Shown here: positions 1 to 62,945 of the stretch, in pieces
How positions within the stretch are numbered: position 1 is the first letter of the stretch
How the letters are laid out: each line of letters opens with the position of its first letter
Assembly: GCA_041650935.1 (NCBI GenBank)
Contig: JBAZKH010000009.1
Location: 1 to 62,945 of the forward strand
DNA from: Candidatus Omnitrophota bacterium
GTDB lineage: Bacteria; Omnitrophota; Gorgyraeia; 2-01-FULL-45-10
Length of the DNA: 62,945 nt
Direction: 5' to 3'
Position numbers and translations under genes: made by a program
Notes under the pieces: model-generated
What the model was told of the DNA's origin: nothing
Seen by the model: only the letters and a program-made list of their open reading frames with translations
The model's database searches: none

Positions 1-223
1 TGGCGAATGGTACTTGTGCGGTGCACAGCACCTGAGCTATTGCATGACAGCTGGCGAATGGTACTTGTGCGGTGCACAGCACCTGAGCTATTGCATGACA
101 GCTGGCGAATGGTACTTGTGCGGTGCACAGCACCTGAGCTATTGCATGACAGCTGGCGAATGGTGCTTGTGCGGTGCACAGCACCTGAGCTATTGCATGA
201 CAGCTGGCGAATGGTGCTTGTGC
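1..223. repeat. 51-bp tandem repeat (4 full copies plus a 19-bp partial copy), truncated by the window edge
   Basis: Unit tggcgaatggtacttgtgcggtgcacagcacctgagctattgcatgacagc starts at 1, 52, 103, 154 and 205. Copies 4-5 carry one A>G change (ggtActt>ggtGctt). There are no unique spacers between copies. Confidence 0.95.
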
Positions 224-301
224 AAAATAAATAGCCAGCAAGCGCAAGCTTGCTTCGCAAGCCTGGACGAAGGACCTCCTTTAAAAAGACACTAACTTAC
301 T

Positions 302-1405
302 ATGGCCAGCATCTTAATTAAAAACGGCACGATAGTTTTACCAGACGCTCTTTTAGAGAATTCGTACGTCCTGATCGACGGAAATAAGATCGCCGCGGTC
401 GGTAAGGGAATGCGCCATCCGAGGGGTACTATATCTGTCGATGCCGGCGGCGCCTATATCTCGCCCGGTTTCATAGATACACACATCCACGGCTCGCCTG
501 CAGAGATATTCAATAATGAAATACGGTCCGGAACGACCTCGATAGTCATTGCCGAGTCCTGCGCTTCTCTAGATGAGATATACGGCAAAGCGCGCCAGAT
601 AGAACGGTTTGTAAGAGACAGCGCGTTCGGGCACAATGTGCTGGGGTTGAGGCTCGAAGGGCCGTATATTAATAAAAAAAAGGCGGGTGCCCAGGACAGG
701 CGTTATATAAGGAAACCTAACAGAAAAGAGATGCTGGAGATGCTGAAAAAATGCGGGCATCTCTTAAAGATGATTACTATAGCGCCGGAGATAGACGGCG
801 CTATACCTATAATAAAACTGCTCGGGCCGCACGGCGTCATAGCTTCCATGGGTCATACCAACGCGACGTATGAAGAGGCCGCCGCCGGTATCACCGCCGG
901 GATAAGACACGCGACGCACATATTCAACGCTATGCGCGGCCCGGAGAGAGGTGAATCTGGGGCGAGTTCGGCTGCCCTGCTCGAAGAGGCGGTGATGGCG
1001 GAGATCGTGCTGGACTTCATCCATGTCCCCAGAGAGCTTTTCGATCTCCTGATAAAGGTCAAGGGTACACAGAGAACTATATTAGTTACGGATTCGGTCC
1101 GGGCCGAGAGACGCCCGGGCGTAGAGAAGCGGGACGGTACTTACAAATTTAGAGACGGTACCATCGCCGGGTCGGCCCTGACGATGATCGGAGCTCTGAA
1201 ACACAGTGTCAAAACATGCGGGCTGGAACTGGTGGATGCCGCGAGGATGCTTACGATCAATCCCGCCCGGCTCTTTGGCGCCGAGAGAAGAAAAGGCAGG
1301 ATAGCCGCCGGGATGGATGCGGACATCGTCTTATTCGACGAGGATTTCGATGTTAAGATAACGATCTTAAACGGTGAAATAGCTTATAGAAAAAAAGGTT
1401 CATGA
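302..1405 (+). CDS. nagA: N-acetylglucosamine-6-phosphate deacetylase
   Basis: 367-aa ORF with an amidohydrolase fold. Motifs GFIDTHIHG, LEGPYI and HATHIFNAM are typical of NagA. Confidence 0.9.
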   Translation: MASILIKNGTIVLPDALLENSYVLIDGNKIAAVGKGMRHPRGTISVDAGGAYISPGFIDTHIHGSPAEIFNNEIRSGTTSIVIAESCASLDEIYGKARQIERFVRDSAFGHNVLGLRLEGPYINKKKAGAQDRRYIRKPNRKEMLEMLKKCGHLLKMITIAPEIDGAIPIIKLLGPHGVIASMGHTNATYEEAAAGITAGIRHATHIFNAMRGPERGESGASSAALLEEAVMAEIVLDFIHVPRELFDLLIKVKGTQRTILVTDSVRAERRPGVEKRDGTYKFRDGTIAGSALTMIGALKHSVKTCGLELVDAARMLTINPARLFGAERRKGRIAAGMDADIVLFDEDFDVKITILNGEIAYRKKGS

Positions 1406-1418
1406 AAGAGGTACTGCG

Positions 1419-3278
1419 ATGTGCGGGATAGTCGGATACATAGGGAATAAAAGAGCCCAGGATGTCCTACTCAAAGGTTTGAGCAGGCTCGAATACAGGG
1501 GCTATGACTCCGCGGGCGTTGCCATACTGGACGGCCGCAGGATAAATCTCGTGAAGCGGCAGGGCAAACTTCGCATGTTGGACGATGCCCTGAAGAACGA
1601 CCCGGCAAAGGGCGTCGTGGGCATAGGCCACACGCGCTGGGCGACTCACGGCGTGCCGAACGATATAAATGCGCACCCGCACCTGGACTGCACGGGCAAA
1701 ATAGCGATTGTCCATAACGGCATAATAGAAAACTATCTTGAGCTCAAAAAAACACTGGCGAAAGAAGGCCACAAATTTGTCTCGGAGACAGATACCGAGA
1801 TCATAGCGCACCTCATCGAGAAAAATTATAAAGGCGCGCTCGAAACGGCGGTTCTCAAAACCGTTAAATTACTCAAAGGCTCTTACGCCATTGCCGCTGT
1901 GCATGTAAACGAGCCCGATAGGATAGTGGGCGCCAGATGCGATTCGCCGCTCGTCATCGGGGTCGGGAACGGTGAAAATTTCCTTGCGAGCGACGTGCCG
2001 GCCCTTCTGGACTACACCAAGAACGTCATATACCTCAATAACCAGGAAGTTATAACTATAACGAAGACGTCCGTAACGGTGAAAGATTATAACGGCCGTG
2101 TTATACCGAAGAAACCGTCCAGGATAACCTGGGACATAAAACAGGCCGAGAAGGCGGGCCATAGCCATTTTATGCTGAAAGAGATATATGAACAGGGTTC
2201 GGTCCTGGACGATATCCTCGATGAGAGATTGCATAAAGGGAAGATAAAATTCGACGAACTGAAGATAAAAGACGGGGACCTCAAACATTTTAAGAAGATC
2301 GCAATAGTTGCATGCGGCACCGCTTATCATGCGGGGCTAGCCGGCAAATACATGATCGAGGAATATGCCAGGGTACCGTGCTGGGTGGATACGTCGAGCG
2401 AATTCCGCTACCGCGACCCCATCGTGGACAAAGACACGCTCGTCATAATAATTTCGCAGTCGGGGGAGACCGCCGATTCGCTCGCCGCGCTGCGGGAGGC
2501 GCGGCGGAAGGGCGCCAGGACCCTCGGCATCTGTAATGTTGTCGGCAGTTCCATAGCAAGAGAGGCCGACGGCGTTATCTATACTCACGCCGGCCCCGAG
2601 ATCGCCGTTGCCTCGACGAAAGCCTACACGGCGCAATTGGCAATCCTCTACCTGGTCACTCTTTACCTGGGCAGGCTGAGGCGGACGATAACCCCCGGCC
2701 GGTTCGAGAAAATCATAAAGGAATTCAAGCGGGCCCCGGCTCTTATGAACGAGCTCATAGACGAATACAGATCCGACTATAATAATATAGCCGCGTATGC
2801 CGGCGAATTCAAAAAGTACTATTTCGAGAAACATAATAAGTCGCATTTCCTATATCTGGGGCGCAATATAAATTATCCGAATGCCTTAGAAGGGGCGTTG
2901 AAGTTGAAAGAGATATCGTATATAAGCGCCGAAGGATACGCCGCAGGCGAGATGAAGCACGGCCCGATCGCGCTCATAGACGAGAACCCGTGGGTCGTCT
3001 GCATAGCCGTGCAGGCAAAGACCTACGACAAGATGCTCTCCAATATCCAGGAGATAAAAGCGCGCGGCGGCATCATAATAGCGATAGTGACCGAGGGCGA
3101 CCGGGAGATAATGCATCACAACGTCAATTATGTCATAGAGCTGCCTAAGATAGACGAGCTCTTCTCGCCGCTGCTCGTCGTAATACCGTTACAGCTCCTG
3201 GCTTACTATGTGGCTAAGAAGTTCGGATACGACATCGACCAGCCGCGGAATTTAGCCAAGTCAGTGACAGTAGAATAG
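1419..3278 (+). CDS. glmS: glutamine--fructose-6-phosphate aminotransferase (isomerizing)
   Basis: 619 aa. It has the N-terminal MCGIVGY Ntn-amidotransferase cysteine, two SIS domains and a C-terminal KSVTVE. It starts 13 nt after nagA. Confidence 0.97.
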   Translation: MCGIVGYIGNKRAQDVLLKGLSRLEYRGYDSAGVAILDGRRINLVKRQGKLRMLDDALKNDPAKGVVGIGHTRWATHGVPNDINAHPHLDCTGKIAIVHNGIIENYLELKKTLAKEGHKFVSETDTEIIAHLIEKNYKGALETAVLKTVKLLKGSYAIAAVHVNEPDRIVGARCDSPLVIGVGNGENFLASDVPALLDYTKNVIYLNNQEVITITKTSVTVKDYNGRVIPKKPSRITWDIKQAEKAGHSHFMLKEIYEQGSVLDDILDERLHKGKIKFDELKIKDGDLKHFKKIAIVACGTAYHAGLAGKYMIEEYARVPCWVDTSSEFRYRDPIVDKDTLVIIISQSGETADSLAALREARRKGARTLGICNVVGSSIAREADGVIYTHAGPEIAVASTKAYTAQLAILYLVTLYLGRLRRTITPGRFEKIIKEFKRAPALMNELIDEYRSDYNNIAAYAGEFKKYYFEKHNKSHFLYLGRNINYPNALEGALKLKEISYISAEGYAAGEMKHGPIALIDENPWVVCIAVQAKTYDKMLSNIQEIKARGGIIIAIVTEGDREIMHHNVNYVIELPKIDELFSPLLVVIPLQLLAYYVAKKFGYDIDQPRNLAKSVTVE

Positions 3279-3292
3279 CGGGAAATAATATG

Positions 3293-3387
3293 ATAGACCG
3301 TAGACTGCAGACTATAGACCGTAGACCACAAAAATTTTCAGAGAAAATTTGTGGTCTTCGGTCTTCGGTCTCTGGTCTACGGTCTTA
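3293..3387. repeat. 95-bp palindrome built from 5 + 5 heptamer repeats
   Basis: Left arm atagacc|gtagact|gcagact|atagacc|gtagacc (3293-3327). Spacer acaaaaattttcagagaaaatttgt (3328-3352), itself palindromic. Right arm ggtcttc|ggtcttc|ggtctct|ggtctac|ggtctta (3353-3387), the complement of the left heptamers. Confidence 0.9.
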
Positions 3388-3396
3388 GAGCTTCTC

Positions 3397-4059
3397 ATGT
3401 CCGGCATATTATACGTCGTCTCCACACCCATAGGCAATCTCGACGATATTACACTTAGAGCGATCGAGACCCTTAAAACAGCCGGCCTCATCGCTGCCGA
3501 GGATACCCGTCATACGCGGATACTCCTCGACAGATACGACATAAAGGCCATCGTAACGAGCTACTTCGAATATAACAAGATCCAAAAGACGGAATATCTT
3601 ATAAAGGTTTTGAAAGAAGGCAAGTCCGTCGCGCTTGTCTCCGATGCCGGCACGCCCGGCATATCGGATCCCGGCTACAAAATTATCAGAGCCTGTATCG
3701 ATAATAACATCCCGGTCGTCCCGATCCCGGGCCCGTCGGGGATTGTGACGGCCCTCACCATCTCCGGCAAACCTACGGACAAATTCACCTTCGAGGGCTT
3801 CCTATCGAACAAGGGCCAGAAGAGGCAGAACCAGCTTAAGAAGCTGAAAGACGAAGGCAGGACTATCGTCCTATACGAGTCCCCGCACAGGATACTGAAA
3901 TTGCTCGAGGACATACTGGGGGTCTATGGTGACGTCGAGATAGCGCTTGCAAGGGAACTTACCAAGAAATTCGAAGAAGTCCGCCGGGAAAAGGTGTCGG
4001 ACGCGATCGCGCATTTTACCACCCATCCGCCAAAAGGCGAATTTATTGTCATAGTCTGA
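3397..4059 (+). CDS. rsmI: 16S rRNA (cytidine1402-2'-O)-methyltransferase
   Basis: Motifs LYVVSTPIGNLDDIT, AEDTRHT and GISDPG indicate the tetrapyrrole-methylase fold. I moved the start from the track's 3349 to ATG 3397 because 3349-3396 lies inside the heptamer palindrome. Confidence 0.9.
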   Translation: MSGILYVVSTPIGNLDDITLRAIETLKTAGLIAAEDTRHTRILLDRYDIKAIVTSYFEYNKIQKTEYLIKVLKEGKSVALVSDAGTPGISDPGYKIIRACIDNNIPVVPIPGPSGIVTALTISGKPTDKFTFEGFLSNKGQKRQNQLKKLKDEGRTIVLYESPHRILKLLEDILGVYGDVEIALARELTKKFEEVRREKVSDAIAHFTTHPPKGEFIVIV

Positions 4060-4069
4060 AGGGAAGTGC

Positions 4070-4873
4070 ATGAATAGACAGACGATAGTAGAGCCGGGGT
4101 TATATTCGCGGGACTATTTTTTAGGCGATAACGAAGGGTTCAAGGAGTACTTCGCGGGCCTGGACAAAAATATGCACGCGAAGTTTGCGCTTGCCCTGAG
4201 ATATGGCAGGCCATTTGCGGGCAGTACGGTTCTCGATATTGGCTGCGGCCGGGGCGAATTGATATACTATTGCGCAAAACTGGGCGCCAGGACGCTGGGC
4301 ATAGATTACAGTAAAGACGCCATAGATATTGCCAATGGCACCATAGAAAAACTTCCCATAGATTTACGCCGCCTTGCCCGCGCGGAGGCGGGGGATCCCG
4401 TCACATATGATTTCAAAGAGCGCTATGACGTGGTATTTATGATAGAGATAGCGGAGCATATGTATGATTGGCAGTTAGAAGCCGCATTCAAAAAGATAAA
4501 AGAGATATTGAAACCCGGCGGCCGGCTGGTGATAGAAACACCTAATTATTACTACGAAAAATACCTTTCGCCTATAAAGAGGATACTGAATATACCGCTT
4601 GGACTCATAAAATGGCCCTTCAGGATATTGAAAGGTAGATACGCAAACGGCGGCGCTATAACGGGTTTGAAGAAAATCTTCAGGATAATACCCGACCGGG
4701 GCGAGCTTAACAGGCGTATGCATGTGAATGTCACGACGCCCGGTAAATTAAAGAGGCTGTTATCCGGGTTCAACGTCAGGATCAAATGCGAAGACGACTC
4801 TAAGAATATAGCGAGTCTTATAGCGGGCAGGTGGTGCGGCAGGGAGATAGTCGTCGTCGCATCCAAAGAATAG
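4070..4873 (+). CDS. class I SAM-dependent methyltransferase (substrate unknown)
   Basis: 267 aa with SAM-binding motif I (VLDIGCGRGE) and a downstream acidic loop. Confidence 0.8.
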   Translation: MNRQTIVEPGLYSRDYFLGDNEGFKEYFAGLDKNMHAKFALALRYGRPFAGSTVLDIGCGRGELIYYCAKLGARTLGIDYSKDAIDIANGTIEKLPIDLRRLARAEAGDPVTYDFKERYDVVFMIEIAEHMYDWQLEAAFKKIKEILKPGGRLVIETPNYYYEKYLSPIKRILNIPLGLIKWPFRILKGRYANGGAITGLKKIFRIIPDRGELNRRMHVNVTTPGKLKRLLSGFNVRIKCEDDSKNIASLIAGRWCGREIVVVASKE

Positions 4874-4883
4874 AAGATTTTGA

Positions 4884-4912
4884 TTGACAAACGACGTCGG
4901 GCGTGGTAAAAT
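4884..4912 (+). promoter_or_regulatory. sigma-70-type promoter of the pyr operon
   Basis: TTGACA (4884-4889), an exact 17-nt spacer, then TAAAAT (4907-4912). Confidence 0.7.
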
Positions 4913-4934
4913 CACCGCAATTGAAGTTAAACAA

Positions 4935-4969
4935 CCTTTTAAAGACCGGTCCCGAGAGGCCGGAAAAGG
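4935..4969 (+). promoter_or_regulatory. PyrR-binding stem-loop in the pyr leader
   Basis: ccttttaaagaCCGGTCCCGAGAGGCCGGaaaagg. The loop GGUCCCGAGAGGCC matches the PyrR box consensus (R-UCC-A/C-GAGAGG-Y). The stems are cctttt/aaaagg and ccgg/ccgg. Confidence 0.75.
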
Positions 4970-4977
4970 AGAGTGAA

Positions 4978-5055
4978 ATGAAAGATGCGGCCCACTTATC
5001 TATCATAGAAGATGAGCGGGTCTTTTTTATTGCCGAGGTGAGAGATGACGCTTAA
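4978..5055 (+). CDS. candidate 25-codon pyr leader peptide ([25 protein letters not shown])
   Basis: ATG lies 5 nt after a GGAGAG Shine-Dalgarno that forms part of the 3' arm of the PyrR hairpin. The ORF reads through the attenuator terminator and ends 11 nt inside pyrR, in another frame. Confidence 0.35.
4991..5028 (+). terminator. intrinsic terminator (pyr attenuator)
   Basis: Stem cccacttatc / gatgagcggg (one mismatch, one G-U), followed by tctttttt, 17 nt before the pyrR ATG. Confidence 0.75.
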
Positions 5056-5593
5056 GGAAAAATCGCGGATACTGGAAAGAGACGATATCGACAGGGTGCT
5101 TCAGCGGATAGCCCATGAGATAATCGAGAAGGTTAAAACTGCGGATCAGATTGCGATAGTGGGCATAAAAAACCGCGGGGCGTACCTTGCCGCGCGGCTC
5201 GCCTCCAAGATAGAGAAGATGACAGGATCCTGTGTGCCGGTGGGCGCGCTCGACATCACTCTATACCGGGACGACCTCACGGAGGCGTCCAGCCAGCCCG
5301 TCGTCCATGCTACCGAGATAGTTTTCGATATCGACGGGAAGAAGATCGTACTGGTCGATGATGTCCTCTACACCGGCAGGACGATACGCTGTGCGCTAGA
5401 TGCGCTTATAGACCTGGGCAGGCCCGCCCAGATACAGTTGGCCGTCCTGATAGACCGCGGCCACAGGGAACTTCCCATAAGGGCCGACTATGTCGGTAAG
5501 AACGTGCCGACGTCGGCAAAAGAGGTCGTCGAAGTCAGGTTGTCGGAATCGGACGGTAAAGACGAAGTTGTATTGTGCGAAAAGGAAGATTAA
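5045..5593 (+). CDS. pyrR: bifunctional pyrimidine operon regulator / uracil phosphoribosyltransferase
   Basis: 182 aa with PRTase motif [12 protein letters not shown]. It follows a PyrR-box leader. Confidence 0.95.
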
Positions 5594-5596
5594 ATA

Positions 5597-6583
5597 ATGC
5601 CGGATAAGAAGACGATCTGGACAAAGAAGGATCTCCTGGGACTCGAGTATCTTTCGAAAGAAGAGATAGAGCTGATACTATATACTGCCGAAAGCTTCAA
5701 AGAGGTCACGACCCGGCAGATAAAGAAAGTCCCCGCCCTGCGCGGCAAGACGGTGATGAACCTTTTCTACGAACCGTCGACGAGGACGCGCACATCGTTC
5801 GAGCTTGCGGCAAAACGCCTCTCGGCGGACGTCGTCAATATAGAGATAGAGGCATCGAGCGTAAAGAAGGGCGAGACGCTGATAGATACAGGCCGCAACA
5901 TAGAGGCCCTGAAGATAGATATAATAGTCGTGCGCCACAGCGCAAGCGGTGCGCCGAATATACTGGCGCGCAACGTGAAGTCGCGGGTGGTCAATGCCGG
6001 CGACGGCTGGCACGAACATCCCACCCAGGCGCTCCTCGATATGTTCACGCTCAAATCGAAGTTGGGCAGGATCGAGGGGTTGAAGGTGAGCATAATAGGC
6101 GACATAGCCCATTCCCGAGTGGCGCGGTCGAACATCTGGGGCCTGACGAAACTTGGAGCGCTGGTAACCGTATGCGCCCCGCCTCTTCTTATCCCCGACG
6201 GCATAGAACGGATGGGCGTAAAGGTGACGGGCGATATAAACGAGGCTCTCGCGGATGCCGACGCGATAAACGTCCTGCGCATGCAGTTCGAACGCGACGG
6301 CGCGCTTGCTTTCCCGTCGAAACTAGAGTACTTCAAGCAGTACGGCATAACGGCCGAAAGGCTGAAGCAGTGCAAAAAAGATATAGTCATAATGCACCCC
6401 GGCCCGATCAATAGGGGCGTCGAGATGTCGAGCGAAGTCGCGGACGGCCGGAATTCGGTCATACTGGAGCAGGTCACAAACGGCATAGCGGTCCGTATGG
6501 CGGTGTTATACCTTGTCTCGTATGCGAAAGATCCCGCACCTTCTAAGGAGACGATGAGGGTAGGCGAAGGAGGGGCGGGATGA
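5597..6583 (+). CDS. pyrB: aspartate carbamoyltransferase catalytic subunit
   Basis: STRTR and HPTQ carbamoyl-phosphate/aspartate binding motifs. It starts 3 nt after pyrR. Confidence 0.97.
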   Translation: MPDKKTIWTKKDLLGLEYLSKEEIELILYTAESFKEVTTRQIKKVPALRGKTVMNLFYEPSTRTRTSFELAAKRLSADVVNIEIEASSVKKGETLIDTGRNIEALKIDIIVVRHSASGAPNILARNVKSRVVNAGDGWHEHPTQALLDMFTLKSKLGRIEGLKVSIIGDIAHSRVARSNIWGLTKLGALVTVCAPPLLIPDGIERMGVKVTGDINEALADADAINVLRMQFERDGALAFPSKLEYFKQYGITAERLKQCKKDIVIMHPGPINRGVEMSSEVADGRNSVILEQVTNGIAVRMAVLYLVSYAKDPAPSKETMRVGEGGAG

Positions 6584-7872
6584 GCAAGAGTTATCTGATA
6601 AAAGGCGGGAGGGTGATCGACCCCCTAAATAAAAGAGACGGTATCCTCGATATCTTCATATCCGGCGGACGGATCGAGGCGATCGGCAAAGATTTGGGCC
6701 AACGGGCCGACGAGACGATAGATGGCAAAGGCAGGATCGTGGCCCCGGGGCTCGTCGACATGCATGTCCACTTAAGAGAGCCGGGCCGCGAAGACGAAGA
6801 GACGGTCCTGACCGGCTCGAGGGCCGCCGTCCGGGGCGGCTTTACGAGCGTCTTATGTATGCCGAATACCGATCCCGCAATCGACAACCCCGCCGCTGCA
6901 AAGTCACTGAAGGCTATCATAACAAAAGACGCGGCATGTAGCGTACTTATAGCCGGCGCCGCGACTTTAGCTAGAGCGGGCGGTAAACTTACGGATTTCG
7001 AAAGACTGAAAAAAGAGGGTGTCATCGCCGTCTCCGACGACGGATCGCCCATACAGAATAAAGATATTATGCGAGAAGCGCTCGAACACGCAAAAACCGC
7101 CGGGCTTATTCTTATTGAGCATTGCGAAGACCTCGGGCTTTCATCCGGCGGCGTTATGAATAAGGGTTTTATCTCGACAAAGGCGGGTTTAAAAGGCATA
7201 AGCACAAAATCCGAATATGAAGCTATAGGGCGCAATCTGGAGCTTGCGAAAAAGCTGGATGCGCGCATACACATAGCGCACGTAAGCTGCGGGGAATCGG
7301 TCGATCTCATCCGCAAGGCAAAGCGGGCAGGTGTCAAGGTTACCGCGGAGACAGCCCCGCACTACTTCGTCTTAACCGACGAATGCTGCGCTGCCTACGA
7401 CACGAATACCAAGATGAACCCGCCGCTCAGGACAAAAAAGGATGTGGCGGCAATAAGAGCGGGACTCGCCGACGGCACGATCGACGCGATAGCGAGCGAC
7501 CACGCCCCGCACACCGACGCGGAGAAAGACGTCGAATTCGACTACGCGCCTTTCGGGATAACGGGCCTCGAGACGATGCTCTCGCTTGCTGTAACAGAGC
7601 TCGTCGAAAAATCAGTGCTATCATGGAGCGAACTCATACTTAAACTGTCTGCAAATCCTGCCGCGATACTGGGCCTGGAACGGGGCAGTCTTAAGGAGGG
7701 CGGCCCTGCGGACGTGACGATAATAGACCCGGATAAAAAGTACGTATTCAGGAAAGATTCGATAGAATCGAAATCGAAGAATTCACCGTTCATAGATTGG
7801 GAGCTTAAGGGTAAGGCGACAGACGTCTTCGTGAACGGCAAACATGTAATGAAGGATGAACTGATACTATAG
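6580..7872 (+). CDS. pyrC: dihydroorotase
   Basis: DMHVHLREPG metal site and an amidohydrolase fold. It overlaps pyrB by 4 nt. Confidence 0.93.
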   Translation: MSKSYLIKGGRVIDPLNKRDGILDIFISGGRIEAIGKDLGQRADETIDGKGRIVAPGLVDMHVHLREPGREDEETVLTGSRAAVRGGFTSVLCMPNTDPAIDNPAAAKSLKAIITKDAACSVLIAGAATLARAGGKLTDFERLKKEGVIAVSDDGSPIQNKDIMREALEHAKTAGLILIEHCEDLGLSSGGVMNKGFISTKAGLKGISTKSEYEAIGRNLELAKKLDARIHIAHVSCGESVDLIRKAKRAGVKVTAETAPHYFVLTDECCAAYDTNTKMNPPLRTKKDVAAIRAGLADGTIDAIASDHAPHTDAEKDVEFDYAPFGITGLETMLSLAVTELVEKSVLSWSELILKLSANPAAILGLERGSLKEGGPADVTIIDPDKKYVFRKDSIESKSKNSPFIDWELKGKATDVFVNGKHVMKDELIL

Positions 7873-7875
7873 CAT

Positions 7876-9111
7876 ATGCCATTTATCGCCGACTTCCATA
7901 TCCATTCTAAATACTCGCGCGCGACCGCAAAGGATATGGACTTGGCCGCCCTTGCAAAATGGGCGAAGATAAAAGGCATATCTATGCTCGGAACGGGCGA
8001 CTTTACTCATCCCGTCTGGCTCTCGGAACTTAGGACGAAACTGCAAAAGACGGACGCGCCGGGTGTATACAGGTACGACGGCGTAGATTTTATCCTCACC
8101 GTCGAGGTCTCAAACATATATTTCAAAGCCGGCAGGACGAGGAAGGTCCATAATATAATATTTGCACCCACCCTCGAAACGGCGGAAGAGATAGGGCGGG
8201 CTCTCTCCGAGTACGGAGAGCTTTCATCGGACGGCAGGCCCATCCTTAGCGCAGAATGCGACAGGATGGTAAAATTGCTTACGCGCATAGACCCGAAAAT
8301 ATTCTTCGTCCCGGGCCATGCCTGGACGCCGCACTTTAGCATGTTCGGCTCGAATTCGGGGTTCGATTCGCCGGAAGAGTGTTTTGAAGACCAGACCGCA
8401 AAGATATGTTCGATAGAGACGGGGCTTTCCAGCGATCCCGCCATGAACTGGCGCTGGTCGAAACTGGACCGGTTCTGCCTGATGTCGAACTCGGACGCGC
8501 ATTCGCCGTCTAAGATAGGCCGCGAAGCGAACGTATTCGAAGATAAAATAGATTATAACGACCTCCTCGGGATATTGAAGACCAGGAATAAGGAGCGTCT
8601 TCTCTATACGATAGAATTCTTTCCGGAGGAGGGCAAGTACCACTGGGACGGCCACAGGAATTGTAAGACTCGTCTTTCGCCGCGGGAGGCGATGAAGACA
8701 AATAACATTTGCCCGGTCTGCGGAAAGAAGGTTACAATAGGAGTTATGCACCGGCTCGAAGGCCTGGCCGATAGAGACGAGGGGTATATCGACAGGACGA
8801 GCCCGTCTTTTAAGCGTGTGGTACCGCTTGCGGAAGTGATCGGGGAGGCATTTGAAGTAGGCGCCGATTCGGTAAGGGTAGAGCGGGAATACTTCCGGCT
8901 CATAAAGAATTTTGGTACAGAGTTCCGCATCCTGCTCGAGATGAGCGCGAAGGATCTTAAAGAGAGTCTGCCCGAGAGGATCGCGCAGGGCATACTCAAC
9001 GTACGCGGAGGCAATATCGAAATAACGCCCGGATATGACGGTGAATACGGCAAGGTGAAGGTTTTCCGGGAAGGGGAGAAGCCGAAAGATAAACAGCTCA
9101 GCTTTTTCTAG
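7876..9111 (+). CDS. endonuclease Q-like PHP-domain nuclease
   Basis: 411 aa. It has an N-terminal ADFHIHSKYSRA PHP metal site, an SNSDAHSPSKIGREANVF block, a CPVCGKK zinc finger, PLAEVIG, FGTEFRILL and a C-terminal PGYDGEYGKV. I recognise this combination from archaeal and Bacillus EndoQ. Confidence 0.8.
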   Translation: MPFIADFHIHSKYSRATAKDMDLAALAKWAKIKGISMLGTGDFTHPVWLSELRTKLQKTDAPGVYRYDGVDFILTVEVSNIYFKAGRTRKVHNIIFAPTLETAEEIGRALSEYGELSSDGRPILSAECDRMVKLLTRIDPKIFFVPGHAWTPHFSMFGSNSGFDSPEECFEDQTAKICSIETGLSSDPAMNWRWSKLDRFCLMSNSDAHSPSKIGREANVFEDKIDYNDLLGILKTRNKERLLYTIEFFPEEGKYHWDGHRNCKTRLSPREAMKTNNICPVCGKKVTIGVMHRLEGLADRDEGYIDRTSPSFKRVVPLAEVIGEAFEVGADSVRVEREYFRLIKNFGTEFRILLEMSAKDLKESLPERIAQGILNVRGGNIEITPGYDGEYGKVKVFREGEKPKDKQLSFF

Positions 9112-9141
9112 TGTATAGTGATTAGTGGATAGGAAAGATAG

Positions 9142-9963
9142 ATGAAACAATTAATAACAGAGATAGCCTCGAATAAAGAGATGACAGGCGGATTCTACAG
9201 GATGCGCTTAAAGAGCGCATATCTTGCCGGGAAAAGCTTGCCCGGGCAATTTATCGAGGTGCGGTGCTCCGACGGATACGATACGCTATTACGCAGGCCG
9301 TTCGGGGTCCACAGAGTCGTAAAGGGCGGGATCGAAATCCTGTACGAAGTGGTCGGCCGCGGAACGGATCTGCTGTCGCGAAAGAAGATCGGAGACAGCC
9401 TCGACGTAATAGGCCCGCTCGGCCGAGGCTTTAAACTTGCACCTGCCAAAGGCGCGGCAATTATTGTAGCAGGAGGAAATGGTGTTGCGCCGCTTCTGGC
9501 GCTGGTTGAAAGATTGGTCCATGGGAAAAGGAAGAATATCTTTGTATTGATCGGCGCAAAGAACAAAAATCATATTTTATGCAGAGATGAGTTTAAAAAA
9601 CTAGGCGCCAAAGTAATGATATCGACCGAAGACGGTTCCGATGGCCGCCGCGGATTAATTACTAATTGCCTCTCATCTTTACTATCGACTATGGACTGTG
9701 GACCCTCGACTATATACGCCTGCGGCCCGGCGGGTATGCTTAAGGTAGTAGCGAATATCGCCTCAAGGGAGCATATACCCTGTCAGGTCTCGCTGGAAGA
9801 GCGCATGGCCTGTGGCGTCGGGGTATGTTTGGGCTGTCCTGTCAAAATCAAAACGAAACACAAAATACGAGCTACGAAATACGAGCTACGAAATACGAGC
9901 TACGAATATAAGATGGTATGCAAAGACGGCCCGGTATTTAACGCGGAGGAGATCGCTTGGTAG
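9142..9963 (+). CDS. pyrK: dihydroorotate dehydrogenase (class 1B) electron-transfer subunit
   Basis: RRPFGV FAD-binding motif and a ferredoxin-reductase fold. The C-terminal CGVGVCLGC...C 2Fe-2S motif is interrupted by a repeat-encoded insert. Confidence 0.9.
   Translation: MKQLITEIASNKEMTGGFYRMRLKSAYLAGKSLPGQFIEVRCSDGYDTLLRRPFGVHRVVKGGIEILYEVVGRGTDLLSRKKIGDSLDVIGPLGRGFKLAPAKGAAIIVAGGNGVAPLLALVERLVHGKRKNIFVLIGAKNKNHILCRDEFKKLGAKVMISTEDGSDGRRGLITNCLSSLLSTMDCGPSTIYACGPAGMLKVVANIASREHIPCQVSLEERMACGVGVCLGCPVKIKTKHKIRATKYELRNTSYEYKMVCKDGPVFNAEEIAW
9863..9904 (+). repeat. 3 x 14-bp perfect tandem repeat inside pyrK
   Basis: aaatacgagctacg occurs at 9863, 9877 and 9891. It is read in all three phases as KIRATKYELRNTSY. 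Confidence 0.95.
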
Positions 9964-10880
9964 ACCTATCGGTCAATATAGGGCAGCTCAAATTAAAGAA
10001 CCCGGTTATGGCCGCTTCCGGCACCTTCGGTCCCGAATACCGCGAGCTTATCGATATAAATTCGCTCGGTGCCATTATCCTCAAAACGGTAACTCTCAAT
10101 GAAAGATCCGGCAACCCGCCGCCGCGTGTCGCCGAAACAGAGTCGGGCATGCTCAATTCCATCGGTCTGGAGAATAAAGGGTTCGCGGACTTTGCAAAGA
10201 ATAAGATATCGAAATTAAGAGGCATAAAGATACCGGTTATAGCAAGCATAGCCGGTGATAACGAGAAAGAATACGGCATGCTTGCCGCAAAAATGGACAG
10301 GCTGGGGCCGAAGATCGACGCCATCGAAATAAATCTTTCGTGCCCCAATGTGCGGCATGGCAGGCGCGAAGGGTTGATTGCCCAGGACGAGGCGGCGACG
10401 CGGCAAGTACTGCGCGCCGCAAGACGCTCGACGCGGCTCCCTCTCATAGCCAAACTTGCCCCGAACGTAACAAACATAACCAATATAGCGGTAGCGGCCG
10501 CAAAAGGCGGAGCGGACGCGGTCCTCGTATCGAATACCTTCCAGGCGATGGCCGTAGATATCGAAACGAGGATGCCGAAACTCGGCAATATAACGGGAGG
10601 CTTGAGCGGCCCGGCGATAAAGCCGGTCGTGTTGAAGATGGTCTGGGACCTTTACAATAGTATAGACCTGCCTATAATAGGGTGCGGCGGGATAATGGAT
10701 TATAAGGACGCGGCTGAATTTATGATATGCGGCGCATCCGCCATACAGGTCGGCACGGCAACGTTTGCGAATCCACGCGCGGCAACCGATATCGTAAAAA
10801 GCCTTAAGGGATATATGACAAAGAACGGGTATAAAAAGTTAAACGAATTTACAGGCAAACTGAAGACGGGGGCATTATGA
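9957..10880 (+). CDS. pyrD: dihydroorotate dehydrogenase (class 1B) catalytic subunit
   Basis: 307 aa TIM-barrel DHODase with NLSCPN and GGI...GAS motifs. It overlaps pyrK by 7 nt. Confidence 0.95.
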   Translation: MVDLSVNIGQLKLKNPVMAASGTFGPEYRELIDINSLGAIILKTVTLNERSGNPPPRVAETESGMLNSIGLENKGFADFAKNKISKLRGIKIPVIASIAGDNEKEYGMLAAKMDRLGPKIDAIEINLSCPNVRHGRREGLIAQDEAATRQVLRAARRSTRLPLIAKLAPNVTNITNIAVAAAKGGADAVLVSNTFQAMAVDIETRMPKLGNITGGLSGPAIKPVVLKMVWDLYNSIDLPIIGCGGIMDYKDAAEFMICGASAIQVGTATFANPRAATDIVKSLKGYMTKNGYKKLNEFTGKLKTGAL

Positions 10881-11608
10881 TGCCGGTAGATAGCCTTATA
10901 GTGGCGCTCGACGTGGATGGCGAAGATAAGGCGGTTACTCTGGCCGAAAAGCTCAAAAACGACGTCAGGTTCTTTAAAATTGGCCTCGAGCTCTTCTCCT
11001 ACTGCGGCCCGGGGATCGTAGGGAGGATAAAGGAGATGGGCTGCGACGTCTTCCTCGACCTGAAATTCCACGACATCCCTGCGACGGTCGCGAAGGCGGC
11101 GCGGGCCGTAACGAAACTGGAGCCGTTCTTCTTCAATGTCCACGCGCTCGGCGGACTCGATATGATGAGACGCTCGGCGAAGGCGGTGGGCGAGGCGGCG
11201 GAGCGGCTTAAGATAGCGCGGCCGCGGATACTGGGCGTAACGATACTGACGAGCCTCGACGAAAAGGCTCTGGGCCAGATCGGACTTAAAATGAGACCGA
11301 AAGAGGCCGTACTGAAACTGGCCCGTCTGGCAATGCTTGCAGGGCTAGACGGTGTAGTCGCTTCACCGTCGGAGACGAAGGCGATAAGGAAAGAGCTCGG
11401 CGGGGATTTTCTCATAGTGACCCCGGGTGTACGGCCGGTCTGGGCGGTAGCAAATGACCAGAAACGCATCGCAACACCTGAGGCCGCGATAAAAGACGGA
11501 GCCGACTATATCGTTGTGGGCCGGCCCATAACGGAATCGAAGAACCCTGCAGAAGCGGCCAGGGAAATACTGAAAGAGATGAACCCCGTTAAAAAACGGG
11601 GTTTCTAA
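10877..11608 (+). CDS. pyrF: orotidine 5'-phosphate decarboxylase
   Basis: DLKFHDIP motif. It overlaps pyrD by 4 nt. Confidence 0.95.
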   Translation: MMPVDSLIVALDVDGEDKAVTLAEKLKNDVRFFKIGLELFSYCGPGIVGRIKEMGCDVFLDLKFHDIPATVAKAARAVTKLEPFFFNVHALGGLDMMRRSAKAVGEAAERLKIARPRILGVTILTSLDEKALGQIGLKMRPKEAVLKLARLAMLAGLDGVVASPSETKAIRKELGGDFLIVTPGVRPVWAVANDQKRIATPEAAIKDGADYIVVGRPITESKNPAEAAREILKEMNPVKKRGF

Positions 11609-11620
11609 CGGGGTGAAGAT

Positions 11621-12190
11621 ATGACAGACAAAGAAGTGCTCGACCTGTTCTGCGAAAAAAAAGCTCTCCTTACGGGGCATTTTAAACTCTCAAGCGGCCT
11701 GCACAGCGAAAATTACCTGCAGTGTGCGCTCATATTGCAATATCCGGATTTAGCCGAAAAGATGGCGAAGGATATCGCGAAGAAATTTGTAAAGGAAAAG
11801 ATCGATCTCGTGATAGGGCCGGCGCTCGGCGGGGTAACGCTCGCCTACGAAGCGGCGCGGGCGCTTAAAGTAAAAGGGCTATTTACTGAACGTCAAGATG
11901 GGACAATGGTGCTGCGCAGAGGCTTCGCCATCGCTCCTGGTGAACGAGCGCTCGTCGTAGAAGACGTCATTACAACAGGCGGCTCGACGAAAGAAGTGAT
12001 AGAGGTCGTAAAAAACTCCGGTGGTATCGTAATAGGCGTTGCGAGCGTAATAGACCGCAGCTCCGCACCCGTCGATTTCGGCGTGCCGTTCGTATCGCTT
12101 GCCAGGATAAAAGCCGCAACCTACAAAGCGGATGCCTGCCCACTCTGTAAATCGAGCGTCCCGATAACGAAACCGGGGTCGAGAAAGTAG
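11621..12190 (+). CDS. pyrE: orotate phosphoribosyltransferase
   Basis: PRTase motif LVVEDVITTGGS; 189 aa. Confidence 0.95.
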   Translation: MTDKEVLDLFCEKKALLTGHFKLSSGLHSENYLQCALILQYPDLAEKMAKDIAKKFVKEKIDLVIGPALGGVTLAYEAARALKVKGLFTERQDGTMVLRRGFAIAPGERALVVEDVITTGGSTKEVIEVVKNSGGIVIGVASVIDRSSAPVDFGVPFVSLARIKAATYKADACPLCKSSVPITKPGSRK

Positions 12191-12247
12191 GCGCGGCATA
12201 ACTTATTGCGCCGTAAGCGCCGCTTGTGGTATTATTGTTTTCATATC

Positions 12248-12322
12248 GGGCAGCTAGCTCAATGGCGGAGCAATCGGTTTACATCCGATAGGTTACAGGT
12301 TCGAGTCCTGTGCTGCCCACCA
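12248..12322 (+). tRNA. tRNA-Val (anticodon TAC), CCA encoded
   Basis: Hand-folded cloverleaf. Acceptor GGGCAGC/GCTGCCC, anticodon stem ATCGG/CCGAT with loop TTTACAT, T-loop TTCGAGT. Confidence 0.93.
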
Positions 12323-12452
12323 TGAACCACTCACAAAAATTTCTGTCGAAATTTTTGTTCGGGTTCATGGCACAGCCAGGTAGTAATTTTTGTGAGTGGT
12401 GAATGCCCTGTACCTAAAAAATGCCGAAGGCATTTTGAATGGTACAGGGCAT
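12321..12452 (+). repeat. nested, mutually exclusive hairpin element between tRNA-Val and the GIY-YIG gene
   Basis: Clamp catgaacc-actc-[acaaaaatttc tgtc gaaatttttgt]-tcg-ggttcatg-gcacagcca. Alternative 15-bp pairing ccactcacaaaaatt (12327) / aatttttgtgagtgg (12384). Second hairpin atgccctgtacc..aaaatgcc gaag ggcatttt..ggtacagggcat. Confidence 0.8.
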
Positions 12453-12481
12453 AGCAAACACTCGATAACTCAAAATAACGC

Positions 12482-12733
12482 TTGAATCGACGCTGGTTCT
12501 TATATATAATTGAGTGCGCAGACGGTTCTTTATATACCGGAATTACGACTGATCTGGTAAGGCGGATAGCCAGGCATAATCAGGGTCGCGCCGCTAAATA
12601 CACAAGAGCCAGAACGCCTGTAAAATTAGTTCATTCAGAAATCTGTGAATGCGAGTCTTCGGCAAGGAAAAGAGAGGCGGAAATAAAGAAGCTCTCTTGT
12701 TACGATAAGCTGAAGATAATTAATAAGCATTGA
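12482..12733 (+). CDS. small GIY-YIG nuclease-domain protein (catalytic domain only)
   Basis: 83 aa with a TTG start. Motifs are FLYIIEC-DGSLYTGIT, RRIARHN and a conserved Glu in REAEIKK. Confidence 0.8.
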   Translation: MNRRWFLYIIECADGSLYTGITTDLVRRIARHNQGRAAKYTRARTPVKLVHSEICECESSARKREAEIKKLSCYDKLKIINKH

Positions 12734-12845
12734 TATTCCCCCGGTTCTTCCTGTTCGCCGGAACCTCGGGATAAAAATTTCTATCGCATTGATATATCCC
12801 TCAGCCGTTCTTATTCATCACGGCTTCGGGATGAAATTTTCTATC
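12727..12845 (+). repeat. degenerate tandem duplication (59 + 60 bp), each copy with its own hairpin
   Basis: Both copies start gcattgatat and end (a/t)tttctatc. Copy 1 (12727-12785) contains the GIY-YIG stop codon. Copy 2 (12786-12845) abuts tRNA-Asp. Identity is roughly 70% by eye. Confidence 0.8.
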
Positions 12846-12855
12846 GAAAATTTCA

Positions 12856-12933
12856 GGGGACGTAGTTCAGTCGGTTTAGAACGTCAGATTGTCGATCTGA
12901 AGGTCGCGGGTTCGAGCCCCGTCGTCCCCGCCA
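12856..12933 (+). tRNA. tRNA-Asp (anticodon GTC), CCA encoded
   Basis: Acceptor GGGGACG/CGTCCCC, anticodon stem TCAGA/TCTGA with loop TTGTCGA, T-loop TTCGAGC. Confidence 0.93.
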
Positions 12934-13149
12934 TTCTGCTTCGCTGCAGTAGTCAGACCGTAATGAAGCTTCGTAGCAATTGGCACCTCTTATGCATATC
13001 GTGTACATCCTCACAAGCATCGAAACTCCCGGCGAAAAATTTATCCGGCGCTCTTTTAAAATAAAGTTCGAACCAATCTTTTCTAAGAAATTCTTTCCGG
13101 GATTCTAAATCTCTTACAATTTTGGGATTATAATGCTAAAATAAAATTT

Positions 13150-14544
13150 ATGAGTATCTCTGCTTATTCCGCGGCAAAAAAGAATCTCATAGTTTCTGCT
13201 ATAGCCTCTATTTTGGTTGTTCTGTCTATATTTATATATGGATATGAGTACGGGACAAGCGCCAACCATATGCAGATACTTCCTTTTATAGAAAAGATTC
13301 GGAATCCCGCCCTTTTCCCGAACGATTATTTCGTAAACACTCTTAATCGTTTCCCAAGTATCTATCCTTATGTTATGGCGTTTTTATCTAAATGGATAGG
13401 TCTAGAAGCGCTTCATTTAATACTCTACCTCATCTTTAAATTTGCGCTCCTGATCTTTGCTTATAGCCTGGCCCGCTTTCTTTTTAGATCCAGGAGGACG
13501 GGCATAATTGCGATGTTCCTTTTTGCATTCTCTCCTCTCATTAATGCATACGGTCTTTTAGGGCACGATCCGCTGATGAAGGCATCTTTCTACCAAACGA
13601 GCGCCGTTGCGCCATTTGCTGTCGCGGCAATTCTTATGTTCTTAAGAAAAAAATATACAGTGACGTATATCATCCTCGCGTGTATATATTATGTCAATGC
13701 GCTCATAGGTAATTTTTTACTCGTTCTTTTTTTATTCGCCTCGGCATATGAATACTCGTGCAAAAAAAATACGGCCGGGCTTAAAAATATTATCTATCCG
13801 CTTTTCTTATTTGTCGTATTAATAATCCCCGGTGCCGCATGGATAGCGCGCCTGAACATAACAAATCCCGTACATGCATCGGAAAATTTCTCATTATATT
13901 TAAAGCTGTGGTTTACCGGTCATTATTTTCCGTCATTTTTTACGGCTCACCAATGGTATTATTTTGCCGTCATATGCATATTCTTTGTTATTTTTTTCCG
14001 CAGAGGCTTCGGTTATTGCCGTGAAAAAAACATAATACGCATATTCCTGTTTGTCTTGGTTGACATGTGGTTATTAGCGGCCGTCTTCGGAGAGGTGCTG
14101 CCGATACGCGGCTTGATACTGCTTCAGTTCCTGAGAAGCGATGTGCTTTTCATAGTTTTGGGCATTACATTTGCGGCGGATTATATACGCTCAATGCTCG
14201 ATAGCAAATCAGCGCGCGGCATAGCTATCGGCGGCCTCATAGTGCTCGCGTTGATCGAATTCTCTAAACCACCTTATATTGAATTCATCCTGATCGCTCT
14301 TATATTGACGGAATTCGAAATCTCCATAAAAAATTTCTTGCAACAGGTAACAACCGACGCGGAAGAATCACTTGTTTTTCTATGGACATTCTTCGCGATA
14401 TTTCTTATAACGTTTTCCGCAGCCTCTTTTTTTATTTACAAGGCATCGCCGAAAATGGGATGTTTTTTAATTTTTTCAATAGCGCTGGCCATGGCGGGGA
14501 AAAAAAGAGCATTGCTGAAATTTAAGAACGGTTGTATGGCATAA
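13150..14544 (+). CDS. polytopic membrane protein of unknown function (GT-C-like architecture)
   Basis: 464 aa, hydrophobic throughout (about 12 TM segments by eye), lower GC than its neighbours. Confidence 0.6.
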   Translation: MSISAYSAAKKNLIVSAIASILVVLSIFIYGYEYGTSANHMQILPFIEKIRNPALFPNDYFVNTLNRFPSIYPYVMAFLSKWIGLEALHLILYLIFKFALLIFAYSLARFLFRSRRTGIIAMFLFAFSPLINAYGLLGHDPLMKASFYQTSAVAPFAVAAILMFLRKKYTVTYIILACIYYVNALIGNFLLVLFLFASAYEYSCKKNTAGLKNIIYPLFLFVVLIIPGAAWIARLNITNPVHASENFSLYLKLWFTGHYFPSFFTAHQWYYFAVICIFFVIFFRRGFGYCREKNIIRIFLFVLVDMWLLAAVFGEVLPIRGLILLQFLRSDVLFIVLGITFAADYIRSMLDSKSARGIAIGGLIVLALIEFSKPPYIEFILIALILTEFEISIKNFLQQVTTDAEESLVFLWTFFAIFLITFSAASFFIYKASPKMGCFLIFSIALAMAGKKRALLKFKNGCMA

Positions 14545-14666
14545 GAATACGGCGCAGAATATGTAATAGAAGATATCGCGAGGCATCTTTGTTTTAAGAT
14601 TGCGTATGAAAACGCAACATTTCGTATCTACCGTATAGAGTATGGCTGTGCCAAAATAGTGAGGCT

Positions 14667-15578
14667 ATGCTTGTAATAATCGGTCGCGAAGAACTGGAAG
14701 AACTTAACAGCAGGCCCAAATTCTTTACTAAAGAAGACGGGCGGCGTATAGCATTTTATGAATATGGCGATCCGAACGGGACGCCTTTAATATTCTGCCA
14801 TGGGACGGGGACACACGTACATGTCATGCTGCTTCACGAACCGGCAAAGCGGCTCGGATATCGCGTTATAGTGCCGGACCGCCCGGGAATCGGTTTATCG
14901 GATTTCGATCCAAAACGCAAACTCTTAGACAGCGCAGCCGACATAGCCGCCCTGGCAGATCACCTGGGTATAAGCAAGTTCGGCGTTATGGGTATTTCCG
15001 GAGGGGTGCCGACACTGTTGGCTTGCGCGTATAACCTGGCCGAACGCCTTACATTCGTTGTCGATTTGGCCGGCGCGGTCCCTTTATATAGGGATCCGGT
15101 TGCGCTTAAAAAATTGGGCGCCATGGACAGGTTTTACGCGATACTCGGCGCGCGTATGCCGCTGGGCCTGTTCCAGATACCGTTCGCGCTTCTAGGGTTT
15201 CAGCAGAAGATAATGAAAAACCCAAAAGCGTTCGTCGATCTGATGCGTTCAAGCATGTGCAAAGCCGATACGGAACTTTTCGGCATTCCGGAAATGCAGT
15301 ATCTTTTCATGCGTGATTTTCAGGAGTTATTCAGGCAGGGATCCCGCCCGCCAGCCCTGGACGCTCAGCTCATATACCTTCCATGGGAATTCAATATAGG
15401 CCAAATTAAGATCCACGTCGATATACGTCAGGGAGCGGACGATCGCTGGATACCTCCGTATTTCAGTCAATACCTGGCAAAAGCGCTGCCGGATGCCGCA
15501 TTAAAGATGATACCAGGCCAGGGACATTTTTATCACATGGCGTACGCGGAAGAGACGCTCAAAGCATTGCAGATATAG
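14667..15578 (+). CDS. alpha/beta-fold hydrolase
   Basis: 303 aa with an HGTG oxyanion motif, a GISGG nucleophile elbow and a C-terminal GHF catalytic His region. Confidence 0.8.
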   Translation: MLVIIGREELEELNSRPKFFTKEDGRRIAFYEYGDPNGTPLIFCHGTGTHVHVMLLHEPAKRLGYRVIVPDRPGIGLSDFDPKRKLLDSAADIAALADHLGISKFGVMGISGGVPTLLACAYNLAERLTFVVDLAGAVPLYRDPVALKKLGAMDRFYAILGARMPLGLFQIPFALLGFQQKIMKNPKAFVDLMRSSMCKADTELFGIPEMQYLFMRDFQELFRQGSRPPALDAQLIYLPWEFNIGQIKIHVDIRQGADDRWIPPYFSQYLAKALPDAALKMIPGQGHFYHMAYAEETLKALQI

Positions 15579-15638
15579 CAGTGCTGTTTTAGAAGGGGAC
15601 AAGGCTGTACCAAAATAGGACATCTGCGAAATTACGAA

Positions 15639-17045
15639 ATGATGCTGCCGTTAATAATAATTTTAGGGGCTATTTTAAGGCTGCCCGGTCTATTTACGGA
15701 CTTCGACCTCGACGAAGTCTGGTCCTTTAACATAGTATATATGATGAAGGATCCCCTCCAGATCTTCACAAATTGTTTTGCGGATACAAACCACCACTTA
15801 AACAGCCTTTTCATATATATGATGGGCCGGCACAGCCCGCTGCCGCTTTTCAAGTACAGAATTCTTTCATTTGTTTTAGGGATAGGCGCCATATTGCTGA
15901 TATTTCTGCTTGCCCTGAAAATAGCAAAAAATAAAAAACCGGCAATAATAAGCGCGGCGTTTGCCGCGGTATCCTTTCCTCTGGTCATATACTCTTCCGT
16001 TGCCAGAGGGTACAGTTCCCTGATCTTCTTTTCGGTAGGAGCCGTCTACCTGCTTTTGGAATACCTCGAACATAAAGAGCGGCACACCCTATGGCTCTTC
16101 TGTGCCTGCTATATCCTCGGCTTTCTGTCGCACCTTACGTTTGTTTTTGTGGCTATAGGATTGTTTGTCATGGTGTCTTTACATTCACTCCGGCGGCCTG
16201 CGCCGCTAAAGGGAAAACTATCTGAAATATTCTGCATATTCTTCATTCCGGCTTCCGTAGTTTTACTTCTGCTGGGCAGGTTTTTATTCAATGTAACGGC
16301 AGGCGGCGGTCCGCAAGTCTCATTACAGGCCACCTTCGGTAAGATAGCGCTTTCACTGGCAGGTTTAGGGGCGGCAGGTCCGGCTGCCCTGATCCTGGTC
16401 ATACTGATTTTCGCCATGTTAATACAGGGGGCAAGGATAGTTTTGAGAGAGAATGCCGATTTCGGAGTATTTATATTAACGTCCCTCTTTCTGGCGGCTG
16501 CCGTAATCCCGGTCATGCATATTAAGTATAAATATACGTGTTTCAGGCATTTCCTGTGGTTATATCCTTTTCTGATAATATTATTTTCTCATTTTCTGGA
16601 AAGGGCAATCAGCCCCGGCAGGAGCAAAAAGGCGCTGGCGGCGGTATTCGCGTTGCTGATAATCGGTCTAAATTTTCAGCAAATAGCCCTTTTCCTTAAA
16701 GGAGGGCATCGCTACCGCGAGGCCGTTTCATACATATACAGCCACACCGGGTCCCCGGAGATTGTCGTTACAAGCGACAGCGATTTTAAGAATTTTACGT
16801 TACTAAATTTCTACGATCATTTTTTCGGCAGAGGGAAATTAACCTACATATCCGTCGCAGCGCTGGCAGAGAATAAAGCAAAACCGGAATGGGTAATTAA
16901 ATATGCGGATATTAACGAAGAAGGGGAGGCTCCTCCGCCCGGGATCTTAAAAGGAAAGAAATATAATTATATCCTGGAGAAGCGGTTTTTGTCCTACGGG
17001 ATGTTTTCCGGGATCGACTGGATACTATACCGCAGGCAAAAGTGA
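15639..17045 (+). CDS. GT-C family (ArnT/PMT-like) membrane glycosyltransferase-like protein
   Basis: 468 aa. It has an N-terminal RLPGL...DLDEVW loop motif after TM1, about 10 TM segments and a soluble C-terminal domain. Confidence 0.65.
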   Translation: MMLPLIIILGAILRLPGLFTDFDLDEVWSFNIVYMMKDPLQIFTNCFADTNHHLNSLFIYMMGRHSPLPLFKYRILSFVLGIGAILLIFLLALKIAKNKKPAIISAAFAAVSFPLVIYSSVARGYSSLIFFSVGAVYLLLEYLEHKERHTLWLFCACYILGFLSHLTFVFVAIGLFVMVSLHSLRRPAPLKGKLSEIFCIFFIPASVVLLLLGRFLFNVTAGGGPQVSLQATFGKIALSLAGLGAAGPAALILVILIFAMLIQGARIVLRENADFGVFILTSLFLAAAVIPVMHIKYKYTCFRHFLWLYPFLIILFSHFLERAISPGRSKKALAAVFALLIIGLNFQQIALFLKGGHRYREAVSYIYSHTGSPEIVVTSDSDFKNFTLLNFYDHFFGRGKLTYISVAALAENKAKPEWVIKYADINEEGEAPPPGILKGKKYNYILEKRFLSYGMFSGIDWILYRRQK

Positions 17046-17253
17046 AACCCGAATATAATATTTTATGGACATGAATAGCCCTATGGGCAAAAAGATACCG
17101 GCGCTGGTACGCAAACCGAAAGATCCGCGCCGCCGCTCGATGGTTGTCTCTCACAAATCCCCTTGACTAAATTTTTATACGGCGGTAGCATACTTGTAAT
17201 CAATTGAGAATACAGATAGTTGCGGACTTTTTTATGCGGAGCTTGATCAATAG

Positions 17254-18804
17254 GTGAAGATATTAATCTGTACTTTCGGTAATACCGCCCATTATGCCTG
17301 CCGGATATTTTACGCGCTTCTTAAAGATATTTCGGACGCGCGGCTTGTTTTTTTTAACGGCAAATGGAATCAAGATACCGAGAATTTCATCAGCGAGTAT
17401 ATGCGCACGGAATCGCCGGACCTTGTTGCCGTCTCCCTGCTGACGTTCGAACTGGGTTTATGCAAAGAGCTTTCCAAAACGATCCGCCGGCTTAGTCCTT
17501 CCGGAAAAACAAAGATCATATTCGGGGGGCCGTATATTTTTTGTGCGCCCGAGACATGCTTCGACGTAGCCGATTTTGTATGCACGGGCGAAGGCGAATA
17601 CACGTTATTGGGGCTATGCGATCAATTTAAGAAGACTAAGAGATGGGAAGACGTTAATCTTAAAAATATTCCAAACCTGCTGTATCGCCTTGATGGCAAG
17701 GTTTGCAAATCCGGCATACAGGACTTTTATTATTCCCACCAGTTTATAGACGCGCTGCCTTTCCCCGCTTATGGTATCGACGGGATACATGTTTACGACG
17801 GTATCAACTGGGTGGGCGATACGGAGATCTACCGGGATTATTATTTTGCCTTCGCGTCACGGGGATGCCCCAACAGCTGTTCCTATTGCGTTAATTCGAT
17901 ACGGCCTATCAAGAAAGTGACGCACCGTTCTCCCGAAAAGATCGTGGAAGAGATAGCTCTTATAAAAGATAAGTTCCCCAGGTTAAAGCGCATCTGTTTT
18001 GCCGACGAAGTATTTTGCTGCCAAAGCAAGTGGACCGCGGATTTCAGCAGGTTGTATAAGGAGCGGATAGCGTTGCCGTTCGAATGCGATTCTTTTCCCG
18101 GCATGCATCCGGAATCGGTTATCAAGACGTTGGCCGAGACAGGGCTTAAGAAAGTCAATATCGGGGTTCAATCCTGTTCAAAGAGGATATTGAAAGAAGT
18201 TTTTGCCCGCCCGCAAAAGACGGAACACATAATCAACGATAATAAAGTATACTTAAAATACGGCGTTATGCCGACATACGATTTTATCATAGATAATCCT
18301 TTTGAATCACCGGACGAATTTCGCGAAACCCTGGAAATCGTCAGGCAGCTGGAACGTCCGCTTTTTTTCAGGGTATACAGCCTGTTCTTCTTTCCCTATC
18401 ATGCATTGACGGTAAAAGCCGAGCTAATGGGTCTGTATAGAAAGGCGAATGGGGAAAAGGACTTTTACGATAAGCTTACAACTACTCATACCGGCGACCA
18501 ATGCTGTCAAAAAGAATGGTATACAAAACCGCTTCGGACTATATTGCGGGGCGATCAGAAAGCCGCGCTGAACTGGATATTGATATTTTACGGCAACGCA
18601 ACTATTCCAAAAAAACTGGCAGACCTTGCTTTTGCGGGCCATAAGCGCGGATCATGGTTTTTAACCGTTCTTTTGGCATATTTCTATTTATCGATAAATT
18701 CAATCTATGCTCTTAGAGAAAAAGTGCGGATTACCTCCGATGCGTATAAGCGCCATGGTTTTGTCCCAACCGTAAAGCATATAGCAAAAAAAATATGTAG
18801 ATAA
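17254..18804 (+). CDS. B12-binding-domain radical SAM protein
   Basis: 516 aa with a GTG start. It has an N-terminal Rossmann-like B12 domain (PDLVAVSLL...IIFGGP) followed by the ASRGCPNSCSYC CxxxCxxC motif. Confidence 0.85.
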   Translation: MKILICTFGNTAHYACRIFYALLKDISDARLVFFNGKWNQDTENFISEYMRTESPDLVAVSLLTFELGLCKELSKTIRRLSPSGKTKIIFGGPYIFCAPETCFDVADFVCTGEGEYTLLGLCDQFKKTKRWEDVNLKNIPNLLYRLDGKVCKSGIQDFYYSHQFIDALPFPAYGIDGIHVYDGINWVGDTEIYRDYYFAFASRGCPNSCSYCVNSIRPIKKVTHRSPEKIVEEIALIKDKFPRLKRICFADEVFCCQSKWTADFSRLYKERIALPFECDSFPGMHPESVIKTLAETGLKKVNIGVQSCSKRILKEVFARPQKTEHIINDNKVYLKYGVMPTYDFIIDNPFESPDEFRETLEIVRQLERPLFFRVYSLFFFPYHALTVKAELMGLYRKANGEKDFYDKLTTTHTGDQCCQKEWYTKPLRTILRGDQKAALNWILIFYGNATIPKKLADLAFAGHKRGSWFLTVLLAYFYLSINSIYALREKVRITSDAYKRHGFVPTVKHIAKKICR

Positions 18805-18819
18805 CCGGGAGGTGGGCGT

Positions 18820-19644
18820 ATGAAGAAGTGGATGGTTGTAGTAGCCGGAATCTTAGCGATGCTCTTGGTTTTAGGCGCGGCCAAGGATTTGGTAATTAAA
18901 ATAGCGGTCGAATCCGGCGCGCAGATAGCGACAGGCCTGAAATTAAAGATCGGAGGATTCAGGGTAGGGATACTGAATACCCTCGTCGACATAAGGAATT
19001 TACGCATATTGAATCCCGCAGGATTTAAAGACAAGAACATGCTCAACATGCCGGAAATTTATGTAGATTATGATCTGGGTGCTATATTCAAAGGAAAGGT
19101 CCACTTAACGGAAGCGCGCATAAATATGCAGGAATTCATGGTTGTCAAAAACGAAAAAGGCAAGCTGAACCTCGACTCACTCAAAGTCGTGCAGGCCCAA
19201 AAATCGGGCAGTAAACCCGGAGCGAAAGCTGGCGGGAAAGCTCCGGATATGCCGGAGATACAGATAGACAAACTGCGCTTAAAGATAGGCAAAGTGTTTT
19301 ATAAGGACTATTCCGGCGGAGGCGAACCGCGGGTAAAAGAATTCAATGTCAATATAGACGAACAGTATACCAATATAACCAACCCGTATACATTGGTCAG
19401 CCTGATAGTCGTGAGGGCTCTTGCGAATACTTCCATAGGGAGCCTTGCCAATTTCGATGTTAAAGGTTTGAGCGGTTCGATTTCCGGGACACTCGCCGGC
19501 GCCCAAAAGATGACCGCGCAAGCAGCCGAGACGGCCAAGCAGACGGCAAAGGCAGCCGTTGAAACTACCAAGAAGGCTGCGGAGGCGGTTTCGAAAACTA
19601 CAGACGCCGTGAATGATGTATTTAAGAACCCGTTTGGGAAATAG
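18820..19644 (+). CDS. membrane-anchored or secreted hypothetical protein (AsmA-like N-terminus)
   Basis: 274 aa with an N-terminal TM/signal segment and an Ala/Lys/Thr-rich C-terminus. A GGGAGGTGGG SD lies upstream. Confidence 0.5.
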   Translation: MKKWMVVVAGILAMLLVLGAAKDLVIKIAVESGAQIATGLKLKIGGFRVGILNTLVDIRNLRILNPAGFKDKNMLNMPEIYVDYDLGAIFKGKVHLTEARINMQEFMVVKNEKGKLNLDSLKVVQAQKSGSKPGAKAGGKAPDMPEIQIDKLRLKIGKVFYKDYSGGGEPRVKEFNVNIDEQYTNITNPYTLVSLIVVRALANTSIGSLANFDVKGLSGSISGTLAGAQKMTAQAAETAKQTAKAAVETTKKAAEAVSKTTDAVNDVFKNPFGK

Positions 19645-19669
19645 CAGATAAAATTATGGGGCGGTACCA

Positions 19670-19698
19670 TTGTATTTTACCAAAAAATGTGGTATACT
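19670..19698 (+). promoter_or_regulatory. sigma-70-type promoter with extended -10
   Basis: TTGTAT, a 17-nt spacer ending in TGg, then TATACT. Confidence 0.5.
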
Positions 19699-19702
19699 AT
19701 AT

Positions 19703-19810
19703 ATGAGGCTAGGGGAGAGAGGATTTAGACAGTAACCCGTAAGCCTCATAAGGTTTGGCCCATCTACCGCATATACGAGAAGTGGAAAAGGTAGGTGGGT
19801 TTTCTTTTTT
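19703..19810 (+). ncRNA. candidate small RNA, or the first module of a long csp leader (family unknown)
   Basis: It follows the promoter at 19670. Stem atgaggct (19703) / agcctcat (19742), then an intrinsic terminator cccatctacc/ggtaggtggg plus ttttctttttt (19759-19810). No ORF. Confidence 0.4.
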
Positions 19811-19888
19811 CGCGGTTATTTTAAAATAATGGTAGACTGCGAAGCCGGGAAGATGGTAAAATATCATATGACCAATAAGGATGGTTTT

Positions 19889-19927
19889 ACCGCATGGAGG
19901 GCGTTTTATCGGCCATGCGGTTTTTTA
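19889..19927 (+). terminator. terminator-like hairpin in the csp leader
   Basis: accgcatgg / ccatgcggt followed by tttttt, ending 20 nt before the csp ATG. Confidence 0.6.
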
Positions 19928-19946
19928 TTTAAGAAAGGATGGCAAT

Positions 19947-20159
19947 ATGCATAAAGGCAAGATAAAGAAGTTAGTGCGCGACAGGGGATTCGGATTTATT
20001 TCTGATACGGACGGCCGCGAAGTATTTTTTCACCAATCCGGGCTTGTCGAAACGACCTTTAACGCCTTGAACGAAGACCAGGAAGTCGAATTCGAAGTGG
20101 AGAAATCCGACAAAGGACCGCGCGCCATAGGCGTACGCGTAGTCAGCGCAGCAATATAA
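19947..20159 (+). CDS. cold-shock domain protein (CspA family)
   Basis: 70 aa with an RNP1-like RGFGFI motif and an RNP2-like VFFH motif. ATG 19947 is preferred over the track's 19881 because of the AAGAAAGGA SD and typical Csp length. Confidence 0.93.
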   Translation: MHKGKIKKLVRDRGFGFISDTDGREVFFHQSGLVETTFNALNEDQEVEFEVEKSDKGPRAIGVRVVSAAI

Positions 20160-20317
20160 TGTCGAAAAAGATAAAATCGAATAAGAGGCGCAGGGTGTGC
20201 CGATTTACTGGTTGTAAACAAATACTCAGCATATATAATCCTGAAACTTGCTGTCACGCGCACCATCAAGCCGTTATATCAAAAGGGTTCTCCCTGGCCT
20301 TTGCCTCCAAGCATTAA
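20159..20317 (+). CDS. small basic Cys/His-rich protein (52 aa)
   Basis: MSKKIKSNKRRRVCRFTGCKQILSIYNPETCCHAHHQAVISKGFSLAFASKH. Its ATG overlaps the csp stop (TAATG). It is below the ORF-track length cut-off. Confidence 0.45.
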   Translation: MSKKIKSNKRRRVCRFTGCKQILSIYNPETCCHAHHQAVISKGFSLAFASKH

Positions 20318-20445
20318 AAAAGCCTTACCATCAAATGCGGCATCCGCCGCCTTTTAGAAAACTCATTTGAAATTTTACAGGGTAGAGTGTATGCTTATGA
20401 ATAGGCCTTAGCGAATATACGCGGGCAAAACAAGGAGATGGAATT

Positions 20446-20913
20446 ATGCATATAGGCGCAAAGATTATCTGCTCGTTGGTCCTTTTGCTGGTCCTGGCAC
20501 TGCCTCTTTCTTACTGTGAAGTGATGGGCGTAGGCGATCTGGTCGAGAAATACGCTAAAGCCACCGACGTCCAGCGCCGCGAACTGCTAAATACTTATCA
20601 ATATACAGAGATCTCCGCTGCCGGGATAATTGCGAATGTTATGGACTATCCAGGTTTCGACCAAAGGACCGACACCTCAAGACGATATTATGAGGTGATT
20701 ACGGAAAAGCAGATGACCAAGACAGGCATTGTCTACGACGTCATGATAATCGATAAAGATAAAGCAAGCGTCGATAAGCTAAGCAAAGGGGAAGAGATGA
20801 GGGCGAGCGGGGCGCTTATAAAGATCATCGATAATATAGGGTCCTTCTCCGTCTGGATCTATACGGGCGAACTTACTCCCGAAGATAAATCAATGCTCGT
20901 CTCCGTAACATAG
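20446..20913 (+). CDS. secreted hypothetical protein
   Basis: 155 aa with an N-terminal signal-like segment and a GGAGATGG SD. Confidence 0.5.
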   Translation: MHIGAKIICSLVLLLVLALPLSYCEVMGVGDLVEKYAKATDVQRRELLNTYQYTEISAAGIIANVMDYPGFDQRTDTSRRYYEVITEKQMTKTGIVYDVMIIDKDKASVDKLSKGEEMRASGALIKIIDNIGSFSVWIYTGELTPEDKSMLVSVT

Positions 20914-20938
20914 CCCTCCTTAAAAGAAAGCGGTAATT

Positions 20939-21994
20939 ATGGATAGAAGGACGATATTCGCGATAGGGATACTGGTATCGATATTCGCGGTGATAATCGC
21001 CTACGAATGGACAGGGGCATGGACGGGCGTTAAAGTTACATTGGCCGAGAATAAAGTTATTACCGCGAAGCTTCTGGAAGAGAACAATATCCCGGTGCAT
21101 ATGTTCATAGTCTTTACCATCATCGACTATGTAAAGCATTCATGGCTCTGCCTTCTCCTGGCTTTCATAGCCGCCGGCGCGCTCCAGGAATTCGCGCCGA
21201 GGGACAAGGTCATCAAGCTTATGGGATCCGGCAGGGGTTTTGTTCCGTATGCGATAGCCGGGGCCGGCGGGCCGCTGCTTTCGATGTGTTCGTGCAGTAT
21301 TATCCCGCTCTTCGGAGGGTTGTATAAAAGAGGCGCCGGACTTGGTCCTGCAATAACCTTTCTTCTGGCCGCGCCCGCGTTTAATCCGGCGGCGATCCTT
21401 CTCACGCTGGGGCTCCTGGGATGGCAATTTGCCGCGGCAAGGATCGTAGTTGCCATAACGGCAGGGATTCTCGTCGGATATACTACGGACAGGATATTTA
21501 AAAATAGGCTCCCCGAACCCGAGCCTGTGCGTATAGACGCAGAGCCCGGCGGAATACCGCAGGAGGACCAGAGTTTCAGTAATAGGCTGGTCAATATGGC
21601 ATTGTATTCCTGGGAATTCGTAAAGATGGTGCTTCCATTGATATTCCTGGGTGTTATCTGCGCAGGGCTGGTAAAAGCTTTCTTGCCCCCGGCCGTCATC
21701 ATTAAGTACCTCGGCAACGGCGTTCTGCCGGTTATGCTGTCGTCGGCTATAGGTGTATTCATGTATACTCCGACTCTGGTTGAAGTGCCGCTCGTCAGAG
21801 GCCTGTTAGAGTCCGGCATGGGCACAGGCGCCGCGATGGCCTTTCTCCTGACGGGTCCGGCGCTTAGTTTACCGTCGATACTCGGGGTGTGTAAGATAGT
21901 CAAGCCGCGGGTGCCGGTTGTCTATGCGACGCTAATGTGGATATGCGGAACCGCGGCGGGCCTGGTATTTTGGTTTTTTGTACCGAAGTTTTAA
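20939..21994 (+). CDS. DUF318/ArsP-type permease
   Basis: 351 aa polytopic protein with an internal two-fold repeat and the CSCSIIPL motif typical of this permease family. Confidence 0.7.
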   Translation: MDRRTIFAIGILVSIFAVIIAYEWTGAWTGVKVTLAENKVITAKLLEENNIPVHMFIVFTIIDYVKHSWLCLLLAFIAAGALQEFAPRDKVIKLMGSGRGFVPYAIAGAGGPLLSMCSCSIIPLFGGLYKRGAGLGPAITFLLAAPAFNPAAILLTLGLLGWQFAAARIVVAITAGILVGYTTDRIFKNRLPEPEPVRIDAEPGGIPQEDQSFSNRLVNMALYSWEFVKMVLPLIFLGVICAGLVKAFLPPAVIIKYLGNGVLPVMLSSAIGVFMYTPTLVEVPLVRGLLESGMGTGAAMAFLLTGPALSLPSILGVCKIVKPRVPVVYATLMWICGTAAGLVFWFFVPKF

Positions 21995-22014
21995 TCGAAA
22001 TAGGGGGGGGCGGC

Positions 22015-22254
22015 ATGAAGATAGAGATATTTGGGCCGGGGTGTCATCGATGTTTAGAACTTGAAAAATCCGTAAAGAGTATCGTTTCAGAGCTTAATAT
22101 TTCCGCAGATGTCGAGAAAGTAAAAGAGATAAACAGAATCGTCGACGCAGGTATTATGCAGACCCCCGGGCTGCGTATCAACGGCAAAATAAAATCGTTC
22201 GGGCGTATCCCTAAACCGGAAGAGATTAAAAAATGGATCTCGGAGGAGAGATGA
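22015..22254 (+). CDS. thioredoxin-fold protein (redox-active disulfide protein 2 type)
   Basis: 79 aa. MKIEIFGPGCHRC carries the CxxC motif. The start is set at ATG 22015 after a GGGGGGGG SD-like run. Confidence 0.8.
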   Translation: MKIEIFGPGCHRCLELEKSVKSIVSELNISADVEKVKEINRIVDAGIMQTPGLRINGKIKSFGRIPKPEEIKKWISEER

Positions 22255-22691
22255 TACGCGTGAAGGCTTTGCTTTTTGCGGCCGCCGCCGCCATTTTACT
22301 TAACTGCGGCCTTGAGGAGGGCGCATCTGCCGAAAATATCCAAAATGGTCCCGTAAACGGCGTTGTGGTCTATTATTTTCACGGGAATTTCCGCTGTGTC
22401 AATTGCAAGACGATCGAGCAGAACACGAAAGAAGCCCTTGAGAAGTATTTCCGGAAAGAACTGGATGCGGGTACGGTCGTTTTTAAAGCGGTGAATGTCG
22501 AGACGAAAGGCAACGAACATTTTACGGAAGATTATAAGCTTTATACGAAATCCGTCGTGCTCTCTTTAGTAAAAGGCGGCAAAGAGGTAAAGTCCGGCAA
22601 CCTTACCAGGGTATGGGAATACTTAAGAAACAAAGACGCTTTCCATCAATACATTAAAGGCGAAGTGGAAAAATACCTCGAGGAGCTTTGA
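22251..22691 (+). CDS. membrane-anchored thioredoxin-like CxxC protein (ArsF-family-like)
   Basis: 146 aa with a signal/anchor and FHGNFRCVNCKT. ATGA overlap with the upstream gene. Confidence 0.5.
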   Translation: MIRVKALLFAAAAAILLNCGLEEGASAENIQNGPVNGVVVYYFHGNFRCVNCKTIEQNTKEALEKYFRKELDAGTVVFKAVNVETKGNEHFTEDYKLYTKSVVLSLVKGGKEVKSGNLTRVWEYLRNKDAFHQYIKGEVEKYLEEL

Positions 22692-22695
22692 AGAG

Positions 22696-23367
22696 ATGCT
22701 CATCCTGACGGCCCTCTGGCTCGGCATCCTTACCTCTATAAGCCCGTGCCCGCTTGCGACGAATATCGCGGCGATCTCATTCCTGTCCAAAAGAATAATT
22801 CATCCCAGGGCAGTATTTTTATCCGGGATTTCATATACCATAGGCAGGATGCTGGCGTATGCGATATTGGGCTTTTTAATAGTAAAGTCCGTTTTGAGTG
22901 TACCTCTGGCGGCAAATTTCCTGCAGAAGTACATGAACAAGGCGCTCGGACCGGTCTTAATTATCGCAGGCATCTTTTTGCTGGATATATTCAAACTTAA
23001 TATACCGGTTTTGGTTATTTCAGAAAAACATCAGAATAAATTGGCCGGCGCCGGCATATTGGGCGCGGCTATTTTAGGATTTATCTTTGCGCTGTCGTTT
23101 TGCCCCGTATCGGCCGCGCTATTTTTCGGAAGCCTGATACCTCTGGCGGTAGACAGCAAGATAGGGTTAAGCCTGCCCTTCATATATGGGATCGGAACAG
23201 GCCTTCCTGTATTTATTTTTGCCCTGGGCATTGCGCTGGGGATTACCTCCCTAAACCGTTGGTTCCACAAAGTGGCCAAGCTCGAAATATACGCAAGAAA
23301 AATTACAGGGGCTATTTTTATATTGGTGGGAATATACTACATTATTTATATAAGAGGTGTTTTATGA
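22696..23367 (+). CDS. CcdA/DsbD-like transmembrane protein (ArsG-family-like permease)
   Basis: 223 aa with about 6 TM segments and SPCPLA and SFCPVS Cys-Pro motifs in TM1 and TM4. Confidence 0.65.
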   Translation: MLILTALWLGILTSISPCPLATNIAAISFLSKRIIHPRAVFLSGISYTIGRMLAYAILGFLIVKSVLSVPLAANFLQKYMNKALGPVLIIAGIFLLDIFKLNIPVLVISEKHQNKLAGAGILGAAILGFIFALSFCPVSAALFFGSLIPLAVDSKIGLSLPFIYGIGTGLPVFIFALGIALGITSLNRWFHKVAKLEIYARKITGAIFILVGIYYIIYIRGVL

Positions 23368-23421
23368 AAGAAGAAAAAGAAGTGGTCGCATTGGCGCTCT
23401 TGGATAAAAGGCGGTAATTAG

Positions 23422-24477
23422 ATGCAATACACCAAACATGAGGCAAAGGAATTAAAGCGGGAGCTGTCCTTATTGGATAAGCTTTTAACCCCGCTTATAT
23501 TTATTGCGATGGGCGCCGGGGTCGCTTTGGGATATTTCGCCCCAGGCGTTACCAGGGTCATAGCCGGCATGCAGGTCGGGACGACCTCGGTCCCGATTGC
23601 CATAGGTCTCATCCTCATGATGTATCCGCCCCTTGCAAAAGTAAAATACGAGGAGATCGGTAAGGTATTCAATAAGCCGCGGCTTCTCATCCTTTCTCTT
23701 GTGCAAAACTGGATAGTCGGTCCGCTGGTAATGTTCATTCTGGCGGTAGTGTTCCTGAAAAATTATCCGGAGTATATGATAGGTGTAATTTTGATAGGGC
23801 TGGCCAGGTGCATAGCGATGGTCATAGTGTGGAACGAGCTCGCGGAAGGCGATAGGGAATTCGCCATAGGCCTTGTTGCTTTTAACGCGCTTTTTCAGGT
23901 TTTGTTTTACGCGGCCTACATCTATCTATTTATTACCGTCGGCCTCAACTGGCTGGGACTTGCAAAGGGCCTGAATATCAGTATTTCAATGGTCGAGGCG
24001 GCCAAAACGGTTCTTTTTTACCTGGGGATACCGTTTCTTGCAGGAGTGCTCACACGTATCGGCTTTATTAAGTTGAGGGGAAAGTCGTGGTTTGAGGATG
24101 TCTTTATCCCGAGGATAAGTCCGATAACGTTAGTTGCGCTGCTCTTTACTATCATCGTAATGTTTTCGCTTAAAGGACAATATATTATACAACTGCCTTT
24201 CGATGTGCTGAGGATTGCCGTGCCGCTCCTCATATATTTCTTCTTCATGTGGTTTGTCACATTCTTTATTGCCCGAAAGATGAAGATCAATTATGGGCAA
24301 ACGACTGCGGCTTCTTTCACGGCGGCCAGCAACGATTTCGAACTTGCGATTGCAGTAGCGGTCGCGATCTTCGGGATCGGATCCAATCAGGCCTTCGCAA
24401 CCGTCGTAGGGCCGCTTATAGAAGTCCCGGCCCTCATAATTCTCGTTAATGTTGCTTTAAAGATCAAGGGAAAATAA
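23422..24477 (+). CDS. acr3: ACR3-family arsenite efflux transporter
   Basis: 351 aa with about 10 TM segments and the typical ACR3 N-terminus ([25 protein letters not shown]) and RCIAMV motif. Confidence 0.9.
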
Positions 24478-24485
24478 GAACACCC

Positions 24486-24635
24486 TTAATGATCCGCCTT
24501 TTTTTCTTTTACCGGTTCGCCTCCCGCGGGCACCGTTACCACCGCTTCTGTCCCAAGCGGCCAACCGCATATCGTGCACATCTTGCAGGCGGAGTCGATC
24601 TCATCTATCTTTTTACCGCAAAATTGACATTTCAT
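24486..24635 (-). CDS. small zinc-ribbon protein (49 aa)
   Basis: MKCQFCGKK...CKMCTICGW has two CxxC pairs. AAAGGAGA SD. The track ORF's 5' extension to 24857 lacks coding features. Confidence 0.5.
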   Translation of the reverse strand: MKCQFCGKKIDEIDSACKMCTICGWPLGTEAVVTVPAGGEPVKEKKADH

Positions 24636-24834
24636 AGCAGTCTCCTTTTTAAAAATTTTTACTAAGTGGGCAAAATAAATCCCCCTGCCGCCATGGCAGG
24701 CGGGTAAAAAACATGAGAAATATCCAAAAGCATTCCTTCTTAAGCTACATATAAAGTATACCACATATTCGGGCAAAAGCAAGGCAGCGGTACGCGCTTG
24801 ACCTATTTCCTCAATAATGATACTATCTATTATT

Positions 24835-25482
24835 ATGCACAAAGAGTTACAGTTCAAAAAAGAGGCCGGATACTATGGGAACCAGGGCGATGACCTGATA
24901 AAACTTGTCCCTGGCAGCGCTAAGAGGATACTGGATATCGGATGCGGGCCCGGGATCATAGGGAAACGGCTGAAAGAGTCCGGAAACCGCGAAGTTGTCG
25001 GGATAGAGGTTAATCCTGTCGCGGCAGAAGAGGCCAAGAGGAACCTCGATAGGGTCTATGTTGCGGATGTCGAGGCGGCAAAACCTTTTCTCGCAACCGA
25101 ATATTTCGACTGTATTATATTCGGCGACGTCCTGGAACACCTCGTAAACCCCTGGCAGGTCATAAAGGACATGAAGGCCTTCCTGGCAAACGGCGGCTAT
25201 ATTATAATAAGCCTGCCGAATATAAGCCATTGGGCCGTTGTAAAAGGCCTCTTATCCGGGAACTGGGAGTATAAAGGCGAGGGGACACTCGATATTACAC
25301 ACTTGCGTTTCTTCACTTTGAAGAGCGTAAGGAAGATGCTTGAAGACGCAGGGTTTGTTGTAGAGCGCGATACCTGCAGGCTTGCTTGTAATAAATTTTT
25401 CAAAAAGATAAATAAACTGCTGAATGGAAAGATAACCCACCTATTGGCCTGGCAGTATCTGATAGCGGCAAAGAAACCCTAA
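24835..25482 (+). CDS. class I SAM-dependent methyltransferase
   Basis: ILDIGCGPG motif I, an acidic loop at IEVN and FGDVLEHL. TTGACC-17-TACTAT at 24798-24826 would make this mRNA nearly leaderless. An alternative ATG lies at 24817. Confidence 0.8.
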   Translation: MHKELQFKKEAGYYGNQGDDLIKLVPGSAKRILDIGCGPGIIGKRLKESGNREVVGIEVNPVAAEEAKRNLDRVYVADVEAAKPFLATEYFDCIIFGDVLEHLVNPWQVIKDMKAFLANGGYIIISLPNISHWAVVKGLLSGNWEYKGEGTLDITHLRFFTLKSVRKMLEDAGFVVERDTCRLACNKFFKKINKLLNGKITHLLAWQYLIAAKKP

Positions 25483-25488
25483 AATAAG

Positions 25489-26829
25489 ATGAAGATAGCT
25501 TTTGTATTTCCTGGTATAGGGGAGACGGGTTTTGCCAAGATAAAACAGCCAATCTCCTTTGGCTGCATAAACCACGGCCTCTGTTCCTTAAGCGCATGCG
25601 CCAAAAAAGCCGGGCATGAAACCTGCCTTATAGACTTGAGGGAACTATCCTCCTGGGCGGATTTTACCGAAGACCTGAAGAGGTTTTCTCCCGATGTCGT
25701 TGCCATAACGGTCATGAGCGTCGATTTCGATTATGCCGTTGGCGCATGCCGGAAAGCGAAAGAGTCCCTGCCTAAAGTAAAGGTTGTAGTCGGCGGTCCG
25801 CATCCCAGCATAATGCCGGAAGAGTTTACTTTGAATAGCGATATCGATCATATCGTCGTCGGCGAGGGCGAGACGAGTTTTGTAAAACTGCTTGCGGATA
25901 TTGGGCGGGGCCTTTCAAAAGAGAAAATTATAATAGGGGAGCATCCCGATCTTGACAGTCTTCCTTTTGCCGACAGGGAGCTCTTCCGGTTCAAAGAATC
26001 GCCCATAGAAAGCTTCCTTGAGCGGCCATTTATTACGTTGATAGCCGGCAGGGGATGTATGTACAACTGCAGTTTCTGCCAGCCCGCCGAACGGAAAATA
26101 TTCGGCAACAAAGTAAGGCGCAGGACGGTCGATAATGTCATAAGAGAACTCGACGAGCTCCGCGGCAGGTATAATTTCCGGAGTTTTATGTTCCACGACG
26201 ACTGTCTTACCGAGGACAGGGACTGGATCGAAAAGTTCTGCGCAGAATACAGGCGGAACGGTTTTAAGGCGCCTTTCGTCTGCCAGAGCAGGGCCGATAT
26301 AATATGTAGGAACGAGGGGATGATCCGGACGATGAAGAAGGCCGGATTGGGGATGTTCCTGATAGGGTTCGAAAGCGGCAACAACCGTATTTTAAAACTC
26401 CTGCGGAAAGGTTCGACGGCCGAAACTAATTACCGCGCCGCAAAAATTTGCAGGAGATACGGCATAAGGATGTGGGCCAATTACATGCTCGGTATCCCGA
26501 CGGAGACCAGGGAAGAGGCGATGGATACGGTTAAAATGATACGGGCGATAAAGCCGTACCGGGCAAGCCCGTCATTCTTTACGCCGCACCCGGGCAGCGA
26601 CCTCTATGACTATTGCGTTAAGAACAACCTCTCGCTTATAAAAAACCACAGTGACTATTCGCGCGCGCCGATCCTGCCCAAAATAAAAGGCATAGATTAT
26701 GGATTTTTACGCGATGCCGTTGCGCTCTCTACCAAACGCTCTTTTCCGGAGCGCCTATATTTGAGATATGATTTCATAATGGAGAGGAAGGTAAAGCACA
26801 TTTTGCGCAAATTTAGCGGCGGTCTTTAG
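25489..26829 (+). CDS. B12-binding-domain radical SAM protein
   Basis: 446 aa with a B12 domain (PDVVAITVMS...VVVGGPH) followed by AGRGCMYNCSFC. Confidence 0.85.
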   Translation: MKIAFVFPGIGETGFAKIKQPISFGCINHGLCSLSACAKKAGHETCLIDLRELSSWADFTEDLKRFSPDVVAITVMSVDFDYAVGACRKAKESLPKVKVVVGGPHPSIMPEEFTLNSDIDHIVVGEGETSFVKLLADIGRGLSKEKIIIGEHPDLDSLPFADRELFRFKESPIESFLERPFITLIAGRGCMYNCSFCQPAERKIFGNKVRRRTVDNVIRELDELRGRYNFRSFMFHDDCLTEDRDWIEKFCAEYRRNGFKAPFVCQSRADIICRNEGMIRTMKKAGLGMFLIGFESGNNRILKLLRKGSTAETNYRAAKICRRYGIRMWANYMLGIPTETREEAMDTVKMIRAIKPYRASPSFFTPHPGSDLYDYCVKNNLSLIKNHSDYSRAPILPKIKGIDYGFLRDAVALSTKRSFPERLYLRYDFIMERKVKHILRKFSGGL

Positions 26830-29800
26830 GCAACCCTCGGAGAACGTCTTAAGTCGCGCGGCAGGACGAAGATAAATTTGCTGCCCTTCCCGGCGGAACT
26901 CTCTAAAGACATCTTTCCCTTGTGAAGCTCTATTATTTCTTTGGCTATCGGAAGCCCCAGGCCGGTCCCTTCCTGCTTTTCGGCTGTAACGCGTTCGAAC
27001 TTGTCGAAGACCTTCTCGATGTCTTCCTGTGCGATACCCGGCCCGGTATCGGATATCTCGAAACGTATCCTATCGTCATCGCCGCTTAAATTTATAGCTA
27101 TGCCGCCGCCTGACGGCGTATATTTTATGGCGTTACTTAATAGATTTACGATAACCTCCGTTATTTTATCCATATCTCCCCAGATAAAGCCTATATCCTT
27201 CTGGATGTTTGTTGTAAGGATCATCCGTTTTTCGGCAATATCGATCTCATAGGTCTTCAATATATCGTTTACCAGCGCCCGGATATCTATCTCCTGCCTG
27301 GCAAGCTCCATCCTGCCGGCCTCTATCTTCGAAAGGTCCAGCAGATCCGTTACCAGCCGGATCAGTCTTTCTATGTTAGACCGCGCCCTCCCGAGCAATT
27401 CTTTCTGTTTCTCGGAGATCGCGCCTACTATACCATCGAGCATTATGCCGAGCGATGCCTTTATGGTGGCCAGCGGGTTTTTGAATTCATGCGAAACATT
27501 GGCTACGAAATACGATTTTCGCTTATCCAGCTCCTTCAATTTTTCGTTGGCTTCCTCGATCGCTTTCGTCATCCTGACGCGCTCGGTGACATTCCTGATT
27601 ATATGGACGGTGCCGATAACCTCTTTTTTATCATCGAATATAGGAGAGGTGGACGCTTCGATATATATACCAAGATGAGGTTCAAACGTTTCTATGGTTT
27701 GGGGTAATTTGGTCTCCAGTGTCTTTTTATGCGGGCAACCCGGATAAGGCTCATGAGTGCCATGGACCACTTCATAACATATCTTGCCGACCAGTTTTTC
27801 GGGTGTTGTCTTGAAAAAATCCGCAAAGGCCTTATTTACTTTAACTGCCCTGTAATTTTTGTCATAGATGGAAATAAGGTCCGGAATAGAATTGAAAGTA
27901 GCTTCCCACTCCTCCGCCGTTTCGGCTAATTTCGTCTCAAAGATAGATTGTTGGATAGTGAAAGCCGTGGAACTGCTTATGCTGTCCAGGAGCGAGTCTT
28001 CGGCGGTGAGTATCGGGTGTTTGGCGAAGAGGGCCAGGACGCCTATAGTCTCTCCGCTGGGAACCCGCAACTGATAACCTACGAACGAAACGAGACCCAA
28101 TTTGCGCGCCCATTCGTGATCGTGCACACGAGGATCGTTCGGCACATCATTCGTCAGGAATTTGTGGTCTTTACCAGAAGCGACGCGCCCGATCTTGTAA
28201 CAATCGAAAGGGACGCGCCGGTGGCTTTTACCGTCTATGTGCGTATACCTGCCGGAGCTTGTCATTAAATGCAGGCATTTATCGCGGAAACGGCAGACAT
28301 GCGGACCTTCCTTGACCGCCGCATGAACGCATCCTTTATCACACAGGTCTCCGGGCCGGATCAGCCATATCCGGCAAAAATCGGCGTCGAAAATACGCAC
28401 AATGCCATCGGTTATGATCTTGAGTTTATTTTCCAGCACATTCGGCACAAGAAGCGACTGTTGAAGCGCGTTAATCTCCTCTTCCTGTTTCTGGATCTTT
28501 TTAAGGGCATTTTCAGCATTCTTGCGTTCGGTGATATCCCTTCCCTCCGCAACCATGAAGACGATAGTGCCTTTTTCATCTTTGCCCGGTTTAAGAGAGA
28601 AATCTATATAATGGAGCCCGCCGTCTTTTGCCAGATGTGTCGTCTCGAAGCGCACGAACTCTTCCCTGGATACTTTATCTATGGCGTTACGCAGTCTTTT
28701 CTGTTCCTCGGCCGAATGTGTCCACCATGGAGTTTCCCAAAAAGGCTTATGCAGAATATCCGATTCTTTGAACCCTATAAAGCTCAACGCCGCCCTGTTT
28801 ATCTCTATTACGTTCCCATTAAAATCGAGTAACGCGATGAATTGGAATGTCTGGTCGATAATGGCCCTTATTTTACGCGCGCTATCTATAATAACTTCTT
28901 CCGCCTTTTTGCGTTCAAATATTTCCCTATTGAGGTTTTCGATGGAAGTAGTCGTGTGTTTTAGATCATACGTCATCTTGTCGAATGCGCGCGCGAGCTG
29001 GCCGATCTCATCTTTTGCTCCGGTAGCAACCTTATAATCCAGGTTGCCCGCGCCGATTATCTCGGCACCTTTGTGCAGGCGGTGTATGGGTTTTGTGATG
29101 ATCGTGGAGAGAAATATTCCGCCTAACCACGTCACAAACGGCGCTGCAAACAAGACGATCAGGAACAGTATGCCGATCTTTATAAGAGGCAATAGCGCTT
29201 CGCGCTCGTCTATCTCGGCCAACAGGCACCATTCCATTTCCGGTATATACGCATGCGTCCCCAGCGCCACGGAACCCCTGTAATCCGGATAGACAGTTAT
29301 GCGTTCTTTTACTTTTATTTCTTTTTTTTCTTTGTGCTGTAACAGGCAGTTTTCGAAATTTTTGCCGCCGATCCTCTGTCTCAAAAAAGTATTCCCCAGG
29401 AATCTGGACGGAGTTATCATGTAGCCGTCTTTGTTGACTATGTATATTTCCCCTGTCTTGCCAAGGCCAGTACGGTCGGTGGTTATCTTGTTCAGGTCTT
29501 TAAGTTCGACTCTTGCGGCCAGCACGCCGAGAAACTCCCCGGTCTTGCTGTTGAACATAGGGGTGGAAACGGCCATGAGGGGTTTTTTCAAAGTTTCGGA
29601 GTAATAAGGATCTTTTATGTAAGGCGTCTTTTGGCCGTGTATGAAAAAAGCATCCGTAGATTTGTCTGTACCGATGCTTTCGTACCTGTTTGAGGCAATA
29701 ACTATCCCCGATCTATCCAGTACTAAAAATTCATCTACCGAAGGGTTGACTTCTTTTGTCCGGCTAAGCCGCACCATCGCCGTGTCAAACGCTTCTTTAT

Positions 29801-30116
29801 AGAGCTTTGGATTGTCTTTGTTTATCTTTAAAAAGTTTTCCAGGACGACGCTCTTTGATAGCTGTGCTATGGAAGTTTTTAGCATCATCAGGTACGTTTC
29901 GACATGATGCGCTCTTGCTTCGGTTATGGAACTCAGGCGCAAACCTATCTCGTTTCGGAGATGTCTTTTCGCTATCAGGTAGGCAGTCGATGCGGCTATT
30001 GTGGTGACGATGATGGATAATATCAAGAAGGAGACACTTATTTTTGTGGCTATCTTCATATCTGTTAAAGTATAGCATAAATAAATAACATTTGCCTTGT
30101 ATTTAGGTAGTTTCAT
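26826..30116 (-). CDS. multi-domain sensor histidine kinase (Cache-like periplasmic domain, HAMP, PAS, GAF, PAS, HisKA, HATPase)
   Basis: 1096 aa with two TM segments flanking a periplasmic domain, H-box SHEFKNPLATI and a C-terminal N/G1/G2 ATPase block (DTGPGI, GTGLGL). An alternative start lies at 30059 (MKIATK). Confidence 0.9.
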   Translation of the reverse strand: MKLPKYKANVIYLCYTLTDMKIATKISVSFLILSIIVTTIAASTAYLIAKRHLRNEIGLRLSSITEARAHHVETYLMMLKTSIAQLSKSVVLENFLKINKDNPKLYKEAFDTAMVRLSRTKEVNPSVDEFLVLDRSGIVIASNRYESIGTDKSTDAFFIHGQKTPYIKDPYYSETLKKPLMAVSTPMFNSKTGEFLGVLAARVELKDLNKITTDRTGLGKTGEIYIVNKDGYMITPSRFLGNTFLRQRIGGKNFENCLLQHKEKKEIKVKERITVYPDYRGSVALGTHAYIPEMEWCLLAEIDEREALLPLIKIGILFLIVLFAAPFVTWLGGIFLSTIITKPIHRLHKGAEIIGAGNLDYKVATGAKDEIGQLARAFDKMTYDLKHTTTSIENLNREIFERKKAEEVIIDSARKIRAIIDQTFQFIALLDFNGNVIEINRAALSFIGFKESDILHKPFWETPWWTHSAEEQKRLRNAIDKVSREEFVRFETTHLAKDGGLHYIDFSLKPGKDEKGTIVFMVAEGRDITERKNAENALKKIQKQEEEINALQQSLLVPNVLENKLKIITDGIVRIFDADFCRIWLIRPGDLCDKGCVHAAVKEGPHVCRFRDKCLHLMTSSGRYTHIDGKSHRRVPFDCYKIGRVASGKDHKFLTNDVPNDPRVHDHEWARKLGLVSFVGYQLRVPSGETIGVLALFAKHPILTAEDSLLDSISSSTAFTIQQSIFETKLAETAEEWEATFNSIPDLISIYDKNYRAVKVNKAFADFFKTTPEKLVGKICYEVVHGTHEPYPGCPHKKTLETKLPQTIETFEPHLGIYIEASTSPIFDDKKEVIGTVHIIRNVTERVRMTKAIEEANEKLKELDKRKSYFVANVSHEFKNPLATIKASLGIMLDGIVGAISEKQKELLGRARSNIERLIRLVTDLLDLSKIEAGRMELARQEIDIRALVNDILKTYEIDIAEKRMILTTNIQKDIGFIWGDMDKITEVIVNLLSNAIKYTPSGGGIAINLSGDDDRIRFEISDTGPGIAQEDIEKVFDKFERVTAEKQEGTGLGLPIAKEIIELHKGKMSLESSAGKGSKFIFVLPRDLRRSPRVA

Positions 30117-30146
30117 GCTAAAATACCTTAATTTAAAGGGGGTTAT

Positions 30147-33100
30147 ATGCCAAGGCGCTCAGACATTAAGAAGGTGCTGATAATAGGATCCGGCCCGATA
30201 ATCATAGGACAGGCGTGCGAATTCGACTATTCGGGCACGCAGGCCTGCAAGGCCCTCAGGGAAGAAGGCTATGAGGTAGTCCTGGTCAATTCTAATCCCG
30301 CGACCATCATGACCGACCCGGGTATGGCCGATAAGACATACATAGAGCCGCTCACCATCGAGAGCCTGGAGAGGATCATAGCAAAAGAGCGGCCGGATGC
30401 GCTTCTTCCGAACCTGGGCGGGCAGACGGGGTTGAACCTTGCCTCGAGCCTGCATAAGGAAGGGGTGCTTAAGAAATATGGCGTCAAGATAATAGGCGTA
30501 AAGGCCGACGCGATCGAGCGCGGTGAGGATCGCGAAGCGTTTAAAGCGACGATGAAGAAGCTGGGCATATCCGTCCCGCGTTCCGAGACGTGCCATTCGG
30601 TCGAAGAGGCGAAGGCGGTTGCCGGGCGGCTCGGTTATCCAGTCGTAGTCAGGCCGGCATACACAATGGGCGGCACGGGCGGCGGCATCGCGTATAACAA
30701 TGAGGAACTCGAGACAATAGCCGCAAGAGGCATCGCGGCCAGCATTATACACCAGGTTCTGATCGAAGAGTCCGTAATCGGCTGGGAAGAGCTTGAACTT
30801 GAAGTCGTCAGAGACGAGAAGAACCGGAAGATAACGGTATGTTTCATAGAAAATATAGACGCCATGGGTGTGCATACCGGGGATAGCTTCTGTGTGGCGC
30901 CCATGCTGACGGTGCCCGAGAAACTGCAGAAGAAGATGCAGGCCCTCTCCTACAAGATAGTGGACGCTATCGGCGTCGTCGGCGGGACAAACATACAGTT
31001 TGCCCACAACCCCAAAGACGACAGGCTGGTCGCAATAGAGATAAACCCCCGCACTTCGCGTTCGTCAGCGCTTGCCTCGAAGGCCACAGGCTTTCCTATC
31101 GCACGCATCTCCACGAAACTCGCGTCAGGCCTTACCCTGGACGAGATCCCGTACTGGCGCAAAAGTACTCTCGATAAGTACGAGCCGAGCGGTAATTACG
31201 TCGTCATAAAATTTGCGCGATGGGCCTTCGAGAAGTTCCCGCAGGCCAGGGATATCCTTGGCACCCAGATGAAGGCTGTCGGAGAGGTCATGAGCATAGG
31301 TAAGACGTTCAAAGAGGCGCTGCAAAAAGCGGTCCGGTCGCTCGAGAACAAGCGTTACGGGATGGGTTTCCTGAAGAATTTCAACACGCTGTCGGCGGAC
31401 GAACTGCTCAGGCTGCTTGCTTTCCCCTCGAGTGAACGCGTATTCCTGATGTATGAGGCGCTGCGGAAGAACGTAAGCGTAGATGAATTGAACCGCATAA
31501 CTCATATAGGCAAGTACTTTATAAACGAGATGAAGGAGCTGGTGGAATTCGAAGAGCGGATGCGTCTCTCGCCGTGGAGCGCGTTTACGGACGCGGACCT
31601 TAAGAAGGCCAAGGAATGGGGATTTGCCGATAAGTATCTGGCGCGGCTATTCAGCGTCAAGGAATCGATGGTACGCAAAAAACGATACGAACTTATGGGG
31701 AATGCGCGTTATGAGCCGGTCCCGGTAAGCGGCGTAAAGGACGCGGCCTACTACTACTCCACTTATTCGGCCGGCAAAGATATGGTGCCGGTTTCCGGCA
31801 GGAAGAAGATAATGATCCTGGGTGGCGGGCCGAACAGGATAGGCCAGGGGATCGAATTCGACTACACATGCGTCCATGCGGCTTTTGCCCTGCGCGACGA
31901 AGGTTACGATTCCGTAATGGTTAACTGTAACCCGGAGACGGTCTCGACGGATTACGACACGTCCAATAAGCTCTATTTCGAGCCGCTGACGGTCGAAGAC
32001 GTGCTCGCGATCTACCAGAAGGAGCGGCCGGATGGCGTGATAGTGCAGTTCGGAGGGCAGACCCCTCTTAATATAGCGCAGGAGCTCGAGGAGAACGGCG
32101 TGAAGATACTCGGCACAAGCCCGCAGAGCATTGCCTTTGCCGAGGACCGCGAACTCTTCCGCAGGAAGATGATAGAGCTTGGTATACGCCAGACGGAAGG
32201 CGAGACGGCCTTCTCGCTCGATGAGGCGATAGCGATAGCCAGCAGGATAGGGTATCCGCTTATGGTCCGGCCGTCGTTTGTGCTCGGCGGCAGGGGCATG
32301 GAGATCATATACGACGAGTCGACGCTCCGCAAGTATGCCGAAGAGGCGATAAAAGTGAGCCCGGAACATCCGATGCTCCTCGACAGGTTTCTCGAAGACG
32401 CTCTCGAGTGCGAAGTCGATGCCCTCTCCGACGGCGAAGAGACGTTCATTGCCGCTGTGATGGAGCATATCGAAGAGGCCGGCATACATTCCGGCGACTC
32501 TGCGTGCTCGATCCCCCCGCGCACGATAAAGGCCGAACACCTGAAGACGATCGAGCAGTATACGAAGAAGATCACGAAAGAATTAAAGGTCGTCGGCCTC
32601 ATCAATATCCAATTCGCGATATGTAAAGACGAGGTATATATCCTCGAGGCCAACCCGCGCGCCTCGCGTACGGTGCCTTTTGTATCGAAAGTCGTAGGGA
32701 TACCAATCGCGCGGGTGGCGACACAGCTCATGATGGGACGGAAGATCGGCAGTTTCCCGGAATTGCGCCACAAAAAACTCGAATATGTTGGAGTGAAAGA
32801 GGCGGTCTTCCCTTTCAACATGTTTCCGGAGGTCGATCCTATTCTCGGGCCGGAGATGAGGGCGACCGGTGAAGTTATGGGTATAGCTAAGACTTTCGGG
32901 CTGGCGTTTTATAAGGCCGAAGAAGCTGCGGGAGCATGCCTGCCCAAGAGCGGCAACGTCCTTCTTACCGTAGCGGATAAGGATAAACGCGAACTCGTCA
33001 ACGTAGCCAAGCGCCTGCATGAAATGAAATTTTCGCTATATGCGACGGAGCATACACATAAGTATTTGAGCGAAAAAGGCGTAACGACCCAGCTTGTTAA

Positions 33101-33365
33101 TAAGCTGCATGAGGGCAGACCCGACATTGCCGATGCCATAAAGAACAGGCAGCTTAACCTTATCATCAATACGCCCATGGGAAGATACGGTAAGGACGAT
33201 GACAGCTACATCCGCATGATGGCGATCCAGTACAAGATACCTTATATTACGACGATGGCTGCCGCCAAGGCCGCCGTCGACGGGATAAAAGAGGTAAGAG
33301 AAGGAGAGGATAAGCCTATGGCTCTCCAGGAGTATCATCATAAAATTTCGAAAGACAAAGAATAG
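30147..33365 (+). CDS. carB: carbamoyl-phosphate synthase large subunit
   Basis: 1072 aa with duplicated ATP-grasp halves (IIGSGPIIIGQACEFDYSG and ILGGGPNRIGQGIEFDY) and an MGS-like C-terminus. Confidence 0.98.
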   Translation: MPRRSDIKKVLIIGSGPIIIGQACEFDYSGTQACKALREEGYEVVLVNSNPATIMTDPGMADKTYIEPLTIESLERIIAKERPDALLPNLGGQTGLNLASSLHKEGVLKKYGVKIIGVKADAIERGEDREAFKATMKKLGISVPRSETCHSVEEAKAVAGRLGYPVVVRPAYTMGGTGGGIAYNNEELETIAARGIAASIIHQVLIEESVIGWEELELEVVRDEKNRKITVCFIENIDAMGVHTGDSFCVAPMLTVPEKLQKKMQALSYKIVDAIGVVGGTNIQFAHNPKDDRLVAIEINPRTSRSSALASKATGFPIARISTKLASGLTLDEIPYWRKSTLDKYEPSGNYVVIKFARWAFEKFPQARDILGTQMKAVGEVMSIGKTFKEALQKAVRSLENKRYGMGFLKNFNTLSADELLRLLAFPSSERVFLMYEALRKNVSVDELNRITHIGKYFINEMKELVEFEERMRLSPWSAFTDADLKKAKEWGFADKYLARLFSVKESMVRKKRYELMGNARYEPVPVSGVKDAAYYYSTYSAGKDMVPVSGRKKIMILGGGPNRIGQGIEFDYTCVHAAFALRDEGYDSVMVNCNPETVSTDYDTSNKLYFEPLTVEDVLAIYQKERPDGVIVQFGGQTPLNIAQELEENGVKILGTSPQSIAFAEDRELFRRKMIELGIRQTEGETAFSLDEAIAIASRIGYPLMVRPSFVLGGRGMEIIYDESTLRKYAEEAIKVSPEHPMLLDRFLEDALECEVDALSDGEETFIAAVMEHIEEAGIHSGDSACSIPPRTIKAEHLKTIEQYTKKITKELKVVGLINIQFAICKDEVYILEANPRASRTVPFVSKVVGIPIARVATQLMMGRKIGSFPELRHKKLEYVGVKEAVFPFNMFPEVDPILGPEMRATGEVMGIAKTFGLAFYKAEEAAGACLPKSGNVLLTVADKDKRELVNVAKRLHEMKFSLYATEHTHKYLSEKGVTTQLVNKLHEGRPDIADAIKNRQLNLIINTPMGRYGKDDDSYIRMMAIQYKIPYITTMAAAKAAVDGIKEVREGEDKPMALQEYHHKISKDKE

Positions 33366-33427
33366 GCTGCTACTGCGAGGTAACCACGCTCTCCGGTATT
33401 AAGAAAAATGTTATTTTAGCCGCAATA

Positions 33428-35011
33428 TTGTGTTCGGCGGGTTTTATCGTCTATTCCCGCGCATTGGGCGGCGCTTTCCAGCTCGACGATTACAGGGTGA
33501 TCGTCGATAACCCGGCCATAAAGGATATCTCCAACCTGCAGCGGATCTGGGAATTTTGGCCTACCCGTTTTATTACCAACCTTTCGTTTGCCGCCAACTT
33601 CCGCCTGGAGCGCTTCAATGTTTTCTATTACCATCTATTCAACATGATCATCCATCTCGGCGCGGCGATCCTGGTCTGGAGGCTTACGTTCCTGACCTTT
33701 CTCGCCCCCGCAATTAAGGGCGAAAAGATTGCCGGGCAAAAGGAGATGCTCTCTTTTTTTGCCGGCCTGGTATTCGTCCTGCATCCGGTCCAGACCGAAG
33801 CGGTCAGCTATATCGTCCAGCGCGCCACATCCCTTGCCGCGTTCTTCTGCCTCGCCTCGCTCTATCTTTATATCAAATCGAGACTGGCAGAGTCCGGCAC
33901 CGGCCCGTCGGGCCGGCAGAGATATTACTATGCCGCGTCGCTTGTTCTAGCGGTTGCGGCGGCGTTTACGAAAGAGATGGCGGTAATCCTGCCTCTAATA
34001 ATATTATTATACGAATTTATCTTCTTAAAATGCGATAAACCGCTGCGTTGGCAAAGGCTCGTCCCATTCATCATAGTTATCTTCATCGTTCCCGTTACAA
34101 TGTTCGCAACAAGGTCGGTAGATTTTAAAGAGATGCGGCTGATTTCCGAGGGCCCGTCGGGGATATCGCCGGTCCGATATCTTTTGACGCAAACCAGGGT
34201 TGCCATTACCTATATGAGGCTCCTCTTTGCCCCGCTAAACCAGAACGTGGATTACGATTATCATGTTGCAAAAACCATTATGGAATGGCCGGTTCTGGCT
34301 GGCATCGTTATTATAATATTTATACTGATAGTGGCGATAAAGATACTGCCGAAATATAGGTTACTTTCGTTCGGCGTCTTCTTCTTTTTCCTCACGCTCC
34401 TGCCGGAATCGAGCGTCATCCCGATAGCGGACGTAATCTTCGAACACAGGCTCTATCTGCCGATGGCAGGATACGCAATATTTTTATCGGCGGCCGTCTA
34501 TTATATTTTCGGACGTAGTAGCCGTAAAACGATGGGCGCCGCGATGCTCGTTATGGTCGTCATTTATTCGCCGCTTACTTACTGCCGGAACGCCGTATGG
34601 GAGAGCAAATTGGCCTTATGGGATGACGCCGTCCGGAAATCTCCCGATAAAAGCCGGCCTTATAACAACCGGGGTTTTGCTTACATGGAGAAGGGCGATT
34701 TCGATGCGGCCATGCGGGATTTCAAAAAAGCTATAGCGCTTGAGTCCAGCTCCGACGCCGGGTATTATTATAATCTGGGCAACGTCTATAATGTAAAGGG
34801 CCGTTTAAGCGAGGCGATCTTTAACTATAATGAAGCGATCCGGATAAATCCCGGATACGCCGAAGCATACATACAAAGGGCCGTTGCATATTTCAAGAAT
34901 GGTGATTATGCGGCCAGTCTCGAAGACGTATGCAAGCTCGAGTCGATGGGCTGTTATGTGCCTGCCGGCTTCCGCGAAAAACTGAATGATGCGATGAAGG
35001 AGAGTAAGTGA
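33428..35011 (+). CDS. polytopic membrane protein with C-terminal TPR repeats (TMTC/PMT-like GT-C architecture)
   Basis: 527 aa with about 10 TM segments followed by 3-4 TPR units (YNNRGFAYMEKGDFDAAMRDFKKAI...). The frame stays open upstream to carB. The true start may be upstream (K-K-N-V-I-L-A-A is encoded just 5' of the TTG at 33428). Confidence 0.7.
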   Translation: MCSAGFIVYSRALGGAFQLDDYRVIVDNPAIKDISNLQRIWEFWPTRFITNLSFAANFRLERFNVFYYHLFNMIIHLGAAILVWRLTFLTFLAPAIKGEKIAGQKEMLSFFAGLVFVLHPVQTEAVSYIVQRATSLAAFFCLASLYLYIKSRLAESGTGPSGRQRYYYAASLVLAVAAAFTKEMAVILPLIILLYEFIFLKCDKPLRWQRLVPFIIVIFIVPVTMFATRSVDFKEMRLISEGPSGISPVRYLLTQTRVAITYMRLLFAPLNQNVDYDYHVAKTIMEWPVLAGIVIIIFILIVAIKILPKYRLLSFGVFFFFLTLLPESSVIPIADVIFEHRLYLPMAGYAIFLSAAVYYIFGRSSRKTMGAAMLVMVVIYSPLTYCRNAVWESKLALWDDAVRKSPDKSRPYNNRGFAYMEKGDFDAAMRDFKKAIALESSSDAGYYYNLGNVYNVKGRLSEAIFNYNEAIRINPGYAEAYIQRAVAYFKNGDYAASLEDVCKLESMGCYVPAGFREKLNDAMKESK

Positions 35012-35033
35012 TCGTACTCTCCCGTCAAGATGA

Positions 35034-35065
35034 GCGATGTTTCCACCCCGGGGTGGAAACATCGC
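35034..35065. repeat. perfect 32-nt palindrome
   Basis: gcgatgtttccacccc|ggggtggaaacatcgc lies 23 nt after the stop of the TPR membrane protein. There is no T-tract. Confidence 0.9.
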
Positions 35066-35136
35066 GGAGCGGAGCGGAGAGATTTGCTCTTTTCGCTATA
35101 ATGTAGTATATTAATGGGAAGAAAGGAAGGGGTGGT

Positions 35137-35682
35137 ATGGTAAAGAAACTGGTAGTTGTATTTTGCCTGATCGCTTTTAGCGGACTGGCCGCGGCATTCG
35201 CACAGGAAGAACCCATCGGCCGCATGTTCAAAACCGAGCCGGTGAAAGTCTATATCAAAGAGATCCAAAACCAGTCGGGGCAGAACACGGTGACCCCGGA
35301 GATTTTAAGAAAGGCGCTCGAGCAAAGCCTTAATCAGAGAAGGGCGATAAAGTTCCAGGTTGTAAAAACTCCCGCCGAGAGCGATGTCCAGATAGCGGCC
35401 GTAATAACTAAATATCAGTATCTCGAAAGAGGGCCTTTTAAGCCGAACCCGGGCATAGGAACGATGCTCCTGGAGGCCGCCGCGACAGCAAGCCATAATT
35501 ACGTCGAACTTGCGGTGGATTATACCGTTACGGACGCGCGGGGCGAGAAGCAATTATGGCAGAAGACCATAAGCGAATATATCAAAAAGAATATGACGCC
35601 GGATGAGAGTATCCCGCTTATATGCGATGCAGGCACGAGAGCCTTTGTGTGGAAATGTTTCGGAAAAGCAAGCCTGAAATAA
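35137..35682 (+). CDS. secreted or lipoprotein-like hypothetical protein
   Basis: 181 aa with signal peptide MVKKLVVVFCLIAFSGLAAAFA and a GGAAGGGGTGG SD. A TATAAT sequence lies at about 35097. Confidence 0.5.
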   Translation: MVKKLVVVFCLIAFSGLAAAFAQEEPIGRMFKTEPVKVYIKEIQNQSGQNTVTPEILRKALEQSLNQRRAIKFQVVKTPAESDVQIAAVITKYQYLERGPFKPNPGIGTMLLEAAATASHNYVELAVDYTVTDARGEKQLWQKTISEYIKKNMTPDESIPLICDAGTRAFVWKCFGKASLK

Positions 35683-35710
35683 AAAACGATTGAGAGGTTA
35701 ATAAATTTTT

Positions 35711-36997
35711 ATGGCACGATGGCATTTTGATTTATCGAATATTGATCAACCACCGGTAAAACAGGCGGTAACCTCTTTCTATGGGATGGGGATAGCGCCG
35801 AAAATTTTAGAGATACTTAATAAACTGAACTTTACCATACCGACGCCTATCCAGCATAAAGCGATCCCCATAGCGATAGGCGGTAAGGATACTATCGGCG
35901 TGGCCCAGACCGGCACAGGGAAGACGCTTGCGTTCGCTATACCTATTATCCAGCGCCTGGCGCAGGATAAGGGGCGCGCGCTTGTGCTTGTTCCCACGCG
36001 GGAACTTGCCATACAAGTGGATGAGACATTCCGAAAACTTGCTCCGGTCTTTAATATCCGGACGGCTGTCCTGATAGGCGGGGCGTCGATGCAGCTTCAA
36101 CTGCAGGCACTGAGGAAGGTCCCGCGTATAATAATAGCAACCCCCGGGCGGCTGACGGACCATATAGAAAACCACTCTATCATCCTGGCGGATGTTAAGG
36201 TGCTTGTCCTCGACGAAGCCGACCGGATGCTCGATATGGGATTCAAGCCGCAGATCGAAAGGATCCTTAAAGTTATCCCTCGTGACAGGCAGACGATGCT
36301 CTTTTCCGCGACAATGCCGAACGAGATTTTTCAGATAGCGGCCGCGCATATGAAGCTGCCGGTGCACGTGGAGGTGGCGCCTTCCGGTACGACGGCCGAG
36401 CGGGTCATACAGGAGCTATTCATAGTTAAAAAAGACGCAAAACGGCAGCTTCTCGTAAAATTGCTCGAGCAGTATCATGGGTCGGTCCTTCTTTTTTCGA
36501 GAACGAAGATCGGCGCGCGCAAGATTACCAGGTTCCTGCGCATGGCGGGACATAACGTCGCGGAGATACATTCGGATCGCTCGCTTGGCCAGCGCAAGGA
36601 AGCGCTGGACGGGTTCAAGACCGGTAGATACCGCATACTCGTAGCAACGGATATCGCGTCCCGCGGCATCGATGTTGCCGAGATAGAACTTGTCATAAAT
36701 TATGACCTTCCGGAAGAGCCGGAAAATTACGTCCATAGGATCGGACGTACCGCGCGCGCAGGATGCGAAGGACGCGCGATCTCGTTTGCCACCCCGGAGC
36801 AGAGGGACGACGTAAAGAATATAGAGCGGATTATCAAGACGGCCCTGCCGGTCTCCAGGCATCCCGAATTCGCGGCAGAAAATTTTATCACGGGCCCTGC
36901 CCCGTCAAGAAGTTTTCAGCCGCATGGCAGCAGGCAGCGCGGGCAGCATGATAAATCCCGTCATTTCGGCAGGCGTTTTCATCGCGGGCAAAAGTAG
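35711..36997 (+). CDS. DEAD-box ATP-dependent RNA helicase (RhlE-like)
   Basis: Q-motif, AQTGTGKT, DEAD, SAT, HRIGRTAR and a basic C-terminal tail. Confidence 0.93.
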   Translation: MARWHFDLSNIDQPPVKQAVTSFYGMGIAPKILEILNKLNFTIPTPIQHKAIPIAIGGKDTIGVAQTGTGKTLAFAIPIIQRLAQDKGRALVLVPTRELAIQVDETFRKLAPVFNIRTAVLIGGASMQLQLQALRKVPRIIIATPGRLTDHIENHSIILADVKVLVLDEADRMLDMGFKPQIERILKVIPRDRQTMLFSATMPNEIFQIAAAHMKLPVHVEVAPSGTTAERVIQELFIVKKDAKRQLLVKLLEQYHGSVLLFSRTKIGARKITRFLRMAGHNVAEIHSDRSLGQRKEALDGFKTGRYRILVATDIASRGIDVAEIELVINYDLPEEPENYVHRIGRTARAGCEGRAISFATPEQRDDVKNIERIIKTALPVSRHPEFAAENFITGPAPSRSFQPHGSRQRGQHDKSRHFGRRFHRGQK

Positions 36998-36998
36998 C

Positions 36999-37439
36999 GT
37001 GAAATACACACAGGCAAAACTGGGAAGATTGTTTGTATTAAAGTTCGACGACGGCGATATAATGCTCGATAAGTTAAGAGCTTTTGCCAGGCAAAAGAAG
37101 CTGAAGGCCGCGTTAATAGTCTTTATAGGCGCGCTAAAGAAAGGCGATCTCGTAACAGGCCCTAAAAAGCCCGTTATACCGCCCATTCCAAATACAGTCG
37201 GCTTCAAAGACGCATGGGAAACGCTGGGTATCGGCACCGTATTCACAAATCCGAAAGGACCGCAGATACATATCCACGGCGCTATGGGGAAAAAGCTGAA
37301 GACGCTAACCGGATGCGTTCGTGGAAAATCGGAAGTCTTCCTGGTCGTGGAAGCGGTCTTATTCGAGTTGAAGGGGGCGAGGGCGGATAAGAATGTTGAC
37401 CCCGTAACGGGATTGAATTTATTAAGGATACTGTCGTAA
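36999..37439 (+). CDS. PPC (DUF296) domain protein
   Basis: 146 aa from GTG 36999, 1 nt after the helicase stop. It has the GRLFVLKFDDGD...IHIHG pattern of the PPC fold. The track start at 36924 would overlap the helicase by 74 nt. Confidence 0.6.
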   Translation: MKYTQAKLGRLFVLKFDDGDIMLDKLRAFARQKKLKAALIVFIGALKKGDLVTGPKKPVIPPIPNTVGFKDAWETLGIGTVFTNPKGPQIHIHGAMGKKLKTLTGCVRGKSEVFLVVEAVLFELKGARADKNVDPVTGLNLLRILS

Positions 37440-37469
37440 GGATACATTAAGCGCAGGAGGACGGTGAAT

Positions 37470-38048
37470 ATGCCAAAGTCGATCAAGGGGACCAGGACAG
37501 AGAAGAATCTTTTAGCCTCTTTTGCCGGCGAGTCTCAGGCCAGGAACAGATATACCTATTTTGCGAGTGCCGCCAGGAAAGAAGGGTACGAGCAGATCGC
37601 AAATATATTTATCGAAACCGCCGAGAACGAAAAGGAACATGCCAAGGTATTTTTCAAGTACCTGGAAGGCGGGGAAGTTGAGATAACGGCTTCTTATCCG
37701 GCAGGGATGATAGAGGATACAAAGTCCAATTTAGAACATGCAGCCGCCGGAGAAAAATTGGAGTGGTCGGTCCTTTATTCGAGTTTTGCAAAGATAGCCG
37801 GGGACGAGGGTTTTGCCGATATAGCGCAGTCTTTCGACGAAATATCGAAGGTTGAAAAATTCCATGAGGCGCGGTACAGGCGGCTAATCGCCAATATAAA
37901 AGGCGGCGAAGTATTCAAGAAGAAGACGGCTATAAAATGGCATTGTATAAATTGCGGATATGTCTTCGAAGGCGCCGAGGCGCCGGCGGAGTGTCCCGCA
38001 TGCAGGCATCCGCAGAGCTTCTATGAGATACTAGCCGAAAATTATTAG
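37470..38048 (+). CDS. rbr: rubrerythrin
   Basis: Ferritin-like di-iron ExxH motifs (ENEKEHA, KVEKFHE) plus a C-terminal rubredoxin CINCG...CPAC. AGGAGG lies 9 nt upstream of ATG 37470. Confidence 0.9.
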   Translation: MPKSIKGTRTEKNLLASFAGESQARNRYTYFASAARKEGYEQIANIFIETAENEKEHAKVFFKYLEGGEVEITASYPAGMIEDTKSNLEHAAAGEKLEWSVLYSSFAKIAGDEGFADIAQSFDEISKVEKFHEARYRRLIANIKGGEVFKKKTAIKWHCINCGYVFEGAEAPAECPACRHPQSFYEILAENY

Positions 38049-38057
38049 GATCATACT

Positions 38058-38357
38058 ATGAAATCAGCCACGAAATACTTTGCGCTTAAAATAATAATAT
38101 CGGCAGTATTATTATCTATCCCTTTATCCGCCGGAGCTTCGGAAGATAAGGGATGGTATCCTATGATCGATAGCAAGGGATGGTATCCGTTCGAGGGCCA
38201 GGGCGGTTCCGGTTCATCTTCTTCCTCGTCAGAGGAATCGAAGGGCTCTTTCGACCAGAATACTAAAACGCAAGCACAAACTCAAACACAACAGACTACA
38301 ACAACGCCGGAATCGACTTCCGCCCAATCTAGTCCGACAGGCCTGTCAAAATTTTAA
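38058..38357 (+). CDS. secreted low-complexity (Ser/Thr/Gln-rich) protein
   Basis: 99 aa with a signal peptide, a duplicated KGWYP motif and an S/T/Q-rich tail. Confidence 0.45.
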   Translation: MKSATKYFALKIIISAVLLSIPLSAGASEDKGWYPMIDSKGWYPFEGQGGSGSSSSSSEESKGSFDQNTKTQAQTQTQQTTTTPESTSAQSSPTGLSKF

Positions 38358-38379
38358 TTTTATACTCGAAAAGCCGGTC

Positions 38380-38580
38380 TTATTCGGCGTCATCAAAATC
38401 GACTTTGCTTTGGTGATCGTCTTCCATAGGTTTGGCGTATTCATCCAGGTCCTCTTCGGTGCGGAAGGACGGCTTAGATTTTTTCTTATTATTTTCTTTC
38501 CGCCGTTTTTTATCTCCCATCCTTGCCCATGCGAAGAAACCGATCCAGAGAGCGGATACAACTATAATAATAGTCCACAT
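38380..38580 (-). CDS. small single-pass membrane protein with a charged tail
   Basis: 66 aa starting MWTIIIVVSALWIGFFAWA, followed by a K/R/E/D-rich tail. Convergent with the previous gene. Confidence 0.4.
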   Translation of the reverse strand: MWTIIIVVSALWIGFFAWARMGDKKRRKENNKKKSKPSFRTEEDLDEYAKPMEDDHQSKVDFDDAE

Positions 38581-38752
38581 ATCGATACCTCCAGATAAAA
38601 GGATACATTGTAAGCGGCCATTTGGCAAGCGGCAATAAGGAAAATTATACGGATAGGGCCTGTTTCACCCGTGCCGGATGACGAGGCGGAAAGGGAACTT
38701 TTTCGATTCCCCGCATGTCTAAATAGATTGACGATCGAAAATAAGGGCTTAC

Positions 38753-39313
38753 ATGCAGGATATAATAACCGATGAAGTTTTAGCAAAAGCGGCAGAAGGC
38801 GATATTGCGGCTTTTGAGAGTATCTATAAAGCCACGTCGGGCTTTGTCTATAATGTGGCCTACCGCGTAGTCTATAACGCTCACGATGCGGAAGAGATCA
38901 CGCAGGAGGTATTTTTGAAGGTCTATAAAGGATTGAAGAATTTCAGGAAACAATCGTCGCTCAAGACATGGATATACCGGATAGCCGCCAATAGCGCTAT
39001 CAACTATGCTAAAAAAACAGCGGGCGAAAGCAGGAGAAGAGACGATTTCCGCAGTGCCGTCGATCTCCGGCAGGTTCCGGCCGGTACGGCGGCAGGTACG
39101 CCCCGGCGCTATGAAGAGGCTATAGAGATGCTTTTAAAGGTGCTTAATCCAGACCAGAGACTTTGCGTTGTCTTAAGAAGTATCGAGGGTTTAAGTTACC
39201 GGGAGATAGCAAGGACGCTAAAAGTAAATATTAATACGATTCGCTCGAGGCTTAAGAGAGCCAGGAGCAAATTGATAACGGTGAGGAAAGAGGTGGTGGG
39301 GGATGAAATGTAG
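38753..39313 (+). CDS. ECF-type RNA polymerase sigma-70 family factor
   Basis: 186 aa with a region 2 (EEITQEVFLKVYK...WIYRIA) and region 4 HTH (LSYREIARTLKVNINTIRSRL). Confidence 0.9.
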   Translation: MQDIITDEVLAKAAEGDIAAFESIYKATSGFVYNVAYRVVYNAHDAEEITQEVFLKVYKGLKNFRKQSSLKTWIYRIAANSAINYAKKTAGESRRRDDFRSAVDLRQVPAGTAAGTPRRYEEAIEMLLKVLNPDQRLCVVLRSIEGLSYREIARTLKVNINTIRSRLKRARSKLITVRKEVVGDEM

Positions 39314-39800
39314 AGCCTGTCGCGAAGAGATGCTTACGGGTTACCTTGACGGGGAGATGGATAGGAGAAAGAGAAACTGCCTCGAAGAACACCTGGCCCG
39401 GTGCGCGGAATGCAGAAAATTTTTGGAAGAGGCAAAGAAAACGGGGCCGGAATTATTCAGGAATACCGTGAGATCCGATCCGCCGGAATACCTGTGGCGG
39501 CGGATAAGAGAGACTATCCTGACGGAGCGGGAAGAGAGCAAGTCTTCCGCGGCCGGTATCTTCGAAAGAATCAGGATATTTTCGTATATCCCTAAGCCGG
39601 CTCTTGCTCTTGCGGTGGTGATAACGCTTATATTGATCGTCGGTACGACGGCGCGGATAGGCGTGAAGAGCCAAAGCGGTCTGGACCCGGCCATTCAGGA
39701 ACAGATGGGATATTTCTATTACCTGTCGGACTCCTCCGGTGACGTTTCATCGAACGGGAGCTTGGGGTTCGGGACGCAGGTCGAAAAATATTTTATGTGA
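39303..39800 (+). CDS. anti-sigma factor (zf-HC2 type), single TM
   Basis: N-terminal C-x2-C ... H-x3-C-x2-C (CRACREE...HLARCAECRKF) and a central TM. It overlaps the sigma gene by 11 nt. Confidence 0.8.
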   Translation: MKCRACREEMLTGYLDGEMDRRKRNCLEEHLARCAECRKFLEEAKKTGPELFRNTVRSDPPEYLWRRIRETILTEREESKSSAAGIFERIRIFSYIPKPALALAVVITLILIVGTTARIGVKSQSGLDPAIQEQMGYFYYLSDSSGDVSSNGSLGFGTQVEKYFM

Positions 39801-39821
39801 CAAACCGGGAGGGGTGATTTT

Positions 39822-40286
39822 ATGAATACAGGGAAAATTATAGCGTTGCTGGTTACGGCAGTGTTTATCCTGTCGTCCGGAGCCGGTTATGTGTATGCCG
39901 GAGGCAAAGAGGAAGAATGCGGAAAAGCGTTTAAGGCGCGGATGGAGGAGCGGATAGAAAAGATTTATAAGGAGATCAATGTAACGGCGGAGCAGAGGAA
40001 AAAGCTGGAAGAAAACAAGAATAAGATCCACGAGGACGCAAAAGCGCTCCATGACCGGATAAAGGCGAAGAGAGACGTGATCCGCGCAGAGCTTCAGAAG
40101 ACAGAGTTGAATATGGCCAAGATCACGCAAACCAATAATGAGCTCAAGGTACTTGAGGTAATGATGATGGACCAGAGGCTTGCGGGCATACTGGCGGTGC
40201 GGAAGATATTATCGCCCGAACAGTTCAGGAAATTTTCGCAAAAATTGGAAGAAGGCGGGAAACATTTTAAGGAGAAACAGGATTGA
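39822..40286 (+). CDS. periplasmic Spy/CpxP-family (LTxxQ-repeat) protein
   Basis: 154 aa with a signal peptide and two (L/V)-(T/S)-x-E-Q motifs (VTAEQRKKL, LSPEQFRKF). Helical and K/E-rich. Confidence 0.6.
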   Translation: MNTGKIIALLVTAVFILSSGAGYVYAGGKEEECGKAFKARMEERIEKIYKEINVTAEQRKKLEENKNKIHEDAKALHDRIKAKRDVIRAELQKTELNMAKITQTNNELKVLEVMMMDQRLAGILAVRKILSPEQFRKFSQKLEEGGKHFKEKQD

Positions 40287-40320
40287 CAAAACGGCAAAGG
40301 AAACGGATAATCTTAATTAT

Positions 40321-41625
40321 ATGAGGCTTGTCTTAGCAGTGCTTTTGCTTCTTGCTCTTCCTGCCGTACCGGCCGGGGCGGAGGAGAGTCTTGTCTGGAA
40401 CGATTGCGTCAAAGAGGCAAAGCGCCAGCACCCCGACCTGCTCTCGGCTTTCGAGAAGGTAAAGCAGAATAAGGCCGCCAAAGAAGTTACTAGGAGCGCA
40501 ACACTGCCTCAACTAACCGGGAACCTGAGCGAGACTACCAATAAGAACGCGGATCTTACAACAACCGGGGGCGGGACGATAAGCACCGCTTCGGCTAAAC
40601 GCGAAAATCCCGCGAAGACCACGTATGAATACGATATAACAGGCCAGCAATTACTTTTCGATGGGTTCAAGACCTCTTACAATCTCTCCGCCGCCGAAAG
40701 GACCATATCGTCTTCGCGGTATAATTACGATGTCACATCATCCAATATAAGGTTGAATTTAAGGACAGCCTTTGCGAATCTGTTGAGCGCGCAGGAGCTT
40801 TTGAGGGTGACCGAAGAGATCGAAGGCCGACGCAAACAAAACCTCGAACTTGTTAAGCTGCGCTACGAAGGCGGCCGCGAACACAGGGGGTCGCTCCTTA
40901 CCTCCGAAGCCGATCACGCGCAGGCTGTTTATGAAGTGAACCAGGCTAAAAGGAGCATATATCTATCCCAGCGCCGGCTTACAAGGCAATTGGGCCGCTC
41001 GGTCTTTAGCCCTATAATTGCTCAGGGCGGCCTGGAAGTTCAAAACCCGGAACGCATAAGGCCGGACTTCGAAAAACTGGCGGCAGACGCGCCTCTTCTC
41101 CGGCAGCTTATCGCGCAGAAGGAAGCGGCCCGGTTCGGCGTCAAATCCGCCTACGCAGGCCTCTACCCTACTATATATGCCAATGGAAGCCTTGGTAACA
41201 CAAACGTTGACGCCTTCCCGGATAAGAATCAATGGTCCATAGGGACAAGCCTCGCGTTTCCTTTCTTCGACGGCGGCAATACCCTCGCGTCTATCAATAA
41301 AGCGAAAGCGGTCCTGGGCCAGGCCGATGAAGATGAGAGGTCGGGGCGCGACGGCGTCATATTTACGCTCTCCAATACCTGGACGAGCATGCAGGACACG
41401 TTCGAAAACGTGGAGGTCCAGCGGGAGTATTTGAAAGCGACGGAAGAACGCGCTAAAATAGCGAGAGCGCAGTACTCGATAGGGCTCATGTCGTACGATA
41501 ACTGGATAATTATAGAGAATAGTCTCGTCTCGACAAAAAAGAGTTTCGTAACTGCCCAGACCAGCGCCCTGGTCGCGGAAGCTAATTGGATTCAGGCAAA
41601 AGGAGGGACCTTAGACTATGATTAA
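40321..41625 (+). CDS. TolC-family outer-membrane efflux protein
   Basis: 434 aa from MRLVLAVLLLLALPAVPAGA. It shows the duplicated OEP repeat pattern. The track start at 40180 overlaps the upstream gene and lacks a signal peptide. Confidence 0.85.
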   Translation: MRLVLAVLLLLALPAVPAGAEESLVWNDCVKEAKRQHPDLLSAFEKVKQNKAAKEVTRSATLPQLTGNLSETTNKNADLTTTGGGTISTASAKRENPAKTTYEYDITGQQLLFDGFKTSYNLSAAERTISSSRYNYDVTSSNIRLNLRTAFANLLSAQELLRVTEEIEGRRKQNLELVKLRYEGGREHRGSLLTSEADHAQAVYEVNQAKRSIYLSQRRLTRQLGRSVFSPIIAQGGLEVQNPERIRPDFEKLAADAPLLRQLIAQKEAARFGVKSAYAGLYPTIYANGSLGNTNVDAFPDKNQWSIGTSLAFPFFDGGNTLASINKAKAVLGQADEDERSGRDGVIFTLSNTWTSMQDTFENVEVQREYLKATEERAKIARAQYSIGLMSYDNWIIIENSLVSTKKSFVTAQTSALVAEANWIQAKGGTLDYD

Positions 41626-42580
41626 AAAAAAGAGAGGGCGGTTTTATCTTCTCTTATTGTTTATTGCGATCGCGACCGCCGTCTTTCTTTTAGCGAAGTC
41701 GAAAACTCGGCCCGCTGGGGAAAGACCTGCGGAAAGCGCGCCCGTTATAGGCAGTATCCAGTCCGCCATAACTTCGACTGCGACGGTACAGCCGCAGAAC
41801 AGGCTGGAGATAAAGCCTCCGATAAACGGCCGCATAGACGAGATCCTGGTAAAAGAAGGGGAACAGGTAAAGGCGGGCCAGACGCTTGCATGGATGAGTT
41901 CGACCGAGAGAGCGGCGCTTTTGGACGCGGCCAGGGCCCGGGGGCCGGAAGAGATGAAATACTGGCAGGAGGTCTATAAGCCAACGCCGCTTATATCGCC
42001 GATAGACGGTGAAGTCATAGTCTCGACCGATGAGCCTGGGCAGACGGTCACTTCTTCGGAAGCGGTAGTCGTCCTTTCGGATAAGCTGATAGTCCAGGCC
42101 CAGGTCGATGAAACCGATGTCGGCAAGGTAAAGGTAGGCCAGGCGGCGTTTATCTCCCTCGATGCGTATCCCCAGATAAAGGTTAACGGGAAAGTGGACC
42201 ATATATATTATGAATCGACCATAGTTAATAATGTCACTATATACAAGGTCGACATCGTGCCCGAAAACGTGCCGGCGGTATTCCGTTCCGGCATGAGCGC
42301 CACCGTAAATATAATAGAGAATAGCAAGACGGATGTCCTGACCATACCCGCCGAGGCCGTCAAATGGGATAGGGACGGTGCGTATGTATTTATGGCCGGC
42401 CCCTCCGGGAAAAATCCGGTCAAAAGGAGTATAAAAACCGGGTTATCCGACGACAAGAACGTAGAAGTTATTTCCGGATTGAATGAGGGCGACAGGATAC
42501 TGGTCACAAGCCAGAAATATACGGCCGCCGCCGCCAAAACCGAAACCAACCCCTTCATGCCCGCAAGAAGGAAGAAATGA
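41618..42580 (+). CDS. efflux periplasmic adaptor (HlyD/MacA family)
   Basis: 320 aa with an N-terminal anchor, a lipoyl-like motif (VKEGEQVKAGQTLA) and a beta-barrel domain. It overlaps tolC by 8 nt. Confidence 0.85.
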   Translation: MIKKKRGRFYLLLLFIAIATAVFLLAKSKTRPAGERPAESAPVIGSIQSAITSTATVQPQNRLEIKPPINGRIDEILVKEGEQVKAGQTLAWMSSTERAALLDAARARGPEEMKYWQEVYKPTPLISPIDGEVIVSTDEPGQTVTSSEAVVVLSDKLIVQAQVDETDVGKVKVGQAAFISLDAYPQIKVNGKVDHIYYESTIVNNVTIYKVDIVPENVPAVFRSGMSATVNIIENSKTDVLTIPAEAVKWDRDGAYVFMAGPSGKNPVKRSIKTGLSDDKNVEVISGLNEGDRILVTSQKYTAAAAKTETNPFMPARRKK

Positions 42581-44532
42581 TAGAGCTAAAAAATATCAAC
42601 AAGACTTACACCGCGGGCAAAATCGGTGTTGCCGCGGTGCAGGACGTCTCGATCTCCATAAGGTCGGGAGAGTTCGTGGCGATTATGGGGCCATCGGGAT
42701 CCGGCAAATCCACGCTTCTACATCTTCTGGGGTTTCTTGATAAGCCGGATTCGGGAAAATACTATCTTGCCGGTAAAGAAGTTGCGGGCCTTAAAGATAA
42801 CGAGATGGCGCTTCTCAGGAATCATCTTATGGGTTTTGTCTTCCAGCAGTTCCACCTCCTTCCCAGAATAACGTCGCTTGAAAATACGGAACTCCCGCTG
42901 ATATACGCCGGGAAGAGGCACCTTAAGGCGCAGGCGATGGAGAGGATAAAGGAGGTCGGCCTCTTGGATCGCGCTCCTCACCGTCCGAACGAGCTCTCCG
43001 GAGGCGAACAACAGCGCGTGGCTATAGCGCGCGCGCTCGTTAACGATCCGATTATAATATTTGCCGACGAACCGACGGGAAACCTCGATACGAAAAGCCA
43101 GAACGAGATAATGGCCCTCCTGACGGAGCTTAACAAAAAAGGCAAGACTATAGTAATGGTAACACACGAGGAGGAAGTGGCCGAATACGCCGGCCGCGTT
43201 ATCCGGATGCGCGACGGGCGGATAGTGTCGGATAATACGGTAAAAAAAATAGTAGCAGAAGCGCCGGTGAACGTAGATATCGACGCTATATTGCATGGGC
43301 CGGGCGAGAATATAAGGCGCGCCGAGCTCATAGATCATTTTAAGCAGGCCTTCTGGTCGATAGCCTCCCACAAGATGCGTTCGCTCCTTTCCATACTGGG
43401 CATACTGATAGGTGTCGCGGCCGTAATAGCGATGCTGGCGCTGGGGCAGGGCGCTAAAGAGTCGATCAAAAAAACGCTCGCGTCTTTAGGTTCGAACCTT
43501 TTAATGGTGCGCTCAGGTTCGCAGAGATTGCACGGGGTTGCGCTTGAGGCCGGGACCGTGACGAGATTTACCATGCAGGATGCGGATGCGATAGCAAAAC
43601 TGGCGGATGTAAAGCGTATCTCGGCGGCAGTAAGCGGCAGGGCCCAGCTCGTTTACTCCAATAATAATTGGAATACCCAGGTGCAGGGTACGGGAGTCAA
43701 TTACGCAGAAATGCACGCGTCCGTACCTGCCGCAGGACGCTTTTTTACCGAGGACGAAGTGAGGATGCGCGCAAGAGTGGTGGTCGTCGGCGCGACGATC
43801 GTAAGAGAACTTTTTGGCGATGCCAATCCCCTCGAAGCGTTCATAAAAATAAACCGCATAAATTTCAAAGTGATAGGCGTCCTGCCTGAAAAAGGCGCCG
43901 CCATGTTTCATGATCAGGATGATATTGTAGTGATACCGGTGACGACGGCAATGTACCGTCTTCTGGGCAAGCAGTATCTCGATTCGCTCGATGTGGAGGT
44001 AGACGATATAAAAGCCATGGATACCGCGCAGGATGCCATTAAGGATACGATAATCAGGCGTCACCGGCTGAGCGCCGACGACGAAGATTCTTTCGAGATC
44101 AGGAACATGGCCGATATCCAGAAGAGTGTCGAGCAGACTACTAAGACCATGTCGTGGCTCCTGGGCTCGATCGCCGCGATATCGCTCCTGGTCGGGGGTA
44201 TAGGCATAATGAATATAATGCTCGTCTCCGTAACCGAGCGCACAAGAGAGATAGGCCTGCGTAAAGCAATAGGCGCGCGCGAATCCGACATTATGACGCA
44301 ATTCCTTATAGAGTCTGTGACGATGACGTTTACAGGAGGTATTGTAGGGGTGGCGTTCGGCGCCGGCGTAGCAACGTTACTTTCGCTCCTGGCAGGGTGG
44401 ACCATAAAAGTATCGCTCTTTTCAGTCATCCTTGCCACGACGTTCTCGGTGGCCGTAGGACTTGTCTTTGGCCTGTGGCCCGCGCGCCAGGCATCGAAAC
44501 TCGATCCGATAGAGGCGCTGAGGTACGAATAG
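42577..44532 (+). CDS. macB: MacB-type ABC transporter (fused ATPase + FtsX-like permease)
   Basis: Walker A GPSGSGKST, signature LSGGEQQRVAIARAL and a Walker B IIFADEPTGNLD, followed by 4 TM segments with a large periplasmic loop. 4-nt overlap with the adaptor gene. Confidence 0.93.
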   Translation: MIELKNINKTYTAGKIGVAAVQDVSISIRSGEFVAIMGPSGSGKSTLLHLLGFLDKPDSGKYYLAGKEVAGLKDNEMALLRNHLMGFVFQQFHLLPRITSLENTELPLIYAGKRHLKAQAMERIKEVGLLDRAPHRPNELSGGEQQRVAIARALVNDPIIIFADEPTGNLDTKSQNEIMALLTELNKKGKTIVMVTHEEEVAEYAGRVIRMRDGRIVSDNTVKKIVAEAPVNVDIDAILHGPGENIRRAELIDHFKQAFWSIASHKMRSLLSILGILIGVAAVIAMLALGQGAKESIKKTLASLGSNLLMVRSGSQRLHGVALEAGTVTRFTMQDADAIAKLADVKRISAAVSGRAQLVYSNNNWNTQVQGTGVNYAEMHASVPAAGRFFTEDEVRMRARVVVVGATIVRELFGDANPLEAFIKINRINFKVIGVLPEKGAAMFHDQDDIVVIPVTTAMYRLLGKQYLDSLDVEVDDIKAMDTAQDAIKDTIIRRHRLSADDEDSFEIRNMADIQKSVEQTTKTMSWLLGSIAAISLLVGGIGIMNIMLVSVTERTREIGLRKAIGARESDIMTQFLIESVTMTFTGGIVGVAFGAGVATLLSLLAGWTIKVSLFSVILATTFSVAVGLVFGLWPARQASKLDPIEALRYE

Positions 44533-44560
44533 CAATAAGAAAGATCTTTAGTAGATACTT

Positions 44561-46690
44561 TTAACGGCTTGACGATACCATGATCACATTCGAATATTCG
44601 GAGTATCCCGTCTCGCTGATGGCGCGTACCCTGTAATATTGTTTTCTATTGCGATTAACGCCGTAATCATAAAATGATGTTACATTTGCACATGCTTGAT
44701 TGATCTCCTGAAAATTTTTATTGTCGCGGCTTCTTTCCAGAACAAACCCCGTTTCATTATTCGAATTATCTTTCCAGCGTAATATGTTACAAGATGGTCC
44801 CGGAATTCCGACCAGATTCGATGGTGCTATAGGCCGCAGTCTTTTTTTAGCGCTTACTTCATTTGAGTACTGGGATTCTCCCGCGTTATTATAAGCGCAC
44901 ACTTTATAATAACATGTCGTATCCGTACCGTTTGTATCGCCATACCCCTCATCTTTATAGTGTGTTACATTACGAGGTACGGCAGCGATCTGGATATATG
45001 TGCCCGCCGCGCCCGCTTTTCTATATATCCTGAATTCGGTTTCGTCATTCGAGTTATCTTCCCAGGCTAGTTTCTTTCCGGTTATGCGTAGTCTTGACGG
45101 CGCAACGGGCGGATTACCCGTAAAAGTGATGCTTGCCGAATAAACCTGCGACCAATTGCCGCTTGCATCTTTGAACTTTACGTAGACGATTTTCCGTCCG
45201 GCTCCCTCCGAAAGTTTCCATGATTGGGTTCCGGCGTATGCCTGGTATGACCAGGATGAGCCGTCATTCGAAAGCGCCATCCCCTTGTCGCCGATGCCGT
45301 TTGTATCGGCGGCTGATAGAGTTAATACAACATCTCGTGAGGTTGTGCTGCCGCTACCCCCATTTATCTTTATCGTACCTGTGGGAGGCGTGGTGTCGGG
45401 GACAATCTTGATACTTGCCGAATAAACCTGCGACCAGTTACCCGCCGCATCCTTGAACTGCACACAGATGGTATGCTGTACGCCCGCTACAAACCTGACC
45501 GATCTTATTCCGGCATATGCCTCGGGCATCTGACTGTCGCCGTCGAAGGAGAAACGCATCTGGCTTACTCCGCTTCCCGCATCAAAGGCCGATAGATTTA
45601 ATACGAGCTTCTGTGAGTCTGTATTGCCGCTACCCCCATTTATCTTTATCGTGCCTGTGGGAGGCGTGGTATCCAGTATGATCTTTGCCGAACAGGATAC
45701 CCAGTGCCCCTTTTGATCCTTAGCCATAGCGTATACAGTCTTTACGCCATCACCCGAGGTTAGGTTCCATGTTATCGGTGATGTATAGAAGAAGTAGGTT
45801 TGGTTCGGCCAGTTTACGTTGTCGTTTGACAATTTTATTCTCGTAGGCTCCTCGCCGTAACCTAAGGTTAACTTGACGGTCTGGCAAGGCGTAGCCGCCG
45901 CGTCGCTGTTAATGTGTAGTGAATATTCAGACGGAACTTCATAACTCGGCTTACTCCAATAACCCGCTATCGGGACCTGGTCTTTGTTAAAGCCGTATTG
46001 GAAAGTCAGGTCCGCGTCTCCGCTAGTATTAGAGTACCTGAGGTAGAAGACGAAATTCTGAGGGTCGTATAAACCGACTGTGCTGGTTCCATTATCGTTC
46101 CAGCATCCGGCTAACGGGATCCAGCCTGCCCCCGCCGGACCGTATACGAATGTGATATCGGCCGTTCCGCCGGCATTGGAATTCTTTAAAAAGAAGGTGG
46201 ATGTTTTTGGGTCATACAGGCCTATAGTATCGATGCCGTCGCCATCCCAGTCTCCGGCTAACGGGATCCAGCCTGCTTTTTTTGCGCCGTATACGAACTT
46301 GATATCGGTACAACTATTTTCTTCATTGGCGTTACCGAGATAGAAGGTAGCCATTTTAGGATCATACAAGCCCATAGTATCGATGCCGTCGCCATCCCAG
46401 TCTCCGGCTAACGGGGTTCTGATTCCTTCCAGATCTATGTAATCCAGGCGGCTTGACAATGAGAAATCCATTTCATTCACATAGCCGTCACCGTTGACCC
46501 TCTTTAAATAGAAGCGCGATCCCGGAACATGCCCCGGATTATACAAACCGACGTCGCCCGCAGGTTTTTTTTGAATATCCGATGACGATGTTGCCGCCAG
46601 GGCGTCAGTCGTTACAAATAAAAAACTTAATAAAAGTATTAAGGAAAGGGACAAAAAAATGCCGCATTTAAGAATCGTATCTGTTTTCAT
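44561..46690 (-). CDS. large secreted repeat protein (FG-GAP/VCBS-like repeats, two Ig-like modules, two Fn3-like modules)
   Basis: 709 aa with a signal peptide. PLAGDWDGDGIDT-GLYDP occurs three times (plus one degenerate copy), DTTPPTGTIKINGGSG twice, and two C-terminal W-x-DNS-ET-F Fn3-like units. Confidence 0.8.
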   Translation of the reverse strand: MKTDTILKCGIFLSLSLILLLSFLFVTTDALAATSSSDIQKKPAGDVGLYNPGHVPGSRFYLKRVNGDGYVNEMDFSLSSRLDYIDLEGIRTPLAGDWDGDGIDTMGLYDPKMATFYLGNANEENSCTDIKFVYGAKKAGWIPLAGDWDGDGIDTIGLYDPKTSTFFLKNSNAGGTADITFVYGPAGAGWIPLAGCWNDNGTSTVGLYDPQNFVFYLRYSNTSGDADLTFQYGFNKDQVPIAGYWSKPSYEVPSEYSLHINSDAAATPCQTVKLTLGYGEEPTRIKLSNDNVNWPNQTYFFYTSPITWNLTSGDGVKTVYAMAKDQKGHWVSCSAKIILDTTPPTGTIKINGGSGNTDSQKLVLNLSAFDAGSGVSQMRFSFDGDSQMPEAYAGIRSVRFVAGVQHTICVQFKDAAGNWSQVYSASIKIVPDTTPPTGTIKINGGSGSTTSRDVVLTLSAADTNGIGDKGMALSNDGSSWSYQAYAGTQSWKLSEGAGRKIVYVKFKDASGNWSQVYSASITFTGNPPVAPSRLRITGKKLAWEDNSNDETEFRIYRKAGAAGTYIQIAAVPRNVTHYKDEGYGDTNGTDTTCYYKVCAYNNAGESQYSNEVSAKKRLRPIAPSNLVGIPGPSCNILRWKDNSNNETGFVLERSRDNKNFQEINQACANVTSFYDYGVNRNRKQYYRVRAISETGYSEYSNVIMVSSSR

Positions 46691-47185
46691 GGAACACCTC
46701 CGTTTTATGAATCTTTAAATGGATAACTAACAGAACACATCGATCAACTTAAATGCCTAACAGATAGTAGTACTGACATTTAACGTTTCTATTACAAGTA
46801 TACATTAGAAGAAAAGAAAGTCAATAGCAAATAACTTAGTTTTTTATATTTTAACATTTTTGGTCTATCCCTCCTCGTAAGGACTGGTATAGGCTGATTT
46901 ATGATGTATGTTTGTGCTTAACGTAAGGCAAAGATCAGAAGCAATAAAGATATAATTTTTCGTTCTTAAGGAAACTTGTTGATAGCCGCGCTATACGAGA
47001 TTAGGTCAACGACTGATATATTGCTAAGTGCAGAATAAGTAAGTGGTAGTTCTATCCGGTTTTCCAGAGTTCCAGCTTTCAAGCCGGAAAAGTCGAAGGA
47101 TCGCTCAACATAAATAGCAGGATAATTTGCTTTTTTTTGATTTATAAGGTATTATTTTAGGATACAAAATAAAGGGGGGTGTGGC

Positions 47186-47428
47186 ATGAGGAAATGTTTG
47201 GCAGTGTTTGCAGTAGCAGTATTTTTGGGAGCCGTAACACCGGTATTTGCCGAAACCGGGTTCAACGAAGCGGCCGCTTGTGTCCGGAGCTGGGGTAAGG
47301 GATGTCCGGCTAAGTCAGGCAGCGCCGAAGCGGTAGTGACGCCAAAGGCGGCAAAGATCACGGATGCTTTAGGGAATAAAGTATCTACCATGACAGATAA
47401 TTCCGGGAAGTCAACCCTCGGACACTAG
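47186..47428 (+). CDS. small secreted protein
   Basis: 80 aa with signal peptide MRKCLAVFAVAVFLGAVTPVFA and an AAAGGGGGG SD. Confidence 0.5.
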   Translation: MRKCLAVFAVAVFLGAVTPVFAETGFNEAAACVRSWGKGCPAKSGSAEAVVTPKAAKITDALGNKVSTMTDNSGKSTLGH

Positions 47429-47443
47429 AAGCCGAAAATAGAT

Positions 47444-47545
47444 AATAATTGGGGACAGATATCCGTTCTCGCCTAAATCGCAGCAGGGGAGGTTTAAGCC
47501 TCCCCTGCTATGTGATGGGAAGATCGGTGCCTGTCCCCAATTATT
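47444..47545. repeat. 102-bp palindromic (MITE-like or terminator-like) element
   Basis: 15-bp terminal inverted repeats aataattggggacag / ctgtccccaattatt enclose the hairpin gcaggggagg-tttaag-cctcccctgc (47483-47508). Confidence 0.85.
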
Positions 47546-47584
47546 TTGGACAATCACAAAATAAAGGAATATAATAATTATCAT

Positions 47585-48967
47585 ATGATAAGAAAATTAA
47601 TAGCGCTTATAGTCATCGCTCTGTCGCTCGGCTTTACGGGTAAGAGTTTGGGATTAAATTTTCATCAGTCCCTGGCTATAGCCATATTTTCCGCCTCGAT
47701 ACTGGGCACGCTATTCTTCTGGGATTTTCGCTTGAGCTTTGCATTCCTCGGCACCGCGCTCCTATTAATGACACGGACGATAGACATGGAACATCTTATA
47801 AGGTTCGCGTCCGTCGATGTCATCCTATTCTTAGTCTGCATGATGGTCCTGGTAGGTCTTTTGAAAGAACACGGTTTCTTCAACATAGTCTCGCACCTTC
47901 TTCTGGGCGTAAAACGCCTCAATGCCCGCAAGTTTATTATAATACTCTCCGTAGTTTCGGCCGCCATGGCGGCTATGATAGACGAGGTGACGTCGGTCAT
48001 ATTTATGATCGTAGCGACGCTCGAGATCTGCGACCGGCTGGAAGTGGACCCCGTGCCGTTTCTCATCACATCGGTTCTCGCTACGAATATAGGAAGCGCC
48101 TCGACCGTTCTCGGCAACCCCATAGGCATACTGATTGCGACGAAATCCGGCCTGACATTCGAAGATTTCCTGATCAAGGCGTCTCCTCTGGCCGCGCTAT
48201 GCCTTGCCGTTACGATCTGCATCTGCATAGTTTGGTACAATAAGCCGCTTAAAGCGATGGATGAACGATTGAAGCATTTTAAGGATAAACAGATAGAGGC
48301 TATGGAAAAACATATAGTCTTCGGGAAAGACCTTAAAATAAGCCTGGCAATATTCGGAGCGACACTTGTATTCATAGCGCTCCATCACCGCCTGGAGATT
48401 CTCTGGGGGCTGGACCGGAACATAATACTTTTAGCCGCGCCTCTCATTGCCTGCAGCGTGGTATTTATATGGAAGCAGAAGAACGCGAGGAAGCACATAG
48501 AGCGCGATGTGGAATGGTGGACGCTTCTATTTTTCCTCTTCCTGTTCGCCCAGGCCGGCACTCTCCAGTATACAGGCGCGACGGATGCGCTGGCTGCCCA
48601 AATGGTCGTTACGGCGAAGGGCAGTTTAAATGTATTAAGCGGAGCTATTTTATGGATAGCGGCTATAGGCTCCGCCGTTCTAGATAACGTTGTACTGGTA
48701 GCCGCCGTGATCCCCGTCATCCAGAGCTTCAAAGCCTCCGGCGTCAGCTCACAGGCGTTATGGTGGGCGCTCCTATTCGGCGGATGCCTCGGCGGGAATA
48801 TAACGCTCGTCGGTTCAACGGCTAATATCGTCGCTCTCGGGATCCTCGAAAAAGAGAAGAATATACGCATAACTTTTTTAAGGTGGTTCGGCATAGGATT
48901 GACGACAGGAATAGTGACTACTCTTGTTGTCTGGACAGCCCTCTCCTTTCTTCCCTTTTACCAATAG
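47585..48967 (+). CDS. ArsB/NhaD/SLC13-superfamily anion permease
   Basis: 460 aa polytopic protein from ATG 47585 (MIRKLIALIV), with an internal repeat architecture and a central hydrophilic loop. Confidence 0.7.
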   Translation: MIRKLIALIVIALSLGFTGKSLGLNFHQSLAIAIFSASILGTLFFWDFRLSFAFLGTALLLMTRTIDMEHLIRFASVDVILFLVCMMVLVGLLKEHGFFNIVSHLLLGVKRLNARKFIIILSVVSAAMAAMIDEVTSVIFMIVATLEICDRLEVDPVPFLITSVLATNIGSASTVLGNPIGILIATKSGLTFEDFLIKASPLAALCLAVTICICIVWYNKPLKAMDERLKHFKDKQIEAMEKHIVFGKDLKISLAIFGATLVFIALHHRLEILWGLDRNIILLAAPLIACSVVFIWKQKNARKHIERDVEWWTLLFFLFLFAQAGTLQYTGATDALAAQMVVTAKGSLNVLSGAILWIAAIGSAVLDNVVLVAAVIPVIQSFKASGVSSQALWWALLFGGCLGGNITLVGSTANIVALGILEKEKNIRITFLRWFGIGLTTGIVTTLVVWTALSFLPFYQ

Positions 48968-48978
48968 ACCCATAATAG

Positions 48979-49890
48979 ATGAAAAAGATAATTTTAATAA
49001 TAGCTATAACGGCCGGACTCGTAATTGCCGGGAAGGTTTCCTACGACGTATTCGGCCGTGCGATTGAATGTCACTGGCAGGCTGTTGCGGCGCAGCGGGC
49101 GGGGTGGGCACGCCTTAAGGAAGACGTTACAAAGATGGCCGGACAATACAAAGGCGACGTTGCGCTCGTCATCAAAGACCTGGGGACGGGCGCTCGGATA
49201 GAGATTAACGAAAATATGGAAATCCCCTCGGCGAGCCTTGTCAAGATACCCATAATGCTCGCCGTCTTTTCCGAGGCCAAAGCCGGCAGAATAACGTTAA
49301 ATGATGCGATAGAACTAAGACAGTCGGATAAGACCGACGGATCCGGCGTGCTGAAGAACGCGCTTACCGGGCCGAGTTACAAAATAGAGGCGCTCGTCTC
49401 GCTCATGATTACGCAGAGCGATAATACCGCCGCAAATATGTTGATAAACAGGCTGGGCATGGATGAGCTCAATCAATCTTTTAAAAAGTTCGGGTTGAAG
49501 CATACGAATCTATCCCGCAGGATGATGGATTTTAAGTCCAGGAAATACGGCATCGAAAATTACACCACCGCCGCGGATATGGCGCATATCCTGGAAGAAC
49601 TCTATCGCGGCTCCTTCATCAGTAAGGGCATCTCTAACAGCTGCCTGGAATATTTGTCGGAACAGAAGATAAACGACAGGATCCCCAAAAAACTTCCCTC
49701 GGGCGTTACCGTCGCCCACAAGACGGGGCTTGAGAACGGAGTTTGCCATGATGTGGGCATAGTCTATACGGATAAGGGAAATTTTATCATCTGCGCCCTG
49801 ATAAAACACAGGTCTTCTACCGCCCGTCAGGCAAAGAGACTGATAGCGTATCTATCGCTATCAGTCTATAATTATTATAACGCGCTCTAA
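48979..49890 (+). CDS. class A beta-lactamase-fold serine hydrolase
   Basis: SxxK (SASLVK), SDN (QSDNTAAN) and KTG (HKTGL) motifs in canonical order, with an N-terminal anchor or signal. Confidence 0.8.
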   Translation: MKKIILIIAITAGLVIAGKVSYDVFGRAIECHWQAVAAQRAGWARLKEDVTKMAGQYKGDVALVIKDLGTGARIEINENMEIPSASLVKIPIMLAVFSEAKAGRITLNDAIELRQSDKTDGSGVLKNALTGPSYKIEALVSLMITQSDNTAANMLINRLGMDELNQSFKKFGLKHTNLSRRMMDFKSRKYGIENYTTAADMAHILEELYRGSFISKGISNSCLEYLSEQKINDRIPKKLPSGVTVAHKTGLENGVCHDVGIVYTDKGNFIICALIKHRSSTARQAKRLIAYLSLSVYNYYNAL

Positions 49891-49921
49891 AAGATATGAT
49901 ATAATCAAGGCCTACCGATAA

Positions 49922-50404
49922 ATGCATAAAGATAACGTGCTTGAGAAAGCCGCGCATCTTTTTAAATCGTTATACTTTAAACTCATAAAGATAAACGATA
50001 CGCCGCATAAGATAGCGGTTGGTTTCGGCATCGGTGTATTTGCAGGCATCATGCCTTTTGCCGGCCCGATAATCGCCATATTTTTAGCCGTCCTATTCAA
50101 GGTAAACCGCGCCGCCGCTTTTCTGGGCGCCCTGATTACAAATACCTGGATCAGCGTAGCGGCCTTTTTCTTGTCGATCAGTATAGGGTCTTCGATATTC
50201 GATATCGATGGAGAGACTATCAAGGCCCGATGGATGACGCTATTGAAAGATTTTCATTTAGCGAGCCTTTTTAAGGCGTCGGTATTAGAAATTATACTTC
50301 CCGTCGTTATAGGATATATCGTAATCGCAATTATTTCCGCGCTGGCGGCATATGCCGCGGCCATTACAATAATGAAACTCAAAAACCGTAAAAAGACAGG
50401 TTAA
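49922..50404 (+). CDS. DUF2062-family membrane protein
   Basis: 160 aa. TPHKIAVGFGIGVFAGIMPF matches the DUF2062 signature region. 3-4 TM segments. Confidence 0.75.
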   Translation: MHKDNVLEKAAHLFKSLYFKLIKINDTPHKIAVGFGIGVFAGIMPFAGPIIAIFLAVLFKVNRAAAFLGALITNTWISVAAFFLSISIGSSIFDIDGETIKARWMTLLKDFHLASLFKASVLEIILPVVIGYIVIAIISALAAYAAAITIMKLKNRKKTG

Positions 50405-50408
50405 AAGT

Positions 50409-52985
50409 ATGCCGTTACAGGAGCTCGACCTGAAAAGTATAAAAGGCCTTACCGCGTCCGCGTCCGCGGAAAGACTCAAAACGGACGGATATAATGAATT
50501 GCCGTCTGCCAAGCGGAGGAGCGCCTTCGCGATCGCTTTCGGAGTCTTCCGGGAACCGATGTTTATCCTTCTCGTTGCCTGCGGTGTCATCTATTTTATA
50601 CTGGGCGAACTTCACGATGCCGCCATGCTGTTAGGGTTTGTCTTTGTAATAATGGGCATAACGATATATCAGGAAGGGAAGGCGGAGAGAGCGATAGAAG
50701 CCTTGCGGGACCTCTCAAGCCCGCGCGCGCTTGTTATAAGGGATGGTGAGCAGAAGAGGATATCGGGCAGGGAAGTCGTCAGGGGCGATATAATAATTAT
50801 CCGGGAAGGCGACAGGGTGCCGGCTGACGCGGTCCTTCTATGGGGCATAAACGTTACGGCGGACGAATCTATCCTGTCGGGCGAATCGGTTCCGGTCCGT
50901 AAATCGCCCGACAAAGACGCGGAGATGGAATTCAAAAGGCCCGGAGGCGATGATCTGCCGTTCCTTTATTCCGGGAGCCTTGTGGTTCACGGCCAGGGTG
51001 TGGCAAAAGTCGTATCGGTAGGCCAGCATACCGAGATGGGTAAGATCGGTAAGGCGCTCAGCCAGATCAAAGAAGAAGAGACCCTCCTCCAGAAAGAGAC
51101 GGGCAGGCTGGTCAAGGTGATATTCGCGATCGCAAGTTTTCTCTGCGTAGTTATAATAGTTGCATACGGTTTAACCAGGGGTAACTGGATGGAGTCTATT
51201 CTTGCCGGGATAACGCTGGCGATGGCGATGCTGCCGGAAGAGTTCCCTGTCGTCCTTACCATATTTCTCGCGTTGGGTGCGTGGAGGATCTCGAAGAAGG
51301 ATGTGCTTACAAGAAGGGCCGCGGCTGTCGAGATACTCGGTTCGTCGACGGTATTATGCGTGGATAAAACAGGGACGCTTACGCAGAACAGGATGTCTAT
51401 AAAGAAATTATTTAACGGCAGGGAATTTTATGATATCGCCGAAGGCAGGAAAACTCCGCTTCCGGAAAAGTTCCATGAGGTTGTAGAATACGGCATACTC
51501 GCCAGCAAGAAGGATCCCTTCGATCCTATAGAGCGGGCGCTGGAAGAATTGGGGTATACGACCCTTTATAATACGGAGCATATACACAAAGACTGGCCGC
51601 TTGTGGAAGAATACCCGATATCCAGGAAGATGACTGCCCTTTCGCATGTATGGGAGACTCCTGATAGAAAGGGTTTTGTGGTATCGGCTAAGGGCGCGCC
51701 CGAAGCGATCCAGGACCTGTGCCACCTTAGCGCCGCCGAGAAAGGAGAGCTCGGTGCGCGGATAAACGAGATGGCCGCTGACGGTCTGCGGGTACTGGGA
51801 GTGGCGAAGGCATCCTTTGCCAAAGAGAAGCTCCCGTCCTCCCAGCACGATTTCGACTTCAAATTCATAGGGTTGATAGGCCTGATCGATCCGATACGGC
51901 CCAGCGTGCCTCGCGCTATACAGGAATGTTACTATGCCGGGATACGGGTGGTCATGATAACGGGCGACTATCCGATCACGGCCCAGAATATCGCAAAGCA
52001 TATAGGCTTGAAAAACCCCTCGGATATTATTACCGGGCCCGAGCTTGAGCGGTTGAACCCGGAAGAGCTTAAGGATAGATGCGCCACGGTCAATATATTT
52101 TCCCGCGTACAGCCCGAGCAGAAACTTTTAATAGTAAAAGCGCTGAAGTCGGCCGGGGAAGTCGTTGCGATGACCGGCGACGGTGTAAACGATGCCCCCG
52201 CCCTGAAATCGGCCCAGATAGGCATAGCCATGGGCGAACGCGGCACCGACGTTGCCAGGGAGGCCTCCGACATAGTGCTCCTGAACGACGACTTCTCTTC
52301 GATAGTGGAAGCGGTCAGGCTCGGCAGGAGGATATTCGATAATCTTAAGAAAGCCATGGCTTATATAATAAGCGTGCATATCCCGATAGCCGGCGCTGCT
52401 CTTATCCCCGTTATAATGGGCTGGCCGATCATACTATATCCGGCGCATATTGTATTTCTCGAGCTTATCATAGACCCCGCCTGTTCGATCGCCTTCGAAT
52501 CGGAACCGGCGGAAAGAGATATCATGCGCCGTCCGCCCAGAGACCCGAAAGATTCGCTCTTCGGACGGATGCTTGTTACATTAAGTCTTTTGCAAGGGCT
52601 GTCCTCGCTCGCGGCCGTTATCGTGGTCTTCAAGCTCTCGCTATATTTCGGGCAGGGTGAAGCCGTTGCCAGGGCGCTTGCGTTTATTACGCTGATAATA
52701 TCGAATATCTGCCTCATACTTACCAACCGTTCATGGACGAGGAACATAATCTCGCTCTTTTCCGTTAGCAATAAGGCTGTCGTTTGGCTGGTTGCCGGCG
52801 CTATACTATTTTTGATGCTTATAATATACGTCCCGTCCCTGCAAAGAGCATTTCACTTTGGCCAGGTATGCTCGAAAGATATCCTGATATGTCTGGTTGC
52901 CGGGATATGGAGCATTTTGTGGTTCGAACTATTTAAGACATTGTTTAATAAAGACCATCTCTCTCGGATCGAACAAAGCCATTAA
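50409..52985 (+). CDS. P-type cation-transporting ATPase (P2/Ca2+-Mg2+-like)
   Basis: 858 aa with TGES-type actuator SGES, phosphorylation site DKTGTLT, TGDGVNDAPAL hinge and 10 TM segments. Confidence 0.93.
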   Translation: MPLQELDLKSIKGLTASASAERLKTDGYNELPSAKRRSAFAIAFGVFREPMFILLVACGVIYFILGELHDAAMLLGFVFVIMGITIYQEGKAERAIEALRDLSSPRALVIRDGEQKRISGREVVRGDIIIIREGDRVPADAVLLWGINVTADESILSGESVPVRKSPDKDAEMEFKRPGGDDLPFLYSGSLVVHGQGVAKVVSVGQHTEMGKIGKALSQIKEEETLLQKETGRLVKVIFAIASFLCVVIIVAYGLTRGNWMESILAGITLAMAMLPEEFPVVLTIFLALGAWRISKKDVLTRRAAAVEILGSSTVLCVDKTGTLTQNRMSIKKLFNGREFYDIAEGRKTPLPEKFHEVVEYGILASKKDPFDPIERALEELGYTTLYNTEHIHKDWPLVEEYPISRKMTALSHVWETPDRKGFVVSAKGAPEAIQDLCHLSAAEKGELGARINEMAADGLRVLGVAKASFAKEKLPSSQHDFDFKFIGLIGLIDPIRPSVPRAIQECYYAGIRVVMITGDYPITAQNIAKHIGLKNPSDIITGPELERLNPEELKDRCATVNIFSRVQPEQKLLIVKALKSAGEVVAMTGDGVNDAPALKSAQIGIAMGERGTDVAREASDIVLLNDDFSSIVEAVRLGRRIFDNLKKAMAYIISVHIPIAGAALIPVIMGWPIILYPAHIVFLELIIDPACSIAFESEPAERDIMRRPPRDPKDSLFGRMLVTLSLLQGLSSLAAVIVVFKLSLYFGQGEAVARALAFITLIISNICLILTNRSWTRNIISLFSVSNKAVVWLVAGAILFLMLIIYVPSLQRAFHFGQVCSKDILICLVAGIWSILWFELFKTLFNKDHLSRIEQSH

Positions 52986-53009
52986 AAAGATGGGAGGGTT
53001 TTCGGCATA

Positions 53010-53339
53010 ATGATACTTAAACATTTTCTTGTGCGGATATTTACAATAATAATCTTTTTGGCGGCAGCTATGTCAATAACCTTGTCCGCTGCCGGCGCGC
53101 CTATATTAAAACCGACGATAGCCGAGATAAAGGCGGATAGTAAGTCCGCCACGTTGTCTGCCGTGGATAAATTATGGCTCAGGACGGATGTGCTTATGTC
53201 CGGCACAACGAAGATAAAGACCCTGGTGAATATATTTACCAATAAAGTCGAATACGTCTGGTCGGTCTACAACTGCTATGTAAGGCCGGATTACGTATTA
53301 CCGAATGCCCAGACATTATATAACGAAACTCATTCTTGA
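53010..53339 (+). CDS. secreted hypothetical protein
   Basis: 109 aa with an N-terminal hydrophobic segment. No recognisable motifs. Confidence 0.4.
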   Translation: MILKHFLVRIFTIIIFLAAAMSITLSAAGAPILKPTIAEIKADSKSATLSAVDKLWLRTDVLMSGTTKIKTLVNIFTNKVEYVWSVYNCYVRPDYVLPNAQTLYNETHS

Positions 53340-53352
53340 AAGATAATGAATA

Positions 53353-53381
53353 TTGACCCGATAAAGCCGCAGGCGTATAAT
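53353..53381 (+). promoter_or_regulatory. near-consensus sigma-70 promoter
   Basis: TTGACC, a 17-nt spacer, then TATAAT. Confidence 0.7.
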
Positions 53382-53438
53382 ATAACCAATAGGTCTTTTA
53401 TTTTAGAATGAAATCAGTTTTAAGGAGGTGAGAAAGGG

Positions 53439-53765
53439 ATGAAGAAAGTTGCATTGGCAATTATAGCTATTGCGTTTGTAGCAGGGGTTGCGTTTGCTCA
53501 AGGCGCAGCAGAGGAAGCAAAGGCCGGAGTAGTTAAAGTGGTTAACGTAACACTGGCCGAGCCGGCAAAAGGCGTTGCTAACGGTACCATAACCGTAGCG
53601 GACGATACAGGGAAGGCCATGGAATATACGGTTACCCAGAGCACCAAGATTATTGGCGTTACCTTAGATGCCGTTACCTTGAATCAGCTTAAGATAGGCG
53701 AGAAGATTACGATCAAATCCAAGGCGGGCTCTAAAGAAGTTTCTTCTATAAAGGTAGTTGAATAG
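53439..53765 (+). CDS. small secreted protein
   Basis: 108 aa with signal peptide MKKVALAIIAIAFVAGVAFA, a strong AAGGAGGTGA SD, a consensus promoter upstream and a terminator downstream. Confidence 0.6.
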   Translation: MKKVALAIIAIAFVAGVAFAQGAAEEAKAGVVKVVNVTLAEPAKGVANGTITVADDTGKAMEYTVTQSTKIIGVTLDAVTLNQLKIGEKITIKSKAGSKEVSSIKVVE

Positions 53766-53787
53766 TTACAGCCGGTAGTGTTAAAAT

Positions 53788-53830
53788 AACAGCCATCCTG
53801 CGGCCTAAAGCCGGGGTGGCTGTTATTGTC
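53788..53830 (+). terminator. intrinsic terminator-like hairpin
   Basis: aacagccatcc / ggggtggctgtt stem with an inner gcggcc..gccgg, followed by a weak T-rich tail attgtcttc. Confidence 0.5.
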
Positions 53831-53853
53831 TTCAAAAAATGTAAAGGACCAGG

Positions 53854-54174
53854 ATGGCGACATACGAGGATTTCAGGAAGATAGAACTGAAGATAGCCAG
53901 GATCAAAGAGGTGAACGATCATCCAAATGCGGACAGGCTCTATGTAATAATCGTTGAAGCCGGCGATAAGACGAAACAGATAGTCGCCGGGATCAAGAAT
54001 TCTTATAAAAAAGAGGATCTGGTGGGTAAGAAGGTCGTCCTGGTCGATAATCTAGACCCGGCCGTATTGAGGGGAGTCGAGAGCCAGGGGATGCTCCTTG
54101 CCGCCTCCGATGAGAAAGGCATCTCCATTATCACGCCCGACCGCGATGTCGTATTGGGAAGTATCGTAAAATAG
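53854..54174 (+). CDS. tRNA-binding domain protein (CsaA/EMAP-like)
   Basis: 106 aa with the FRKIELKIARIKEV--HPNADRLYV...QIVAG...LVGKKVV.V.NL...LRGVESQGMLLAA pattern. Confidence 0.85.
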   Translation: MATYEDFRKIELKIARIKEVNDHPNADRLYVIIVEAGDKTKQIVAGIKNSYKKEDLVGKKVVLVDNLDPAVLRGVESQGMLLAASDEKGISIITPDRDVVLGSIVK

Positions 54175-54258
54175 TTGTTAGTTGTACGCTGCCGGTTGTT
54201 AGTTATTAATCGTCAGTTTAAAGCGCGTTCGTTGGATGGGAAGCAGTAGACTTATCGT

Positions 54259-54335
54259 GTGCCTGTAGCTCAGTTGGATAGAGTACCTGGCTACGAACCA
54301 GGTGGTCGCAGGTTCGAATCCTGCCAGGCACGCCA
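54259..54335 (+). tRNA. tRNA-Arg (anticodon ACG), CCA encoded
   Basis: Acceptor GTGCCTG/CAGGCAC, anticodon stem CCTGG/CCAGG with loop CTACGAA, T-loop TTCGAAT. Confidence 0.93.
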
Positions 54336-54340
54336 TCTAG

Positions 54341-54444
54341 GGATTCGAAGCCAATTTTCGCCGACCAACGGGAGGGAAAGCCCTCCGGGCGACAGAAAAT
54401 TGGCTGGCTAGGAGCCGAGCTCTGCGAGGCGGATAGCCGAATCC
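54341..54444. repeat. 104-bp nested hairpin element immediately 3' of tRNA-Arg
   Basis: Outer stem ggattcg/cgaatcc, middle stem gccaattttcgcc/ggcgacagaaaattggc, apex ggaggg-aaag-ccctcc. The following 21 nt resemble the tRNA 3' end (16/21 matches). Confidence 0.8.
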
Positions 54445-54500
54445 CGTTAGCCACCCCAGCGTCTCTTATGAAATTTGAAACCGAATTAGGCGATAATTAG

Positions 54501-54725
54501 ATGAAATTACGAATGCAATCATTATTGATATTACTTGGAGCATATTTTTTATATCAAGCAACACGGAATATTAAGAAAGGCGAGTTTTTTTATTTCCACG
54601 GTAACTTTAAATGTACCCGCAAGAATAATAAATATCATTTTTGGATCAGCACTATAGCATGCATACTTGTTGGTATTTTTCTTATTGCTATGGGTGTTTT
54701 GTATATTAGCGGGTTACTAAAATGA
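54501..54725 (+). CDS. small two-TM membrane protein
   Basis: 74 aa with two hydrophobic segments. AT-rich coding region. Confidence 0.4.
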   Translation: MKLRMQSLLILLGAYFLYQATRNIKKGEFFYFHGNFKCTRKNNKYHFWISTIACILVGIFLIAMGVLYISGLLK

Positions 54726-54823
54726 TTTCAGCGATATTTAATATCATAGTTTTAACGATTATGCTAAAGAGTAAACACATCTTTGGTAAGGGAAGCAGGG
54801 AACAGATACCTATCTAAAATAAA

Positions 54824-55396
54824 ATGACGAAAAACGTTTATATAATCGCTGGGCCGAACGGATCGGGTAAAACAACATTTGCGACTATGTTTTTGCCTGA
54901 TTATGTTAAGTGCCCGAACTTTGTGAATGCCGACCTGATCGCTCAAGGGCTGGCGCCGTTTGAACCTCGTAGTGCGGCCATTAAGGCTGGGAAGCTTGTT
55001 CTGCAGCAAATTCATGAATTTGCTGAACACGGTGTTGATTTTGCTTTTGAAACAACGCTATCCGGGAAATCTTATGTAAATCTACTTTCCGCGTTAAAGG
55101 CGAAAGGTTATGGGCTGCATTTGTTTTTCTTATGGATTCCCAGTCCGGAATTGGCAATAGAACGTATTAAAGATAGGGTAAGAGAGGGTGGGCATAATGT
55201 GCCTGCCGAAGACGTCCGACGCCGGTTTATCCGCGGTATCAATAATTTTTTTAAATTGTATGAGTCATTGTTTGACACCTGGACGTTGTTCGATAATTCC
55301 AGGGCAAAACCTGTATTGATAGCGAAGAGAAAAAATGGCCACAAGGAATTTAACAATGAAGAATTGTTCAAAATGATACAAAAAGGCGCGAGGTAA
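54824..55396 (+). CDS. zeta-toxin-family P-loop kinase-like protein
   Basis: 190 aa with Walker A IIAGPNGSGKTTF, FVNADLIA and ETTLSG, as in zeta/PezT-like and related AAA kinases. Confidence 0.8.
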   Translation: MTKNVYIIAGPNGSGKTTFATMFLPDYVKCPNFVNADLIAQGLAPFEPRSAAIKAGKLVLQQIHEFAEHGVDFAFETTLSGKSYVNLLSALKAKGYGLHLFFLWIPSPELAIERIKDRVREGGHNVPAEDVRRRFIRGINNFFKLYESLFDTWTLFDNSRAKPVLIAKRKNGHKEFNNEELFKMIQKGAR

Positions 55397-55399
55397 CAA

Positions 55400-55552
55400 A
55401 TGAAAAAAAGAATGTCTTTACAAGATAAAGCCGAAGCGGCACTAAAGAAGGCGGTGAGGCAGGTTGTGGAACGGCATAAAAAAACCGGCCGTTCACTTGC
55501 CGTATGGCAGAACGGTAAAACCGTTCGTATCTCTCCAAATACAGTTAGGTAG
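55400..55552 (+). CDS. small basic protein (50 aa), possible partner of the zeta-like kinase
   Basis: MKKRMSLQDKAEAALKKAVRQVVERHKKTGRSLAVWQNGKTVRISPNTVR. ATG lies 3 nt after the kinase stop. It is below the ORF-track cut-off. Confidence 0.4.
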   Translation: MKKRMSLQDKAEAALKKAVRQVVERHKKTGRSLAVWQNGKTVRISPNTVR

Positions 55553-55668
55553 ATGGGAATGGGATATCAAGCGATATTTCAAGTCGAGCGCGCCTTCTTC
55601 GGTAAAATGCTATAACTAGCTGTGCTGTAGGCTGTTGTGAGACTCGACTGCTGTCTCGTTTGGAACGT

Positions 55669-55775
55669 CATGTACCACTCGCGTTTGCCCGTAGGTGGTA
55701 CATGCCCTATACCGGAGTAAAAACGAAGTTTTTACGACTGGTATAGGGCAAACGCTCGGGTACATGGCACGGCCA
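55669..55775 (+). repeat. clamp-type structured element 5' of the second GIY-YIG gene (homologous to 12321-12378)
   Basis: catgtacc-actc-[gcgtttgccc ... ccctatacc..agtaaaaac gaa gtttttac..ggtataggg caaacgc]-tcg-ggtacatg-gcacggcca. The flanks match the tRNA-Val-linked copy. Confidence 0.8.
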
Positions 55776-55817
55776 TGAACCAGCTACATATTTTATATTT
55801 AGACCAAAGTAACATTT

Positions 55818-56075
55818 ATGTATTACGTTTATGTCTTATTGAGCGAGAAAGATAAAAACTTTTATATAGGGTTTACTGAGAATATAGAGCAGCGTCTCGA
55901 CGAGCATAATGCCGGTAATAATGTAAGTACCAGATCAAGACGGCCCTTTAGCCTTATATATTACGAAGGTCATGCTTCAAAATCCGATACTTTGCGGAGA
56001 GAGGGATATTTTAAGACTTCAAAAGGCAAGACGACTCTGAGGCAGATTCTGAAAGACGCATTATCAAAAAAATAA
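55818..56075 (+). CDS. small GIY-YIG nuclease-domain protein (catalytic domain only)
   Basis: 85 aa with YYVYVLLSEKDKNFYIGFT, RLDEHN and a conserved Glu in RREGYFK. Confidence 0.8.
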   Translation: MYYVYVLLSEKDKNFYIGFTENIEQRLDEHNAGNNVSTRSRRPFSLIYYEGHASKSDTLRREGYFKTSKGKTTLRQILKDALSKK

Positions 56076-56185
56076 CCCAACCAATTGCTTCTTACGCAAA
56101 AAAGCACCTGATTTAATCTCTCGCAGAAAAACAGCCGATTCCGCCACTTTTGCCTCTCTTTATCTCTGGTTTACCCATAAAAAAA

Positions 56186-56224
56186 GAAGCTACCGCTAAT
56201 AAGGCGGTGGAGCTTCACTTTTTG
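56186..56224. terminator. bidirectional terminator-like hairpin
   Basis: An upstream A-tract (aaaaaaa), stem gaagctaccgc / gcggtggagcttc, then actttttt. Confidence 0.55.
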
Positions 56225-56406
56225 GGTGGTTTAGTGGATTTTAGTGCAGTTTTTGCGGTATTTGCGGTTTAAAATGTCTTGATCAATTTTATCAGCTTAT
56301 CGAGCTTCTCTTCGATTTCTGTGGTCGTCAAAGTAGAAGGCAAGGATTATTATTTGGCGCTAGCCGGAAACCATAACGAGGGACTTCCACAAAAAATTCG
56401 CAGCAG

Positions 56407-56874
56407 TTACTTCAGCGCGTCGACCTTGACGGAGAATTTCGTACCGCGGACACCGACTACAGAGGTAGGGGTCTTCACTTCGAACTTCGAATCGGGCGTG
56501 TCCAATTTTTCCGCTTTGATAAGGACCTGTCCGATAGATAAATCTAGCAGGGTCTTCTTCATTCCCGTCGTGCTGTCTTTTACAAGCGTAGCGAACGAGA
56601 CGAGAGATTTTTCGCTTACATCGACGATAGCGGTCTTGCTGTCACCATCCACATTTACTACGGCCTTTGAGCGGGGGCCTGTCTTGATAAAAAAACCTTC
56701 ATTTAATTGATCGCCAACCTTTGCCGGAGCCCACGCGCCCGGGCCGGCGCCTTTTACCATTACCTCGCCGCTTATTTCGCTGATCGCGGCCGTACGCTTT
56801 AACTCCGCCGAAAAAGAGACGGACGCGATGAGCGCTATCAATGCCGTTACACATAATGTATTGGATATCCGCAT
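56407..56874 (-). CDS. FecR-domain secreted protein
   Basis: 155 aa from MRISNTL with a signal peptide. It shows the GEVMVKG...W.PAKVGDQL.EG..I.TG..S.A pattern of the FecR domain. Confidence 0.75.
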   Translation of the reverse strand: MRISNTLCVTALIALIASVSFSAELKRTAAISEISGEVMVKGAGPGAWAPAKVGDQLNEGFFIKTGPRSKAVVNVDGDSKTAIVDVSEKSLVSFATLVKDSTTGMKKTLLDLSIGQVLIKAEKLDTPDSKFEVKTPTSVVGVRGTKFSVKVDALK

Positions 56875-56932
56875 ATTTTGCACCTCGTTGTAAATATACA
56901 GCAGGAATACAAAAAAGTCAAGCCAACCCATT

Positions 56933-56981
56933 TTCTTTCCGGGATAAATTTTATCCCGGATAAAATGGATCCCGGAAAGAA
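56933..56981. repeat. 13-bp inverted repeat
   Basis: ttctttccgggat ... atcccggaaagaa, with an internal third copy of atcccgg. Confidence 0.8.
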
Positions 56982-56988
56982 GGTAATA

Positions 56989-57167
56989 GATTAGCGCGGA
57001 GAAATTCTCCCGACGTAGGGGAGGTTTAAACCTCCCCTACGTCCTCGTTGGGATACTTCTTTACGCTAATGAAGGAGGTAACAATTTAGCCAAAAGAAGC
57101 TCTCCGTCGTAGCCGACATTTAAATGTCGGCTACAATATCGTCGGGCAACTTCTCTATGCTAATCTA
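56989..57167. repeat. 179-bp composite palindromic element (two subunits)
   Basis: Outer inverted repeat tagattagc/gctaatcta. Subunit 1 carries the perfect 32-nt palindrome gacgtaggggaggtttaaacctcccctacgtc (57012-57043). Subunit 2 carries the 26-nt palindrome gtagccgacatttaaatgtcggctac (57109-57134). Each subunit ends in gctaat..gaaggag. Confidence 0.8.
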
Positions 57168-57328
57168 TTACTGAAGGAGAGTGCGGTTAGACATGAAAAA
57201 GCTAGATCTAAGGCATTGTATTACGTTAAATATATGATATACTTCTGTTAGACCAATGAACGAGAGCATTTCATTGGATATTTTTTGAGCGATTAATAAA
57301 CGTCTTTAAAAAGTTGCAGGTGATAATT

Positions 57329-57745
57329 ATGAATGCTCAAAAAATAATAATGCCTATAGCGGTAATTATTCTGACGGCTATACTTTTATTCGGAGACAAA
57401 CCCCTGGCTACCGCTATCGTAAGCCATGACGGCACAAGAATTATTACAAAGGCGGGCGTCGCAAGTTACTATTCCTATGAATGTGCCGATCTCCCCATGG
57501 CAAATGGAAAGCCGTTCGATCCCGAAAAAAGAACTTGCGCGAGCTGGTTCTATAAATTTGGTACGGTCCTTATCGTTAGGAGCCTCGATACGGGCAGGAC
57601 GACAAAGGTAGTAGTGACCGATAGGGGGCCGAACAAGAGGCTCGTCAAAGAAGGCAGGATCATCGACCTCTCCAAGAGAGCTTTTCAGGATATCTGCGGT
57701 CTGGAAAAGGGCCTTACAAGGGTCGTTGTCGCGGTTAAAAAGTGA
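57329..57745 (+). CDS. rlpA: RlpA-family (double-psi beta-barrel) lytic transglycosylase-like protein
   Basis: 138 aa with GVASYYS...MANGKPFD...CASW...GT...V....GRT..V.VTDRGP. AGGTGA SD lies 5 nt before ATG 57329. No SPOR domain. Confidence 0.8.
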   Translation: MNAQKIIMPIAVIILTAILLFGDKPLATAIVSHDGTRIITKAGVASYYSYECADLPMANGKPFDPEKRTCASWFYKFGTVLIVRSLDTGRTTKVVVTDRGPNKRLVKEGRIIDLSKRAFQDICGLEKGLTRVVVAVKK

Positions 57746-57921
57746 TTTTTCCCTCCAGGATCTTCATTTCATCTTCATTTCGACTTCCGCTTGACTTCCA
57801 CTCAATTTATGGTGTAAAATAAAATACAAATTAGATAAGATAGTCCCTTGCGCGCGGGACTTAAATAGCGGCGTCTCGGGATGGTTTGTCCGCAGTAAAC
57901 AATAACAAATCAGAGGATTAT

Positions 57922-58242
57922 ATGCTCGATTCAGGCCTTGCCAACATTACCATGTTTTTTGTGATCATAGGAATAAGCCTTATCTTCGTCGTTGCCTGGA
58001 TAATCAAATCGGAAGCGCGGATAAATGCGTGCAAAGACGAAGCAAGAAAGCTTAAGAATGATCTCGAAGCCTCGGAAAGAGAACGCTTCGTTCTTTCGGA
58101 GAAGATCGCTAACGCCGTTGCGATGAGCGTGCCGGTAGATGACGGGGCTATTGTCGCGCTCAAAGAAGAGAATAAGAGGCTGAAGAAAGAACTTTCGGAG
58201 GCGCGGTCCTCACTGGAAGAAGTCTACAAGGCCCTCAGTTAA
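57922..58242 (+). CDS. bitopic coiled-coil protein (FtsB/DivIC-like architecture)
   Basis: 106 aa from ATG 57922 (GAGGA SD). One N-terminal TM segment followed by a heptad-rich K/E/L segment. Confidence 0.55.
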   Translation: MLDSGLANITMFFVIIGISLIFVVAWIIKSEARINACKDEARKLKNDLEASERERFVLSEKIANAVAMSVPVDDGAIVALKEENKRLKKELSEARSSLEEVYKALS

Positions 58243-58256
58243 AGACGAAATTAAAG

Positions 58257-59876
58257 ATGGAAATAAGCGAAATAAAAAAGAAGATAATGGAGAGGATCGA
58301 AGACGAAAAGTCCAAGACCTCCCGCAAGAAGAAGCCTCTCACGCTGGACAGCCTGTCCGCCAAGATAGGAAAACCCAAAGAAGAGCTCCTCAGGATCCTT
58401 AATAAGACCGATGACGAGCCAGCCGTATCTCTTGAGCCGGTAGTTCCGGTTAAGAGCGACGCTGTCCCCGGAGAAGCCGAAGGTTACCAGGTAAGGCTCG
58501 AGAACCTCGAAGAAGAGAACCTCAAACTTAAGAAGGTTAAGGAGGAAGCGCGCTTCAAGAGCGATAACCTTCTGAACCAGATAGCGGAGAAGGATAAAGC
58601 AATAGCCGACCTGCAAAAAAAGCTTGCCAGCGAATCGATAAGTATCATTAAAGACAGCGAAAAAGAAAAATCTCTCATAAATACGGCAATAGAAAAATCT
58701 ATCGCGGAATACCGCGCCAAGCTTGCGGATCTCGAGGAGGAGAATAGTAAGCTTAAGGACCGGCATGCCGCGGAATCGAAGAATAACGAAGATATATTCT
58801 TCCAGATAGCGGAGAAGGATAAGGAGATAGCCGCGCTGAAAAAGAAGTTCCAGGAAGAGGCCGGCGAGCTTGAGAAGACCAAGAAACTGAAGAAACTGCA
58901 TGAGGACGCGCTGAAGCAGAACGACAGCCTGCTGATACGGCTGGAAGAGAAAGATAAAGAACTGGTGGTCCTCGAGAAGAGGCTGGAGGAAGCGCACGGT
59001 CATACTAAGAAGGCTAAAGACAGCGAAAAGTCGCTCGAGGAAAAACTGGCGGAGAAAGAGAAGGCCGCATCGAACGTCGAGGGCCTGAGGTCTAAAATAT
59101 ACGCGGCCACTAAAGAGATCAAGGAACAAGCCGCGCGTATCCTGCAGCTGGAAGAGATGGTGAAGAACAGGGAGAAGAAATTTGCGGAGAGCGACAAGGC
59201 GCTTAAGAAGACGGAGAAGGAAAGAGACGACCTAATCGTAAAGCTCCAGGCATCGGAAGAGTCGAGGAGGTCGATGGACGAGAAGATTAAGAATATCAGT
59301 GTCGAGATAGAAGCGAAAGATAAGAAAGTAACCGAGGCGGAAAAATTCTATAATAAGAATATGTCGGTTGCTAAGAAAGAGATGGAACTCCACGTGCAGG
59401 CCATCGAAAGGTCGAAGAAGACGCTCGAAGGCAAGATAGCTCAGCTTAATATAGAACTCGACGCGAAGAATAAGAGGATAGAGGAGACGGAGGAGTCCAA
59501 CAGGGAACTCGATAACCTGGTAAAAGAGTCGGCCGTGAAGCTGCAGAGTATCGAAGGCGCAAAGGGCGACATAGAAGAGAGGCTCAAGCAGATCGAAGTC
59601 GAGCTTACGAAGATGGTTACGGTACGTCAGAATGACAAGGCCGCCGCCGAGGAGAATATCACAACGCTCAAGTCCGAAATGGAAGCGCTTGCTACCGTTA
59701 TAAAAGACAAGGAAAAGTGCGAAGAAGAGCTTAAGGATAATGTCATGCGTCTAGAGGCGGAGATCGAAGCGCGCGACAAGAAGATACAGTCGGATATAAA
59801 ATATTGCGAAGGCGTCGTAAAGGAAGTAAACGACCTCAGACAAAAGATAAAGGCTTATCGCCTTAAAGTGAAATAG
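58257..59876 (+). CDS. 539-aa K/E-rich coiled-coil protein with a basic N-terminal peptide
   Basis: Almost uninterrupted heptad character. N-terminus MEISEIKKKIMERIEDEKSKTSRKKKP. Motif QIAEKDK(A/E)IA(D/A)L(Q/K)KK occurs twice. Confidence 0.75.
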   Translation: MEISEIKKKIMERIEDEKSKTSRKKKPLTLDSLSAKIGKPKEELLRILNKTDDEPAVSLEPVVPVKSDAVPGEAEGYQVRLENLEEENLKLKKVKEEARFKSDNLLNQIAEKDKAIADLQKKLASESISIIKDSEKEKSLINTAIEKSIAEYRAKLADLEEENSKLKDRHAAESKNNEDIFFQIAEKDKEIAALKKKFQEEAGELEKTKKLKKLHEDALKQNDSLLIRLEEKDKELVVLEKRLEEAHGHTKKAKDSEKSLEEKLAEKEKAASNVEGLRSKIYAATKEIKEQAARILQLEEMVKNREKKFAESDKALKKTEKERDDLIVKLQASEESRRSMDEKIKNISVEIEAKDKKVTEAEKFYNKNMSVAKKEMELHVQAIERSKKTLEGKIAQLNIELDAKNKRIEETEESNRELDNLVKESAVKLQSIEGAKGDIEERLKQIEVELTKMVTVRQNDKAAAEENITTLKSEMEALATVIKDKEKCEEELKDNVMRLEAEIEARDKKIQSDIKYCEGVVKEVNDLRQKIKAYRLKVK

Positions 59877-60697
59877 TGACAACGACCTCTGCCAAGCGAC
59901 AGCTGTTCCTGAATTATAAAGGCGGTACCGGGAAGACGAGCATATCTTCCGCATATGGTTACTGTCTCGCCCATATGGGCAAACGCGTACTGATGATAGA
60001 CCTCGACGCTCAGGCGCATCTTACCACATGCCTGAACCAGGAGGGGTTATACCAGGACAAGAGCCTTTACAGCATCATGGTAGGCGGCGGCGATATAACC
60101 GATATTATAAGGCCCACATCACTTGCTTCGATGAAATTGATCCCGTCATCTCTTTCTCTTTCCGCCCTCGAAGTCCCGCTCTTTAAGATGCACCTGAGGG
60201 AATTCAGACTGCGGCAGATACTTAAGAGCGTAGAAAAAGATTTTGATTATATTATCATCGATTCCGCGCCGAGTATAAACCTGTTGAGCCTGAACGCTAT
60301 CCTCGCCTCCAACGAAATATTGATACCGCTCCTGGCCGACTTCCTTTCGTTCCACGGTCTCAAGATACTTATGGAGACGCTCGCCTCTATCGAGAAAGAC
60401 TTTAACTTTTACCTCGGCAAGATACATATATTCCTGAACCGCTTCAACCCGCAGTATCCCATATGCGGCGAGTGTAAAGAAGCCGTCCATAAGTTCTATC
60501 CGGACTATGCTCTTCAAACCGCTATAAGCGAATCGCACGAAATCATTGATGCCTCCAGCATGGGAAAGTCCGTCTTCGAACTGCACCCCGAGTCGAAAGT
60601 CGCCTCGGATATAATGGACCTGGTATACGAAGTCAATAAGGAAAATTTAGACGAAACAGTCAAAAAGGGAGGCTTAAGCAATGAAGGAAAAATTTGA
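59876..60697 (+). CDS. ParA/MinD-family P-loop ATPase (orphan)
   Basis: 273 aa with deviant Walker A NYKGGTGKTS, MIDLDAQ and Walker B YIIIDSAPS. The GTG start shares one base with the TAG stop of the upstream coiled-coil gene. Confidence 0.88.
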   Translation: MTTTSAKRQLFLNYKGGTGKTSISSAYGYCLAHMGKRVLMIDLDAQAHLTTCLNQEGLYQDKSLYSIMVGGGDITDIIRPTSLASMKLIPSSLSLSALEVPLFKMHLREFRLRQILKSVEKDFDYIIIDSAPSINLLSLNAILASNEILIPLLADFLSFHGLKILMETLASIEKDFNFYLGKIHIFLNRFNPQYPICGECKEAVHKFYPDYALQTAISESHEIIDASSMGKSVFELHPESKVASDIMDLVYEVNKENLDETVKKGGLSNEGKI

Positions 60698-61256
60698 AGC
60701 CAATGTGGCAACGGAGATACCAAAGACCAAATTGCACGAGCCGGTATTGCCATGGAAGCTGACGCAGGATGAGGTGGCCCAGATCGGCCCCCAGGACGAT
60801 GAATTAAAGATCGCTATGACGGGAGCATCGCCGCTTAAAACGCGGGCGCCGTTTCTTATAGCGCTTATCGTCGCAATTTTTGTCCTGACCGCCTACCTGA
60901 TATTGAACGCGGCTATGGAGAACGAGCGGATGCGCGGTAATATTGCAAGGAAGGACGGAGAACTCTCTCTCGCGCAGATAAATGTGATGAAAGCCCTTGC
61001 CGAGAAAGATGCCGTCAATAAAAGTTCCTCACAACTGGAAAAAAAGATCAGTGACCTGACCGCGCAAAAACAACTTTTCGCCAGCGTAATAGAAAGCCTG
61101 ACAAAGAAAGGCGAGGATATAGATACGCCTGCGCCCGCGAGTATTTTGATCAATAACCCCGCCGGCAGCGCGGCCGGCGATAGCGCTATTCCTGCGCCTG
61201 CTCCCGGCGAGACATCGCCCGCGGCCGATACCACCGGCGCCGGCGCTGCAAACTAA
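60681..61256 (+). CDS. bitopic protein with coiled coil and Pro/Ala-rich tail
   Basis: 191 aa. GGGAGG SD inside the ATPase 3' end (17-nt overlap). Central TM segment APFLIALIVAIFVLTAYLILNAA, then a coiled coil and a PAPAPGETSPAAD tail. Confidence 0.65.
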   Translation: MKEKFEANVATEIPKTKLHEPVLPWKLTQDEVAQIGPQDDELKIAMTGASPLKTRAPFLIALIVAIFVLTAYLILNAAMENERMRGNIARKDGELSLAQINVMKALAEKDAVNKSSSQLEKKISDLTAQKQLFASVIESLTKKGEDIDTPAPASILINNPAGSAAGDSAIPAPAPGETSPAADTTGAGAAN

Positions 61257-61269
61257 CGAGAAAATCTAT

Positions 61270-62945
61270 ATGCGGAAGCGCTTGGTACTTTCGGCTATTC
61301 TCGTATTTCTTGCTCCTCAAATATCCGCCCAGGAAGAAGCCTTCTACCAGCTAAACCAGAAGATGGCGGAGTCTGCCCGCCAGGGTAGATACGAAGAGTC
61401 GCTCTCCTTCGCCAAAAAAGCCGTCGAGACGGCAAAAAAAGAATTCGGCCCGTATCACGATAATGTGGTAGCAATGCTTAATAGCGTCGCGGATATTTAT
61501 GTTTCGCAGGGAAAATATTCCAGGGCCGAGAGCGTTCTTAAACGCGTGCTGGCCTTAAGGACGCTTACGATAAATGACGAGCTTTTGTCCAAGAATTACG
61601 CCGATATAGCCGCGGCGATGCGCAGGCTCGCGAAACTTTACATGGAGGCGAAAAAATACTCAAGGGCCGAGCGGATGTTGAAGCGCGCCATGAAGATGGA
61701 CGAGACCGCGCGCGGCGCAGACTACCCCGATAAGGCTTCGGATATGAATCTCCTCATAACTCTATGCGAACTTCAAAATAAGTCCGAGGCGGCGGCCCCT
61801 CTCTATCAGACACTGCTCAAAGGTTATGAAGTATCCGGTACCGGAGATAGCGTCTCTTCGGCAGTTGCGGCCAATAATCTAGCCAAGATATACATGGAGA
61901 ATAAGAGATTTAAAGAGGCCGAGACGCTGCTTAAAAAAGCGCTCGATATTAACGAAAAGAATCATCTTCCGACCGACCGGACCGTAGCGATATCTTTGAA
62001 TAACCTCGCCACCGTCTACACAAACGAAGGCAAGTATTCCGAAGCGGAACCGCTATTGGTAAGGGCGCTCGATATCGACGAGAAGAGGTTCGGCAAAGAC
62101 TCTCCCGACATAGTAACCGACCTCAATAACCTCGCCACCGTCTATTCATACCAGAATAAGTACGCGGACTCCGAGGCCTTATACAGGAGAATGCTCGATA
62201 TACATGCGGCGGCTGCGGTGCCCGACGATAAAGAGATCGCTAAAGCCCTTAACAGCCTGGCGGTTACTTATTCGTACCAGAAGAGATATGCGGATGCGGA
62301 GCCGGTCCTTACCAAAGCGTTGGAGTTGACCCAAAGTGCATACGGACCGGACGCGCCGGCAACCGCCCTGGCCCTGAATAATCTCGCAGCAGCGTATTTA
62401 TCACAGGCCAAATATGATTCTGCCGAGCTTTTGTTTAAGAAGGCCCTGCAGATAGCGGAAAAGTATCTACCGGAACAATCCATGATAGCAGCAACGTCTC
62501 TGAGGAACCTGGGCTCGATATACGAATCCCAGGGTAAATATCCCGAGGCGGAAGATTTCTATGTGAAGATGGTCGACCTCTATAACAAGGTCCTCGACAA
62601 GAATTCGCCGGAGCTTGCGCTCGCTTCAAACGACCTGGCGAGAATTTACATAGCCGAAAAGAAATATGCCGAAGCGGAATCTCTCTTGAGGCGCTCTCTC
62701 GAGATAACAGAACACAACCAGGGACCCGACCACCGTAACGTATCCATATATCTCAATAACCTCGCCACCGTCTACACAAACGAAGGCAAGTATTCCGAAG
62801 CGGAACCGCTATTGGTAAGGGCGCTCGATATCGACGAGAAGAGGTTCGGCAAAGACTCTCCCGACATAGTAACCGACCTCAATAACCTCGCCACCGTCTA
62901 TTCATACCAGAATAAGTACGCGGACTCCGAGGCCTTATACAGGAG
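61270..62945 (+). CDS. TPR (TPR_12/kinesin-light-chain-type) repeat protein, 3'-truncated by the window end
   Basis: Signal peptide MRKRLVLSAILVFLAPQISAQE followed by at least 12 units of 42 aa (LNNLA.VY...GKY.EAEPL..RAL.I). I read the frame by hand and it stays open to the last base. It is absent from the ORF track because it has no stop codon. Confidence 0.85.
   Translation, partial: MRKRLVLSAILVFLAPQISAQEEAFYQLNQKMAESARQGRYEESLSFAKKAVETAKKEFGPYHDNVVAMLNSVADIYVSQGKYSRAESVLKRVLALRTLTINDELLSKNYADIAAAMRRLAKLYMEAKKYSRAERMLKRAMKMDETARGADYPDKASDMNLLITLCELQNKSEAAAPLYQTLLKGYEVSGTGDSVSSAVAANNLAKIYMENKRFKEAETLLKKALDINEKNHLPTDRTVAISLNNLATVYTNEGKYSEAEPLLVRALDIDEKRFGKDSPDIVTDLNNLATVYSYQNKYADSEALYRRMLDIHAAAAVPDDKEIAKALNSLAVTYSYQKRYADAEPVLTKALELTQSAYGPDAPATALALNNLAAAYLSQAKYDSAELLFKKALQIAEKYLPEQSMIAATSLRNLGSIYESQGKYPEAEDFYVKMVDLYNKVLDKNSPELALASNDLARIYIAEKKYAEAESLLRRSLEITEHNQGPDHRNVSIYLNNLATVYTNEGKYSEAEPLLVRALDIDEKRFGKDSPDIVTDLNNLATVYSYQNKYADSEALYR
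61999..62189 (+). repeat. 191-bp exact direct repeat, copy 1 (inside the TPR gene)
   Basis: Identical by eye to 62755-62945. The 756-bp offset equals 6 TPR units of 42 aa. Confidence 0.9.
62755..62945 (+). repeat. 191-bp exact direct repeat, copy 2 (runs into the window end)
   Basis: Identical by eye to 61999-62189. The window ends exactly inside the repeat. Confidence 0.9.

Follow-up and report, generated by a model that had tools for sequence, protein, structure and literature searches.

REP, BIME and REPIN elements are short imperfect palindromes that occur with RAYT transposases, and include the GTAG- and CGTC-tagged REPs, reportedly described by Di Nocera and colleagues in 2013. Rickettsia palindromic elements (RPEs), which are said to have been described by Ogata and colleagues in 2000, are palindromic repeats also found in frame in protein-coding genes, where the frame is left open. 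Phage T4 segB is a free-standing GIY-YIG homing endonuclease gene in a tRNA cluster, and Seg proteins include a DNA-binding domain and act on long recognition sites in dsDNA. Single-domain GIY-YIG enzymes of the Ssn type were recognised in 2025 as site-specific cutters of single-stranded DNA (ssDNA) paired with hairpin repeats; they bind the repeat (NTS/SRM), which has an orientation, in its ssDNA form and cleave immediately upstream of it (PMC11893778). The Ssn genes are flanked by their own repeats, a layout that the authors note is IS-like and REP/RAYT-like (Chenal et al. 2025, Nat Commun, PMC11893778, which cites Nunvar 2010 and Ton-Hoang 2012 on REP/RAYT); tRNA and Omnitrophota are not mentioned in that paper. 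Beyond the Ssn paper, a literature search for tRNA-linked GIY-YIG hairpin elements returned only homing endonucleases of fungal mitochondria.

The window analysed here is the whole stretch of 62,945 nucleotides of contig C9 (JBAZKH010000009.1), part of the 2.13-Mb, 17-contig assembly GCA_041650935.1 of Candidatus Omnitrophota bacterium. As in the Ssn system, single-domain GIY-YIG genes of about 85-95 aa stand beside copies of a genome-dispersed hairpin repeat. The identification of both ORFs as GIY-YIG was borne out by Pfam PF01541: the gene of lineage g1 lies at 12482..12733 on the plus strand (83 aa, TTG start, E = 8e-21) and that of lineage g2 at 55818..56075 on the plus strand (85 aa, E = 6e-18). 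The two proteins are 28% identical, the domain spans nearly the whole of each, and the catalytic core is intact, with residues Y5, Y16, R26, H30 and E62 (g2) invariant in nine aligned sequences. The only PDB sequence matches of g2 are the UPF0213 proteins 1ywl and 1zg2 (E = 4e-8 and 9e-7), and an NCBIfam search of the nucleases returned no family. A sequence-only reading had proposed that both genes are preceded by an element with the same flanks and a variable interior, and all its letters and positions were confirmed: the A/T difference in the stem (CATGaACC/GGTtCATG versus CATGtACC/GGTaCATG) is compensated on the opposite arm, and the interior measures 26 nt in copy 1 and 75 nt in copy 2. 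We consider it likely, with a probability of roughly 60%, that this clamp is a unit of a mobile family of REP/RPE-like DNA hairpins, for which a single-domain GIY-YIG nuclease is the likely partner, by analogy with Ssn/NTS.

The first locus starts at tRNA-Val(tac) (12248..12322, plus strand; ARAGORN; Rfam tRNA 67.9 bits), within whose CCA copy 1 begins, as had been read: the clamp 5' arm opens with the encoded CCA at 12320-12322. Copy 1, here unit 1 (12320..12370, plus strand, 'F' orientation; strict scanner and ssDNA fold), has the layout CCATGAACC-A-C-TC, a 26-nt hairpin (12333-12358), and TC-G-GGTTCATGG, followed by CACAGCCA. Alone, as ssDNA, it folds exactly as the clamp (-17.4 kcal/mol, z = -7.4), and a near-identical relative lies behind tRNA-Ala at C7:87466-87516. 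Array comparison identified CACAGCCA (12371..12378, plus strand) as a conserved 3' tail that re-forms a ...CCA end; in other arrays the following unit begins at such a CCA, and the GGCA tail is present across phyla. Adjoining the tail, a half-unit (12379..12405, plus strand; sequence and fold) is the reverse complement of the unit 5' half (CATTCACC-ACTC-ACAAAAATT), and the same block occurs in arrays behind tRNA-Val(gac) on C2, tRNA-Arg(tct) on C3 and tRNA-Ala(ggc) on C7. This half-unit provides the alternative 15-bp pairing that had been pointed out, 12385-12399 with 12327-12341, which is the minimum-energy fold of the plus strand in context. Unit 2 (12404..12451, minus strand; unit comparison and fold), with the stem TGCCCTGTACC/GGTACAGGGCA, is in the opposite orientation and slightly decayed, TTA replacing TCA; its intact sister at C3:69281-69328 lies 21 nt upstream of another GIY-YIG gene. 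In the strain comparison, one other contig was 100% identical across the locus and another ended inside tRNA-Val, and the exact GIY-YIG protein sequence was found on no other record.

Copy 2 (55669..55766, plus strand; strict scanner and fold) is a composite unit, with the layout CATGTACC-A-C-TC, a 75-nt interior (55681-55755), and TC-G-GGTACATG, followed by GCACGGCCA to 55775. Within it are an inner helix, GCGTTTGCC/GGCAAACGC, an internal repeat of the 3' arm (GTGGTACATG, 55695-55704) and a complete nested unit in reversed orientation, TGCCCTATACC-A-G-TC-hairpin-TC-C-GGTATAGGGCA (55703..55750, minus strand; strict scanner and fold). The tail GCACGGCCA and an orphan 5' arm without a partner (CCATGAACC, 55773-55781) occupy 55767..55781 on the plus strand. 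The same architecture recurs in different letters at C2:229953-230055 and in two other genomes, upstream of a 56%-identical GIY-YIG gene in G023 (L005) and behind tRNAs in G021 (L056, L057). A tRNA remnant upstream of copy 2 was considered and rejected, the best local alignment score being within the shuffled range. Between tRNA-Arg(acg) and copy 2 sit a zeta-toxin-like kinase ORF (54824-55552; Pfam Zeta_toxin, E = 9e-13) and an adjacent 50-aa ORF; since the closest GIY homologues, in G292 and G254, directly follow tRNA-Arg(acg), this pair may be a later insertion.

Across the genome, the general unit opens with a stem of some 9 bp whose last letters are GWACC; then come a bulged A, a single N-N' pair, a TC/TC mismatch and a variable inner hairpin, with a return side of TC, N', the return arm and then GCAC(A/G)GCCA. 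Stem classes include CCATGTACC, CCATGAACC, CCCTGTACC, CCCAGCACC, CACTGTACC, CACCGTACC and AGCAGAACC. The exact long pattern shared by copies 1 and 2 has two more copies in the genome, and the generalised unit has 30 strict copies, compared with 0-2 per shuffled genome (strict scanner, ten shuffles). Units are 32-100 nt long, occur on both strands and in tandem, and are nested in one another's loops. They thus have the features of REP-type repeats, being short imperfect palindromes in many dispersed copies, in both orientations and mostly intergenic. The earlier statement that the element is not a simple terminator held, as a GC-rich hairpin with a T-run was found at neither copy and no terminator was called at either. 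A suggested comparison with Rfam gave no family beyond tRNAs: scanning the whole window at gathering thresholds and the two loci at permissive ones returned only tRNAs and two chance miRNA matches.

Covariation was analysed in 75 distinct 'collapsed' units, drawn from this genome and from others, each comprising the arms, the junction and the three outermost interior bases of each side, joined by a fixed AAAA linker. Paired cells amounted to 92.2%, compared with 69.6% in shuffles, in a set whose outer arms are biased because they served to select it; the N-N' and inner pairs were not selected for. Changes on both sides were present at 11 of 13 pairs, no shuffle of 500 attained the covariation score, and the N-N' identities were U-A in 29 units, C-G in 28 and G-C in 11. 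An unbiased test of N-N' used the pattern GWACCANTC...TCNGGTWC, which leaves this pair free, in 400 other Omnitrophota genomes. N-N' was complementary in 84 of 127 distinct matches (25% expected, p = 2e-22), in 56/60 when the interior closes and in 6/27 when it does not. The idea of a structured, covarying stem with a swappable interior is supported by these results.

The units are concentrated at tRNA 3' ends, an association that the sequence-only reading had raised from copy 1: in this genome, 23 of 30 have a tRNA or tmRNA 3' end no more than 350 nt upstream of them (0.2 expected). Twelve abut the tRNA, their 5' arm borrowing its own CCA or CA, and 11 of the 12 are forward on the tRNA strand; because the unit itself ends in ...GCAC(A/G)GCCA, further units stack behind. 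A cross-phylum scan of one genome per prokaryotic species was carried out with a minimal 24-nt unit, GWACC-A-N-TC-RCTTCGY-TC-N'-GGTWC, yielding at least 119 stretches, with an estimated one or so expected by chance. These were distributed over Omnitrophota, Firestonebacteria, Elusimicrobiota and Patescibacteria (Peribacteria, Peregrinibacteria, Doudnabacteria, Saccharibacteria and Gracilibacteria), together with a few MAGs labelled Planctomycetes, Gammaproteobacteria or Spirochaetia. In the 81 cross-phylum copies examined, N-N' was complementary in 79, and 26 had a tRNA end at most 300 nt upstream. All ten CCA-abutting copies are forward, behind ten different tRNA genes with nine amino-acid identities; most of the copies that follow after another 37-102 nt are reversed. 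Distribution within the phylum is patchy: among 401 Omnitrophota genomes there were 28 pattern matches in this one and 17, 9, 7 and 6 in a few others, the reversed-pattern control giving at most 3 per genome, and a pattern scan of three same-genus genomes found no match.

Related loci bear on how the units at locus 1 arose. The order pyrE, tRNA-Val(tac), g1 GIY-YIG, tRNA-Asp is present and unit-free in two congeners (G246 and G228) and in G187 of the same family, and pyrE, tRNA-Val and g1 GIY-YIG are found in the same-family genomes G039, G033 and G163, without a tRNA-Asp call in the stretch read. The g1 orthologues in these six genomes are about 60% identical and lack units; the tRNA-to-gene spacer is 9 nt in G246 and 81 nt in G228, elsewhere it is unit-free, and G163 has a half arm only. 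As the related loci are unit-free, 12323-12481 is a lineage-specific insertion, and on this comparison of sequences the clamp is an insertion, not a conserved leader. Units also lie within ORFs. In G037, a 32-nt minimal unit is in frame in three of them (L037, L038 and L041), namely a GT4 glycosyltransferase (in the linker between its domains), an AsnB-type amidotransferase (in its amino-terminal part) and a membrane protein. In this genome, a nested unit at C1:270639-270702 lies within a 9,642-aa ORF, which stays open. In leaving ORFs open the in-frame units are like RPEs; the units as a whole differ from RPEs in that most copies are at tRNA ends, that they are much shorter (32-100 nt) and that a candidate enzyme can be named. 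The in-frame minimal units add about 15 residues, for example RDPVPVASLRYGAGKG in the GT4 linker.

The candidate enzyme is suggested by the g2 lineage. Small GIY-YIG genes were found in 38 of 40 genomes of the phylum, so that presence alone says little. In a set of 22 g2-type loci (53-68% identity, 21 genomes), a perfect 8-bp NNNNNACC clamp hairpin lies within 240 nt upstream of the gene in 16 of 22 loci and downstream in 3 of 22, compared with a background of 1% of random 240-nt windows from this repeat-rich genome. The interiors of these upstream clamps vary, comprising bare ACGTWGG loops, ANTC/TCN' junctions and composites; this variation is the 'swappable insert' that had been described. 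In nine genomes (G292, G254, G234, G235, G183, G383, G326, G094 and G243), which carry the closest relatives of the 55818 gene from other families, the order is tRNA or tmRNA, CCA-abutting clamp, GIY-YIG gene.

Within this genome, paralogues of g2 lie at C3:69012-69260 (86%), C6:122324-122575 (63%) and C2:446-691 (48%). Five intact and three broken small GIY-YIG copies are present, seven of the eight adjoin a tRNA gene, and the broken copies, shortened or frameshifted, lie beside arrays. The resident tRNA-Glu gene at C2:1-810 is interrupted within the anticodon stem by a cassette, the order being 5' half, two units, GIY-YIG, intact tRNA-Glu, the same two units, 3' half, and the intact tRNA-Glu has a different T-arm. 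More distant GIY-YIG lineages have other GC-rich hairpins and often also incomplete tRNA copies, full of hairpins, ahead of an intact tRNA. Two side observations concern these loci. In G187 (L006) a layout like that of C2:1-810 occurs at another tRNA gene (5' part only), and the g2 gene with about 240 nt downstream (55818-56312) is an old duplicate of C3:69260-68810 (74% identity). The upstream array composition differs between the g2 duplicates, which suggests that arrays turn over faster than the gene.

The association is far from uniform. A GIY-YIG gene or remnant lies within 350 nt of only 9 of the 30 units in this genome, 21 not being near one, and a GIY-YIG gene within 500 nt of only 4 of the 81 cross-phylum copies, the other 77 having none nearby. 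Within tRNA flanks of this genome, units are present in 4 of 5 with a GIY gene and in about 13 of 39 without, a conditional association that is no more than suggestive; units and GIY genes both favour tRNA flanks, so that part of the co-location could be indirect. At the genome level, co-occurrence of the narrow ANTC/TCN' pattern with close g2 homologues was modest (8/75 versus 7/325 with at least three matches), because the narrow pattern misses simpler-interior clamps at many g2 loci. The proposed link to the nucleases divides: upstream clamps in 16/22 loci uphold it for the g2 lineage, and at locus 1 the linkage of the 12482 gene (g1) is probably a by-product of the unit and the gene both lying at a tRNA end. 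Likewise, of the two suggested roles, self-propagating behaviour is supported and a cis-regulatory RNA for these nucleases is not.

The units are inserted directly against the encoded CCA in tRNA and tmRNA genes with many identities, and their orientation there is fixed; they stack behind earlier units, enter each other's loops and occasionally land in frame in ORFs. On the reading of a mobile hairpin family with a GIY-YIG partner, and by analogy with the Ssn nuclease and its NTS/SRM hairpin, the g2 nuclease would be the cognate enzyme of the clamp and may bind the junction (bulged A, N-N', TC/TC) on ssDNA and nick nearby. The clamp together with a GIY-YIG gene would then be the autonomous form, and hairpin-only arrays would be non-autonomous or left over. 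At locus 1 (12320-12451), units may have colonised the tRNA-Val 3' end, by chance before a resident nuclease gene of another lineage. We infer the nuclease activity and the mobility of the units, and the nuclease would leave the copying step to be explained, because a GIY-YIG nuclease alone cannot join DNA. The hairpin repeat is most likely selfish DNA, and the clamp elements are not a private regulatory switch for the two GIY-YIG genes. As a tentative extension, to which we give rather less than an even chance, the family may represent an undescribed structure-guided mobile DNA, in which clamp and GIY-YIG nuclease recognise any tRNA or tmRNA hairpin-plus-CCA, probably as ssDNA, insert in a single orientation, rebuild the target, chain and nest, and which may have passed by horizontal transfer between lineages with small genomes (Omnitrophota, Patescibacteria, Elusimicrobiota and Firestonebacteria).

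A role at the RNA level would likewise explain why units at the CCA have a fixed orientation. Units transcribed with the tRNA could act as 'punctuation' in the precursor RNA, in 3' processing, as a stability or insulator signal, or in separating the tRNA from a co-transcribed GIY-YIG mRNA; some RNA-binding factor would then recognise the conserved bulged A together with the UC/UC loop. The forward first units overlapping the CCA (11/12 here, 10/10 across phyla) agree with such a role, as does the position of clamps upstream, not downstream, of g2 GIY genes. So do the conserved alternative pairings (compare G023 and G021) and the tRNA-to-GIY interval of locus 1, which has no promoter-like site and fits co-transcription; one promoter-like match at this locus begins at the GIY start codon. 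We nevertheless regard an RNA-level role as doubtful. The units are missing in all three congeners and at orthologous tRNA loci, later units of an array are as often reversed, and units are nested, some of them in frame within ORFs. No Rfam family matches, and there are almost no G-U pairs, a rarity more in keeping with a palindrome that must pair in either DNA strand than with a structure formed in RNA alone.

If the units are mobile DNA, a RAYT could in principle mobilise them. Their behaviour is REP/BIME-like in several respects, as short imperfect palindromes with many copies in both orientations, mosaic arrays and a patchy distribution among close relatives; forward-then-reverse unit pairs resemble REPIN doublets, three Y1_Tnp genes are present in the genome, and in G230 a unit and a Y1 gene are about 160 nt apart. 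Mobilisation by an IS200/IS605-type Y1 (HUH) transposase, with an incidental GIY-YIG link, would account for this, and we judge it quite improbable. The Y1 genes here have their own unrelated flanking palindromes with no GWACC words nearby, Y1 genes occur in unit-free congeners and are missing from the unit-bearing G292, and the 16/22 clamp-upstream rule for g2 GIY genes would go unexplained. RAYT was rejected as the mobiliser on the differing Y1 flanks and on a phyletic pattern that does not track the units. Unlike REP elements, the units have no tie to Y1 transposases and no GTAG tag at the hairpin foot, prefer tRNA 3' ends, and are associated with a GIY-YIG nuclease gene. As a separate observation, two Y1 genes (C4:38917-39664 and C6:88786-89688; L076 and L074) have palindromes or inverted repeats of their own on either flank, for example a perfect CTTGCCGGGTGAATTCACCCGGCAAG on both sides, which suggests a separate RAYT/REP-like system in the same genome.

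A dedicated riboswitch- or attenuator-like leader RNA for the two GIY-YIG genes, for which the element upstream of both genes and its mutually exclusive helices might speak, is hardly credible, given that most copies lie away from nuclease genes, that the 12482 orthologues lack the element, that it occurs in both orientations and inside ORFs, and that Rfam has no match.

For the proposed mobile hairpin family with a GIY-YIG partner, the nearest described system is Ssn. With Ssn the family shares a repeat that is oriented by unpaired flanking bases, with TC 5' of the helix and pyrimidines 3', the presence of the nuclease's own dispersed hairpin repeat near the gene (16/22 g2-type loci), and the pairing of different nuclease lineages with different hairpins. 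Unlike in Ssn, an extra 9-bp outer stem encloses the recognition-like junction, the units nest, stack and abut the tRNA CCA in fixed orientation, and the hairpins are upstream only, whereas Ssn hairpins lie on both sides of the gene. The SRM pattern HGTCWYN(0-2)YYVSBRHN(0-5)WNVSBRGN(0-2)RNCYNB was not enriched in the genome (13 matches versus 4-14 in eight shuffles), and none of these matches overlapped a unit or lay within 1 kb of a GIY gene. The clamp and its GIY-YIG gene seem to resemble the Ssn system by analogy, short of demonstrable membership in the Ssn family. With segB the loci share a GIY-YIG gene lodged between tRNA genes, and the split tRNA-Glu with its spare copy at C2:1-810 looks like invasion with repair; the proteins here differ from Seg proteins in consisting of the catalytic domain only and in being accompanied by hairpin repeats. 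What is distinctive compared with other hairpin-repeat-plus-small-nuclease systems is the two-storey unit and its cross-phylum lodging on tRNA CCA ends.

The role of Ssn-type GIY-YIG nucleases outside Neisseria is a question that bears on this repeat family, which offers a defined, covarying, recognition-like junction, an 85-residue candidate enzyme and a universal target in the CCA end of tRNA genes. If the pairing is true, it would provide a new enzyme/site pair for ssDNA tools and account for the many hairpins in tRNA flanks, the broken copies of tRNAs and the hairpins inserted in frame in genomes of uncultured small-celled bacteria. For annotation, clamp elements should not be labelled regulatory RNAs or terminators.

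Other tRNAs of the genome carry other repeated trailers, such as CCA followed by TTCTGCT... or by TGGTTCGAC..., and a repeated structured trailer was seen on nearly every tRNA of the genome. The TGGTTCGAC trailer follows a few tRNAs and accompanies broken g1-type GIY copies on C3. A third trailer family, CCA followed by TTCTGCTNCGCC...GGCTTCGCAGGAAT, comes right after at least 12 tRNA genes, for example from 12934 of the window onward. Right after the tRNA-Arg(acg) CCA, 54337-54459 of the window holds a different repeat (TCTAGGGATTCGAAGCCAATTTTCGCCGACC...), with 90-93% identical copies at C3:20754-20875 and C3:196617-196726 and similar trailers after tRNA-Ser, tRNA-Trp and tRNA-Leu. From the GIY-YIG stop to tRNA-Asp, 12734-12855 contains two tandem copies of another hairpin repeat, each about 55-60 nt long (TCCCnC-hairpin-TCGGGAT-AAAWTTTCTATCG); the orthologous spacer in the congener G246 is only about 20 nt. 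Further short dispersed repeats at 56170-56223 and 56982-57171 have 94-99% identical copies on C1, C3, C5, C6, C7 and C8, and near-perfect palindromes are present at 56933-56981 and 57012-57043.

Follow-up and report, generated by a model that had tools for sequence, protein, structure and literature searches.

Five translationally coupled ORFs on one strand (g1 to g5, 57922 to 62945, +), located at the end of a 62,945-nt stretch of Candidatus Omnitrophota DNA (hereafter the window), probably encode a distant, rewired and membrane-spanning relative of the PomX/PomY/PomZ system of Myxococcus, which would cycle on a membrane-anchored scaffold and probably serves an envelope or division role. The role of PomXYZ is to position the FtsZ ring at midcell and to stimulate it. 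To our knowledge, published work has presented the system as peculiar to myxobacteria, and it is the only ParA/MinD system known to us with two activators. The host in the present case belongs not to Myxococcota but to Omnitrophota, which are uncultured, ultra-small and possibly host-dependent cells. Three of the products carry the comparison: the ATPase g3, whose closest characterised relative is PomZ of the M. xanthus PomXYZ system (PMC7993993; bioRxiv 10.1101/2025.12.01.691545), and the membrane proteins g4 and g1, with termini resembling those of PomX. An earlier note on this DNA had described an 'orphan' ATPase in an arrangement that matched none recognised. Instead of 'orphan', the ATPase can now be called PomZ-like, with a PomX-like partner, and the order of genes, with a coiled-coil gene directly before the ATPase and the gene starting with the PomX-like, predicted activating peptide directly after it, mirrors pomY-pomZ-pomX.

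Organization and conservation of the operon

The ORFs and junctions were read directly from the sequence and were as the earlier note had described them, five same-strand genes with tiny gaps or overlaps. The ATG of g1 (57922-58242, +) is preceded by a GAGGA Shine-Dalgarno site, and 57886 is an in-frame upstream TTG. The TAG stop of g2 (58257-59876, +) and the GTG start of g3 (59876-60697, +) have the G at 59876 in common, and the ATG of g4 (60681-61256, +) lies 17 nt inside g3, preceded by its own GGGAGG at 60667-60672; both junctions had been noted before. The stop of g4 is followed after 13 nt by the start of g5 (61270-62945, +), which runs off the contig. The g5 product was identified as a secreted TPR_12 repeat protein (E 6e-108) with a Sec-type signal peptide, in agreement with its first description, and its full-length relatives are 863-937 aa long.

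The order g1-g2-ATPase-g4-TPR and the strand were kept in all nine other Omnitrophota loci examined, and the arrangement therefore exceeds what chance would give. The linkage of coiled coil and ATPase, which had been proposed for checking, was kept with it, and the earlier picture of a ParA/MinD-type system that reaches from the cytoplasm through the membrane into the periplasm was borne out as operon-like and conserved. Identities to the nine loci were 66-85% for the ATPase, 40-69% for g1, 29-60% for g2, 40-70% for g4 and 38-69% for g5. More than 120 ATPase clusters were found at 67-89% identity. The clusters homologous to g4 number 73, and all the named ones among these 73 are Omnitrophota.

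Upstream of the operon lies a gene (57314-57745, +) for a 143-aa protein with an N-terminal hydrophobic segment, which is RlpA-like because it matches DPBB_1 (E 7.6e-13; 49 bits against a cut-off of 28.8), in line with the earlier designation. Its score with the TIGR00413 rlpA model, 44 bits, was below the cut-off of 82, and no SPOR domain was detected in the Pfam/NCBIfam search. In 8 of 10 loci a DPBB homolog lies beside the operon, on the upstream side in six and after g5 in the other two (L001 and L048); the RlpA-like gene is a linked neighbour outside the coupled operon. Neither ParB (tblastn, E<=1) nor a second ParA was found in the window or the nine related loci; Min, Flh, Bcs and Tad genes were absent from the 10 scanned upstream genes, as were Bcs, Tad and Flh genes from the gene tables of related loci, consistent with what had been stated of such partners. 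In the six related loci with gene tables reaching beyond g5, the genes that follow encode a ROK protein, a 116-120-aa Cys-rich protein and an OEP-MFP-RND efflux block, with no classical partners of such ATPases; the efflux block is set off from the operon by intergenic gaps and, in two loci, also by a DPBB gene.

Relationship of the ATPase to PomZ

The 273-aa product of g3 matched AAA_31 (E 3e-45; 154.7 bits against a cut-off of 27) and CbiA (53.6 against 25.4) and carries the motif KGGTGKT, in keeping with the ParA/MinD fold and signature-lysine Walker A motif assigned to it before. The signature lysine K15, G16, the P-loop K20 and D44 were conserved in 10/10 orthologs. The protein contains QLFLNYKGGTGKT and LADFLSFHGLKILMET, and the motifs QLFLN[FY]KGGTGKT and LADFLSFHGLK.L.ET are common to g3 and PomZ. 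It reached no NCBIfam model cut-off, scoring 80.8 against 180 for ParA_partition, 96.2 against 348 for RepA, 48.6 against 725 for SopA, 47 against 213 bits for TIGR01968 (MinD) and 55 against 158 bits for BcsQ. No C-terminal amphipathic membrane-targeting helix was detected in g3, and the C-terminal tails of the orthologs vary in length and sequence.

The identity of g3 to PomZ was 40-45% (approximately 43%), with 210-231 bits, as determined by tblastn in 18 Myxococcota-like loci against the ParA-like gene that immediately precedes pomX. The corresponding values were approximately 31% (at most 34%) and at most 153 bits for Bacillus Soj and 107 bits for M. xanthus ParA (8RAY), and identity to what we take to be the E. 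coli MinD sequence was 24%. The best matches among solved structures were the chromosomal ParA/Soj proteins 8RAY, 6IUB and 1WCV. In an exhaustive phmmer search, approximately 12 representatives formed a distinct tier at 176-237 bits, followed by matches at 160 bits or less. In the phylogeny that had been suggested as a check, a neighbour-joining tree, the Omnitrophota ATPases and PomZ joined apart from Soj, generic ParA and MinD with a moderate 60% of bootstraps.

We compared the residues of PomZ predicted to form the pocket for the PomX peptide, 13 positions in all (bioRxiv 10.1101/2025.12.01.691545). Of these, g3 keeps 10-11, with identity (PomZ numbering) at F202, F205, E219, E248, A249, Y254, Y257 and S274 and conservative replacements at V229, L242 and E256, while Soj deviates at most of the positions. 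At the pocket for PomY alpha5, 5 of 8 residues are as in PomZ. Judged from its sequence, g3 belongs to the PomZ lineage of ParA/MinD ATPases and is catalytically intact.

PomX-like termini on two membrane proteins

Neither g4, g1 nor g2 gave a Pfam or NCBIfam match above threshold. The 191-aa product of g4 is a bitopic inner-membrane protein with a predicted TM segment at about residues 57-79 (60849-60917, +), and the flanking charges predict an N-in/C-out topology in 10 orthologs. Its cytoplasmic tail carries an NPEP-like peptide and a conserved EPxLPWK motif; the periplasmic coiled coil ends in LEKKISDLTAQKQLFASVIESLTKKGED and is followed by a variable Pro/Ala tail. This agrees with the layout proposed for g4 in the earlier note.

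The N-terminal 18 residues of g4, MKEKFEANVATEIPKTKL (60681-60734, +), match the activating peptide of PomX, MKKAFEQNVSRAKPRLRL. In PomX NPEP, two basic residues, K13 and R15, are essential. The matching positions are M1, K2, F5, E6, N8, V9, P14, K15 (corresponding to R15), K17 and L18; the K13 site is I/L in g4, while the equivalents of R15 (K15) and R17 (K/R17) are kept. The PomX NPEP sequence used, MKKAFEQNVSRAKPRLRLGALT, was taken from primers in PMC7993993 and confirmed in 21 metagenomic PomX orthologs. Comparison of the two N-termini by hhalign gave 50% identity and a P-value of 4.6e-4, and when the N-termini of 800 ORFs were ranked by their match to NPEP, the seven g4 orthologs included took the first seven places, with scores of 35-45 against 22 for the next ORF. 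By its sequence, the cytoplasmic N-terminus of g4 appears to be a PomX-type ATPase-activating peptide.

The 106-aa product of g1 is a small inner-membrane protein, with a TM segment at residues 9-27 followed by a cytoplasmic coiled coil, and the flanking charges predict N-out/C-in in nine orthologs. At its extreme C-terminus it carries ELSEARSSLEEVYKALS, a match to ELLEARKALEAVHRALS at the C-terminus of PomX (hhalign P 1e-3), and the eight best matches to the PomX C-terminal core among 800 ORF C-termini were the eight g1 orthologs (35-44; next 22). For the short terminal motifs of g4 and g1, the hhalign P-values are just 1e-3 to 5e-4. Because g4 bears the NPEP-like peptide and g1 the C-terminal motif, PomX appears, at the level of sequence, to be split across two inner-membrane proteins. 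The TM helix and coiled coil ascribed earlier to g1 stand, but not the FtsB/DivIC-like architecture. As a candidate for FtsB, DivIC or FtsL, g1 was rejected: its DivIC score of 18.1 bits was below the cut-off of 28.9, and its predicted topology is opposite to that of FtsB/DivIC.

The 539-aa g2 product, a coiled-coil protein as noted before, gave only weak, sub-threshold coiled-coil matches. In a ten-member alignment, its basic amphipathic N-terminal helix MEISEIKKKIMERIE was conserved, in line with the basic N-terminus reported for it; the helix reads [ML][ED][IV]SEIK[KR][KR]I[ML]EKIE in the nine orthologs with an available N-terminus. A central block, EKEKAASNVEGLRSKIYAATKE..., and the C-terminus, RDKKIQSDIKYCE...LRQKIK, were also conserved. 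No similarity of g2 to PomY was detected (hhalign P 0.86), and similarity to the PomX coiled coil was marginal (P 4.8e-4).

Alteration of the DNA-binding patch

The site of PomZ K268, equivalent to Soj R218 and MxParA R238, is E/D in 10/10 Omnitrophota ATPases, and the site of Soj R189 is Q/D/E in 10/10. The equivalents of PomZ K241, K244 and R264 are P, G/S and N/S, respectively, with R kept at the R264 site in 3 of 10. In MxParA, R238E abolishes DNA binding (PMC12462528). In g3, acidic or neutral residues take the place of the basic DNA-binding patch of PomZ/Soj, leaving none of its canonical basic residues, and each of the basic positions shared by Soj or PomZ is likewise acidic or neutral in most or all of the ten orthologs. 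The N-terminal extension of PomZ, approximately 50 aa, is also absent from g3. Conserved basic residues peculiar to the Omnitrophota ATPases, R189, K201 and K206, are located near the former DNA patch.

Comparison with known systems

PomX is a single soluble protein composed of the NPEP, an Ala/Pro-rich linker and a C-terminal self-assembling coiled coil, whereas its counterparts here are two TM proteins. PomY, encoded upstream of pomZ, combines a coiled coil with HEAT repeats, a wHTH and a disordered region that contains the alpha5 helix; the present operon lacks PomY, and g2 is a pure coiled coil without HEAT repeats or wHTH. The operon also differs from PomXYZ in adding a secreted TPR protein and a linked RlpA-like gene, and g3 differs from PomZ in lacking K268 and the N-terminal extension, most other DNA-patch positions being non-basic. 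With MinD/MinE, g3 shares the ParA/MinD fold, a presumed activity at the membrane and, by analogy with PomX NPEP, a peptide predicted to bind at the MinE site in the dimer cleft; unlike MinD, it has no membrane-targeting helix and no MinC or MinE nearby, and membrane attachment resides on the partner proteins. The fold and the deviant Walker A motif are likewise those of ParA/Soj, but the locus lacks ParB and parS, and g3 lacks both conserved DNA-binding arginines.

Pairs of a PomZ-like ATPase gene and a small NPEP-coiled-coil gene were also identified in a Ca. Riflebacteria MAG (GCA_015233155.1) and in three further lineages (L071, L073 and L074). Their ATPases are 39-47% identical to g3, and several are acidic at the K268 site; the partner, encoded next to the ATPase, combines a coiled coil with an N-terminus of the form M-x-x-x-[FY]-[DE] and a C-terminal motif like that of PomX. 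In contrast to the Omnitrophota operon, this partner is a soluble single protein without TM segment, some of the ATPases have Lys-rich N-terminal extensions, and no g2, g5 or RlpA-like genes lie alongside.

Proposed mechanism and alternatives

We propose that ATP-bound g3 dimers would dock on the membrane-tethered g4 peptide and be released by stimulated hydrolysis, so that a membrane-anchored scaffold of g1 and the long coiled-coil protein g2 would take the place of the nucleoid as the site of the cycle. The basic N-terminal helix of g2 may give g3 a further partner site, in the manner of PomY with PomZ. The periplasmic coiled coil of g4 would couple the cytoplasmic cycle to the periplasmic g5, approximately 900 aa, and to the linked RlpA-like wall enzyme. 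By homology to PomXYZ and from the RlpA-like linkage, the cargo is probably division or wall remodelling, and the most likely job would be to control where or when the envelope and peptidoglycan are remodelled, at the division site or the pole of these FtsZ-containing bacteria; Omnitrophota have FtsZ and dcw genes (PMC12283558). A more tentative extension is that the operon may represent a new architectural class of ParA/MinD system. Its matrix would be neither the nucleoid nor a membrane helix of the ATPase itself but membrane-embedded partners, and g4, with its peptide in the cytoplasm and its coiled coil in the periplasm, would couple hydrolysis directly to a periplasmic TPR scaffold and a wall-cleaving enzyme. 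Such a trans-envelope positioning or division device would be phylum-wide in Omnitrophota and ancestral or parallel to PomXYZ.

The homology to PomZ and PomX would also fit a true PomXYZ-style nucleoid ratchet, in which g3 binds the nucleoid through alternative basic residues, for which R189, K201 and K206 adjoining the former patch are candidates, and the chromosome serves as the reference for positioning the membrane-anchored g4/g1/g2 complex, which might sit at midcell over the nucleoid like the PomXY cluster. We consider this rather unlikely, given the loss of the patch positions shared by Soj and PomZ, the acidic residue at the K268 site in every ortholog and the missing extension. That g3 is an ordinary chromosome or plasmid partition ParA (Soj) with ParB/parS elsewhere, its flanking genes being merely syntenic, is highly improbable. 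The best structural matches are indeed chromosomal ParA/Soj, and JGI labels the homologs 'chromosome partitioning protein', but the NCBIfam partition models score far under cut-off, both Soj arginines are missing, no ParB was found across the ten loci, the start and stop codons of g3 overlap neighbouring genes, and the PomZ-specific partner pockets are conserved.

It is also improbable that g3 is a static assembly or localisation ATPase like BcsQ, TadZ or FlhG, serving not division or the wall but another envelope machine, such as the downstream ROK/OEP/MFP/RND block or a secretion system. The presence of that block after g5, the weak BcsQ matches and the resemblance of the periplasmic TPR protein to BcsC or TadD are consistent with such a function, but the block is spaced apart from g5, no Bcs, Tad or Flh genes were found among the scanned genes of any locus, and the full catalytic set of g3 and its activating-peptide partner argue for a hydrolysis cycle. 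Finally, the earlier note had taken the basic N-terminus of g2 as the candidate activating peptide; in that version it would be the sole activator, with g4 as a membrane adaptor only. The helix is conserved and basic, and the g2 stop overlaps the g3 start, but the helix resembles no known activating peptide; the match to one lies instead at the N-terminus of g4, with the matching pocket conserved in g3, and in four other lineages an NPEP-like gene adjoins the ATPase with no g2-like gene recognised beside it. We regard this version as improbable.

If the preferred reading, a membrane-anchored relative of PomXYZ, is correct, its occurrence across many Omnitrophota lineages, together with the Riflebacteria and other pairs, would indicate that both the PomZ lineage and the PomX-type peptide are ancient and widely distributed, and that the PomX peptide is a portable module, which a membrane protein can acquire. 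With g3 as a natural variant that has apparently lost the canonical DNA-binding patch, the system would allow work on ParA/MinD proteins to test directly how one 'matrix' can be exchanged for another, and would give the study of Omnitrophota its first candidate for a cell-organisation machine specific to the lineage.

Promoter candidate and contig end

A sigma-70-like promoter candidate, TTGACT-18-TAAAAT, was detected upstream of g1 (57791-57820, +) by consensus match only, at 10 of 12 positions; the count of sigma-70-like sites in the region was not above shuffle expectation. Within g5, a 248-nt direct repeat was identified, with the first copy at 61942-62189 and the second at 62698-62945 (+), the last 191 nt being identical; the contig ends at 62945 because of this repeat.

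Structure of the operon

Based on ORF calls and translations, the five same-strand ORFs proposed in the earlier note were all found in place: g1 (57922–58242; TM segment plus coiled coil), g2 (58257–59876; 539-aa coiled coil), g3 (59876–60697; ATPase), g4 (60681–61256; bitopic protein) and g5 (61270 onward; secreted TPR protein). For g1, the ATG at 57922 was retained as the start, being preceded by a GAGGA Shine–Dalgarno sequence and fitting the N-termini of homologs, while the TTG at 57886 is less likely. The base at 59876 is shared by the TAG stop of g2 and the GTG start of g3, and the ATG of g4 at 60681 lies 17 nt within the end of g3, after GGGAGG, both as first described. A gap of 13 nt separates the g4 stop from g5, which reaches the contig end. 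A sigma-70-like site was detected 5′ of g1, and no convincing plus-strand terminator was found within the cluster.

Among Pfam and NCBIfam profiles, g3 matched AAA_31 (E 3e-45) and CbiA, g5 matched TPR_12 (E 6e-108) and the RlpA-like gene upstream of the operon (57314–57745) matched DPBB_1 (E 8e-13), but g1, g2 and g4 gave no above-threshold match. The last 191 nt of the contig are an exact copy of an earlier TPR unit in g5, which explains why the contig ends at this point. This copy belongs to a recently duplicated repeat of 248 nt (61942–62189 and 62698–62945), of which the final 191 nt are identical. A stretch of approximately 150 aa is likewise repeated exactly in the g5 ortholog of the related Omnitrophota locus L003 (11314–13926), and such long duplicated units suggest concerted evolution of the repeats.

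Affinity of the ATPase to PomZ

The solved structures nearest to g3 were M. xanthus ParA (8RAY, E 1e-29) and H. pylori Soj, and every score against the curated partition, MinD and BcsQ models fell under the cut-off. BcsQ, TadZ, FlhG, MamA/magnetosome and BY-kinase interpretations were rejected because of profile scores and gene context. For comparison with PomZ, sequences were obtained by scanning metagenomes for the coding pattern of the PomX activating peptide MKKAFEQNVSRAKPRLRLGALT, reconstructed from the mutagenesis primers of PMC7993993. PomX orthologs made up 21 of the 22 matches, with a GC content near 0.7; at these loci a ParA-like ATPase gene lies directly upstream of pomX, and pomY upstream of that ATPase gene. 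In one of them, L063, the ATPase carries K61, G62, K66, D90, K268 and 20 of the 21 PomZ contact residues at exactly the published numbers (contact residues and K268 from bioRxiv 10.1101/2025.12.01.691545), the exception being D for E at 248, where the other 17 orthologs have E. This residue-by-residue agreement identifies the L063 ATPase as PomZ.

The window ATPase showed 40–45% identity to PomZ (210–231 bits), compared with at most 34% (at most 153 bits) to Bacillus Soj. Mean core identity was 0.43 to PomZ, 0.31 to Soj and generic ParA, and 0.24 to E. coli MinD. In an exhaustive phmmer search over 1.84 billion representatives, one Omnitrophota representative stood at the top (383 bits), followed by a second tier of approximately 12 representatives (176–237 bits) that included PomZ-type proteins; all the remainder scored 160 bits or less. 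In neighbour-joining trees, the Omnitrophota ATPases were monophyletic in 88% of bootstraps and PomZ in 95%, and a split uniting the two without Soj, generic ParA or MinD appeared in 60%. Judged by its sequence, g3 is PomZ-like, not Soj-like.

Peptide pockets and DNA-binding patch

In the predicted PomX-peptide pocket (PomZ numbering), F202, F205, E219, E248, A249, Y254, Y257 and S274 are identical in g3, and V229, L242 and E256 are conservatively changed; Q271 is D and E275 is M or V in the Omnitrophota ATPase. Soj has L at F205, Q/K at E219, E at A249, F at Y254 and K at Y257. The PomY-alpha5 pocket retains five of its eight residues (L139, L182, L185, L210 and D221), of which L139, L210 and D221 are R, D/Q and A in Soj. 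These alignments show conservation of the catalytic and PomZ pocket residues in g3.

PomZ K268 corresponds to R218 of Soj and R238 of M. xanthus ParA; all ten Omnitrophota ATPases have E or D there, and the substitution R238E abolishes DNA binding by M. xanthus ParA (PMC12462528). The site of Soj R189 is occupied by Q, D or E, and the other conserved basic residues of PomZ (window positions 195, 198 and 218) are replaced by P, G/S and N/S, with R at 218 in 3 of 10. As read from the alignment, the canonical DNA patch is lost in the Omnitrophota ATPase, and DNA binding is unlikely, although the Omnitrophota-specific basic residues R189, K201 and K206 remain near the former patch. The C-terminal tails are variable, without a membrane-targeting helix, and the N-terminal extension of PomZ is missing. 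This extension of approximately 50 aa (MEAPTYSSKQVAEMLGVSPKAI...DIWELRATL), present in L063 (5185–6144) and the other PomZ orthologs (L049–L070), resembles a small helix-turn-helix, and g2 has, after its N-terminal helix, a vaguely similar stretch (L.L..LS.K.GKP.EE.L..L).

PomX-like termini of g4 and g1

The N-terminus of g4 (MKEKFEANVATEIPKTKL; MKKKFESNVATEIPKTKL in relatives) aligned over residues 1–18 with PomX 1–18 at 50% identity (profile–profile P 4.6e-4). As a control, 800 ORF N-termini (window plus seven Omnitrophota loci) were ranked by their score with the PomX peptide; all seven g4 orthologs of the set came first (35–45), the next best scored 22 and the background was -9 ± 9.6. The extreme C-termini of g1 (ELSEARSSLEEVYKALS) and PomX (ELLEARKALEAVHRALS) also aligned (hhalign P 1e-3), and in the same control applied to C-termini the eight best were the eight g1 orthologs (35–44; next best 22). 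By these alignments, the ATPase and both terminal motifs are homologous to Pom proteins.

Flanking charges in all orthologs predict g1 to be N-out/C-in and g4 to be N-in/C-out, which would place both PomX-like pieces in the cytoplasm and the coiled coil of g4 in the periplasm. The initial likening of g1 to FtsB/DivIC was rejected on score and topology. Comparison of g1 with g4 gave P 0.02 (hhalign), so they are not detectable paralogs. PomX K13 is I/L in g4 and PomZ E275 is M/V in g3; speculatively, these changes could form a compensating pair. In g2, the N-terminal helix is conserved, basic and amphipathic, blocks in the centre and at the C-terminus are also conserved, and the resemblance to the PomX coiled coil is only marginal. 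Neither g2 (P 0.86) nor g4 (P 0.11) showed similarity to PomY by hhalign. Within the wider family of PomZ/PomX-like pairs, the Omnitrophota form is distinguished by PomX features that are split and TM-anchored, and by g2, g5 and an RlpA-like neighbour.

Conservation in Omnitrophota

An exact-sequence look-up of the window ATPase returned no record. The named homologs are all from Candidatus Omnitrophota, with more than 120 clusters (90% identity clustering) at 67–89% identity. A genome-contig scan with narrow peptide patterns from the single ATPase protein gave four Omnitrophota loci and generic Soj, which served as outgroups and carry no information on prevalence. Based on gene tables of six relatives and tblastn searches of nine Omnitrophota loci with every window protein, the order and strand of g1, g2, the ATPase, g4 and the TPR gene were kept in all nine, at identities to the window proteins of 40–69% (g1), 29–60% (g2), 66–85% (g3), 40–70% (g4) and 38–69% (g5). 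Full-length g5 orthologs have 863–937 aa and a signal peptide.

Of the 10 loci, 8 have the RlpA-like DPBB gene beside the operon, upstream in six and 3′ of g5 in L001 and L048, indicating that the linkage outlived a rearrangement. The earlier note had allowed that the usual partners of a known ATPase subfamily might lie past the contig end. None were there: in the six gene-table loci (L001, L003, L005, L046, L047 and L048), g5 is followed on the same strand by genes for ROK, a highly conserved Cys-rich protein of 116–120 aa (MAEE.IC.ICGKPFLPNKYRPNQ.ICSSLECQYQRQL...) and OEP-MFP-RND.

Proposed mechanism

From the sequence evidence, including the predicted g1 and g4 topologies and the conserved operon, a model can be outlined. 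The membrane-tethered g4 peptide would capture and activate ATP-bound g3 dimers, and the g2 helix would perhaps be a second activating site; two activators are a feature of PomZ. Together, g1 and g2 would form a membrane-attached coiled-coil scaffold, assembling in a manner similar to the PomX C-terminal domain, which self-assembles (PMC7993993). The periplasmic coiled coil of g4 might join the TPR protein and the RlpA-like enzyme. Our best guess is a role in division or wall remodelling, given that FtsZ is positioned by PomXYZ and that the dcw and FtsZ genes are retained in Omnitrophota (PMC12283558).

PomZ/PomX-like pairs in other lineages

Other lineages contributed four members of the PomZ-like tier to the comparison. 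One of these ATPases, in a Ca. Riflebacteria MAG (GCA_015233155.1, L072), comes after a soluble 289-aa protein (N-terminus MNNRFDRTLPKKIPKL, C-terminus ...EDLEEVRQAILS), and those in L071, L073 and L074 come before small proteins with a coiled coil and related N- and C-termini. These partner genes indicate that PomZ/PomX-like pairs extend well beyond Myxococcota. The Pom literature presents the system as conserved among myxobacteria, no paper linking PomZ with Omnitrophota or Riflebacteria was found in the collection searched, and ParA, ParB, MinD and FtsZ are unmentioned in the Omnitrophota genome papers checked for them. The Omnitrophota operon is of real interest for the ParA/MinD field and for PVC cell biology.

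Outside Omnitrophota, the nearest relatives of the ATPase, at 45–47% identity, are in L071 (6001–7755) and L073 (4484–5728) (P0194, P0195 and P0198), from an uncharacterised low-GC lineage. These ATPases have a fused, extremely Lys-rich N-terminal extension of 150–330 aa plus a coiled coil; the proteins end with a conserved tail (ILKFIFE.LFY.GG.KW), and uvrC comes next after the partner gene. Two large proteins with a coiled-coil repeat of approximately 35 aa (...NENEIKELREK.K.KE.E..RL.G...E....L...) adjoin the Riflebacteria pair (L072 7087–10123, minus strand).

Other features of the window

A 709-aa ORF (44561–46690, minus strand), flanked by a MacB-type efflux operon and a gene for a CitMHS transporter, had no Pfam match at E<=1e-5. 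Upstream of the RlpA-like gene, and divergent from it, lies a gene for a secreted FecR-domain protein with LipL45-like matches (56407–56931, minus strand), whose position is kept in L003 and L047. A tRNA-Arg (54259–54335) is followed by a Zeta-toxin-like gene (54824–55396), a small overlapping ORF (55400–55552) and a GIY-YIG gene (55818–56075). In the otherwise syntenic L003 and L047, the tRNA_bind gene leads directly to the FecR and DPBB genes, and the stretch 54259–56075 looks like a small toxin–antitoxin or mobile insertion adjoining the tRNA.
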